Positions 1 to 64,000 of a stretch of DNA of 64,000 nucleotides are shown piece after piece. The stretch is taken from contig NW_026250411.1 in assembly GCF_024521635.1 (NCBI RefSeq), forward strand, positions 620,001 through 684,000. The letters run 5' to 3'. The first letter of the stretch is position 1. Each line of letters begins with the position of its first letter. The translations under genes and the position numbers were made by a program. Below the pieces are notes generated by a model. That model did no database searches and was not told where the DNA came from. It was given only the letters and a program-made list of their open reading frames with translations. Source of the DNA: Tricharina praecox. Taxonomy: Eukaryota.

Positions 1-1383
1 AAAGAGAACGCCAGTGGAATCTGGAGCGGTCCATACCCTTACGTAGATCAGCATTCGATAACCAAATCGATTGGGAACGGGATTGCATACCAGCTTCTTC
101 TTGAGATCACCTCTCTGTATAACACCATTTTTGGCATTCTTGAGTTCCGCGATGATAGCTCTGATCAAACTCTCCAGGTGAATGGTTTCGCCAGTCCATC
201 GCTCGCTGCTCTTGCTGGATGCAGGTTTGCCCTTTAACCCACTGTCATCTTTGTGATCTTGTGCTAGTTTCCTGTCACGTAGATAGGCAAATTTCGTGAG
301 CGTGAGCTTGCTCGTGTTCATGCTTTTGGCCAGAACAGCGACCTTCTCAATATAGCCCATTTCCTTGAGCAAGGTCGTCCGGCCAGCGATGGACTTCTTA
401 TCTTGACCGGTGATCTTGGTAAGGTCCGGCTGGATCAATCCCTGTTCACGGTGCTTCCCAATCACCTCGAGACACTTGAAAACGGCGTTTGGCACCTGGT
501 GGGAGATCAGCATACGATCACAACGAGTGATAAGGGAACAAAAGCTTACCCTCTTCGGATCCGGGCCATGGCCTGTAAGTGTCCGCCACCGACGATCCTC
601 GCTCGCATACACTCGGAGATTGGCGTCGTCCTTATTCTCCCTCCATTTGTCGACTATTTCTCCCAGTGACATACCCCGGGATTCGTTTTTTGGGCCGACA
701 TTGAAGTCCTTCTGCTGTCTCAAAAGACCCCAGACATACTCCTGGAATTCTTCCTTGACGTTTGGAGTCCCCCAACACTCAGCAGCGATGCGGTCTCTCT
801 CAGCAGCAGCTTCATCGCCGTCGCCAGCCATGTCCTCATCTCCGTCTTCTTTTCGACCCTCCAATTGATCGGCCCAGAGAAGTTCACCAACATAATGTCG
901 CTCCTGACGGCTTTTGACATAGAAGTCATTGACGTACTTGAATAGCTCCTCGACGTCAGTGCCTAATAGTCGCAAAATTCATATCAGCACTAACTCGGTC
1001 GGATCGCACGAAACTAGACAGTGATAAATATCCCAAATCGGTGCCGCTTTCAAGTCTCGAACCTATCACATTCCCAAGGGAAAAGTGACAAAGCGAGCAT
1101 TCAAGCAGCCACGTCCCAACAGGGTAATGTGTTTGGGTTCACACTAGAACCCAGTAGCGTCAAACTGTAACCAGAATGTGAAATTTTGCGACGGGAGATC
1201 GCGATGTTGATGATGGCATTGGTGAGCAGGCATGCCCCACCACTGCATCTCGATTCCTTTTTTTATTTTTCGCCACAGAAAAGCGACTGCAACGAGAGAG
1301 AACATGAAAAAATATAACATACCTTCAGCACCATCAATGGCGACCTCTTCGAGGACGTAGTTCAATAGAGCTTTCACACTCAT
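1..1383 (-). CDS. TFC3: TFIIIC B-block binding subunit (Tfc3/Sfc3), 5' part; gene runs off the left edge
   Basis: Exon 1 1383-1323 (MSVKALLNYVLEEVAIDGAEG), intron 1322-963 (GTATGT...TAG). Downstream spliced reading gives LRVYASEDRRWRTLTGHGPDPKR and VPNAVFKCLEVIGKHREQGLIQPDLTKITGQDKKSIAGRTTLLKEMGYIEK, matching the B-block_TFIIIC winged-helix pattern. Confidence 0.9.
1053..1063 (-). promoter_or_regulatory. Second, weaker B-box-like element (GGTTCGAGACT) inside TFC3 intron 1
   Basis: Matches the GTTCRANNC core and has the same orientation as the upstream B-box. Confidence 0.35.
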
Positions 1384-1489
1384 CGCGGAGCTTTGAGCAT
1401 GGGGAGATTGAGTCGAGAAGTTGTAGGGATGGTGTAGAAATCGAGATGTGTGTAGGAGGGTGAAGAGTTAAAAGTAAAAAGGATGGTGG

Positions 1490-1500
1490 GGAATCGAACC
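1490..1500 (-). promoter_or_regulatory. Consensus Pol III B-box (GGTTCGATTCC) without a tRNA; candidate extra-TFIIIC (ETC/COC) site
   Basis: The + strand ggaatcgaacc at 1490-1500 is GGTTCGATTCC on the - strand, about 107 nt upstream of the TFC3 ATG. I found no A-box or cloverleaf around it. Confidence 0.7.
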
Positions 1501-1660
1501 ACCACTTCCATGTCACATGCTTGTGCTAAGTAAGCGACAATTTGTGTTACCCGGTGAAAGGTGGTTTAGCTAGTGCAAGAAACGAGGCTAGAGCTTTCTA
1601 TGATATCAGAACCCCACCAGCCAGTCCCCACTCTCTCCATTCACGCGAAACAAAACAGCA

Positions 1661-2269
1661 ATGGAATCTACTATCGTATACCCCCGAGTGACAATCCAGT
1701 ACTGTACTCAATGCAAATGGCTTCTCCGTATTTATTTCCTGTGATCTCAAGCTTTCGATCGGACAATTCTGATGGCTTCGTACAGGCGCCGCATATGTAA
1801 GATCCGGACGAGCTGCTTGTTAAAAGCTCATGCACTGATTGTAGAAGTTTGCACAAGAGCTACTCTCCACATTCTCGACTTCGCTAGGTGAAGTCTCGCT
1901 CCAACCCTCGACCGGAGGAACCTTCGTGGTGAACATCTACCACAAAGAAGACACTTCCTCGAGCGAGGTGACGACTACGAATTTGTGGGATCGTAAGACA
2001 GAGGGTGGCTTTCCGGAGACGAAGGTAGAGTTGTTCTGGAAATTAGAAAACAGCCGTTGACATTTTTATAGCTGCTAAAGCAACGGGTCAGGAATGTGAT
2101 CGACCCGGGACGAGACCTGGGGCATGTAGACGGGAGGAAGGCCATCAAGGAGGGCACTACTGCTTCGGCTTCAGCTCCGGCACAAGAGGGACACCAGGCC
2201 GAGAAATCCGGTGCTACGGCGTGCGTTCCGAAAGACGGTGCAAAGGAGGTTTGCGAAGACTGTCAATGA
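1661..2269 (+). CDS. Rdx family (SelT/SelW/SelH-like) thioredoxin-fold protein, Cys form; 3 introns
   Basis: Spliced product MESTIVYPRVTIQYCTQCKWLLRAAY-FAQELLSTFSTSLGEVSLQPSTGGTF...LWDRKTEGGFPETK-LLKQRVRNVIDPGRDLGHVD...CEDCQ*. CxxC, WDRK and GGFP are Rdx hallmarks. Confidence 0.9.
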
Positions 2270-2618
2270 GATTGGCTGTGAGTGTCGTTGTGTACGTCAA
2301 GTCTGTAGAATATCAATCCTTCAAACGAGTTCGTGATCCAGACCTCCCTCGGAGTTTGTTCCCAGTGATGCTCTTCCCGCTTAACAAGCCGCGATCATAG
2401 AGGTACAGACTGCTCACCTAGATCGCAGTCGTCATCATATTCCCCCCATACATCACCTCCAGGCCAAATGACGTATTCTCTAGTACGTCACAGCACCGTA
2501 TAGGCCGTGGGATGCTCTGTGCCGTGGGTACATATTCGCCTCCTCGCGCATATGCAGATCCTTTCTTCCAGCATTTATTCCACTCCATCCGCACACTCAC
2601 AACTTTCGATTCTACACA

Positions 2619-3061
2619 ATGCAAACAATCGCACGCTCCCGCATCTCGAATCTGATCTCTTCACGCTGCTTCTCCACTACACGAATCGTCATGACTTCAC
2701 CGCCGTCTCAAGTTAAGGCCCATTTGCAGTGGGTTAAGGGTGCCGGAACTGTTCGTATAATCACTTCTACCTCTTCGTTTCATCCAGTTCTGACAGTCCA
2801 CAGGAGATGCTCGGCTCGATGCTTTCCACACCCCTCAAAGAGTCCGGTGCGGCTACAAAGGAGGCCGCAGTGAACGAGATGAGAGCCGCAAAGGAAATCG
2901 GGGATCGGAAGGTCGAGCGTAACATCGCTGAAGAGGGCCCGATGAGATTGAGTGCTGAGGGGAAATCAGAAGGGTTGTTTGGTAAGGTGGTTGGCTGCGA
3001 GGGCATGAAGGAGCGTGGAGATGCAAAGATCAAGGCGGCGGAGACGAAGTCGGTGAATTGA
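2619..3061 (+). CDS. Small hydrophilic fungal protein (CsbD/LEA-like, GCEGM motif); 1 intron; possible mitochondrial presequence
   Basis: Intron 2751-2803 (GTTCGT...CTGAC...CAG) joins ORFs 2619 and 2807 in frame: ...AHLQWVKGAGT-EMLGSML...KVVGCEGMKERG. Confidence 0.7.
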
Positions 3062-3771
3062 GGGCTCTGGGCTATAAGGGAAATGTACGATATGAAATTA
3101 CAATAATGTTGAGATCGAGAAATCGCGTTAGCGGTGCGAGTTCGAAGTAGGATTCGTCACTACGCACTGGTGCTTTGATTCTCATCACGACACTAGACTA
3201 TTGACCAAAATTACGAATTAACAACTATACATGCTGGCTTCACCTAGATATTGTAGCCTAACATCATCAAGAAAAGAACCTATTGATGAGTGTAGTCACA
3301 GGGTCATCACTCGGATCCCCTGTCATCGGCTGCTTCGCCCAAGGGAGCTTTTGGGGGGTTTAATCATCATGACATTTCACCTAGTAGGCCATAGCATTCC
3401 ACCTTAGTAGATCATAAATCGGCTTCCCCCTCGCTGTCCGACCCCGCAGAGCAAGGGGCCCGATGCGAGATCACTTTTTGCCTCCGTCTGGTCTGTCCAG
3501 TATTTCAGAGCTCCCTTAGGGAAGTACTCACATGATGGAGGAAACGAAAGCAAGCACCGCGAAGCCTCACAACCGAACTAATATCCCTCACTCTCACATA
3601 TCTCCCAGCCATCACGTCCGCATAAGGGAGCACACAAAATACGATCGCCAGTATTGAACAAGGTGTGAGTAGGCTTAGAACCTGGATTAAAGGGAGCAGG
3701 ATCCCTTCCCCTTCCTGCTATCTTTCTCATCGACCCTATCTACCACCACAATCCTCTCAAACACCATCCAC

Positions 3772-4338
3772 ATGCACTTCCAACTCAGCATCCTCGCAAT
3801 CCTCTCGATCGTCGCTGTCTCCACCCTGGTGGCAGCTTCCGAACCCCCTTCCGTCAAGATTTTCGAGCTCCCCAACTTCTCCACCCCCGGCACCGACTCC
3901 CCGCAGACGTCCGCCGACCAAGAGAACGCCCATTCTCCCTCGCCAATTGTTCGTCTCTCCTCGACCTCCAACGATACCTACATCTACAAGTTGCCGACCT
4001 CCTCGGAAGCATGGGCCATGCTCACCTGCGAGACGTCCTGGGCCTCTCCAACGTTCTCGGAGATCGACGAGCTCATCAAGCGCGCAGGGATACCGCACAA
4101 GGGCTTGATCAAGTGTCGTTACTTCCAGGACAACGGTGTTGGCTCCTACTGCAAAAAGGTGGTGCACTACAAGGGCGGCGAGATCAGCTTGTGTGGGAAG
4201 TATCAGTACGGTCTTACTTGTGAGAGTGTTTTGTATGCTGCAATGCAGGTGAGGGATAGGTGTGGACATCAGGAAAAGAGTAGGGCTGGTGGTTACTATC
4301 GCTTCAACAAGGTGAAGCTGAGGGTCATGGTTCATTAG
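3772..4338 (+). CDS. Small secreted cysteine-rich protein, copy 1 (effector/killer-toxin-like)
   Basis: 188 aa, intronless. Hydrophobic signal peptide, S/P-rich linker, and a ~105 aa C-terminal domain with 6 Cys starting CETSWASP. Confidence 0.85.
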   Translation: MHFQLSILAILSIVAVSTLVAASEPPSVKIFELPNFSTPGTDSPQTSADQENAHSPSPIVRLSSTSNDTYIYKLPTSSEAWAMLTCETSWASPTFSEIDELIKRAGIPHKGLIKCRYFQDNGVGSYCKKVVHYKGGEISLCGKYQYGLTCESVLYAAMQVRDRCGHQEKSRAGGYYRFNKVKLRVMVH

Positions 4339-4815
4339 ATCTACTTAGCTTGGTCTACGAAGGAGATATGCAATCTTTAGGTGGATAAATCACTTTTGTC
4401 TCTGCTGGCCTACCACATGGCGGATTTCCAACAGGCTTCCGATGCTCCTTGTGAGTGACTTTGCTGTCAGCCCATGCCTTGGCTTTCTTCCACTTAGCTT
4501 CCGAAATCCCGCGCTTCAGATAGGCAAGCGATGGGGGTGACAGAGGTCTGGTGCCATACTGGTGCAGGCAATGAGTCCCCTCCACTCCGCGAGCGGTAGG
4601 GTTGTCGACTTAAGGGAGCTCAGCGTACGATCGCCAGTGTTGGATGAGGTGCGAGTGATAACACCTGAAGGGCTTGGGAACCCGGATTGAAGGAAGCATG
4701 ATCTCTTCTCCTTCCTGCCTTCTTTCTCATCATCCCTATCTACCACCCTTCTCCTTCCGGCTTTCTTTCTCCTCAAACCACATCTACCACCACCATCTTC
4801 TCGAACACCATCAAC

Positions 4816-5376
4816 ATGCGCTTCCGCCTCAGCATCCTCGCAGTCCTCTCGACCGTCGCTGTCTCCACCCTGGTGGCAGCGTCCGGCTCCGGCAGCTTCA
4901 CCAAGGGGGCTTCCGAACACTCCTCCGTCAAGATCTTCGAGCTCCCCAACTTCTCGGCCCCGGGCAGCGACTCTCCCGCGCCGGTTGTTCGTCTCTCCCC
5001 CGGCTCCAACGCCACCTACATCTACACGTTGCCGACCTCCTCGGAAGCATGGGCCATGCTCACCTGCGAGACGTCCTGGGCCTCTCCAACGTTCTCGGAG
5101 ATCGACGAGCTCATCAAGCGCGCAGGGATACCGCACAAGGGCTTGATCAAGTGTCGTTACTTCCAGGACAACGGTGTTGGCTCCTACTGCAAAAAGGTGG
5201 TGCACTACAAGGGCGGCGAGATCAGCATGTGTGGGAAGTTTCTGCAAGGTCTTACTTGTGAGAGTGTTGTGTATGCTGCTATGCAGGTGAGGGATAGGTG
5301 TGGACATCAGGAAAAGAGTAGGGCTGGTGGTTACTATCGCTTCAACAAGGTGAAGCTGAGGGTCGTGGTTCATTAG
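4816..5376 (+). CDS. Small secreted cysteine-rich protein, copy 2 (chimeric paralog)
   Basis: 186 aa. N-terminus and upstream DNA resemble copy 3; the Cys domain is nearly identical to copy 1. Confidence 0.85.
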   Translation: MRFRLSILAVLSTVAVSTLVAASGSGSFTKGASEHSSVKIFELPNFSAPGSDSPAPVVRLSPGSNATYIYTLPTSSEAWAMLTCETSWASPTFSEIDELIKRAGIPHKGLIKCRYFQDNGVGSYCKKVVHYKGGEISMCGKFLQGLTCESVVYAAMQVRDRCGHQEKSRAGGYYRFNKVKLRVVVH

Positions 5377-5854
5377 TTTTACGACTGCTTGGTCTACGAA
5401 GGAGATATGCAATCTTTAGGTGGATAAATCACTTTTGTCTCTGCTGGCCTACCGCGTTGCGGATTTCCAACAGGCTTCTAATACTTCGTGTGAGTGACTT
5501 TGCTGTCAACCCATGCCTTAGCTTCCTTCCACTTAGCTTCCGAAATCCCGCGCTTCAGATAGGCAAGCGATGGGGGTGACAGAGGTCTGGTGCCATACTG
5601 GTGCAGGCAACGAGTCCCCTCCACTCCGCGAGCGGTAGGGTTGTCGACTTAAGGGAGCTCAGCGTACGATCGCCAGTGTTGGATGAGGTGCGAGTGATAA
5701 CACCTGAAGGGCTTGGGAACCCGGATTGAAGGAAGCATGATCTCTTCTCCTTCCTGCCTTCTTTCTCATCATCCCTATCTACCACCCTTCTCCTTCCGGC
5801 TTTCTTTCTCCTCAAACCACATCTACCACCACCATCTTCTCGAACACCATCAAC

Positions 5855-6430
5855 ATGCGCTTCCGCCTCAGCATCCTCGCAGTCCTCTCGATCGTCGCTG
5901 TCTCCACCCTGGTTGCAGCGTCCGGCTCCGGCGGCTTCACCAAGGAGGCTTCCGAACCATCCTCTGTCAAGATCTTCGAGTTGCCCGACTTCTCCACCCC
6001 GGGCACCGACAAGAACGAAGCTCACTCTCCCACGCCGACTGTTCGTCTCTCCCCCGGCTCTAACGCTACCTACATCTACACGTTGCCGACCTCCTCGGAA
6101 GCATGGGCCACGCTCCGCTGCGAGACGGCGTGGGCCTCCCCAACGTTCTCGGAGATCGACGAGCTGCTCAAGCTCGCCGCGATACCGGCCAAGGGCTGGA
6201 CCAAGTGCCGGCACTTCCAGGACAATGGTGTTGGCTCCTACTGCAAAAAGGTGGCGCACTACAAGGGCGACCAGATCAGCTTGTGTGGCGAGTTCCAGCA
6301 CGGTCTCGCTTGCGAAGGCGTGGTCTATGCTGCTAAGCAGGTGAGGGATAAGTGTGGACAGCAGGAAAAGAGTCGCGCTGGTGGTTACTTTCGCTCCAAC
6401 AAGGCGAAGCTGAGGGTCGCGGTTCATTAG
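5855..6430 (+). CDS. Small secreted cysteine-rich protein, copy 3
   Basis: 191 aa. Same 6-Cys spacing, more diverged mature domain (CETAWASP, KGWTKCRH). Confidence 0.85.
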   Translation: MRFRLSILAVLSIVAVSTLVAASGSGGFTKEASEPSSVKIFELPDFSTPGTDKNEAHSPTPTVRLSPGSNATYIYTLPTSSEAWATLRCETAWASPTFSEIDELLKLAAIPAKGWTKCRHFQDNGVGSYCKKVAHYKGDQISLCGEFQHGLACEGVVYAAKQVRDKCGQQEKSRAGGYFRSNKAKLRVAVH

Positions 6431-6956
6431 TTTTACGACTGCTTGGGCTACAGGCAATCGTTAGGCGAATAAAACACTTCTTTCTCTACTATCTAGCCCA
6501 CCCAGTCACGGATTTTCGTCAGGCTCTTCCCATTATCTTTCGGAGAAGGATGAAACTGACCATAAATGATGCCAGTATGTATACTGTCACCCGCACAAGT
6601 GACTCGAGCGCCTCTGCCTAAACTGGTGAAGGTTACCACATTAATGGTCCATAGACCATAGATCAGGAAGCACTCACCATAGCATCCACGGCAAGAATTT
6701 CCAACACCGCACGAAAACCTCGAGTGAGACTCGATGCACCTAGAAATCTCGTTTAACCGACGGCACGCTAGGAGTAAGGTTACGTCTTGGCTCCTGCTGC
6801 TGTCATAACCGTAGATTACGTTCCGTTGCTTTGCTTGCCTACCCGAACCTCGAACCTCACCGCACTCCGTCACCAACCATAACGCGTACGACACCCTCCT
6901 CTCACACATACACAACCAATCAGTCGTCCACCATTGATCTCCGGCACCTCGACGTG

Positions 6957-7295
6957 ATGGATTCCAGCGCCATCACGCAATTCCTCGACAGCATGTTCGT
7001 CCGCTCCGCACCTGTCGCCCACTCCCCACTCCCGCCTCCGAACTTTACTAACGAACGCCGGATTTTAAACAGAATGGAGTCGCCCGCCGTCACCGGCGTG
7101 ATCCTGTGCGATATCAAAAGCGGCCTGTGTCTGGGCGCGGCCGGGAAGGCGAAGGAAGACGACGCTCCGCAGTTGACGGTTGCTAGTAGGCAAGCTTGTG
7201 ACAACGAGGGTGTGGGCGTGGTGAGCTTGCGTGGTTCGAGGGTTGTCCTTAGGAGGGGGGAGACGGCGTTGGTAGGTGTTTTTAAGGATGTTTAG
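6957..7295 (+). CDS. LAMTOR5: Roadblock-fold protein resembling Ragulator subunit LAMTOR5 (HBXIP); 86 aa after splicing
   Basis: Intron 6995-7072 (GTTCGT...ACTAAC...CAG). Product MDSSAITQFLDSIMESPAVTGVILCDIKSGLCLGAAGKAKEDDA...VGVFKDV aligns by eye with LAMTOR5 as I recall it ([31 protein letters not shown]...VAVHK). Confidence 0.7.
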   Translation: MDSSAITQFLDSMFVRSAPVAHSPLPPPNFTNERRILNRMESPAVTGVILCDIKSGLCLGAAGKAKEDDAPQLTVASRQACDNEGVGVVSLRGSRVVLRRGETALVGVFKDV

Positions 7296-7723
7296 GAGGA
7301 GGGGGGTTTTGTGCGTTTTTTTTGTTTGAAGGCGTTGGGTTGGGCGCAGGGAGTTTCTTTTCTTGTCTTGTCTTATCTTCGACTACTGCTTGCTAGGTAT
7401 CTCCAAGCTTCACTTCTAATGTGTACCCACTGGACTGGACTGGACTGGACCGGGCCGCTCGTTTCAATAGATACCAAGTACATACAACGGTGGTGCCGCG
7501 GTTGCTTTCCTCAACCACCTGCCTGGATCGCTTGGTCTCCAACCTTCGAAATCCGTGTCCCCAATGCCTGCTGGTATCCATCCTATCGTTCTCCTGCCTG
7601 CTCTCTCGAGACTCGTAACAATAGGCGGTCCCACAGCAGGGGGTACAAATGCATTGGTTCAAGATACGTGTGCGCGCGTGGGTAGAGTGCGTTATGTCGG
7701 TGGTAGCAGCGGACGATCCATTC

Positions 7724-8283
7724 TCAAGCAGCCGACTGTCCACCTGTTTGCTCACTACAACCCGTGAGCTTGTGCTTCCTCGTCGCGGCAGCGATGGCGA
7801 CACCTACCCATACAGCTTCCTATAACCCGGCAGCGGGGCTCTCGAGATGTAAATACTGATGACTGCGGTCTTCACCTTCCTCGCCGTTTCCTTCTCAGGC
7901 AATGGCACGAACGGGTCCTCCTCGTCATCCCCCCCCTCCACTCCAGCTCCAGCTCCACCCAAAGGCTTCTTCTTCTTCTGCTTCTCCGGCGTCTCCCCTG
8001 TCGACAGCGCTGTGTATTGATACCACGTCTCCTGCCGCTCCTCCATCCGCCGCTTCACGATCTCGGCGATGCTAATGGCTTTTCCGGCGACAGCGGCTTT
8101 GGCGCGGATGCATACCGTGTTCGCGGCGGTGGGCGTGGGAGTAGCGGCGGCAGTGGTCGTGGCGGTGGACTCGGGGAAGAGGATGGACAGACACCGTGTA
8201 GTCTTTGCGCCGATCTTGTGCGAGGAGATGATATTTACGCACTGGAGGTCGCGGGGATCGGGAGTGAGATCTTCTGTGGCCAT
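7724..8283 (-). CDS. Alba-domain protein (Rpp25/Pop6-like RNase P/MRP subunit family)
   Basis: Alba core AKAAVAGKAISIAEIVKRR...WYQYT and ISIYISRAP. Intron 7807-7755 gives the YGEQT C-terminus. Confidence 0.8.
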
Positions 8284-8541
8284 AGTAGTGGTGGTGGTGG
8301 TTGCTTCGAGGAATTGTTTGTCGTTGTCCGTGCAGGTACTTGTGTTGGTAGGTGTGGTGGGTAAAAATTACATTGAACGCCCACACGGCTGTAGATAGAG
8401 TAACTAAGCGACCCCAGGCCAAGAGTTCCCGCTACTGTGGTTGTGGTCATGTCAAGGGCGGCGACAAACTAAGGAACCTCCAACACCACTCACTCACTCA
8501 CTCATCTCCACGACTATCACGACTACGATTATAACGACGCA

Positions 8542-10412
<1,871 letters not shown>

Positions 10413-10915
10413 AATGGAGCATGCACGCATAGCACCCTCCCAAGCTCCCACCACAACTACTTACTCATGTAAATTTTCTTCGGCGTTGAAGGCAGTTTTT
10501 GTTTCATTTCACTGGAAAGTTTCTTCAGCAAAAAAACCCATATATTTGGTATCACGACGAAAAGAAATAGCTCGCATATGATTGCGGCATACAAGAGAGT
10601 TAAACGGTACAAAATAAATCCGATAGCCGGACCCCGAACCAAAACAGACCAGACCAGACCAGACAAAACCACCAAACGCCCCAATGTATAGTTCATTCAG
10701 TCCTTATCTCCTCCTCTTCCTCCTCTCCTTCTCGATCCTCATTCACCCCCCCCCCTTGACACCATCCATCCACCCACTGAGAATTCCTCCACTTCTCGAC
10801 AAAGAGGTCGCCGTCACCTACCGGCCGACGGCGCCTCAGGAAAATAACGAAAACTGAAAAAGAAATGCCGTTCGACATATGGTAAGTGGAGAAGAATCCC
10901 GACTACGCCGCAGGT

Positions 10916-12228
10916 CTACAAGGCCGAGCCCGAAGTAGGAAACGACGCGGGGTATCCAGCACCCACCCTCGTGGCCATTCCCCTGATCATCCACAGCAGG
11001 CCCAGGCAGAACGGTGGTTCGCCGGTCTCATGATTTTTATTGGCCAACTCCCTTCCGACAACCTCGCCCACATCATCGCCGCCGCCGCTGCGCGCGATCA
11101 CTTCCAAATTCTCCTTCTCCTTGCCGCGGCCCTGGCAATGTCGCCGCTGGAGGATGCCCTCGATCGCATCGATCATCCGCATCAGGGACTCGAACTCCTT
11201 GCGGACAGCGCCGGTGGCCATGTCGCGCCAGGCGTTTCGGCCAAGCTCGACATCCACGCCGCCGATGTTTAGGGTGACCGAGGAGTCGTCGCAGCTGGTG
11301 ATTGCGGTCTGTGCGTTCTCGATGTAGAGGAGGAGTAGTGGGATGAGGGTGCCGAGCATCATCATGCAGACGTAGGTGCTCTGGACTGATGAATGGCAGT
11401 AACGGCAGTGCATCGAGGTGGTGATTGCGGTGAGCGTCGTACGGATGGTGCTGAGCGTCGGTGGGAGGGAAAAGCCGCGGGGCGAGGGGGGTGTGCGGAG
11501 AGTGGAGATTGTGGCGAAGAAGGCGGGAAGGCAGGAGCACGGTTGTTGCACCGGTGTGAGAGCCGTGCACCCGGAATTGGAGAGAGCTTCATCGGGGTTC
11601 CTGGGGGCGCTCCAGGAGACAGGATGCGGTGGCGACGAGATTGAGGACGCGAGCGATTTCGGTGTTGCCGGTGGCTGCGGTATGGAGATGGGTGCGGCAT
11701 CAAACGGGGTGGAGTAGCCGTAGCTGTTGGCTTCCAGCTGTGCCTCGCCGAAGAGGTCGGAAGAATTGGGTGTATATGATACGCCACCATTCCCGCCGAG
11801 ACCATCGCCATTCCCGCCCGCAAACACGTATCTCTCCAGACCCTGGCCCATCAGATCTCCGCCGAAGAGGTCCCCGAAATAGAAGTTTCCTGCATTGGAC
11901 TGAGGGGCCGTCGGGGGTGGGGGTGCATCATTATGGCCGTTCTCTTCGGCAACCTTCCGTACCTTTCTCGGTCGACCAGGCGGTTTCGGCGCTGAGTATG
12001 TACACCGAATGCCTGCGCGACGACATCGTTGGCATCCTGCAGTATCGCCGCTACACTGTACTTTGCGTGCACCTTGAAGAAACCCGGTTTAGCATGGCCA
12101 ACTAGCCGGCGGATGGAGGAGGGAGAGGTGAACATACGACAATCGTCGCAAGCAGATCTGCGTTGAGCTTTTGCAGCCTTCGCCATCATGGAGCTATCGT
12201 ACTCGGTCAAAGCAAAGAGGCCCTCCAT
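10916..12228 (-). CDS. Zn(II)2Cys6 transcription factor, AflR-like architecture; 1 intron
   Basis: RSACDDC-[intron]-RARKVQCSGDTAGCQRCRRAGIRCTYSAPKPPGRP. C-terminal region with CSC...CRYC motifs. Confidence 0.9.
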
Positions 12229-13182
12229 GTTGATTTATTGAGCATAATATGTCAGCACAATCACCCGGGGCGGCGCGTTCTCAATGCCCGAGTTTCGGTC
12301 CGTATCGGCGGATTTTCTCGTTGGTTGCGGTTGCGGATGCGGTTGCGTTGCTTGAGCTCAGCTCGAGTGAACGTGCAGCAAAGCGAGAGTTTTCGGGTTG
12401 GCGGCCAACGGGCAGCGGGAGATATTGTACTAGGAGAGATGGCAAGTACGAGTACGGCTTCGTGATGTCTGCTTCGACTTGTCAGCGCACTGTTCTACCG
12501 TCTTCTGTCTGTGTGTCCATCTGTTTGTCTGTCTGGTGTCCGTCTCGGGCCCGTCTCCTTCTTCGCCAGCCAGCCACGACGAAGTAGAGTACATACTCTT
12601 TCTCTACGCACAAAACTTCGGCGTCTTCTTCTGCTTCTGCTTCTTCTGCTTCTTCTGCTTCTCACGAATCCTCTGATGTTCTTCTGTGTTCTCCTGTTGT
12701 AGTAGGTAAGGTGGCAATCAAAAAGGATTCCCGTGGTGCTTCTGGGCCATTGTTCTCGAAGGGAACTCTGACTGGCATATGGGGCAACTGACCGGATGGG
12801 GGATTCTCGGGGGTTTCGTGGAGGATTTGCGATTGGCCAGAGCCTCAGACATGGGTCCTTGGGCTGTTGACCAAATACAGTTAAGCGCGAAAGAGCCCTA
12901 CACCTGCCAGTGCCACTGCGGCCTTAATTCGCCGGTCCGCTCACTCGGCTCTGGATCGCAAGTCCGGGCCATGACCAAGTGCTACTAGCAGTTTTGTGAG
13001 CTGTACCCGACACAGAGAACATCGAAGAGAATTTCCTCAGGTGGCGGAATCGAAAATACACTCAACCTCGCAACAGGTCACCAATATCTCCCCGTGGACT
13101 GGAGTAGATCCTTCCTGACTGACGAGAGAACGCAGCTGGGAAAGTCGGTAACTGCTTGACCCATCAAACCACATTGTCGGCG

Positions 13183-14496
13183 ATGCCTCTTAACATCATT
13201 GATATCCCTACAGAGCTCCTCCATGAAATCGTCAAAGCTCTGTATGACTCCTCGGAGCGATACCTCGCCAACGCCCACCTCTCCTCCCTCCGGCTAACCA
13301 ACCGCTTCTTCTCGCACCTCGTCAAACCATTCCACCACCAGACCTTCGAGGTATCCTCGACCCGGCGCGTCCGCGAATACCTCCGGATCCTCTGCCGCGA
13401 GCCCGCGCTCTGCTCCTCGACCAAGACTTTGATCCTGCACCTCTACGGCCAAGGCTCCTCGCAGTCCAACCGGCGGGACACCGCAGACGAGATAACCGCG
13501 GACAAGCTAACCTGGCGGGCGCTGCAACTCCCGTGCACCCACGCGCTCGCCCCGCCATCCCGCAGCACCCGTGGCGAATCCGCCCGGTATGACCGCGCCT
13601 GCCTCCCGCTCCTCCTCTGGCGCCTCCACCGCCTCAAGACCCTCCATGTCGCCGTCGACCGCATGTTCCACGACGACGACACGTGGGAATGGGACGGGCT
13701 GACCCTCGACTCGCTCGAGACCTTGGAGTGGGGCTACCGCAGCGTGCGGCGCTCGTCGCAGCAGCTCGCGTCGCTCCTCGCCGCCGCGCCGCGCCTGCAG
13801 CACCTGCGCCTGCACCGCTGCGCCGGTGAGGTGATCATGTCTGCGCTGTCCACCAGCCGGCCGAACGTGCTCACGTCGCTCGAGATCACGGAGTCCTCCC
13901 TGCCCTCGTTGTGGCTGCAAGAGCTCTTCACCGCCAGCCGCGGGCTAAAGCACTTTAAGTACCGGTACGAGAGCGCCCTCGGGCCGCCATTCAACCCGGA
14001 GCCACTGCACTCCGCATTGCGCATGGTCCGCGCCACGCTCGAAACCCTCGACTTCAACAGCGCGCACTGGTGCCTGCTCAGCAGCAGCGCGAAATTAGGG
14101 CCGTTCACCGATTTCCCCCGCCTCACCACGCTGAAGACGAAATACCACTGGCTGCTGAACCACCACTCCCACCACCAGTACCACCACCACTCCAACTCAA
14201 GCATGCGCCTCGCAGACGTCCTCCCCCCGCGCCTCCAGCAGCTCTCGCTCTCCTGCTGCCACCACAGCGATACCGACTTCTTCGCGGACGTCTTCGATGC
14301 CGTGGCCTCCGCGCGCTTCAAAGAGCTCGCGGATCTTAATGTCGCACCCAGCGGAATGGCTAACGCATGCGCTGGCACCGAGTATAGCCGCCTCGCGGGC
14401 GTGTGCAGGATCAATAGGATGGACTTCTCTGTCTATGGTAATCCCATTCTGCGCTTTGATGAGAGTGGGGGCATGATTGATCTGGATGGTGATTGA
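13183..14496 (+). CDS. F-box/LRR-like protein, intronless
   Basis: N-terminal IIDIPTELLHEIV...LSSLRLTNRFF is F-box-like. Degenerate LRR units follow (PRLQHLRL, LETLDF, FPRLTTL, LPPRLQQLSL). Confidence 0.8.
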   Translation: MPLNIIDIPTELLHEIVKALYDSSERYLANAHLSSLRLTNRFFSHLVKPFHHQTFEVSSTRRVREYLRILCREPALCSSTKTLILHLYGQGSSQSNRRDTADEITADKLTWRALQLPCTHALAPPSRSTRGESARYDRACLPLLLWRLHRLKTLHVAVDRMFHDDDTWEWDGLTLDSLETLEWGYRSVRRSSQQLASLLAAAPRLQHLRLHRCAGEVIMSALSTSRPNVLTSLEITESSLPSLWLQELFTASRGLKHFKYRYESALGPPFNPEPLHSALRMVRATLETLDFNSAHWCLLSSSAKLGPFTDFPRLTTLKTKYHWLLNHHSHHQYHHHSNSSMRLADVLPPRLQQLSLSCCHHSDTDFFADVFDAVASARFKELADLNVAPSGMANACAGTEYSRLAGVCRINRMDFSVYGNPILRFDESGGMIDLDGD

Positions 14497-15306
14497 GGGA
14501 GTGGGTGCGTGGGTGCGTGGTTGAGGGAGGGAGGGAGGGAGGGAGTGATGGGTTGATTATGGGGCTTGCTTCGGTGCGTGTTTCTTTTTCCACTACCTAC
14601 TACTATCTTTGGTCGCTCCGAGACTTGATACTGCACACATAGGGGGCTTTGTTTTTGTAGTTCGATTCATAGGTCCGCACTCTTGGGGCATTCTTGGAGC
14701 TTCCGATCCGTCTACTACCGTACTCAGCTGCAGGTTTCGTTGTTTCTTCTTCGGCCGAGACTGTTGTCATTGATCCTGCGGCGGGCTGGATGTTATCCGT
14801 CGACTGGCCTGGTTTCTTCCTTTTGGCCGCGGTTATTACTGTCACTCTGGGTGTCATCTTCTCATGATTCTCCAAAAAATAGCAGTAGTTATTCATCATC
14901 CCGTCTTTAGTTATGCACCTATAGCTACCGGATGATAAAATTCAACCATATACTTTACTCGTACTCGTACAATGTACTCCAAATATCTGAAAGAAGAAGC
15001 CCCAAATATCTACATCCGTTCATCCAGCCAGCCAGCCCGTATAGTATAAACACCAAGTATGAAAAGACAAAAATCCCATTATGTAAGTATGTGCAATGAA
15101 AATGTGCAATGAAAAAAATGCCATGCCATGCTGAATGCATATGCCAATCCAAAATCAAAATCAAATCAAACAAATAAACAAACACATGTCCCAGATTGTC
15201 CCAGATGAACGCCGCGAAAGAAAGAAGAAGAAGAAGATGAAGAAGATGAAGAAGAAGAACCCGCAAACACCACGCACCTACACCCACATGTACACCCACC
15301 AGAGTA

Positions 15307-16457
15307 CTAAAGCTCCGACTGCGTCGGCGAAATAACGAGCACAATGACCAGCGAGGCGACGATCAACTGTCACCACCAGCACCATCAGCACCACACCAGC
15401 ACCAGCAACCGCACTTCCACCCCCCAAGCATCCGAGAAGAAGGGGAATCACTCACAGCACACGCGACTAACGTGAGCAAAAACACGCTGCCCCTACTAGC
15501 GGGGAACTTCCCCTTCAGCAGCCACGCCTGGGACTCATAGTATCGGTTCGTGCCGATCAGCAGCACCAGTATCGCGATGCCCAGGAACGTGGCCCCCAGT
15601 GGCTTGCCGATCGTTCGCAGCGTGTCCTTCGTCTCCCCGTGGGGCACCGTGGCCGAGTTAAGACGGAAGAGCTGCGTTATGGCGATGCCTATGCAAGGGT
15701 TTAGTGGGTTGGAAACGGGAGGAGGGCGAGAGGAGGAGGAGCAGCGGCAGCGGCAGCAGGAGGAGGAGAAGGAAGCACCGATTGAAGCAAAGGCTAGACT
15801 TGTTCTCAGCCATGCGAGGAATGTCCTCTCTGTACGTCCGTCCCACCAGTCAGCCAGTATTCCCATCCCAACCCTTCGCACCCCTCCCCCCATCCCACCC
15901 ACCACAGCCCACATCCAGAGTGACTACAAACCCAGCGCCAAATGATCTCTCGCGACCGAGCCCTTATTCTCGAGCTCTATCGCGCCGAGTCTTCCAAAGA
16001 AGCCATGTTTATTCCGGTCACCCTCGCGCTCCTCATCCTCGAGCTCCTCGTCGTCGGACGACGACGAGGAGCGGCCACGGGCGGGGACGAGCCCGCGCTG
16101 CGATATCCCGTAGGACCGGATGCTGCTGGCGCCGTGTGAGGACGTGATCGCTGTGCGCTCGTCGTCTAGCCCCCCCGGTCCTCCTCCCGGCGACAGGCTC
16201 GTCGTCGTTTGGGGCCGGCTAGGGATGGGAATGTCCATATCGCAGGTGGTGGAGATGCTGGAGGCGGTCGTGGAAAAGGTTACGATTCGGCGGAGGCGCG
16301 CGGGAGCTGGTGCTGCGAGTGGTGGAGGTGGAGGAGTGGAGGTGGAGGAATATATTGGAGTGAGCTCGGGGACCCCATGCTCGGTGGTAGTGCTAGTAGT
16401 TGTAGTAGTAGCAGTAGCAGTAGCAGTAGGAGGTGTGGGCGGGGGTGTGCTGGGCAT
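15307..16457 (-). CDS. DUF202 (YidH/Vtc1-like) membrane protein; 3 introns
   Basis: ELENKGSVARDHLAL-ERTFLAWLRTSLAFASIG-IAITQLFRL, three hydrophobic helices, last exon LIVASLVIVLVISPTQSEL*. Confidence 0.9.
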
Positions 16458-17193
16458 GGCGCCTTGGTCTGGAGGCTCGGGAGAGCTGGAATGGAATGTA
16501 CCCTACCAGGTATGCAAGAGTGGTGGAAGCTCGCGTGATGATGAAGTGCTAGTTCCGGACTGGGCTGGGAGGACTGATGCGGAGCTAGCAGCCGATAGGC
16601 TAATGTATAGGGCTGGGATCAGCTCAGCTGCTGCGGTCAGGGACGTGAGAGGTCTCTGGAAAGTCTTGAATAGGTACTTCCTCAGGCGAAAGGATTCTTC
16701 AAGATGTGGAGTAGGTATATTAATGCTGGATCAACATGCGCGACGTCCTAAAAGTGGCAACCCGAAAAGACGTAGATGTTCCCCGGTAGTTAGAGATGAA
16801 ATGGCTTCTTCCTTTCCAAACGATATGCCGGGGGTGTCTCATATGCATGCGCGGTCACCAACGGAGTTGTCTGTTTACAGTTGCAGGATTGGCCGGACCG
16901 GCGCAGGGTCCTTCAGCCTCACGTGTGGGAGACAGTGCCTCTCGAAACATGTGCGAGGGATAGCGCGGAGAATAGTGGGGCAGGTGGGGTGGTTACAGTA
17001 GACAGGATATTGTCTAGCCGGGTGTAAACCGAGCACGAATGGTCAGACGCTAGAGACTGGAGATTCACAGGTTTAGATATCACACTGTGGATCGCAATAA
17101 TGGCTCTTTAAGGCTTCCACTCTCATTCTCCCATCATCCTACTGATATATCCACCCGCCGAAGAGGTAACTAAGACTTAGATAACCGATAACG

Positions 17194-18462
17194 TTATCCG
17201 CTAACTGGGAAGATCACAATACGTCCGTCGACACTAAAGCACGGGTCAGCATGATGATCGACCAACGATAGGCGAGCGCGACATACCCGCTGGTGCTAAA
17301 CTGGGTGATTTCTCCGGAGGAGCCTTCATAGACCCTAATGGTACTACACGGGTGTTAGATCAGCCAAAACACAATGTTTACCGGTGAATAACATACGAGA
17401 TGGTATTCTGGTGGATGGTCTTGATAGTGGTGTCTTCGATAGTGTTGGTCCTGCCCTTCAGGTCCATCTGTCTAAACATGTTCAACGCGCTGCTCTCGGC
17501 GTCCTGAGCTTCGCCCCTGTTCTTGTTGGGATCGTCGACGCTGTAAGCCTGGGTCCAGCCACTCATGTCTCCCTGGAAGACCACTGGGTGGCAATCGTGA
17601 CCGGCCGCGATTATCTGGTCCTCCTTGCTCCATATAAGCGCCACGAACGGCATCATCTGCGTAGTCACCGTGAGGACGGCGCGCGGGGGTTGGTCGGGCG
17701 CGGATGGGTAGACCACCGTGACGGAGGAGTCGTGCGCAGCGTAGGCAAGCGCGTCTCCGGACGGTGAGAATGCAACCGCGTGAACCCAACCGCCAGACGA
17801 GTTCGTGTACTCTCCGCAAACGGTGTTGAACGGGAGACGCTCTCCCCAGACAGTGGGCTCGGGACGCTGGTCGACGCCCTTGATGAACGCGGAGAAGACG
17901 CGCGCATGGGCGTCGGCAGAACCAGCAGCGAGGAGAACCGAGTTCGGGTGCCAGGAGACTGAGAGGACCGTGGAGCGCAGGGGCTTCTTGATATGCTTCG
18001 AGACCCACCAGGTGTTTTCTTCTTCGAAGGAGCAGACCGCGATCACGCGCGCTCCAGAGCCGACGGCGAACTTCTTCTCGTCGGGGGACCAGCGGACCAT
18101 CGTCGCTGCACGGTTGATACGGAGAAGGACGAGGGTAGGCTTCCAGCCGGTCGGGGACGGCTCCCAAACGAGGGCGTTACGATCTGAAGAATATCAGTCT
18201 GCAAGCTCACCACGACAGCTACATCCAAGTTTCACACACCCTGGGAGCAGGTGACGATCTTGCCGGACCCCGGCGCGATGTCCACACTGGTAACAGTTTT
18301 GTCGTGTCCGGCAAGCTCATCCTCCAACGTGAAGCCCTTTCCGGAGCGAGCGTAGAGCTGCACTCGCGTGTCGCGAGCTACGGCGAGTCGAGAACGATCG
18401 GCATTGAACGAGTGGTCGGCGATGGGCTGGTGGAATAGCAGATGGACTTCGGGGGAAGACAT
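17194..18462 (-). CDS. ARC40: Arp2/3 complex WD40 subunit ARPC1/Arc40/Sop2
   Basis: GHDKTVTSVDIAP...IVTCSQD, WKPTLVLLRINRAATMVRWSP, WWVSKHIKKPLRSTV, SALNMFRQMD, SGVDGRIVIF. Confidence 0.96.
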
Positions 18463-19449
18463 GATGACGATGATGGGGATGATGGATGGGACGATAGGAG
18501 CGACACTCTACTATCGTTGACGATGAAGAGCTGGAGATGGAGATTGAGATGGTTGGATTGAGATTGGGAGGGGGGGTTGTGTTGCGTGTCACCCAAGGAT
18601 CCAAGCTGTCGTCGTTCAGGAGCGGAGCTTGCCGAAACGGGCAAGCCTCAAAGCCACACCGCCATCAAGATGCCGGTACCATGGCAGGCTTGAATTGAAC
18701 CGTTTATTTCCCTTTAGGACATCGTATCTGCACTTGACGACCCGGGTGTCGGGACTGGCCTTTTCTTCTTCGAAGCCGAAGAATCCTGAAGTGAAGTGTG
18801 CGTTCCGATCGATTGACCGAGGTTGGATTGAGGGCCTTGGGGGTTGCATTGCTTGAAGAACCTGTTTGGAAAACCAGAAGCTTCGGACCGTCCTGCGCAC
18901 CCTGTTGGATACCTCGGGGACAGATAAAAGATAGAATGTACTTTGCACACTCTCGTCCTGATCTCATCGATGTTTAACGCACCCAAGTCCTACAAATGTG
19001 CGGTGATGCTCTCACCGTCGACCTCAGCCCCTCTACTGCTATATTCCTTCGGTATTCCTTTGTTGGACAAAGAAGGCCTGCGATGTTGACTCATAATTAC
19101 GGTGATGAGCTGGAGGAACCCAACCGCCGCATAAGCTCTGCCTAGCGGTGGGGCTCCCACGCTGCGCTGCTCTTCTATCTTCTCTATCTGCTGCCTATGC
19201 AGCCCTGCCATCGCTCTTCGTATAGACTCCGTGCCGTGCGGCTTTAGCTGCCGCTCCGTGCCTTAGTCCGTCACAACAGGGACCACCGCGACTACCTACC
19301 GCACACGGCTATCTGCTTGACCCTATCCACAGCAATTCCAACACATAAAAGGCCGCCAGCATCGCCTCCGACCACATTGACACCCTCTCTAAAGTTATCT
19401 CGCTACTCGTCCTCCTTGCCATCCCCGATTCGCTCGGGACGGCCTCATC

Positions 19450-22400
19450 ATGAATCATGGATTGTTTGTCCAGGGCGGCCCCAGCATAGAGTTCCTCAGA
19501 CCGAACGAGAGGCTCCCGCACACGACCAGTGGCGGATATGCGGAATCGTAGGCGTTTGATATCGCGCATTTAAATACCGCAACTGACAGATATCCCCAGG
19601 AACATTCTCGGAACACAAGCTCGGATAGCACTCCTGGTAGCTTCGGCGGTTGTCACATTCAGCATTCTGTTCGTTTGTCGACTGGTGGTCGGTATTCCGT
19701 TTCTGCCGCCTGTCGACTATCGGTCGTTCAGAATATTCAGCAAGCACGACTTTGTCGCCCTCCATGGAGCCGACGCTCTGCCATCAAAAGCCCCGATCGA
19801 AAAGCTGCAGGGAGCACGCAGAAATTGGGCGTGGGCGCAGTTGATATGTCTGATATCTCTGGTTCTTGTAGATTCCTTTGTGTTGGCCACGAGCCTAGCG
19901 CAAGGCGATCCCTTCGTCGAGGAGGCGGTGGAGCTTGCCTATTGGTGTCTCATTCTGGGTCTCTTCTCGTTTCGCTTCTACGCGACGCCATACCGGCCAA
20001 CGATATTTCTTCTGACGTGCTTCGCTTGCTTCCTGCCGGTGGTTCTGGTGTTTCACCGGGATATATGGCCTAAATTGTTGCTTAATCCGCCGCAAGACAG
20101 GCTTGACGATGCCCGCACGGGTTGGCCGATATACGCAAGACTGGCATTGTCGTTCGTCGTGGAGGCTTGTTTTGTGTTTACCCCGCGACAGTGGTATCCC
20201 GTGGATCCGTTCTCGCCGGACGTTGTATCGCCAGAGCAGACGGCTTCGGTCTTCAACTACTTCACATATGGCTGGATCACGCGGCTGGTTACCATCGCCT
20301 GGAATCGGGATATCGTAATCGACGACTTCGATGCCTTGCCGGACTACGACCGCGCCCGCCTCTGGCTCAACAAGTACGAACAGAACAAGAAGGCCAACGC
20401 TCTACGCACGATGTTTGCTCTTTTCCGCTGGGACTTCTTATACATGACGTTATTCAGCTTCGCGGTCGGAGTTCTCCAGTTCATCTGGCCCCTGTCCATG
20501 AGGGAGCTCCTAGCGTACATCGAGAAGTCGAAGACTCCTGAGATTACCCCCTGGGTTTGGGTCTTTGGGTTGTTCATTGGACCCATATGCGCAGCTGCGG
20601 CTTACCAAGGATACATCTTCAACTCCACGCGCCTCATCATTCGGATCAAAGCCGCCTTCACGCAGGCCCTTCTGTCGAAGACGTTGAAGATACGATTCAC
20701 CAGCGATGAAAAACAGCAAGCGGAAAAAGGCGACAACCAGCCATCGGCCACCGGCTCGAAAGTTGGCCGGATCAACAACATGATGTCTTCTGACCTCCAG
20801 CAGCTGGCAGACGCTCGGGAGTTCTTCATGCTCGTCGGCACTGTGCCAATCGAAATCGTGCTGTCTGTCATCTTCCTCTACGATCTCTTGGGCTGGTCAA
20901 GTTTGGTCGGCGTGGCGCTCATGCTCGCAACAATGTTTGTCCCGGTCATGTTGGCCAAAATCCTGGCCAAGGTTCAGAAACGCCTTCGAGCGGCCACGGA
21001 CGCTAGGATTGGCCTGATGGTCGAAACGATGAATTCGATCAGAATCATCAAGTTCTTTGGCATGGAGAAGCCTTTCTTGGGCCGTATTCGGGACAGCAGG
21101 AATAAGGAGCTCCGACTTACTTTCATCGGCGCCATGTACAATCTAGGTATGCACGAGTGAACTTGCATCTACTCACTGGATTAAGTCGCTGACATGGATA
21201 GGTTTCCATACGATTTCAACTCTTTTGCCAGTTATCAATATGCTGTTCACATTTGGTCTCTACACCAAGGTGATGAAGCAGCCGCTGACTGCCAGTATCG
21301 CATTTACTTCCATCAGTCTGTTTGATATTTTGCGTTCGCAATTCATATGGATGGCATTCGTGTCCCAACAAGTGCTCTACGCTTTTGTCTCTTTTGAGCG
21401 GATCGACAAGTTCTTGAACCACGAGGAGGAAATCGAAGAGACCGCCGCCTACACCGACGATTCTGGAGCAGAAGACCGCCCACCAAGCTACGAGAACGCT
21501 ACGCTCTCATGGAACGTTCCGGGTGCCGAAGGCGACAATAACTTCCGAATGCTGGACGTCAATGTCGAATGCGCGCCAGGCGGGTTGACAGTGGTTGCTG
21601 GTCCGGTGGGGAGCGGCAAGACCAGTTTCCTACTTGGACTTCTGGGGGAGATGCGGGTCTCGAAGGGAAAAGTTCATCTTAACCGTGCGAACGGCATTGC
21701 TTTCGCAGCACAGACACCATGGCTCCAGTGCGAAACGGTACAGAACAACATTCTTTTCGGAACGGAATACAACGAGGAGCGCTACCAGAAAGTGGTCGAT
21801 GCATGCGGCCTTTCTGCGGATTTCGAGGCGTTTGAGGCAGGCGATCAGACTGAGATCGGTGAGCGTGGTGTGTCTCTCAGTGGAGGTCAGAAGGCCCGCG
21901 TTGCCCTGGCAAGGGCCGTCTATTCGCCTGCGCAAATCGTTTTGCTCGATGATGTTCTCTCGGCGTTGGACGCTGGCACCGCTAAGACTGTTGTTGAGAA
22001 ATGCCTGATGGGAGATGTCCTGGCCGGACGTACCGTTGTGTTGGTGACTCACCACCTCTCGCTCGTTTCCTCGGTGGCCAAGAAAGTCGTCGTTCTTGAG
22101 GATGGCCGTGTTGTTTCGGACTGTGCTCCCCAGGCTTTACCGGGAGATATCATTGGAAGAATCGCGGAAGAGGAGCCAGCGGCCGTGGAAGAATCCCAGC
22201 CTGCGGACTTGATCGATATTCCTCCCAAGGCACTCAGCGTCAATGCAGGCTTGAAGGGCACCAACAATGCAAATGGAACGGCCAAGGGAAAATTGGTGAA
22301 AGAGGAAGGTTATGGTACCGGAAGGATCCCGAAGCGATTGATTTGGGATTACCTGAAGAACTATGGTGGGATTGTGGTAATGGTGCTGTTGATGATCTTC

Positions 22401-24742
22401 AACGTCGCAGACCAGCTGGGCGGACTCGCCAACCAGTTCTTTGTTGCCCTGTGGTCAGACGAATATACGAACAATCCGGACCATGTCAACGTTAATCTGT
22501 GGCTGGGTCTTTACGCCGCTGTTCTTGTCGGCACCACGCTACTCGACGTTGCAACCTACGGTGCCTGGTTCGGCTTCCAGTGGCTCGCCGCACGCCGTCT
22601 CCACGACAAACTGGTCAAATCCGTGATTTACTCTCCCATCAGGTTCTTCGACACTACGCCAGTGGGACGGATAATAAACCGACTTTCCAACGACGTTAGG
22701 TCCGTCGACAGCAAGATAGGTCCATATCTGTTGCAGCTCATCATGCAGTGTCTCGAAGTCGTCATGCGCTTGGTGGTCATGTCGGGCTTGATACCTGCGT
22801 TTCTGTTCCCCACGGTGTTTGCATCGGTGCTCGGGCTGGGATGCGGTATGATGTATGCCAAAGCGCAGATCGGCGTGAAGCGCATCGTGTCGGTCAAGGA
22901 GTCACCGTTGATGTCGCATTTCGGAGACGCAATCAATGGAATCCTCACCATCAGGGCTTTCTCGTGCCAAGGACGCTTCTTAGAGGAGAACATGAAGAGG
23001 GTGGATGATTTCAGCACACCGTATGTCCCTCCACCCTTTAGAATTTGAGGTGGCTATACTAATTCGAGTAGGAATGAGGCCTTCTTCAACCTCAACCGTT
23101 GGATAGGAATCAGGATCAGTTGGTGCACCGCTTTGATCGGTGGTGCTGCTGGATTCATCGCTCTCTCTTCCGAGGGCTATTCACCTGGCTTGATTGGTTT
23201 CAGCATGACGAACTGTGTGGCGTTCTCGTCGAGCGTTCTCGCCGGTGTGAGATATTTGAATGCTGTTAGTTGTTCTGGGTATATCCGGTAGAGGGACATA
23301 TGCTAATGACGGCACAGTTGGAAGTCGAACTCAACTCCTATGAGCGTGTCGAAGAGTGGATTAACCTCCCGCCAGAGGTATGGGCAATTTTCGTTCATTT
23401 TTGGGAACTCGTCAATAACACTTCTTCCAGGAAATTCCTAGTAAGGACAAAGAGCCCCCGGCGGCATGGCCAACCCGTAAGTTTATTTATTGTCCTTGGA
23501 TCTTGATGGCAATCTGACATTTCTGTGAAGAGGGCGACGTCCGCATACAGGACCTGAGCGTCAAATACACTGAAGATGGTCCGGATGTTCTGCACAAAAT
23601 CAGCTTCGACGTCAAGCCGCGCGAGAGAGTAAGTGCTCAATCCTCAATGCAGCGACAGGAAACTTACTGTGACGTCAGATTGGAGTCGTGGGTCGGACGG
23701 GCGCGGGAAAATCTTCGCTTGCGCTCTCTCTTCTGCGGTTTACGCACATTTCGGGTGGTTCGGTGATTATCAACGGCATTGATATCAAGAATATCAACCT
23801 TGAGGCGCTGAGGCGGCGCATCACAATCATTCCCCAGGATCCTGTGTTATTCAGTGGAACGATCCGGAGCAATCTAGACCCGTTCGATGAGACAGACGAC
23901 ACTGAGCTGCAGGATGCGCTTGAAGCCTGTGGGCTCGCAGACCCTCAAGGGCTCAGCGCCGAAGATACACAGGCGTCGGGGACATCAACCCCAACGGGAA
24001 CTAAGCGCATCACGCTGGATTCGCCAGTTACTAGCGAAGGCTCCAACCTGTCGCAAGGTAAGCAAACGGGCACCTATCCGATAGTCCCCGTACACCGCAT
24101 TGACGCGTAACAGGTCAACGGCAGCTGCTCGCATTCGCCAGGGGAGCTCTTGTGAGGCGATCGAAACTAGTGATTTTGGATGAGGTGGGCTTCCTCCGAA
24201 ATATCCCCGCTGTACGCCAAGGCTTTGTTACTGATCACTCACTTATTTATCCCAGGCTACCAGCTCCACAGACATGAAGACGTGAGAAGGGCCTCGCTCG
24301 AGCCCGTGCAGCTTTGATCATCCGATCAATTCGCTGACAAATGCCATAGGGATGAACGGATCCGAGAATTATTCAACACGAATGGGAACTTTGTAGACTC
24401 TTCTTTCATCATGATTGCCCACCGTTTGAGTACGTACCTACCCGCAGGAACGAATTACCCGAAGATTCCCGATAATAACGAGAGTCATGTGATCACAGGA
24501 ACCGTCATGCAGTTCGACCGAATTCTAGTTCTTGATAATAGCGGCAACGGAGGCGAGGTTGTGGAGTAAGAGCTCGGACCTTGTTCAGAAGTGACGGAGA
24601 CACATGCTTACTTCTTCGCTTTAGATTCGACACTCCGCGGAACCTGCTGAGTAACGAGGACGGCGTCTTTTACAGCCTTGCGCAGAAGAGCGGTGAGTTT
24701 GAGGAATTGCTGGCTTTGGCAAATACTAGCACCGGAAGGTAG
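19450..24742 (+). CDS. Full-length ABCC/MRP-type ABC transporter (Ybt1/Bpt1-like); many introns
   Basis: Lasso motif SPEQTASVFNYFTYGW. NBD1 GPVGSGKTS and LSGGQKAR...LLDD; RFFDTTPVGRIINR; NBD2 GRTGAGKSS and LSQGQRQL...ILDEATSS, IAHRL. The start at 19450 is joined through a GTAGGC...CAG intron. Confidence 0.95.
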
Positions 24743-25267
24743 CCGGGTCGCGCCGGTGATGGAAGCTGGGATGCAGCGGGTAATCGCTGCTTGCTACATT
24801 GATACTGTGGGGATGGAGGAATTCACGAATAATGATAGAGGAATAGAGTATGCTACATGTGATGTATGGATGAGGTGTGCCGTAGATGGATGGGGGTTCC
24901 ACTAGTAACTGCAACTGCAATAGACGATTTGCAGTCATCCTTTTTTGCCTGTGCACCTGTCTCGAGAACTCGGGGATAATGTGGCTACGGTCTCAAAATA
25001 TCCTAAATTGGGTTATCCGCGGCGTCGGATGATGCGGGGAATCCTCTTTGATTTCGGGGCTTTCGTGCAGTGGGTATTGTCCGGCCCAAGCCGTACAGCG
25101 ATCCGATGGTTACCCAACAACCCACCCCCACCTTCGGTAGACACTATGACCGGCGCCACCACCAGTCGGAACGAGTATATACCTCCCCTTGACCCCACCT
25201 TCAAGCCTCTCAACTCCCACCTCCTCCCCCATCACCATTCAATCAACTTCTTCAATTGATCATCACC

Positions 25268-26725
<1,458 letters not shown>

Positions 26726-26934
26726 GTTCCGGAGACGCATCCAAAACTTTCGTAGTAATCTTTTGTTTTCCTCTCTGCTTCCCCCGGGGTTTGGGGGTTC
26801 CGGCCACAATCTATCTACTTGCTGTTTGCAAAATCTGAATCTTTGAGTTCAACTGCTTTTAGTAATACTGGTACTCCTAAACTATAAACGACGAAAGGCA
26901 GCAAAGGTAGCGAAGAAAGGATGGGGGTTGGGTT

Positions 26935-27006
26935 AGGTGGGTTATGGTAGGTAGGTGGGTTATAGTAGGTAGGTGGGTTATAGTAGGTAGGTGGGTCATA
27001 GTAGGT
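26935..27006. repeat. 18-bp tandem repeat x4 (AGGTGGGTTATAGTAGGT)
   Basis: Read directly; lies downstream of SFA1. Confidence 0.9.
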
Positions 27007-27542
27007 ATACGGACGACACGACATGATTGATGAGCTCAAAGTAAGTAAGTATGGCATTTTATTGGTTTCGGAGACTGGAAATTCGAGTTCCTTCCGTGAG
27101 AATGCGTGAAGTGAAGCGAAGTGATGGCCATCAATAGTGGTTGGAAACGTCCTGGCTTTGCCATCCTCGTCCCGAATGCCATGCCAGTCATAGGATTAAG
27201 CTATCCATGATCCGAGTGATGCATACGTAAAACGAGAACACCTACCTACTGAAGGGACGGATAAATCGGGTCATACATATGTGGCTAGTAGATATCTCAG
27301 AACGGGTGAGTACACGGAAGTAGATATATCATCTCATTCGTTACAGCCTAAGCAGCCCAGTATTTCAACCCAGACAATTGCTATAACATGGTCTTTGGGC
27401 CACCTCGGCCGCCCATCCATCCACCAAGTAAATCTACTTCCATGCTCATACAGACAAAACAAGATAGGCCACATATGGAAAACGGATACCTAGTCCATCC
27501 ATCCATCCTCCCTTCCTTCCTTCACAAAGCCCCCCATCCCCC

Positions 27543-29207
27543 TCACATAAACTCATCCGCCTTCTTCCTGCCGCGTCTCCTCCTTCCGCTGCCGCCATAC
27601 TCATCGCTGACCAATCCCTCTCCTTTAGCACTCATCATCTTCTGCGCGAACAAGTCGTCGCTGGGCGACGGCGAGCCCGACGACGCGCCGGCGGCGTAGG
27701 AGTTGGCATTGTTTGGCAGCGATATCCGCTCGGCGAGCGACTTGGGCGGCATGGTTATGCGGTCCGCGAGGGACTTTGGTTTCTGCGTGTGCTGCTGGTG
27801 GAAGCCATCGTCTAGCCGCGAATACTGATTGTTGTGACCTTGGGCGCGAGTGGGGAAGAGTTCTGTCGCGGAGGGGCGCGAGGGGAATAGCTCCTTTACT
27901 GGGGCGCGCGTGCTGTGAGTGGGGAATAGTTCGCGAGAGGCGTTGGTGCTGGGGTGTAGTGGCGCTGTGGGCTGGTACTGGTCCATTGCGGCGGTGGAGA
28001 CGAAGCCGTGCGACTTATCGGGGAACAGCTCTTTCGTTGTGCCGCCGTGGATGGTGCGCTCGGGGAATAGCTCCCTGCCGCTTCCACCACCGCCCTGGAC
28101 GCGCTCCGGGAACAGCTCCTTCGGCGGCCGCTGCCGGGATCGCGAGCGGTCTGCGCGCTGTCGCGAGGGGAAGAGTTCCACCGGCTCTTTTTCGTAGGCG
28201 CCACGCTCGCCGCGCGTCCGGCTGCGGACCGGGCTTCTGCTCCTTCGGTGATCGCGCGACGGCGCCCTCCGTGGCGAGCGCGAGCGACGGCGATATTCGG
28301 GGGAGTAGGAGCGGACTCTAGATGCTGGGCGCGAGCGCTTCCGTGGTCCCGCATCGTCATACATGTCCTCCGCATACTCGTCGTTTCTTCGTCGCGCGGC
28401 GTCTTCCCGGGAATCGTAGTGTCGCCGCGAGTAGTCCCCGCGACTGCCGTCTCGGGATCGGTCCTGGCGAGGTCGGCGCTCCTTCCGCTCGCGCTCGAAC
28501 CGCTCCGCCTTGTCTTCTTCCGGGTGGAAAAGGTAATACCTGCTCCGCTCCCTGGCACCGCGCTCCTTGCGATCGCTCGGTCGTGATATCCGAGCCAGTA
28601 ATCGTGAGTCTACCGACTGTGAGAACGGTCGCGCGGCACGGAGCTCGAGGAGCGGCAGCTCTAGTTCGGCGGCGTTGGCTGTAAGCGCGTTGAGCACGGA
28701 TATCGCGACACCTGGTGACTCGTAAACAAGGTTGAGGGACGTGTCGTCGATCCATTCTATTCGCACGACAGGGGTTGAGCAGTGTTCGGCGACGTAGGCT
28801 TTCACTTGGCCTGTGCTGAGCTGCAAGTCACGAGTCAGCTGGAAGGACGGCAGGGAGGAAGGGGAGGAGCTGTGGGTAAATACATTATCAACACCGCGAA
28901 GGTGAACGCGCTCCGGAACCATAACATCTTCCTCTGAGCTTGTGGCGGTGGTGACGGCGGCAGTCGAAGGTTCCATGTCCACCATCATCGCGTCGGCATT
29001 GCCGTTGGTTGGCGCTGGCGCTGGCGCGCTGGCTTGGAAGTCGTCTTCGTAGTCCATAAGAATGTCGTCGTCATCGTAGGTCTGGATGTTGGGCATTGCT
29101 AGAGTCTGTGGAGGTGAAGCGCCGAAGCCAGACATGTTCGCGGTCGTGGGTGCTGTGGGTGATACGGGAACGAGTGCTGGTGCTGCTGTCGGGTCGAACT
29201 GGAACAT
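27543..29207 (-). CDS. NCBP3: Nuclear cap-binding protein subunit 3-like (DUF2414) with RS-rich region
   Basis: PERVHLRGVDN-[in-frame intron]-LST...RIEWIDDTSLNLVY...DRKERGARERSRYYL. The start could be a downstream ATG. Confidence 0.85.
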   Translation of the reverse strand: MFQFDPTAAPALVPVSPTAPTTANMSGFGASPPQTLAMPNIQTYDDDDILMDYEDDFQASAPAPAPTNGNADAMMVDMEPSTAAVTTATSSEEDVMVPERVHLRGVDNVFTHSSSPSSLPSFQLTRDLQLSTGQVKAYVAEHCSTPVVRIEWIDDTSLNLVYESPGVAISVLNALTANAAELELPLLELRAARPFSQSVDSRLLARISRPSDRKERGARERSRYYLFHPEEDKAERFERERKERRPRQDRSRDGSRGDYSRRHYDSREDAARRRNDEYAEDMYDDAGPRKRSRPASRVRSYSPEYRRRSRSPRRAPSRDHRRSRSPVRSRTRGERGAYEKEPVELFPSRQRADRSRSRQRPPKELFPERVQGGGGSGRELFPERTIHGGTTKELFPDKSHGFVSTAAMDQYQPTAPLHPSTNASRELFPTHSTRAPVKELFPSRPSATELFPTRAQGHNNQYSRLDDGFHQQHTQKPKSLADRITMPPKSLAERISLPNNANSYAAGASSGSPSPSDDLFAQKMMSAKGEGLVSDEYGGSGRRRRGRKKADEFM

Positions 29208-29520
29208 GCGCTGAAGACGTGGTCCAGGGGGGTTGTCGCGGTGATCAGACGCGGGATATATAGTCGTTGTGGCGGAGGAAGATCAAAGGGCTGTGGTGTA
29301 TCGTGCGCTCTTGTGTGTTTGTTGTTATCGTGCAGGCTCCATTCAAATGTGTGAGGTGACATGAAACTCGCCCTTGCTTGACTTTATTTAGCTTTGCTGG
29401 TCCTCGCTCGGCTCAAGGTTGCGGAGCCGCAGAGCCGCCATCCGCACCAATCACCTCCACTTGCCCAACGTTGTCTTCCTCGACCCTCCATTCCCTGCAT
29501 AAACGGAACCGAAACCAAAC

Positions 29521-30880
29521 ATGCCCGCTTCCGACTCTCCCCAAATACTGATCGGTCGCTACCTTCAGTCCAATGGCTATTCAAAGGTCCTCAAGCCTCC
29601 AACGAAGAAGATGAAATAGCTTCCACAGCTGACACTTCCTTGATTCGAATAAAGTCCCTCGCTGCCTTCCTTGAGGAAACGAACCTCACCGAAGAAAACC
29701 TTCAAGCTAAAGACCCAACCACCGCATTGACCATTGAGAAGGTTCTCGACGAGAAGAGGCTCTACGACCTCTCGCTTAAGCTTGAGAAGGTTGAGGTTAA
29801 CGATGAAGACCCCGACTTTACCCAACCATGTTTGTTCCTGTCGTATTCACGATAAATCACTCGAGTAACCAATTCTCTTTAGATCCCTCAATAGCTACCG
29901 AGATAACACCGGCAGATATCAAGGCTGCCAACATCCTTTTTGTCTCTGTCGTTCCAGCCCTTGCGCCCTTTGATGACCCGGTAATAATCTCTACCGCTGC
30001 CGACCGCTCACTACGTCTCTACTCCGCACAAGCACCACACGCTCTCTTCCGGGACTTCACATCGCCCGCCGACTCGGCCATCCTCTCCGTGACCGTAGTG
30101 GAGGACAAATGGCTTTTGATATCGACCATGACCGGGCGTCTCTCGCTACTCTCCGCTGATACCGGTGACACCGTTGCCACCATCCGCCCGCATGAGAAAT
30201 ACGCGATCCGCGTTCTCTACGAAGCACCCTACGTGATCTCCGCCGCCTATGACAAAACCCTCTGCCTCCACACGCTCGCCGTGTCCCCCTCAGGGACCCC
30301 CTCCTTCTCCTCGTCCCCCTCCAGCAAGCTCACCCTCGCCACGCCCCCGGAGGCGTTAGCGATGGTTACGCTCCCCGCCACCAAAGCCCGGGCAATCGTC
30401 TTTTCGCGGCGCGACTCGACCTCACTGTACTACCACCTGCTCCAACCGACGCTTCCCTTCCACTCCGAGCGCGCTCTCGCCGCAGAACACTCCTGGATCT
30501 CGTACCACGCGATGAGCATCGCCGTGCACCCGAGCAACCCCGCGCTCCTCGCTGTCGCCACAAGCTCCGTGCCGCACATGAAGTTCTTGCTGGTGGAGGT
30601 CGACAGCGACGTCGTGCTGCAGGAGCTGTTTACCGGCGCCCCGCAGAGCGCATATTCCACTGCTGTCGTGGCGTGGCGCCCGGACGCCTCCGGCGTCTGG
30701 TTGAATGCTGATGAGGGCGTTGTGAGAGGGCTCGAGGTCAAAAGGGGGAAGGTCAAGGCTACGTTGAAGGCGTGTGATGGCGGAGAGAAGGTGCGCACTC
30801 TGTGGGCTGGGGATGTGGACGGGAGGGAAGTGCTCGTTACTGGCGGGTTCGATAAGGGGCTCAAGGTGTGGACGGTGTAA
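29521..30880 (+). CDS. LisH-motif plus WD40-repeat protein; 2 introns
   Basis: MPASDSPQILIGRYLQSNGYSK-SLAAFLEE (LisH-like), then WD units STAADRSLRLY, SAAYDKTL, TGGFDKGLKVW. Confidence 0.85.
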
Positions 30881-32415
30881 ACGGTGGAGGGAGGGAGGAT
30901 TGTCTTGCTTGCTTGGGAAAGTTGATGGGTCTCAGGGCACTCATAAAGGGAGCCGATAGGTATGCATTCTGGAGTTTAAAAGCACACAGTCGAATCGCTA
31001 CGCTAGATAAGTAGGTAGGTAGACACGCAACGGGTATTGGGTATCACTACTTGGTAGATACCACGATGAGTATTCCTCGATGCCCCACAGCTGTATGTAC
31101 CTCCATACCTACTAGGCCTCTCACCACAAAGCTCAGCCGTACCAGTTCCAGTTCCAGTTCCGTACCAGTTCCGCCCCATTCGAGCTCGCGAAAGGCACAC
31201 GGGCATGCAATGTGCATGACGGGGTATCAACGATTGTGCACCTACTTTGTAGCTTCCTGACATGGTACCATCCGCCGGCTCGGTTATGTACGATATTCTG
31301 GCACCAGCTCCAGCCTCCAGCCTCCAGGGCCAGAGGCAAAGGCAAAGGCAAAACTGTCAGCCCGGGCCGGGCCTGCGCAGCAGCAGCAGCAGCAGCAGCC
31401 GACAGGCTGACGTCCCAACTCAGAAGTGACGATGTGACGATGTGGCGATGTGGATGTGACGATGTGGATGTGACGCCGCGATAGCACTTGCCCTCGCCCT
31501 CGGTAGGTGGTAGGCACCCTGTACTGTATCATACCGTATCTCGCACATCTCACATCTCGCACATCTCGCACACCGGGATACTACCTACATACCGTATTTA
31601 GGCTCGTAAGCGGCGCGGCGTGGGGGAAGGGGAGGAGGTGCGGGGGACGGGGTGATGGGGGGCTTACACGCCGTCATACGGCGTCTACCGGTACTTTATT
31701 TACCGGACTAGGTATAGAGTAAGCGCGCGCGGGCCGGCCATATCATAGAATCTGGATAACTATTATATACGCTCAGTCACACGCGCACTTCTAGATGTCT
31801 CATAGATGGATCCACGCGAAGTATTTGTAGTACATATTTGTGGGGTAACTATCCTGGAGCTTGCATACCGTACCGACCGCACCGCACCGTACCGCACCGT
31901 ACCGCACCGCACTTATGCAGATGGACGACGGGCAGATGTGCGATAGCTAGCCTAGCTAGAGGCTCGTAACTTCGTATTCACCCCCCGCCCTAGTTCTGCT
32001 TGTTGGAGCTGCGGGGTGATCGTCAACCGCTTGCGGAAATCGCTGCGTGGCTACCCGGAGATATGTCTGCTCTGGTCGGAACCAACGAGAGTAGAGGGGA
32101 GATGGGAGAGTGAACACGGGGTGTTTACTACGATTTAGAATTTGGAACTTGGAAGTCCTTCCGGGTGCGTGCTGGAGAGGATTCAAAGCAATTTCACAGT
32201 GGTCACTTTTGCAATCGGAGGCAATGAATATTAAACATTCAGTCTGATCGATTTGGCCAATCTAACCGCCATGATTTAACCAAACGATCCCATATCCATA
32301 TGTACCAATCGACCACCGAACCTCTCAAAGTGGAAGCTATAGATACAAATTCCTCGTGGGTCCTACATAGGTAGTCGTAGTCCCCAGCCAGAAAGATTTC
32401 CCCCCCAGAGTGCCA

Positions 32416-33419
32416 TTACAATTTGGCCACCTCCTTCCTCCTCCAAACCGAGATCATATCGCTGCCCTCACCGACCTGGTGGGTGCGCTTCGGCATGTAG
32501 TGCATGACCTTGTCGAAGTTCTTCCTAAGAAGGGCATCATAGTCCGAAGACCTAATGCCGTGCGGCGGTCCACCGGTCTCCGCAGGCCTGAATAGCGGAT
32601 ACTCCAGGCACACCAGCAGACCGGTTCCAGGCGTGATGAGTTGGGCCATTCTCGCGGCCCACTTCTGGCGCATGGTAGGGTTCATGGCCACCAGGAACTG
32701 TGAGGAAGGAGTTGTCAGTGCGAGATGAGAGAGGGAGTAGGAGGGAGGAGACAAACAGCATAATCGTAGACCAGCTCGAACTCGCCCTGCTTCATTCCCG
32801 TAACCTTGAGCCACTCGTCTTCGAAGAAGTCGGCGAGGATGAACTCGCAGGGAGCGAGCTTCTTGACGTCGACTTTGCCGGAGGACACCTGGGCCTGCAC
32901 CCACTTCTTGGCCTCGCGGACGGCAGAGCCAGAGATCTCAACGCCCACGGTAGAGTATCCGTGGGAGGCAAAGAGGAGAGCATCGTAGCCACGGCCACAG
33001 CCCTTATTGTGTTAGATGGTAGTAGAGTCAGAGGGATTGGAGGGCTTACAGGGACGAGAGCAGTCTTGCTGGTGTGGGCTGCGAGAAGTGGACGCACTTC
33101 GGGGCTGTTGAGGAGGTCCTCGAGTGCCGGGCTAGCACAGAACTTGTCCCAGGGAAGGAAGTTTCCTTCGTCCCAAAGACTGGACCACTGCTTGCCGTGC
33201 TCCTCGATGGGGCTGGGAAAGTGTTAGCTAGGTGGATATGCAGAGTCACGGTATGAGGAGGTATGCATGGAGGTATGCATGTACAAGAATTGAGGTATAG
33301 AGGGGTACGAACACAGCGAGGAAGTGATTGCGGAAGGTCTCGCGGGCCTCACTGGGCTGGAGGATCTCCTCCGCCGTCACGAAGTAGCGGGACTTGTCGG
33401 TGATGAGAGTGTCCGACAT
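32416..33419 (-). CDS. TPMT-family SAM-dependent thiol/halide methyltransferase; 3 introns
   Basis: WSSLWDEGNFLPWDK, ALVP-GCGRGYDA, GVEISGSAV, ADFF, FELVYDY, R..WA.RMAQLI.P..GLLVCLEYP...GGPPHG. Ends -AKL. Confidence 0.9.
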
Positions 33420-36400
33420 GGTGATTTGCTTTGTAGGAAAAGGATAGACGGATGGACGGAGGGACTGGATGGATGGAAAGATAGGTTTTTTGTGAGGTAG
33501 TGGCTGGACTGGATAGATGTAAAGATAGGGTTTTTGTAAGGGAGGTAATAGCTGGTGAGGAGGGAGAGATATGGGCGAAGAAGTCGGTTTATAAACATAT
33601 TGGACGCGGAGTCCATTTCAATAACCTATGGCATGTTAGCCCATGGTATGGTGGAACCTTTTGCTCTAAGATCCAAGTACGGACTTACTTGCATAGAATG
33701 GAATGCAGCTCGGATTCCGCACGGCGGCGGCGGGCACACTGGCAGAGCAGAGGAAGCCTGTTTGGCCGCCCAACGGGGACCAAGCCCAGAAGTGCATTAA
33801 CGATACGCTGCTATCCATTGCTGTTGCAGTAAACAGTAAACAGGATAAGCGAAGGCAGCCCCACTGGTCAGCGGTGACCGTTTCTATGCGGGCAGCTATA
33901 ACTACCGTATTCCAGGCCAACATAAGCATTACCCCTCCAGATCCTCAGCGGTTCGCATGGCCAGTGGTCACTGCCCCCAACTGGAGGCTATCTATCTATC
34001 CCGGTTGGCTCTATAGATTAAGCAGACAGCGGTATGCACTTGACCTACCTACTTTGTCACTCACTTACTTACTCGCCTACATAAAAGTGCACGAACGCCA
34101 CCCCCAGACGCCGCACGTATACCGTTCACGAGCAGGTGGTACATACCAACTTCTTACATCCTACCTACCAACATGGAGCGGCTTTTGTGAAGCCTCAGCT
34201 CTGCGGAGAATCGGTGAGCCGGGAGCTATATCCAACCTCTTAGCCGGCGGCGTGCATTTCCCGCTGAAAACGACCGCTCTCGTGTGGACATCAAGCCTCG
34301 TACACGCCCACAGCCCCGCTTCCAGACATGATCCTTCATGTGCTCCGGACGCCGTAATCTGACAGTCTCTATCTATCTGCAGATATTCGCGGTTCGCAAG
34401 TTGCTCGGTGGTGGGTGCTGAGTACGCGTGCACATGTAGATATCAACAACCCCTCCACCCCTAGAATTCAGGCCGCACATAATACATTACCCACCGGTGA
34501 GAGTCCCTCATCGCATCGGCAGTTGGCGGGCGTCAGAAGTGCAGAATGGGGCATGGACGTCATAAACGCCTTCGGAAGGTGGGATACCCCACTGACTGCC
34601 CGTCGATGCTCTCTTGTCGGTTCGAGTAATTAGCGACAAGGCACTTGTTCCACACGCTTGGGTAATGTGTACATATTGACAGATGTACGAGTATGAATCT
34701 GTGAAGAGTTCTCGTATACGACCTAACGACGGCAGCCTGTCAAGTGCCAGCGCGGATCCGGGAGCGGGCGATCACTCTCCGTACTGTTCGCCTGTTCTTG
34801 CCGTGCGGCGGCTATGTTGCGTGTTGGTATCGGCATCTGCGAAGTCGCTAACCAGTGGAGGCAATAATGTTGAGAAGTTGGGGCCGACCGCCACCGAGAA
34901 TTCTCCACACTCGATAGGTCGGGCATGGCCTCAGAGGGTCTGGATGTTTTTACTCAGAGGCTTTCTGCACTTGCTGGTGTTGAGGGTAATCTGCGTATTG
35001 GCCTCGGATCGGTTGTCGCTCGCCAGCCAGGTGTTGAGGTTTGCCGCTGCGCCCGCCACCCACTCACGGCTGACGGTCACACAAGCAGCATGCAAGAACA
35101 ATAATCAAGTGGAAGCCTGAGCTGTGAGAAAGGGCAGTTGCGGCCATAAAAAATGGACGATGGGTGCCACAACCGTACCGCAAGGAGTTTTATTCCTTCG
35201 ATCGCCTACTTGTGTACCGCCTACCAATGGGGTGTTGGCATCGTGGCAATTGTGCTATATTTTTTTCTGTTTAATCATCATTGCATTTGAACAAATGTGC
35301 TATATGTGGTGCATACGGTACGCATAAACACACAAACAAGCTGTCGCCTGGTGATAAAATTGGAAGAAGAAGACATGAGAGACCGTGATCATGATCAGTA
35401 ATTCCAACTTGTAACGACGTGCATACGCCCTTGAGACAGCATGTGAAAGAAATCCAAAGAAAACGGCAAGCGATACTCAATAGATTCATCTTCTCAACTG
35501 CGCACACTTCCGAGTGCTACGCTATGATAAGGCTCTGAGGTGAATTTGGCCGCTCACTAGTGACTGACAGGGTAACCGTCGGAAAACAAGCATAAATGCT
35601 GAATTTTTGTACTGTACCTTGTTCTCTTTTGCATCGCACACACTCACTTTGTTCCTCTGACGCCTCGACCACTCCCATCCTCCCCCCCTCCCGCCTCTCC
35701 CTGGCTCGATGTTGTATCAAGCACGTACCAGGACGGCGGGGGTGATGGTTGATGTGTATACCCAGTACTCCGCCTTGTTTCCATCTTCAGCGGGTGGATG
35801 GCCCAGTGTATCGACCTCTGGAGCTGGAAACAGTGGTTGGGCATGCTGATGGGTTAGAATTGGATATCTGTGGAATGCGAACTCCTGCCGACACTCTGGT
35901 GTAAACCTTTCGGACTTTTTGTCCGAATATCAGTGGTTTATTCCTATTTAGGTGCAGGAAGAACGAGAATGACTCTTTACTCACCGCGTATCTTCTCCTT
36001 GTGAGCTAGATGGATATAAGTGGTCCTTTTTTGAAGCCTACATACATGTAAACAAATCCAGAAGTTTTTTTTTCTGTTGTGATCGGGATCTAGAATCCTT
36101 CGCTCGCTCCGAGTAGCATTCGTAGCCTCTTTCTTCACCGGATCCGTTCTGCCCCGCAGCGGCGCAGCCTCTTTTTTCACCGGGTCCGTTCTGTCCGACG
36201 GCACACGGAATGGTGAGCCGTGATTCGATCGGCGAGACCGACGAGCACACGCATGCAGAAGGAAGCTCTTCGTATGTAGACGGGATTCGCAACGGCATAC
36301 GGCGTCAGTTCGACGGACTCGAACTCCCGTGAGAAGAAGGAAGCGCAGCGATTCGCATTGCCGGAGATGTCTCGTTTGCTCGTCTTTTCGTAGCCGCTCT

Positions 36401-36535
36401 CCCGCTCGGCTAGTGTGTGTCTTGGCAAATGTCAAGTTTCGGGATGTTGAGTCTTGCAACCCATCATCGCTTGCACCCGCGCAAACATCCATTTCGAGAC
36501 CCACTCCACCGCTCCCGTCAATCCACATCGCCATC

Positions 36536-37300
36536 ATGAACTCCTTCCGGGCTGCCAGATTCGCTCTCCGGGCTAAGCCCACCGCCAACTTCCTCGGACG
36601 CAGGACCTACGCCGAGGCTGCTGCCCCCTCCGACAAAATCCGGTTGTCGCTCAGTGTCCCCCATCAGGTCGGTGGTCCCGATGCTCCGAAGGTTGGCGAT
36701 TGGCGATTGGTTATTGACGCAAGCGACTCTTACTGCAGGCAATCTTCAAGACCAACGATGTGTACGCCGTCCGATGGCCATCTGGGAGTTGGAGGGAGAG
36801 CGCTCGCTGACGAGGAGGGTGTCGTTCAGTATCCAGGTCAACATCCCCGCCGAGTCAGGTGATATGGGTATCCTCGCGAACCACGTTCCCTCGGTCGAGC
36901 AGCTGAGGCCTGGACTCATCGAGATCATCGAGGAGAACGCCGGTGCTAGCAAGCAGTACTTCGGTACGTCATCATCATCCGTCTCATCAGGAATTGCGGG
37001 GGAGGGGTAGCTCATGCGCCGGATGGTTTAGTTTCGGGAGGATTCGCTGTCGTCCAGCCCAACTCCCAGTTGAGCATCAACGCCGTTGAGGCTTTCGCTC
37101 TCGAGGACTTCAGCGCGGAGGCTCTCCGCGCCCAGTTGGCCGAATCTCAGAAGGTTGCCTCCGGCTCCGGAAGCGAGGCCGACATCGCCGAGGCCAAGAT
37201 CGAGATTGAGGTATGTTTGCTGCCGGAGAGGATCGTGCGAGTGGAGCTTTGACTGACGAGATGACAGGTTCTTGAGAGCCTTCAGGCCGCTATGAAATAG
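36536..37300 (+). CDS. ATP16: Mitochondrial F1 ATP synthase delta subunit
   Basis: Presequence MNSFRAARFALR...RRTYAEA; QVNIPAESGDMGILANHVPSVEQLRPG; SGGFAVVQPNSQLSINAVEAF; AEAKIEIEVLE. Confidence 0.97.
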
Positions 37301-37824
37301 AGTGGTTCTGGTTCATCGGGCTGAAGAATGAATCTCATGTAGCATTAGCGATAGAGAAGTGTGAACAAAACTTCAAAATTGTATTCGGATTTTCTCCATT
37401 ATATACTCTCTCTCTCTTTCAATATGTTGGACAACAGTTCTACCCCATTCGAACCTGTATTCTCCCCGATTGAGTCGTGTGCAGGGTTGGGTCCAACTTT
37501 GAATTGGGCCTGACAACCACAGCCTTCAATCTACCTTCTATCACTCGTCCATTCCCTCTCTAGACGGGCTGCAGCTCCCTCACCCTCTTGCCTTTCCATT
37601 GTCAACAGCCCTATCTCGCCGAATTGACCCTTCGATCCGAGACTCGACGATATCTGTACACCTACAATCACCACCGGCTCTTCAATCTGCTTTGAACACC
37701 GACGTTGCTATGATATTTTGACTGACCTTTTTGGATATCCGAGTCACTCGAGGTGCTCATTCACCCATCATCTGAAAACGGGGAAGGAACTGCCTGCTGA
37801 TGATCACGAATCGGATGTTTCCAG

Positions 37825-40488
37825 ATGAAGCACTCTCATGGCCGTCACCACCACCACCATCACCACAGAGACACCCGACCCTCCTCCCCAGGCACCAAAG
37901 ACACCCGTCCTTCCTCCCCAAGAACCAAAGACTCGCGACCACGTCCGCTACAGATCCCCAACCGTCGTAGCGATGTCCGCTCACTAATCGACTTCTTCAA
38001 CAACCGAGCGTTCAAGGAGGACGGCAGATCTGCCGCCCCGCGGCGGCCCCGCGATCCCATCCCCGAGAACAAAGTAAAGTCACTGGTCGTCAACTTCAAT
38101 AGGCTGGAGTCCTTCTCAGCTCCGATTTCGGGACAGACCACGGCTCAGGTCAGCCCCATCAAACAAAGGTTTGAATGGAAGGAGAGGGCGGAGCAGATTC
38201 CGAAACGTGAGGTGCTGGCGGGAAAGCGTATCAATGTCATCGTTCAGCCCGAGGCGGATGTGGGCGGTCTCGAGGAGATTGCTGTCTTTGGCGGAGACAG
38301 CAGAGAGATGGCTTCTAAGAAGTCGACGGAACGTTTGAGGTCGGTCAAGATGAAGAAGGAGCAGTTTGCTCCGAGAACGGAAGAGAGACAGAGTGTGGAC
38401 CAGGCCAAGGAGAAGAAGAAGCGGAGCCATCACCACCATCGTCACCACAAAGACAAGTCTTTGAAGTTGATTGTGCCGGGAGGTGTGGATGGACAAACTG
38501 CATCGACTGATGCTGCGGTAAACAGTCCTGTCACCAAGCCGCCATCAAGGATCGAGAGACGGAGTAGTCCTGTCGCCAGGCCACCGTCGAGAACGGACAA
38601 GAAGAGCCGAACGCATGACTTGAAGAGCAACAGCCCCAATAACGAAAGCGAACGCTACTTCTCGAGTCGCAGCGTCAAAACCTCCCCTGTTCTTTCATTA
38701 AAGACGGATAAAGACACTCCGCAGCCACTGCAATCGAAGTCCTCTGCTCCTGCCCTACCACCGAAGCCGCCAGCATTGAAATATGCTTCTCCAGTCCCAC
38801 AAGTGAGGGATGCAAATCTTCGAGCTACGACTCAAGAGCCAAGCAAGATCGATACATCCAATAGATATCCCAAACAACCAAGGGGACTGGGTGTGGTCAA
38901 CCGAGGCCAGACGGAACCATCAACCCCAAAATATGCGGGGCCTGGTATGGTGAAGGGCGTGGTGGGTCTTTTTGCAGCGCCTTCACGACAAGACAACGTA
39001 CCGCCGAGAGGAAGAACAGCTGACATAATCTCGAGGCCTCTCACCTATTCTGATGGACGGAACCAGCAAAACAAAGTACAGCGCAGCAGGGTGCCGGCGG
39101 ATTATGAGTCGTCATCTGGCTCATCTTCTTCGGAGTCCGAAAGTAGCGGCCCGTCAACCATGGTCAACAAGACCCAGCTCAGAGGAACCCCCAAGATTGT
39201 GACGACTGAAGCATCTCCGACCGCATTAAAAGCGGCTGCTAGGGGTGAGAAGATTCCGAGCAGGGACATGCCCGCAACCAACGCATCTTACGATTATCCG
39301 ACATCCACCATCAGACAGCCACGAACTTTCAAGGATATTGCGTTGGAAAGAAGAAAGGAGCGCGAGAAGGGAGCGCAGCCGTCCCCTCCCATTCCCACCG
39401 CACCTCGGGATCATCTTTCTGTGCCGCGATCGGTTTCGCCTTTACGGGTTGTCAAGATGCAGGATACGGATGTACCCACTCTTCAGAATCCGGTGCCACT
39501 CCACCGCTTGTACTCGAAGGCTTCTCAAGACACTTTGACATCATTCGAAGAGCCCTCAATTCTTGTGTCTGGGTCGTCGGAATCTTCTGAAGAGGATGTC
39601 CCGTCACCGCCACCGCCCCCGCGACAGCGAGCCATGGTCAAATCACAGCGTGTCCGCCCATCGAACTCACCAATTCCACCACTGCAGGTTGCATACCGTC
39701 CTCCAATGCGTTCGCCATCTTTGATGCGGGAGATGGCACCACCGAGACTTAGCATTCGTACTTCGTCCATCAAATCCACCAAATCCGTCAAGCAGTCTTC
39801 CGAAACCACCAGTAAAGTACCACGGAGCAAACGGCCGGTCGTCACCAAGGAGCACTTTGAGGTCACCAGCCCAGAGCACTATACCCCACGAATGAAACTT
39901 AAGAACGACGATGAATGGAGGGACAAATGGCGGCAACGACTGAAGAACAATACGATCGACGGTCCTAACGACAGCCGCGAACTGCTACGGCAAGGTAAAC
40001 GCCAGCAGCCACGGTACGTCAGCAGCTCGTCACACAACACGACGTCGAGCTCGAGGATCGTAGACGAAAAGCGGCGGATTCTACCGCTCGAGGCGCAGAC
40101 AGAGTCCGAGTCCCAGTCCGAGTCCCAGTCGAGCGTCATGGAGGACCGCCAGCGCCAAAGCGACTACACCCTCATCTCTCCCGCCCAGGAGCAGCGATCG
40201 AAAGTCAACTTCTCAAGCTTCACACAGAACTTCCCGGCTGCGGAATATTCGAATGCGCAGGGTGCACGCCAGCAGCGCATTGACGACCGCACGACGGCCT
40301 TCGATGGTGTGCAGGATGTTGCGAAGGCAGAGGGCGTCGTCGGTTTCAGAATACTGCCTCGGACTCGAGCCGTGGACGGAGGTGGAGTAGGGAAGGGGGT
40401 TCAGGAATTCGAGGAGCCTCGTACCGAGAAGAAGAAGAAGTTGAAGACGAAGAAGGCATACCGAGATCGCCCCAGCAGATTGGGTTGA
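37825..40488 (+). CDS. Hypothetical 887 aa intronless S/P/R/K-rich, probably disordered protein
   Basis: Long uninterrupted ORF with no domain I recognise. Confidence 0.75.
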   Translation: MKHSHGRHHHHHHHRDTRPSSPGTKDTRPSSPRTKDSRPRPLQIPNRRSDVRSLIDFFNNRAFKEDGRSAAPRRPRDPIPENKVKSLVVNFNRLESFSAPISGQTTAQVSPIKQRFEWKERAEQIPKREVLAGKRINVIVQPEADVGGLEEIAVFGGDSREMASKKSTERLRSVKMKKEQFAPRTEERQSVDQAKEKKKRSHHHHRHHKDKSLKLIVPGGVDGQTASTDAAVNSPVTKPPSRIERRSSPVARPPSRTDKKSRTHDLKSNSPNNESERYFSSRSVKTSPVLSLKTDKDTPQPLQSKSSAPALPPKPPALKYASPVPQVRDANLRATTQEPSKIDTSNRYPKQPRGLGVVNRGQTEPSTPKYAGPGMVKGVVGLFAAPSRQDNVPPRGRTADIISRPLTYSDGRNQQNKVQRSRVPADYESSSGSSSSESESSGPSTMVNKTQLRGTPKIVTTEASPTALKAAARGEKIPSRDMPATNASYDYPTSTIRQPRTFKDIALERRKEREKGAQPSPPIPTAPRDHLSVPRSVSPLRVVKMQDTDVPTLQNPVPLHRLYSKASQDTLTSFEEPSILVSGSSESSEEDVPSPPPPPRQRAMVKSQRVRPSNSPIPPLQVAYRPPMRSPSLMREMAPPRLSIRTSSIKSTKSVKQSSETTSKVPRSKRPVVTKEHFEVTSPEHYTPRMKLKNDDEWRDKWRQRLKNNTIDGPNDSRELLRQGKRQQPRYVSSSSHNTTSSSRIVDEKRRILPLEAQTESESQSESQSSVMEDRQRQSDYTLISPAQEQRSKVNFSSFTQNFPAAEYSNAQGARQQRIDDRTTAFDGVQDVAKAEGVVGFRILPRTRAVDGGGVGKGVQEFEEPRTEKKKKLKTKKAYRDRPSRLG

Positions 40489-41114
40489 GGGTCCGTTGGT
40501 TGTATCGTTTTTTCTTCCTTTGATTTTTGTATTGTTGTATTGTTTTGAGTTTTTTTTTTGGAGCATGGACGACGCAGGCCGTCAGTGGGTCTCCATTTGT
40601 TACGGTATCATTAGGAATGAATGCCTTGTGTACGATTATTACTGCGAGCTTGTAGGTTGTAGGGAGTCAGATGAATGCATAAGTATGGGCTTTGTACGTC
40701 TCGACGGCAAAGTACGGCCAATCCGGGGTGACAGCGGGGCGCAATTCATTCCTCGTGACCTTTGATTCCGTCCCACGACGAAATAGCAACAGTAATCACT
40801 CGTTCCTCTTCTCCACATTCTCCATCCATTCATACAACACTACTCTCCCAGCAGACAGGCGACGAAAGGTGGGATTGTTGAAAAGACTCGGTTACTGTCC
40901 GGGAATCTAGCTTCAAAGTCCATACAAGTTCATACAATCGAAGAAAGAAAAATATTGCGGTACCTAGTACCCAGTGAATTGCGCCATTTCCAGCCCATCT
41001 ACGTTCTATCATGCCCTTTTTTTTGTCCAGCATTATGCATCCGAATTCCGTTGAAACATTACAACATCGCAGAACAGAACAGAATATGGGGTAATCCGAG
41101 CTCAGCTCAGCTCA

Positions 41115-41776
41115 TCAGTAAACATCCTCGGGAAGCACCCTAAAGTTCCTCCCGTTCTCGCGCACGCTCTCGCGCTTCTTGTCGCGCTTCATGGGTTTCC
41201 GCATATCTGGCGCTCACACATCAGCCTCGCTCAGCCCTTGGTCGGTGTCCGGGCAGACTCACCAAACGCATCCTCATCCGGCTCGCCGGGCCTAGACCCG
41301 GAGTAGTAGTCGACCACGCGGCGATAGACAGAGTAACCGAGGCGCTCGTACATTCCGATAGCGATCTCGTTGCTGACGCGGACGTACAGGTCGACGAAGT
41401 GGCCCTTGTAGAGGGTGTCCGTGACGCGCTCCAGCTCGTCCATCAGCGTCTTGGCCAGTCCCAGCCGGCGGTAGTTCGGTGCTACCGTCAGCGCCGTTAC
41501 GTGTCCGTGCCAGTAGCTACCCTCGGCTTTGCCCATGACTATATACGAGAAGGGGGGGGTTAGTAAAGGGGAAGGGGAGGGGGATGGGGATGGGGGGGGG
41601 ATAGTACTGTACCCCATTATTCGGCCGCTGGCGTTCTCCATCGCGCAGAAGTAGGTGGGCCAGCGGGCGAGGTAGTTTAGGTAGAAGCTGATGTCGTAGT
41701 TCTCGGTTAACGGGTCGAGGTTCGCCGCGTTGAAGCGGAAGAGGTCGAGCGCGTGGAAGGGGCGGACGGAGGACAT
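41115..41776 (-). CDS. NAT3: NatB N-terminal acetyltransferase catalytic subunit (Naa20)
   Basis: NLDPLTENY, YLARWP, MGKAEG..WHGHVTALTVAP.YRRLGLA, FVDLYVRVSN, GYSVYRRV, EDAF-DMRKP. Confidence 0.97.
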
Positions 41777-42590
41777 TTTTGTGGTTGCGGCGAGGGGTGG
41801 GAGTGTGGTCGTGCGGGCGGTCGTGGGTGGTGATAATGCGGGGCAACTTTTTTTGCGCGGTAAAGCTTGGGTGGGTAAACTAGCGAGGAGGGAGGTTGAA
41901 GCGCGACTGTGTGTGGGTTGGGGTTGGGACTTTGGGACTTTGGGACTTTGGGACTTTGAGACTTTGGGGGGAGAAACGGTTGGTCCGAGCTGAGATGAGA
42001 GATGGTTTGGGGTTGGTCGAGACGTCTAATTAGAGGAGCGCTGTTTCGGACCGGACGCTGCGGAATGGGATGGAACGGTTCGGAAACGTGTGTAATTCGC
42101 TGCTGGCTGTCTCTCGTACACTCTCCTTCTTTCCCCTTTCTCGAGTTGATACCCAGTGACTGTCCTGCTGCTGCTGCTGCTTCGTCTCGACCTTCGGCCC
42201 GAGACCTTCCCTTAGTTACAAGTCCACGGGATTCCCCCACACTCCAGCAGATCCGCACCCTCCACGCACCAGCACCACCACCCACACACACACACCTCCG
42301 ACCTCCCCACCCACGTCCGCCCGACCAACCAATAGACCAATAGTCGCCCAACCAATACCGGAAACTCCACATTCCACATCCCAAGATCGCGCATTACTTC
42401 CGGGAAGACCAAACCAAACAAAAGCAGCAGCTCTCCTATGCGACATTCCACAGCTTCCTCAACACTCACATCCACATCCACATACACTACAGCGCACCAC
42501 GACCCTCCCCCTCCAGCCGGCCGCAGTCCCAATAGCTAGAACCCACCCACCCCCTTTCCCACTACACAACAAAGAGACGGAACGAACGAA

Positions 42591-43610
42591 ATGTCAGTAT
42601 ATGGTGACGAGTCGGTCAACGGCCTCGACGACGCGTCGTTGTCGTTTGTGCAGCCCAGCATATCCGGTGCTGCCGATGGGGGGCTGGGCTCGTTAGCGGA
42701 CGAGCTTGCGGGAGCTTTTGGCGACGACTACTCCGACGAGGAAGAGGAGGAGGGGGGGGAGGGGGAGGGGGGGGAAGAGCAGGCGGGAGGTGACGAGACT
42801 GCAGGAGGTGATGCGGAAGTAGTGGAGGAACGAGGCAGGGAGGGGGTGGTGGAAGGAGCTACCGGCAGCAGCGGGGAAGCAGCGGAAGACGACCCGGCGC
42901 AGCGATCACCGAGCAGCCGCTCGCAGTCCAGCGACGTCGACGAGCCACTGCAGGAGGGCATTTCCGTCGGGCTGTCGGAGAAGATCACGGCGATCGAGCA
43001 ACTCGCACTACGGCAACGGCACACGCTACGAGAGGAGGACCTAGCGGACGGCGGGGTGGTCAAGCTCCTGATGGGCGGGCTGCAGGAGCTCGGCTCGCAG
43101 TCGACGCTCGAAAACGGAAGCATGCGCCTCACCACCGCGCACTCCGCGCTCAGCCTGAACATGCTCTACCAGACACGGACGCTCCGCGACCTCGGCTTCT
43201 CGATCAACGCGGTGTCGCTGCCGCCGCCGGAGACGACCGAGATCATGGAGGGGCTTCTGGAGCTGATCCCGCGGCCGGCGATCGAGCCGCTGGCGGAGCT
43301 GACCACGCTGCACCACCTGACGCTGAGCCTGGCCGCACAGCTGAGCAGCATCAGCGACAGCCTACACATGACGCGGCAGTCGAGTATTGTCGCGCGGAGG
43401 AAGCTGCAGGCGGCGAAGGAGGCCTGCGCGGACTGGAGGAACGAGCTGGAGATGGTCGAGACGGCCCGGCGGTGGATCGAGGACGGCGACTGGGACGCCA
43501 AGTGTAAGCGGAGAGATGCCGCCGTCGTCTGCAGAGATGTCACCAGCGGCTTTGAGGACGTGTGTCGCGGCTTCGAGGAGAAGCTGAGGGCGCAGGAGGT
43601 CGCTACATAG
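42591..43610 (+). CDS. Fungal hypothetical protein (acidic N-terminus, helical/coiled-coil C-terminus)
   Basis: 339 aa intronless ORF with coding-like codon usage; GSLADEL and WD..C..R....VC..V..GFE.VC motifs. Confidence 0.8.
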   Translation: MSVYGDESVNGLDDASLSFVQPSISGAADGGLGSLADELAGAFGDDYSDEEEEEGGEGEGGEEQAGGDETAGGDAEVVEERGREGVVEGATGSSGEAAEDDPAQRSPSSRSQSSDVDEPLQEGISVGLSEKITAIEQLALRQRHTLREEDLADGGVVKLLMGGLQELGSQSTLENGSMRLTTAHSALSLNMLYQTRTLRDLGFSINAVSLPPPETTEIMEGLLELIPRPAIEPLAELTTLHHLTLSLAAQLSSISDSLHMTRQSSIVARRKLQAAKEACADWRNELEMVETARRWIEDGDWDAKCKRRDAAVVCRDVTSGFEDVCRGFEEKLRAQEVAT

Positions 43611-44153
43611 ATAGATATCCCCGGTGGTGGTGTGTGGAGGAAAGCGTGTGCATGAGATTGGATAGGGTATTAGATACGGTGTTTGGTTCTTTGCGTCCGG
43701 CTTTGGTTATTGCTGCATTTTTTTTTTGTTTTGAACCGATAACGGCGGGCTCAGGGTTTCGGTTTGGCGGGGAGGGGGAGGGGTTGCTGTCAGGCATGGG
43801 GGTTAATATTTCTGTTCATCTACATATCTACACGCCTTTCTTTTGGAGCTGGCAATGGGAATTGGTACTAGAACGTGTCCGAATGTAGAGTAACTAGATG
43901 TTCTCGCCTTGGTAATCACATATTATCACTCGCATGGCTCCACGACAGTTGTCAGTCCGGACCCGTTTCAACCACTGAAGGCTCTTGACAGCATACCCAA
44001 AGAACGAGATCCGCATTTTTAGTCGAAACGAGTACATCAATAAACATCCAGTCAGATTCCATCCGTGTACCCGCATCTGGAAACCGTAAAGCATGCAAAG
44101 CAAAAACAGAAAAACAGAACAAACTCCATAAATCATTATCCTGCATCCGCAAT

Positions 44154-45379
44154 CTAATGAATCTTCTTGATAGCATTGTGGGTGAGCGCAATCTGGTTGT
44201 CGACACCATCGCTCTGTTCGTCCTCGTGGTTAGCAGCGCCCACAGCAGGGAGAAATCGGGGCCACGCACCTTCTTGGAGATATTCTCGATCTGCCTGTTC
44301 TGCCTATCGACCTCCTGTCCGGTAGCAACAGCCAGGCCCTTCAGGCGTCCCGTGACGCCAGCCAGGGCATCCAGATTGCCCTCAATCTCCCTCTCCTTCT
44401 CGTCGTCGCTCTCGTCCGCCTCAAACTGGTATTTGCTCCTCTCCGCCATGGAAAGCTTCCCGCCCCTGCTGCCCGCCCCGCCCATGCCCATCCCGCCCGC
44501 CCCGCCGCGAAGCGCCTTCCCCACCCCTTCCCGCGCCGCATACCCCTGCTGCCTGGTCCGCTCCCGCTCGCTGCGCTCACTCTCGTGCCTTTCGAGGATC
44601 TTCCTCTCCTCCGCCTCCGCACGGCTCTTACTCTTGAGCGGATTCGCGACATGAACCGCAAACATGCTGCGATTGAGTGTCTTGAGTTCCCTCGCCTTCT
44701 CATCAGCGACCCTATTATGCGCGGCGGCCATATCCAAGTTCTTCTCGGTATTATGCAGCCTCTCCCCCTGCTCCCCGAGCCGTGCCAGCGTCGTCCGCCC
44801 CGTCTCCTCCGCCTGCGCGGCGATCCGTAACGCGTTCCGTGTGCTAGACACCGACTCCTGCTTCGTAAACCGTATCTGCTGCTTCACCGCATCCACGTCC
44901 TCCGCCTCCTCCTCCTCCGCGCTCAATACCCGGTCCGCCCCGTTGTCGTCCGCGTACCCCGTCGGCCGCGCGTACGCCCCCGAGGACGCCCCCGAGGACG
45001 GCGGAGCGCCGTACGCGGGCGGCGCGGCCGAGGCGGGCTGCCGCCCAGAGAACAGCTCGTGCTTCTTGTGGTCGAGCGTGCTGGAGGAGTCGGCGCGGCC
45101 GTGTTGTGGTGGCTGGCCGTACCCGCCGTAGCCCCCGTACCCCCCGCCCTGCTGCTGCTGCTGCTGCGGGGGTGCGCCGTAGGGGTTGTGCTGTGCGGGT
45201 GATTGCTGCGCGCGGGACCCGAAGAGTGCGGATCGCGCGGCGTCGTCGGGGCGCTGCTGCTGCTGCGGTTGATGCTGCTGCTGCTGCTGCTGCTGATGTT
45301 GCTGGTACTGCGGGGGCGGGGTGGAAGCCGCGGGAGGAGGGGTGGATTTGTCTTTTTTGGAGGAGAAGAGGTTGCGCAT
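44154..45379 (-). CDS. SEC9: Plasma-membrane Qbc-SNARE Sec9 (SNAP-25 family)
   Basis: KQQIRFTKQESVSSTRNALR, LGEQGERL, LNRSMFAVHVANP, KYQFEADESDD, EVDRQN. Last exon SDGVDNQIALTHNAIKKIH*. Confidence 0.95.
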
Positions 45380-46307
45380 TTTGGTTTGTTTCGTGCGGTG
45401 TCGTGGGGGCTGCGGTGGTGGTGGGTTAGGGGGTGAAGGGTGGGGGAGGGGATTGAGGGGGAGGGTGGTGGTTTTATGTTTGGCGAGAGCTGATGTTCAG
45501 CTGAGCTGAGCGGAGTTGAACGGAGTGGGGTCTGCACTGCCCTATTGACGCAAGCCGTACACACATACATACAGGCAGCAGCTCCCCGTGGTGGCTGGGT
45601 CACTGGTCAGGCCCGCATCCCGACCGGTGTGTGGCGATGCACCTCTCATTATGCATCTACATTCCAGACTTCCAGTGTTTGGCGTTCTTGAGCACTCGAG
45701 CACTGATTGATGTTCGACGAATTGTCTAGTCCAAGGTAGGCGGGTACTGTGCAGTAGCAATCGGAGCTTGTCGAGCACGGGCTCGGGCTCGGGCTCGTGC
45801 CCTGAGCTTTTTGAGCAGTGAGCAGTGAGCAGTGAGTATTTCCAAGTGCTGGTGCTGGTGCTTTGCAAGAGGCTATTTTTATCCACGCCCATGATCCATC
45901 GATGGCTCGAGACTCGAGAGTTGCGAGTCGCGATTATCACTGGTGTTCAGCCACCAAACCCCGTGGATTGAAACGGTCAGTAGAGTCATAATTACTCTAC
46001 TCGATGCCCATCAAAGGACATCTCAGTACACTATACAATCGCCCTCTTTCTACCCCACACGCCCCCCCCTCCCCCCCCCGCGCCACCGGCATAGAAGGAT
46101 CGCATGCAATACCTAGAGTAGCTATGGATCCTCAACCCTCTCCGATGGAAACGGGTTTATTGTATAGGGTAGAGTTTTTATTTCCATCCCAACAATAACC
46201 CACCAGCCTCTAGATTCTGGAGGTCGACGAGTTCCTTAGATCGCCTTTGATACTCACTATTTGTTATGGGTGCGCTACTACTTACCATCCAAAGCGAGGA
46301 AGCACCC

Positions 46308-46352
<45 letters not shown>
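46308..46352. repeat. (ACA)15 microsatellite
   Basis: Read directly; immediately followed by an ATG at 46353. Confidence 0.95.
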
Positions 46353-46355
<3 letters not shown>

Positions 46356-46429
46356 GAAATCTTCGCCACCAACTTTCACCACCAACCTGCATCACCTTAT
46401 GTTATGGCCGCACAGCCACAACACTCTCA

Positions 46430-46591
46430 TACATACACTACATACGCTACATACGCTACATACGCTACATACGCTACATACGCTACATACGCTACATACG
46501 CTACATACGCTACATACGCTACATACGCTACATACGCTACATACGCTACATACGCTACATACGCTACATACGCTGCTTACGCTACCTACGT
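46430..46591. repeat. 9-bp minisatellite (TACATACGC): 15 perfect copies plus degenerate flanking units
   Basis: Perfect array at 46439-46573. Confidence 0.95.
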
Positions 46592-47797
46592 ACAGTACCG
46601 CCACCACTGCTTCCCTGACCAGATGGGGGCCGGCGGATCTCCAGCGGATCTCCAGACTCCAGCGGCTTCAGCCTTCTGCAGATCTGCGCTTTACATAAAT
46701 ACTTTCGCTTCAGTTGAAGCATCAATTGCCTAGAACCTATGTAGCCCGATCGCTTATGTAGTAGCATTGAACTCCCCAAAAGAAAGGCCTAGGCAAAGAT
46801 GTTGGGGTAGGGAGTGGCGAAGGTGATGTCTGTAATCCAGATGTAGCTCTCAGGATGTGATGTTCTGCGTTTACATGTGGAAGTATACTCATATGGGCCA
46901 ATGCCGTGGCTACGAGTGACGAGTGACGAGTGACGACCTGTCTAAATTGTAGCATTGACGGCCGGTCGAATCAAGATCTCAAACTTCCAAAAAGGAATAA
47001 AAGGCCGATACTGATCTTGAAGCGGGTTCGATTTCATCGCCACAACTGACAACGGTTACAGGAGTATCATAGGTATGATAGAATACTACAAGCCCCTTCC
47101 CTCCCCTCTCTGATCCGCAGCAGCGCTGCAGCGCGGGAGGGAGGGAGGGAGGGAGGGAGGGGGGAAGGATATCATGCGCGCACCATGAAACGGCGCAAAA
47201 AAAACGGAGAACTAAAAGGTAGCGAAAAGCGCAAAAACAGCTGTCGAGAATTCTCTCCATAAACTCAGGAGCATCAATCACTTAATCAATCCAATCAATC
47301 AATCAATCAACCAAAAACAAAAGATTTCCCATCCCAGCCCATACCCAACCCCATCCAACAACAATTCAACAGACTCCCAACAACAAAACTGCACAATCAA
47401 TCAGCCCTGTACTGTACAACTCCCCACCCCGCATCCCCCCGCTCCGTATCCCCCCCCCAATCCCTCAAACTCGCCCCACTCTGTACTGCCTTTCCTTCCA
47501 CAAACTCGTTCGTTCCTCAATGGTGAACGGTAACGTAGTCTTCGCTGCTAGGAACAGCCAGAACAGACAGGCGAGAAGAATCCCCAAATAGCCAACGACA
47601 ACGACAACGACAACAGCAACCAAGCCATGTCCTACCCAGAACACCATATGTAGCAAAAAATAAAATAAAGAAATAGGACACCCAGAAAAGGAAAAAGAAA
47701 AAGGAAAGCCATAGTTAGTCCAAGACAGAAGAAGAAGAAGAAGAAGAAGAAGGTATCTAAAGAAGTCAATGTCTAAAATCAAATCCATCGTAATCAA

Positions 47798-49786
47798 TCA
47801 TCGAATTTGTGCCAGCGGGTCGAAGGCTGTCGATATCCGTCCCTCGTTCTTGTTCTTGGTGAAGCAATTCCAGAACCGAAGCGTTTCGTCTCCAGCTCCC
47901 GTCACTATCACCTGGCCGTCCGGCGACATCGCAAGATACAACACTCGATATGTGTGCCCGGTGAGAGTCGCCACCTGAGTCATTGAGGGGTACTTCCACA
48001 CCACAATCTGGTGCTCCGAGAAGCCGTGTGTCGACACGATCTCGTTCGAGTTCTTGGACCATGCGAGGTTACACACTTGACTGCCCGTGTCAATCTCGTT
48101 TATCGGTTGTCCGGTCGAGGTGTTCCAAAATCGAATCTTCCGATCCGCAGTTCCTCCACCGGACGCCAGCGTGTTGTGTTGGTGCGGCGACCACGCAATG
48201 GCCTTGACCGCCGCCGTGTGCTCCGAGAACTTGTACAGCGGCTGCGGCATGAGCTTGTCCCAGACGAACAGCTTGTTGTCGTTTCCGCCCGAGGCAAGCT
48301 GTCCGTCCTCGCAATTCCACTTGAGTCCGCACACCTCTTGCTTGTGGCCCGTGAGCTTTGAAATATACTGTTCTGGCGCACGGACGTCGCGGTGGTAAAT
48401 GGCGCGGTCCCGTGACCCAGATGAAAGGATATGGTCGTTCCACGCGAGTGCACCTGTAAAACTTTAGCCTTCGTCATCAGATTAGATCTGCAGAGCTGGG
48501 GCGACGCACCGACGCGAGCGGTGTGACCGGTCATCGTGCGTAACCGGCGACATTCTCTTGCATCCCAAATCTGTACGTATCCCTTATTTGTTCCTATCGC
48601 GACATGTGAACCCTACGCCACCGAGCTGTCAGCGAAACCGTGGCCGAGCGAGGAGCACTGCGCAGAACGTACCCGTTGTATCCACGACACACTCGTCACA
48701 CTATCCTCCGTGCCCAAATCGCACAGCTTCGTCACCTTCCCCGAGTTTGAATTCCACATGTACACGCAACTGCCAAGGCCTACACCTAATATGTTTGTGC
48801 TTCCCCAATCAACCAGATTCAGATAAAAGTCATCCGCCAGTTCTGGCGCATCCAGCACCTTGTAAGGCACCTTGCTCACGGCGCGCGGCTGCTTGCGAGG
48901 CGATAATAACATCTTTTGGCTGTCGTATCGGACTGGCGAGAGGGAGTAAATCTCCGATCTCGTATCCATGTTCGGTCCGTGTCGAGACTTGGGCGTCCCC
49001 GTCTTGGGCGACATGTAACTGAACAAGTTTTTTGACGGCGTCGACGGGGCATTAATATTCGAAGCCGCTATTGGCGGCGTCCTGTTGCGCACGGTATTTA
49101 TCCGCGAAGAAGCCGCAGAGTTACGGGTGTTGAACGACGGCGGGTCGGCCTGGGGTATCTCGTTGTGGAATAGTTCGGATCGCAACAGGTGCGTGAAGGT
49201 ATTGTTTGCTTGTTCATCTGCGGATCACGTGTCGGTCAGCGCAAGCACGATGACGGGATGAGTTTTTAGTTGACGGAGTGGCTGGAGAGGACTACTCTTC
49301 TGGAAGTGCAGCTCGCCTTGGGGCGTGCGCTTTGGCGGTTTTGACGGGGACGACGGTAATAAGCTGAAGCTAGCTGTCAAATCGACGCCGTCTCGGTTTG
49401 GTATGAATCTGGAGGTCCAGGGTCAGCATTTTTCCGCCCGCGTTTTGCTTCTTCGATCGCTCCGCTCCCCCTCGTCGCCCGGCGCCAGCTCGTCTCGTCT
49501 TTCTCCTTCCGCTCTCCTCCCCACTTGCTCTCGTCTTCCCCGGAGCTCGAACGCACCTGTCCTGGTACACAATCCGCTGCCTTTTCCTGCTCGGCGACGG
49601 CGTGGGAGTAGCGACGGCATCCTCCAATGCAGCCCTCAAATCGGTCGGATCCGGTCCGTTGCCTAGCCGCGCCACTGGCGACGCAAGCGGCGGTGTTTTT
49701 GGCTTTGCCGTCGTGGTAGCATGACGCACTCGGTTCTCGAATTCGCGATTCTCAGTTCCTCGCATGGGACGTGAAGGTGGTGGCAT
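47798..49786 (-). CDS. CDH1: APC/C coactivator Cdh1/Fzr1 (Srw1/Ste9); multi-exon
   Basis: C-box YQDR-FIPNR, YSLSPV, VSKVPYKVLDAPELADDFYLNLVDW, WD40 repeats, IVTGAGDETLRFW, C-terminal IR tail. Confidence 0.95.
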
Positions 49787-50783
49787 CGAAGCGGAGATGG
49801 TTGTGGTTGTGGTGCTGGTTGGGAGGTTGGCGGGTGGTGGGTGGTTAACTGGCGTTGTTGTTGTGATTGTTGTTATTGTTGTTGTTGGTGGTGTTGTTAT
49901 TGATTGATAATGATTTTGATCGACTCAAGGACAGGATAACTATTCGCGAAGCAGGGTGTTTTTTCGGCGGGTGGGAGGATAACGAGCGAACGGAGGAGGA
50001 GGGGGCTGAAGCCACGCTCTCACACGGACGGGGGGGGAGGGGGAGGGGGGAGGGGGGTTGGAGGGGGGGATATCTTTTCGGAGGGGGTGACTGTCGGTGT
50101 TGGGGGAGGGTAGCAGTAGTGAGTGGGTAAGTAAGTAGTAGTAAGGATGTAGCGAGCGAAGTGATGATTCCTGATGGGGATTTGGAGGTGGGGAGTTGCA
50201 ACCACGGGTAGTCAGGCTAACACGGCCAGCCACAGAGCACAGCGCAGCGCAGCGAGCAGAGCGAGCAGGAGCAAAGCAAGAGGTAAACAGACGAGGACCG
50301 AATGAGGAAATGAACCCCTGTAACGTTGTGGGAAGCGAAAGGAAGGGGACGAGCGGGATGACAGGATCTGCGCGGCGGATGTATTTTGAGGCATACGTGC
50401 GCATGGGAGCAGGAGCAGGCGGCGGCGGACGATGCATCGAAGGGCGGACTGCGGCCTGTGCGATCGAGCGGGGCAGAATGGCCGTTGGAGGGGCTCGTCT
50501 TCTTCTTTTTCTTCTTCGTCTTCGTCTTCTTCTTCAGCAATTCGGTGGAGGCAACACGACGAACCAGGCATTTCCGAATGCGCACCCGTCGTGCGTCAGC
50601 CGAACCAACCATTAAGGGTCCGGGTTACACGCGTGAAGAACTGAAGGTCACTGGGCACCGAGGACTCACAGCCAGAATCATCCAGAGCAGTTGTCCTGAT
50701 ACTTGCGACGATCCCGAGACTTGTGAACACCCTTTGGCGAGAGTCAAATGTGACGGCCCTCCATATTGCCGCTGTCCAAACGG

Positions 50784-50855
50784 CCATTGAACCTTGAACC
50801 ATTGAACCATTGCACCATTGCACCTTGAACCATTGAACCATTGCACCATTGCACC
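50784..50855. repeat. CCATTG(A/C)A-based tandem repeat with a 31-bp higher-order duplication
   Basis: CCTTGAACCATTGAACCATTGCACCATTGCA occurs twice, at 50792-50853. Confidence 0.9.
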
Positions 50856-51869
50856 TTTTCCGACCTGGAGACCTCCATTGGCTCTCCTCCGCTTCTTGCC
50901 GCTGCCCAAACAGTCAAACAGTCATCAATCCCTTTCCGAACGGGAGACATCCATTGGCGCTCCCCCCATCTTGCCACATAACCCTTCCGTCCACAGGTTC
51001 TTGCTGTCCGTGATGGGGCGATCCAGCCAGTCGCCATCCAGCCAGTCGATATCATAATCCTTGGCCCTGAACAACCAGTCCGACGAATCCGGTTTGACGA
51101 AAGACGAGCCCGATATATAGTGGAGTCGTAGATACTTGCTTGCAGGCTGGTTCCAATTCACCTTCCCATGCGCGTGAGAGACGGCCACTCTTGACACGGA
51201 ACATCGCAGGTTTCTCGAGCGACTCCGCGGTAAACCGTAAACGTGCACTCCTCAAGTGACCACCCGTGGGGTAGGTCGTCGTTATATCGGCCAGAGAGAT
51301 GGAGTGCAGGAACCTAGAGACCTGCATTGGCCACCACTGTTCAGACCGTTGAACGGACAGTCGATATCCTCCGCCCGTAGTTAGTTGTAGCTATCTCCGG
51401 CACCACCATCGAAGCGCTGCTGCTGGAGGGATGAACCGAGATGTTGACGGGCTGCGGTCGATATGGATGGAACTGTGGTGTGTGATGCATGGTAGGTATT
51501 GGGTTGCGGATGGTCGAACAGGCTAGGAAAGGCTATATGATGTATGTAGCCCGTGACGAAGGCTAGCTCGGAGGCTATTCAACGGCACGTTGACCACATG
51601 TCGCCGTAGTTAACAGCCCAGCTCTGTCGATTACTGCTCTTTGGTAGTAAGTACATGGCCCACCTATGCAATTTCTAGCATCCAGGCATGGTATGTAGAC
51701 GGATCTCCCATGCAGAAGCCATATCAAGTGCCAAAGACGTGTGGGAGGGACCGCCCTATGGCTGCTAACTATCCACGGTTACACGGACCCTGTTCCTGTA
51801 GGACTGTCCGTGGTGCTGCATATGACAACCCCCACAAACCTGCACAGCACCCCGCAGTCGACCCCACGC

Positions 51870-53663
51870 ATGCCCATCCGCCGCACCCTCATCGCCAGAG
51901 CGTCACCGACCGCAATCCTCCTCACCACACGACGCTACAGCACCACCACCGCCGCCACCACCACAACCACCATGGCGTCCACTCCGCGAACCTACGAAGT
52001 CTCCCTCCCTCGCCCTCGCACTCCCGCCCCCTCCTCGCACTGACACCCAACGCAGGACGCGATCCGCACGCTCAACACGCTGCAATCGAACTTCGCAGTG
52101 ATATCCGCGATCCGGGCGTCGGGGGCAACTATGAACACCGCCGCAATCCCGGAAATGATCGAGTGGGCGCGGCGCATCGGCTACTCCCCCTCCGACTTCA
52201 ACTGTCTGAACATCATCCACGTGGCGGGGACAAAGGGCAAGGGCTCCACGTGCGCATTCGCGTCCTCGATCCTATCTGAGTACCGCCGCGCAGGCGTCCT
52301 GCGGAAGACGGGGCTGTACACGTCGCCGCACCTGCGGTCGGTGCGGGAGCGGATCCAGGTCGACGGGCGGCCGCTGGGCGAGGCCGATTTCGCGCGCTAC
52401 TTCTTCGAGGTGTGGGAGCGGGTGGAGGCCTCGGCCGCAAAAGAGGGCCGCGACCCCAACGACAAGCCCGCGTACTTTCGCTTTCTCACCCTGCTCGCAT
52501 TCCACGTGTATGTGCGCGAGAACGTCGACACGGCCGTCTTCGAGGTCGGCGTCGGCGGCGAGTACGACTCCACCAATATCATCGAGCGCCCGACCGCCAC
52601 CGGGATCACGAGTCTCGGAATCGACCATGTCGCCATGCTCGGCGACACCATCGAGAAGATCGCGTGGAATAAGGCCGGGATTATGAAAGCGGGTGCGGCG
52701 GCGTTCTCGGTCGAGCAGCCGACGAATGCGATGGAGGTCCTAAACAGCAGGGCGAGCGAGCGCGGAGTAGAGCTGAACGTCGTCGGAGTCCACCCTGAGA
52801 TCAGGGATGGATCTGCAAAGCTCGGCCTCGCCGCCGACTTCCAGATGGGCAATGCGTCGCTTGCGGCTGCGCTGGTTGGTGCGCACATGCAGGCGCTCGG
52901 TCATCCGATCAACGTCACGCCTGATGGGCCGCTGCCCGAGGAGGTCAAGCGCGGCCTGCTGAATGTGGAGTGGCCAGGCAGATGTCAGGTCATGCACCAG
53001 GGCAGTGTCGAGTGGAATATTGACGGCGCGCACACTATGGAGAGCCTTGACGTCGCGGGGAAGTGGTTCGCTGGGAAGAGGTATGTGTTTTTTGGGAACC
53101 CAGCTGCGAGTGATACAGCGAGCACAGCACTCTACTGATGCCGCCTATGTAGCGCGGAGGGCAAGAAGCCTCGGACACGAGTCCTGATCTTCAACCAGCA
53201 GAACCGCGACGCCCCGGAAAAGCTCCTCTGCGCGTTGGCCACCTCTCTCCAACAGCACCTAGGCTCCGAGCCCTTATTCGACCACGCAATCTTTTGCACG
53301 AACATAACGAGCAAAGAGCAAGCCTCCAAACCGGGTATGCCCACATCCACAGCCCACATCCACATCCACATCCACAGCCCACATCGATCCATCCAGCGAT
53401 GCTCCCGGAAGCTAACTGCTGTGGGAACTACAGACCTAATCAGCATCGGCTCCGACTCCGACGCGGTAAGCGCACTGACGGTGCAGCGCGCGCTGGCGGA
53501 TGCGTGGAAAGCTGTGGACCCGGGGGCGCAGACGCACGTGATAAGAACCATCGAGGAGGCGGTGGGAGTCGTGCGCGCGCTGGACGGGGATGTGCACGTG
53601 CTGATTACGGGGTCGCTGCATCTCATCGGCGGGGTGCTGGAGATTCTGGATCCGGCAACATGA
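51870..53663 (+). CDS. MET7: Folylpolyglutamate synthase; alternative in-frame starts at 51870 and 51972
   Basis: RTYE-DAIRTLNTLQSN, IHVAGTKGKGSTCAF, GLYTSPHL.SVRERI, YFRFLTL, EVGVGGEYDSTN, WPGRCQ, DGAHT, LITGSLHLIGG. Confidence 0.96.
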
Positions 53664-54110
53664 GTAGGCATTCTTGTATACCTTCCAAGTCGCTCGTTCA
53701 TATCATATCATCCGTGGGAGAGAGTGGTGGATGAATGGGCGGATCGATTAAGCGTCACATAAAAAAAGGAATTTATTCCTTGCTATCGGAAACAAATAGA
53801 AGAAAAAGAAAAGGAAGAAAAGAAGAAGAAGATGAAAAAAAAAAATAGATGAAAACAGATTTCCAGTACCGAAAGAACCACAGTACAGATGTAAAAACAC
53901 TTCGGGAACAATATCGTGGCAGAAGTAAGGAATCCCGAACAAGTTTTTTTTACACGCACTATAGACCCCCACCATCAAGTCCTGTCATCCTCACAATTCG
54001 TAATCATAGTTATAACTTGTCTACGTTAACGATACGCACGCACGAACGCGCAAACCGAACAAAAAGAGAATCGGACCGGACTGGATTTGGCGGGTAGGGT
54101 AGGAAGGAAT

Positions 54111-55101
<991 letters not shown>

Positions 55102-55609
55102 GTTTGCTGTTTGTCTAGTGTTTACTGTTGGCGGTGGTGTTTACTGTTCTTTCCTAACTGTTGATATTCCTCCGTATAGTGGTGGTGGTCGTTGTCGTTG
55201 TCGTCCGTTCGTTGCTTGCGGTGGCAGTCGGGTCGGGTTGTGTGATGTGATGGGGTGGTGCGGTAACTAAGGTGAAGGTTGAAGGGGGTAGCAAGTGACA
55301 AGTGTGGCAAAGCAGGAAGAGTTGGATGTTGCCGTGAAGTGATGTGATGGGGTGGGATCGATTGGAGTTCACTCTACCGTTGCGCGACGGACAAGACAAG
55401 ACGAGCCCCCTGCTCTGCTCTTGAATGCTGCTCTGCTCTTGAATTGCTGCTGGTTCTGTTCTTGCCACGAGGGCCTGATCGGGGTATCTTATCTGATCTT
55501 GTCTTATCTGATCCTTGGAAGGTGGAAGGTTGAACAGCGAGTGAGATGTCGTGGTGAAGGTGGAGAGCAATATGGAAATTTGATTCCAAGCTTGAGTAAA
55601 GAACAGAGC

Positions 55610-56260
55610 TCCCACGAGTCTACAACATCCGATGTCAATAGGTACATAGAGCACTAGCACGACTCTATTGTGTTTGGTTAGCGCAGCTTTCTGGAGTCTG
55701 GGCATCTCGAAACCGCCTCCACTACCCTCCTCCTACACAACCACCGTCCTGTTAAAGCTGTACTATATAGCGCCCACGAGTCTGCGGGCATCCAACGTCA
55801 ATAGCTAGTAGCTGGCACGATTCCGCTGTGTTGGGTTGGTGCAGCTTTTTGGAATCTCGAAACCACCTTCACCACCCTCCCCCCCCCACACAACCACAGT
55901 CCAGTTAAAGCTGTACTGTATAGCGCCCACGAGTCTGTAGCATCCAAGACTTCAATAGTTACTAGCACTATTCAGTTGGGTTGGGCTGGAGCAGCATTTT
56001 GGACATCTGGACATCTCGAAGCCACCCTCACCCCCCGTCTTCACCACCACAACCACCGCCCACAACTCCCGCCCGGTTGAAGCTGTACTATATAGCGTCC
56101 ACGAGTCTGCCATCTTCAGCATCCGCGACATTAATAATTAGAGTACCGGCACGATCCTGTTGTATTGTGTTGTGTTGGATTGGGGCAGCTTTCTGGACAT
56201 CTCGAAACCACCTTACCCCCGCACAACCACCGTCCAGTTAAATCTGTCCTGTATAACTGC
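55610..56260. repeat. Diverged tandem array of about 150-195 bp units (about 4.5 copies) upstream of SAR1
   Basis: Recurring blocks GCAGCTTT..GGA.ATCTCGAAACCACC / CACAACCACCGTCC.GTTAAAGCTGTACTATATAGCGCCCACGAGTCTG start near 55683, 55841, 55991 and 56185. Confidence 0.9.
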
Positions 56261-57540
56261 CTGAGAACAAACAACCTGTCCGTTCATTTTCCATGATCCG
56301 CCCTACGCACCCTCCGTCCTGTCCTGTCCTCTTACCCGCCGTCCTGACCTCGTTCTATCCTATCCTATACCCCGCCCTGTGCCCTCCAGCGATCCGTTGG
56401 CATAGGCATAGGTACCATACCTGGTACGTCTCGGCATCCCGAAGTAAGCCAACCCGTTCGTTCCGCGTGCAGCCATAAGTACCCGTCGATTAGACTTTTC
56501 GTACCCGGCGCAGTCGGGTTCCGAATACCACCACTACATACCACCAGCACTACTCACTTGCCGTGCCGTCAGGTCAACTAGGTAAGTACATTATGTATAT
56601 ATCACATCTCCTGCTGCGGCCAAAAGGGCCATGTGAAAGTGAAAGTGAAAGGGACATGAACCAGTTGATCTCTCGATACTGGACCGTATAGGTGCATAAA
56701 CTTCCGCCAACAGTCCCCTGCATCACCACCGAACCACCGAACCACCCGATCGACGACCGCGACCGGCCGCGATCATCAATCACCAATCAGATATTACCCG
56801 AAAGAGTCCCGACAGTTCTGACAGTCCCAAACATACAGTTCCAAGCACACATGCCAAATCACGCACATCACATCACGATAGTCCTGCCTCAAGTTGATCA
56901 ACCCGAATCCCATTCTCGGAGTATGTAGTAGGTACTAGTAGTAATCTATCATCCTCGCGCCGTTCCCATTTCCATTCCCATTCCCATTCCCATCCCGTTC
57001 CCAAATCCCTAGGAGCCCAGTCGAGTCTTTCACTTTCCTTTCAAAAAATAAAACCCCCGCCCTGCAACTCTCAGCCAATCCCACCGTCCCATTCCCATTG
57101 CCCTTTCCCCAACTACGCCCTTTCCTTTTCCCACGACACAAATACAAGAAAAGTAAACTTCAATCCCAGGAGGAGAGTATAGTCAGTGCCATCTCTCCCC
57201 TCCCCCCCCCCCCCCCCCCCCCCGAGGAGGAGGAGGAAGGTCGATGAAGTGGAAGAAATACAAAAACCATATACCAAATCGAAGAACTGAGACTCCGTTG
57301 AAAGAGAAAAAAAGGAGGAAGAGAAAAAAATATAAAAGCAAACACCACCATGCAAACCCATAAGAAAAAACAATAGAAATAAAACAAGGCTATTTAGAAA
57401 ACCCATGAAGAAGAAGAAGAAGAAGAAAAGGAAAGCAAAACAAAAACACCAGACCCCGATCATCATCTAATCGTGACAAGACAAAAAAAATACCGTCAAG
57501 TATGCACAAGAAACCCCTCAGAGAAGTAAACGGATTCCCT

Positions 57541-59685
57541 TCAGGCGGAGATCACCCAGATCGGACGGGCTCTTCCTTTGCCGCAGATCTCGAGGCCGAG
57601 CTCCCTCATCTTCTCGACACCCTCTCCGGCCTTCCACAGACCGTCCTTGTCTTTGCGGTTGAGGCGTGCCTTTCTGCGTTCGCGCTTCTTCTCCAATCCT
57701 TTGAAGATGTCCATGGCTCCCCTACGGATGACCATCGGCCGGGTGGCCTTCTGGGGCGAGCCCGCAGCGGAGTTGATCCTGGACGAACGTCCGGTGCGGC
57801 GTGCGATGCCGGAGTTGCGAGGAAGGGACCTCGCCCTGACGATACTGTGTCCGGACTGGAACGTCGTGCGGCGACGAGGCGGCGCAGGCGATAGAACCCT
57901 GCTGCTGCGACGAGACATGGGAGGCGGTGAAGTATGCCTGGACCGAGACCGAACACGGCGAGTCGGTGCAGGTGACTGACCGAGTGCGGTTCGGCGAACC
58001 GGTGCCGGTGAATGCACACGACCACCGCGAGTGGGAGAGTGATCCTTGATGCCGCGCATCTTGCGTCCCCTGCTCTGGTTGCCGTCCGATGAGCTGTCGT
58101 GGTTGATCCTGGTGACCTGTCGGAGTTCCGGTTCGTCCTGCTCGGAATCCTCCATGTCGGACGTGGGGAAACTAGGATCGATATCCTGAGGAGTGGCCTT
58201 GTGCTTGGAGCGCTTCCTAATTTCCAGGGCGGATAGGTATGCATCCTCCAAGGGCTTATCCTCGTCGAATGTTCCACAGACAAAGTCGGTGCTGTCGGGC
58301 AACTCGGGAGTTGCAGAGCGGATGCGGCGAGGCGAGGTACCGTGGTTCTTATACGACGATTCCGAGATGCTGCGGTCGCAGATGGGACGTGCCGGAATCA
58401 GCATGGGCGGGTGAAGGTCGAAGAAACCTTCATCATCCGAGTCGTCTTCGGCAAAGCCCTCTTCGTCGTCCGTCTCATTGCCGCTCTCGCCGTCGTAGTC
58501 ATCCTCAGAGTCGTCTTGGTCGTCGTCGTCATCATCCTGATCTTCCAGATCCTCATCCTCATCGTCCATCAGTGAATCATCGCCGTTCTCCTCCTCGTCC
58601 TCGTCATCCTCGTCGTCATCATCCTCCAAACCCTCCTCCTGCATCGCCTCAGCCTCAGCCTCCTCGCTCAACTTGCGGATATCCATCTCCTTCCTGAGCA
58701 GATCATCAACCCTGAGCAGCCTCGACTTGTCGATGGGAAAGTTCGTCCACGAGTCGGCTGCGTTCTCGGAGTCGTAGAGCTGTCGCTCGGGGTACGAAAC
58801 CTTCATGGCCACGGCAAAGCTAACCGGCTTGCTGGCGATTGAAGGATCGACACCGGTTGACGCTGCGACACGCATAGTCGGGCGTTCGAGGGCAAAGTCG
58901 ATGTGCTTGGGCGCTGGCGGATGAGAACTCAGCGGACGAGCGACCTGCTGCTGCTGCTTTTGGGGCTCTCCGCCACGCTGAGTGCAGACGAATGTCAGGG
59001 CCGAACTCTTCTTCTTGGGTATGACCGGCTCGACGGGCTGTTTCTTGAATTCCTCGGGCTTAGCAGTGGCAACCTCTTCCTCGGATCCCCGTCGAGACAA
59101 CTGTCCACCGGAGCAGGCAAAGGTGATGAGACGCTTCCTTCCGAGTCCTTCGACCACATCGTCCTTATCAGTGACGACTTCGATCCGCTTGTGGCCGCTG
59201 TCGAACGCGGTTGCACGCTTCTTGCCGCCATGGTGCATGATCCCGGCAATTCCTGCGAGATACATGGGTGGTGGCGGGCTCGGCGTGTTCGCTCGGGAAG
59301 GACTGGTCATACCGGCGTCACTCATCAGGTCCGCAGTCGATGCACCGCTGGTATTGCTCCAGATGGAAGTGTTGGACATTCCACGCTCCAGGAGGGGGGC
59401 TTCCGGATGGTCGACGGGGCCAAGGGTAGGACTCGTGAGTAGGGCTCTAGTCAGGAGCGATTCCTTGTGGGAGGGGAGCTCGTGTATCGAGTGTTTCGAG
59501 AATTCTCCGTCGGAGAAGGAGCCATGGCGGAGAGTGTTGTAGAAGGCGAGCGTCCTTTCGTCGGGTTCGTCGGCCTCGTCGGCGAGCTCTTCGTCGTAGG
59601 TCGACTGGAGGTTTGCCGTATTCGAGGTTGGTAGGTTGTACATTCGAAAGGCGTGGCGAAATATTGAGTCGTGTTCCGAAGACAT
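57541..59685 (-). CDS. Conserved fungal protein of unknown function (acidic tract, S/P/R-rich; often labelled 'extensin-like')
   Basis: Intronless ORF of about 714 aa from ATG 59685. Blocks ESLLTRAL, ATPELPDSTDFVCGTFDED, PQDIDPSFPTSD, G.G.EKMRELGL, WVISA*. Confidence 0.85.
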   Translation of the reverse strand: MSSEHDSIFRHAFRMYNLPTSNTANLQSTYDEELADEADEPDERTLAFYNTLRHGSFSDGEFSKHSIHELPSHKESLLTRALLTSPTLGPVDHPEAPLLERGMSNTSIWSNTSGASTADLMSDAGMTSPSRANTPSPPPPMYLAGIAGIMHHGGKKRATAFDSGHKRIEVVTDKDDVVEGLGRKRLITFACSGGQLSRRGSEEEVATAKPEEFKKQPVEPVIPKKKSSALTFVCTQRGGEPQKQQQQVARPLSSHPPAPKHIDFALERPTMRVAASTGVDPSIASKPVSFAVAMKVSYPERQLYDSENAADSWTNFPIDKSRLLRVDDLLRKEMDIRKLSEEAEAEAMQEEGLEDDDDEDDEDEEENGDDSLMDDEDEDLEDQDDDDDDQDDSEDDYDGESGNETDDEEGFAEDDSDDEGFFDLHPPMLIPARPICDRSISESSYKNHGTSPRRIRSATPELPDSTDFVCGTFDEDKPLEDAYLSALEIRKRSKHKATPQDIDPSFPTSDMEDSEQDEPELRQVTRINHDSSSDGNQSRGRKMRGIKDHSPTRGGRVHSPAPVRRTALGQSPAPTRRVRSRSRHTSPPPMSRRSSRVLSPAPPRRRTTFQSGHSIVRARSLPRNSGIARRTGRSSRINSAAGSPQKATRPMVIRRGAMDIFKGLEKKRERRKARLNRKDKDGLWKAGEGVEKMRELGLEICGKGRARPIWVISA

Positions 59686-62600
59686 TGCGGCGGAGGGGGT
59701 GTGGGGCGGCAGAGGGGTATATAGTCGTTGATTACGTGAGAATACGACTAAGTAAGTACCACGGCAACACACGGTCCAGGATTTTTTTTCTTCGGTTGAC
59801 GAAAATAAGTAGGAGAAGGAGCCCCAACTAAGTACTTAGTATTAAAAGGGTCGACCGTTATTCCGAATGGGGGATTCGGCGGAGAGTGTCGTCACCGTGC
59901 AGAGGGGATCCTTGGTGTTCGGGAAGGGGTGGTGGGAAGAGGGGGAGGGGGTGTGGTGGTATTATACGTATGGGTTGTTGTTGTTGTGGTAGGGTATGTG
60001 AGTCGGGCTGTGGATATGATGATGTTCTGGCAGCAGGCCAAGGCGAGTAGAGTGTGTGGGGGGTGAAAGGGAGGCTGAGGCGCAGCAGGCAAGCCAGCTC
60101 GATGGATGTATAAAGGATCGAACCACAAGAAGGCCTCTGTGAGGGCTGGTGCTACGGCGGAGACTTTTTCTTTCTTTTCGTTTTGCAGCGGATGGCGGGC
60201 ACGGTTAGGTATCTGAGCGTGCGTGTTCCTGCCGATCGAAGCCGTGGCGGGAGAATACGTGGGACTGCGTGGACTAATCAAGAGGCAGACGACGAGAGGT
60301 CGATCGACTCCAGGAAAGGCAGCGGGGGAGAAGGGGGGGATTATTGTTACAGTCGTATACGTCCCATGATGAAAAGGTCTTCAAGATGGGGGTGGTGGTT
60401 GTGGTGGATGGGGGGGGGGGTGTCGAATTGCGAGGAGTGGTCGATTAAGCGGCGGTGAAGCGAAAATCTCTCAGGGCCGCTGACCGTCGTTGGCTGGTGC
60501 GGTGGTTTGGTTTATTTCTTTATTTCTTCGCGGGTTCTCTTTTTCTTCGTTTTTTCTTCTTTGTTACGAGACAGACACGAGATGAGTGCGGGGTTTCGAG
60601 TGTGTTGACCGGCTGGATGGGAGAGCGATGAGAGGCGGATTGCTTCGTTTATTTTCTTCTTCTTGGAGGATGACGATTGGGATGTGTTGGGTTGGGATGG
60701 GTTGGAGGTGGAGGTGGAGGTGAGAGGGCTGGCTAGCTAGAAAGAAGCGGGCGGCGATGGAGGGATTTTGAACGAAGGTTGGACGGCAGTGACAGCGCAG
60801 AAGAGCGAGGGGGGTGGGTGGGCAGTGGGGTTTGTGGTTTGTGGTTTTGGGGGGAAGCGGACAGGGACAACAATCGGCAGCCGCCGCAACAGGAAGAAGA
60901 AACGAGCTCAGAGACGCGGGAGTGGGAGGGGGGTGAGGCGGCGTTGGCTTTGGGGGGGTGTTCGGGGACGGGGGATGGGGGATGGGGGGAAGTGTTTTTT
61001 CTTGGGGGGTGGTGGAGGGGAGTGATCAGCTAGAGTAAATAATTGAAGTTCGGTAGATACGAAAGAAGGCAAGTTAGGGAAAGACAGGAGGGCGAGCATC
61101 GATGGGGATAGCGCGGTGGGGGGTGGAAGGGAAGGGGGGAGGGGAAGGGGGGAGGGGGGAGGGGGGAGGAGGGAGGGGGGAGGGGGAAGGAGGGAGGGGG
61201 GAGGGGGGAGGGGACGAGTTGAAGGCGAGAGGATTAAGCGCATTGTCTAACCGGAAGGAACAGGTGAGATCGAAAGGCAAGAGACAGGGTCCGCACCTCT
61301 TCCTCCCTTTCTCTCCGTGTCGATATGTCGAATATGCTCACCTTGCTCGGGATCGATAGATAGAGGAGGATAGGCGAGACGAGACGAGACGGGGAGAGGG
61401 CAGCCAGCCAAGGAGACGGTCGGGCGCAAGAGACACTGCAGACTGCACAGTTGCCAGGGCAGGCAGTGGGCAGAGAGAGGCAGCGAGCGGTGGTGGTGGG
61501 CAGCGGTGGGCGGTGGGCAAGCAGCGGTGAATAGGCAGTGGCAGGCAGCAAGCACCAAGCAAAGCAACCAAAGCAACCAAGCAGCGGAAATCCGCGAATC
61601 GACCACACCACCACACCTCCACACCCAATCAATCCAACCCAAGTTGCCCAACCCAACCCAACTTAACACAACCCCCCCAACCCAACCCACCCCCCAAATC
61701 CAACATCCAAAATCCAAAATCCAAATCCAAACCAACCCGACCCACGCCCCACAGGCACATCCATCAGACATCGTGCACACACACAAACTCACACATCCAC
61801 ACACACACAAACTCACACATCCACACAAACTCACATCCACACAAACTCACATCCACACATCCATGATCCCATCTACCCGTACCCCCGTCAGCTAGGTTAG
61901 AGTGGTCGCGAGTCGCGGTGGTGGTCAAGATGGTCAGGGTAGTCAGGGAGTCGGGTGGCTGGATGGATGGATGAGTGGATGGATGGATGGATGGAAGTCT
62001 ACATGCTAGGTACTCCATACTAGTAACCACCTACTCGTCCCCTCACGATCACCATCCGCACCACCACCACCACCACCACCCCGCCCGCCGCTCGCCGCCG
62101 CCGAGCAGTCGGGCATAGATACTAGTACTCTACTTAGATGCGAACAAATCCAGCACGTGGTGCACCCTGCGTTCGCGGCGGCGCGGAAACCATCGGCGCT
62201 GTCGTCGTGGTTGTCGTCATTGACCGGGTGCTCCTCTGCTCTGCTCTGCTCTACCGTACCCAGCTGCAGCAGTCGTGAGAGGCGGAGGTCATGCGCGATG
62301 TTCTCCTACACTTGTGACAAGCACTCTAGCCGGCTGGTCGACCAGTCACGTTTGTTCTGCTCTGTTCTGCGTGAGGGGAGAGGAGGAGAGGAGGAGGTGG
62401 TGGAGGGTTGGGTGCAATGTAGAGTATGCGTGTCGGTCAGCGCATGCGTGTGTGAAGGATAGACAGACGAACCACACGACGACTTGAACATGGGCCGGAT
62501 CCAAAACACTCCAGCAGAACGTGAGCACGAAGATGAAGATGCGGGACCGGATAGTAGTGGTGGGTAATGGCACGGTGTGAAACAATGTATCTAGACCACC

Positions 62601-64000
62601 CACTGCACCCAAGAAGATAATCGGACCGCCCCTCCTCCCCACCCTCCCCACCATCCAGCTTCTCCTCACGCACTGTTTCTCTCCAGGTATTCAATCTATA
62701 TCTCCATTTCATTGGGGGCGGGGAGGGGCGAGGCGGAGTCTGTCGGTCGGTCGGGGACACGCACCACGCACCGCACCACGCACCGCACCACACACGCACA
62801 CGTCGATGCGAGCCCATCGTCATGCTCTCGTTGGAGAATTGATTGATTACTATTGCCTGTACAGTACATAGAAGCAGTGATCTGGGGTTGGGGGCGATTC
62901 GATGAAGGGTTTTTTCGGCGATGACGGTGGGCCCGGGGAGATTGTTTGCGCAGGCTGGAAAGTCGTGTATAGTACCTATGGTAAGGTAAGGTGGGGCCCC
63001 AATGGGGTAGAGTATGTAGATGGCCGGCGGGGAGCCTGGGAGCTGGGGAGCCGGGGAGTGAAAGTGACCTGCCTGCTTGCCCGCAAAGACTAGAATCCCC
63101 AGAATCCCCCACAGCATCAGATCACATCCGCAGCTCAGAGTGCGGTATCGATGATACTAGTTGGCGGGTACATGAGGTATCGAAGGTACAGATGCATACA
63201 CACGATCTCATTCGAAGCTTGAAGCTCAAAGCTCAAAGCTCAAGCTCGTCTACCATACCTACTCCAGTAGATCTGCCCCTCTCCCCCCGGATCCCCACGG
63301 ATCCCCGCAGTACTGAACTGAAACGAACCACCCATCTAAACTCAACGACCCATCTGAACTGAACTGCACTGAACGGACGGTGCAGCCGTCCGTCCATCTG
63401 TCCGTCGTCGGTCCCGTCCGTCAGCCCCGTCAGTCCCGTCCATCAGTCCCGTCCATCCCATCAGTGCGGATATGAAACATCCTCAACCGACGTCCACGCA
63501 CAAGCAAACAGAATACAGAATATCGTGCAACGTATGATATCGCCACCCCGCGTCCGGGACATATGTAGGTAAAGTACGGTAGATACTCAACAACTGAATA
63601 CACCTCCTTCCTCCGCCGCCGCCACCGCTGTTGCCGCACAATTACAATCTCACGAGAACGAAAACGTCGTCGACGTTGCCGGCGTTGACGAGGACGAGCA
63701 CGAGCAACGCAAACAAAGACATAAGCAAACAAACACATGGCCCAGTACCACCACACCAGACCCACACACGCACGCGTCGTACGCCTCGAACCGTCCGTCC
63801 CCCAAAAACACCCACGACTGTGACGATAGTAACGACGGTAACGACCTTGACGAGGTTCTCGCTCCATCCGCGCCAAAACTAAACCCGAAACCGAAATACG
63901 CATCCAAGCACGCACGTTTATCGACAGGTCATTATTATCTCTCTCTCCCCGCTCTCTGTCTCTCGCTACTCTCGTGTCCTCAGGCTCCTGGGGCTCCTCC

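Follow-up and report, generated by a model that had tools for sequence, protein, structure and literature searches.

The window, by which we mean the whole 64-kb stretch analysed, opens inside a minus-strand gene for TFC3 (tau138), TFIIIC's B-block-binding subunit (Table 1). The gene was identified by a B-block_TFIIIC domain (PF04182, E 5e-19) and extends approximately 4.7 kb past the left end of the window. In a quick tree this TFC3 groups with those of Geopyxis and Ascodesmis, Pezizomycetes. An Rdx-family gene is encoded divergently, and 277 nt separate the two genes (ATGs at 1383 and 1661), close to the shared promoter of about 280 bp described in the initial annotation. Both RNA contigs over the Rdx gene have 10 letters between their joined sides, pointing to a micro-exon of about 11 nt at 1786-1796 (plus strand). 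Elsewhere in the window, at 3748-6430 (plus strand) and probably beyond, a repeat unit of about 1,040 nt carries nearly identical genes in tandem, at least three in number; their small protein products contain cysteines and begin with signal-peptide-like sequences.

Table 1. Positions of the features around the TFC3 start and the evidence for each.
Feature	Position	Strand	Evidence
TFC3 exons 2-4, B-block_TFIIIC domain	1..962	-	Domain search and RNA contigs
TFC3 intron 1, 360 nt, productive splice	963..1322	-	RNA contig X2 skips 1322-963
Segment retained when proximal acceptor 1243 is used	963..1242	-	RNA contig X1
Intronic B-box with ETC-type extra bases, core 1063-1053	1043..1065	-	Compared with Table 1 of PMC3395662
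First coding exon of TFC3 (tau138), 61 nt	1323..1383	-	Geopyxis protein N-terminus match and RNA contig
Six-codon out-of-frame upstream ORF, stop overlapping the TFC3 start codon	1380..1400	-	Sequence; covered by RNA contig X2
Predicted short hairpin around promoter box, then T5 (1480-1476)	1476..1505	-	RNA fold z -1.4 to -2.1
Promoter-proximal B-box, perfect 11-nt consensus	1500-1490	-	Motif match and orthologous position kept
Divergent Rdx-family gene	1661..2269	+	PF10262 and RNA contigs

B-boxes and splice forms at the TFC3 start

The promoter-proximal box, GGTTCGATTCC, lies 107 nt from the TFC3 ATG, where a perfect B-box had been claimed, and is the sole match to GGTTCGANNCC in the window. 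The motif alone is ordinary: 0.65 matches are expected per 64 kb, and at least one was present in 52 of 100 shuffles. The 38.36-Mb genome contains 254 matches to GGTTCGANNCC, tRNA genes included (about 1.8e-3 per 277 nt), and 108 to the reversed-pattern control (about 0.8e-3 per 277 nt). These rates lie on either side of the rough figure of 1e-3 given earlier for a chance match in a given 300 bp. The rare feature is the placement of the box, not the motif itself.

The promoter site has the B-box core of extra-TFIIIC (ETC/COC) sites, GTTCRANNC, in agreement with the consensus GGTTCGANTCC (PMC3395662; here and below, papers are cited for the portions available). As in the ETC6 type, it lies in the promoter of a gene for a TFIIIC subunit. 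Absent from it is the 3' extension present in all eight budding-yeast ETC sites (G19, G22, C23; Table 1 of PMC3395662), which is read by tau91 (PMC11724288). The box is within a predicted hairpin of 6-7 bp followed by T5, which has the look of a tRNA tail, a feature missing from the initial annotation. A DNA search of the genome with the promoter stretch returned only the site itself, and it appears to be single copy; by the tool's own caveat, absence of a match is no proof of rarity. A 20-nt pattern allowing 3 mismatches had three unrelated genome matches, compared with 1 in the control.

Intron 1, confirmed by an RNA contig, contains a second site in the same orientation, GGTTCGAGACT at 1063-1053, as the initial annotation had proposed. 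This site does have the 3' extension, with G at 19 and GC at 22-23 as in the eight budding-yeast ETC sites. Genome-wide, the extended pattern occurs 244 times versus 202 for its reversed control, and is thus weakly informative alone. A predicted RNA hairpin at 1110-1030 (minus strand) buries the intronic box (z -3.49 in a chosen window; -2.86 in the best sliding window). This precise arrangement of two sites is described here for this genome, the orthologs including no other Pezizomycete. A family of extended ETC sites in this genome was considered and rejected, as 7 of 13 pattern matches are copies of one dispersed repeat. This non-tRNA repeat (around position 1500 of each of L103, L104, L107, L108, L109, L111, L112; contigs C12, C13, C17, C20, C42, C50) carries a B-box and is unlike the TFC3 sites; it is possibly a SINE or other element.

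Two of the four RNA runs placed on positions 1-3000 yielded spliced TFC3 contigs (X1 and X2), and runs X3 and X4 gave coverage only of a gene at 2590-3000. The contigs report presence rather than amount and cannot show starts or absence; X1 and X2 leave 1447-1629, where the promoter box lies, uncovered, and permit no inference on its transcription. Contig X2, which extends to 1446, has 1322-963 removed with the frame kept. At 360 nt, intron 1 is longer than introns 2 (54 nt) and 3 (53 nt). In contig X1, 1323 is joined to 1242 through removal of an 80-nt GT..AG intron, with 22 letters on the short side of the join. The X1 form retains 1242-963, including the intronic box, and has the next two introns spliced. 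It is unproductive (stop at 1162, 47-residue product) and was found in one RNA assembly only. Its proximal acceptor at 1243 is without a canonical branch point. An alternative acceptor, defined as a branch point plus YAG within intron 1, was identified in 2 of 38 ortholog clusters (best 80 of 138 loci) and is absent in this genome. In one ortholog group, both introns 1 and 2 are out in contig L095, intron 2 is out and intron 1 retained in L096, and neither is removed in L062 and L064. Since this lineage is without an intronic box, none is required for intron 1 to be spliced slowly.

Conservation among TFC3 orthologs

Metagenome relatives were found with a 32-row protein alignment, and the best 80 of 138 stretches were retained. 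Selection was by protein only and was independent of any DNA motif. Exon 1 was identified in 77 of these 80 loci (not L046, L067 or L074), and exon 1 together with a phase-1 intron position is kept in the same number, one of which (L095) is spliced. Dropping L095 as spliced left 76 loci, which form 38 clusters at 85% identity. The ends of intron 1 in the orthologs were predicted by profile, weakly for L052 and the L071 group, and give a median length of 157 nt (range 65-494; 38 clusters, best 80 of 138 loci). From quick-tree placement, we take the clusters to be 9 Sordariomycete-like, 7 Eurotiomycete, 15 Dothideomycete, 5 near the Lecanoromycete Wetmoreana, and 2 unplaced. The quick tree places no Pezizomycetes among the 38 clusters (best 80 of 138 loci). 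The clusters are related rather than independent trials, so binomial P values overstate the case. The viral collection yielded no relative.

All box counts in this and the next paragraph refer to the best 80 of 138 loci. Of the 35 clusters (85% identity) with sufficient upstream sequence, 30 carry GTTCRANNC on either strand at -150..-1 relative to the TFC3 ATG, where dinucleotide shuffles predict 1.66, the reversed pattern gives 1, and other upstream 150-nt windows give 0-2 of 27-33. The result is similar at other clusterings (39/44 at 95% and 23/27 at 75%). Absence from orthologous promoters had been set as the outcome that would count against the site, and the opposite was found. Intron 1 contains the core in 11 of 38 clusters (shuffles, 1.98 expected; reversed pattern, 3; equal-length window past the acceptor, 1/38). 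A box is thus present upstream or in intron 1 in 36 of 38 clusters, versus 3.6 expected. The two exceptions carry ATTCGAA cores, the A-variant seen in yeast ETC1/2/4/8; with the pattern relaxed after the fact, the count is 38/38 versus 8.0 expected. An unbiased word count returned GTTCGA as the top enriched 6-mer (26/35 versus 18/245). Two positions outside the search pattern are also enriched over background, T8 (32/48 sites versus 15/62) and C10 (25/48 versus 14/62). The first G of the tRNA consensus is present at 11 of 50 sites; conservation is limited to the 9-10 nt core, and the flanks show none among orthologs. In a rough control set of 22 long-ORF starts picked by rule, 2 have a B-box.

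The upstream boxes are located at a median of -89 (range -134 to -35). Sense sites number 42 and antisense sites 6, and the orientation is inverted between related Dothideomycete loci (L026 group versus L051 group). Palindromic cores, in which the B-box can be read on both strands, occur in intron 1 of L033 (+91) and at L050 (-134). Several lineages have boxes only in the intron (L022, L029, L077). Compensation between promoter and intron sites gave 3/5 versus 6/30 (P 0.09) with the strict pattern, and 4/4 versus 8/31 (P 0.009) with the pattern relaxed afterwards. The ETC 3' extension was found at 2 of 50 sites, the intronic site of this genome and one ortholog site, with 1/62 in background. 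Conservation of the motif in evolution, as expected of ETC/COC sites, was observed in this sample, which contains no Pezizomycete. Use confined to this lineage, as first suggested, is not what we find: the box occurs across Sordario-, Eurotio-, Dothideo- and Lecanoromycete-like lineages. Its changes of position, strand and compartment across several classes suggest selection with turnover.

Upstream neighbours were surveyed by submitting 56 of 95 listed ORFs (32 clusters), and families were named for 10 clusters and none for 22 of 32; small unrecognised genes in between are possible. The named neighbours are in tandem with TFC3 in 9 of 10 clusters (MFAP1 in five, then KRE1, CAND1/TIP120, GDPD and a weak SIS match) and on the opposite strand in one (UreD). 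None is Rdx. Given this prevalence of tandem neighbours (9 of 10 named), the box follows TFC3 and not the divergent layout.

Three further TFIIIC subunit genes of this genome, Tau95, TFIIIC_delta and TFIIIC_sub6, have no GTTCRANNC on either strand of their loci (3.1-3.7 kb). The box at TFC3 is real, conserved, and gene-specific among the subunits checked. The BRF1 locus has no box in the 150 nt upstream of the start. A perfect GTTCGAATCC is present there 28 nt past the start, in coding exon 1, which encodes a zinc ribbon (L115:1991-1982, minus strand; G000:C83); it may be a chance match.

A second feature of the TFC3 start is conserved. Out-of-frame AUGs occur within -40..-1 in 31 of 38 clusters (best 80 of 138) and in this genome, where the AUG is at 1400. 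Shuffles gave a mean of 15.7 and a maximum of 24 in 1000, other 40-nt windows gave 3-16 of 33-38, and the rough control starts gave 8/22 (P 6e-4). The distance of the AUG varies, both frames are used, and 26 of 31 have a purine at -3. Among the seven clusters without such an AUG, six have an ORF of 2-7 codons within 72 nt of the start. By the rules of scanning, an out-of-frame upstream AUG lowers translation from the main start. The AUG may thus be a second conserved brake on TFC3, possibly tied to the box. Upstream of the promoter box there is another AUG, whose 43-codon frame (1511-1380, minus strand) ends at the stop that also closes the six-codon ORF and overlaps the TFC3 start; this AUG would count only in transcripts that begin upstream of the box.

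Possible roles of the box

By analogy with yeast, the box is probably an ETC6-like negative feedback site through which TFIIIC damps its own subunit gene, TFC3. The lone putative TFIIIC site would sense the TFIIIC level and damp Pol II expression of the gene for the B-box reader. The winged-helix domains of tau138 read the B-box, and the B-box governs TFIIIC residence (PMC11724288). Because an A-box is required to bring TFIIIB and Pol III (PMC11724288), a lone B-box should hold TFIIIC without making RNA. Free TFIIIC beyond the capacity of the tRNA genes would presumably occupy the A-box-less site, and bound TFIIIC would hinder Pol II pre-initiation or early elongation, with a drop in TFC3 mRNA. 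In budding yeast, a B-box at -150..-90 of TFC6 represses approximately twofold via lower TBP occupancy (PMC3334521), and the sign of the effect proposed for TFC3 is taken from this one gene. Intronic copies could act only on elongation, splicing or chromatin. The conserved out-of-frame AUG may keep Tfc3 output low, such that Tfc3 could be the limiting subunit. The flips in orientation between related loci are compatible with a site that functions as DNA.

A more elaborate version of negative feedback is possible, though doubtful: a three-layer homeostat, in which DNA-bound TFIIIC would set both Pol II starts at TFC3 and which message is made, with the box moving between promoter and intron in evolution. 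A start-proximal box would shift initiation relative to the strong out-of-frame AUG, and an intronic box would stall Pol II after the weak proximal acceptor and before the true distal one; high TFIIIC would then lead to retained or mis-spliced, stop-bearing RNA. If true, a Pol III factor would control splicing and leader choice by forming a roadblock on its own gene.

Readings other than negative feedback have to be weighed. TFIIIC might bind and act positively, or set the start site, by opening the promoter, positioning the Pol II start, or choosing the 5' leader relative to the upstream AUG. The narrow position of the box, the conserved out-of-frame AUG, and the 5'-extended, poorly translated mRNAs that follow loss of a TFIIIC site in yeast (PMC4228148) are consistent with this. 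We nonetheless regard it as unlikely, as the precedent at TFC6 is a negative one, a positive loop on a subunit that is essential and limiting would be expected to be unstable, and the intron-only sites (L022, L029, L077) would hardly be able to set a start. Rather less likely is a boundary or anchoring site (an ETC/COC insulator) that shields TFC3 from its neighbour with no feedback. In its favour, divergent genes flank 6 of 8 yeast ETC sites and the majority of COC sites (PMC3395662), this locus is divergent with 277 nt between the genes, and read-through from a tandem neighbour could still need blocking. The insulator between divergent genes offered as an option in the initial annotation does not fit the orthologs: the named neighbours, tandem in 9 of 10 cases, come from five gene families plus one weak match, and the box is intronic in 11 of 38 clusters (best 80 of 138). 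Nor does a boundary offer a reason for retention at the B-box reader's own gene. Feedback fits better, because the neighbour is tandem in 9 of 10 named cases and never Rdx, and the box is also found in intron 1.

The hairpin and T5 at the promoter site raise the question of a very short Pol III unit, or of a tRNA or SINE relic. T4 is found downstream of 18 of 32 upstream boxes and upstream of 7 of 32; this excess and the 42/6 strand bias would also fit a short transcribed unit. T-runs are, however, common across the whole upstream window (25/35 clusters), the flanks vary and the orientation flips. ARAGORN at default score, with and without introns, predicted no tRNA at either box, and Rfam gave no credible match over either (best E 6). 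No tRNA was found near the ortholog TFC3 starts (best 80 of 138 loci), and a strict A-box 15-100 nt upstream of the box occurs at 2 of 32 sites versus 1.08 expected, with 4 of 4 tRNA controls positive. The motif itself dictates one stem pair, and T-stems with at least 4 of 5 pairs were counted at 9 of 32 upstream sites against a rough expectation of about 6. The box thus lies outside any tRNA or other known Pol III gene detected here, is without an A-box, cloverleaf or conserved T-stem, and, at the promoter, belongs to no set of related copies. The lack of A-box and cloverleaf noted at the outset holds, and the ARAGORN search at default score gave no sign of a relic. We consider a Pol III unit or relic improbable. 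Two Rfam matches at E up to 10 were rejected as chance, as was a tRNA-Thr with a 536-nt intron called here by ARAGORN at relaxed score, since 42 such calls in the window amount to noise. ARAGORN without intron search also missed, or mislabelled as tRNA-Gly, the intron-bearing tRNA-Arg(CCT) genes L001-L003.

Slightly less probable again is a GTTCGA-like word that is read by another Pol II factor and merely resembles a B-box. Conservation limited to the 9-10 nt core, with the first G at 11 of 50 sites, is what it would predict, but the first consensus position varies among yeast ETC sites too (PMC3395662). Furthermore, the G-or-A choice at position 5 and two positions outside the search, T8 and C10, agree with the B-box, and the host gene encodes the B-box reader. 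Coincidence is very improbable as the source of the match in this genome: 64 kb is expected to hold one match, but the ortholog counts (30/35, 36/38, and 26/35 for GTTCGA; best 80 of 138) refute chance for the gene family.

Comparison with known TFIIIC sites and feedback systems

TFIIIC feedback is documented for one gene in one yeast, and a commentary asks about autoregulation of other subunits (PMC3334521). A 2025 review, in the portion available, describes the role of ETC sites as still to be determined and leaves autoregulation unmentioned (PMC12409998). Like ETC6 at S. cerevisiae TFC6 (PMC3334521), the TFC3 site is a lone B-box approximately 100 nt upstream of a Pol II-transcribed tauB subunit gene, lies in a divergent spacer in this genome, and is proposed to mediate negative feedback. 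Unlike at ETC6, the target is TFC3 (tau138) rather than TFC6 (tau91) and the promoter site is without the 3' ETC extension. Also unlike ETC6 are the recurrent second or sole copy in intron 1, the presence in several fungal classes, and the overlapping upstream ORF. The TFC3 box would work like ETC6 yet fails the extended-ETC test at the promoter, and is a candidate ETC site.

Similarities extend to ETC1-8 of S. cerevisiae and COC sites of S. pombe (PMC3395662), where a B-box also occurs without a tRNA gene or A-box, the first consensus base is free, and G or A comes next. The TFC3 sites differ in that G19/G22/C23 are found only in the intronic site of this genome and one ortholog site, and in that they are usually not between divergent genes. 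The tRNA relics ZOD1 and ETC9/iYGR033C (PMC4228148) likewise place a Pol III promoter element beside a Pol II gene, where it can affect the 5' end. At TFC3, unlike in these relics, no A-box or tRNA remnant is detectable and placement is tied to one gene across lineages.

We found no earlier description of a B-box, whether at TFC3/sfc3 or in filamentous fungi generally, in the literature searched, which included few subscription papers and excluded supplements, where ChIP peak tables could list the sfc3 or TFC3 promoter. The available portions of PMC3395662, PMC4228148, PMC4370569, PMC6182151, PMC4063703, PMC12409998 and PMC3945056, and of bioRxiv 10.64898/2026.04.27.721182 and 10.1101/2025.01.30.635671, make no mention of a B-box at TFC3/sfc3. 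With a box kept at the TFC3 start across classes, feedback begins to look like a general design rule implemented via different subunits, and lone B-boxes would gain a concrete, deeply conserved job. The fission-yeast literature may mention a COC site near sfc3. If such a site has already been described, the principle at this gene is anticipated, and the novelty lies in how widely the box occurs, in its relocation to the intron and in the upstream AUG. With the intronic copies and the upstream ORF that overlaps the start, it becomes possible to ask if a Pol III factor steers Pol II splicing or leader choice. A related arrangement exists in plants, where TFIIIA is controlled by feedback through the P5SM poison exon, with an RNA mimic of 5S rRNA as the signal. 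As in P5SM, a Pol III factor gene has an unproductive splice form that could close a loop; unlike in P5SM, the candidate signal is a site in DNA, and only one assembly shows use of the alternative acceptor.
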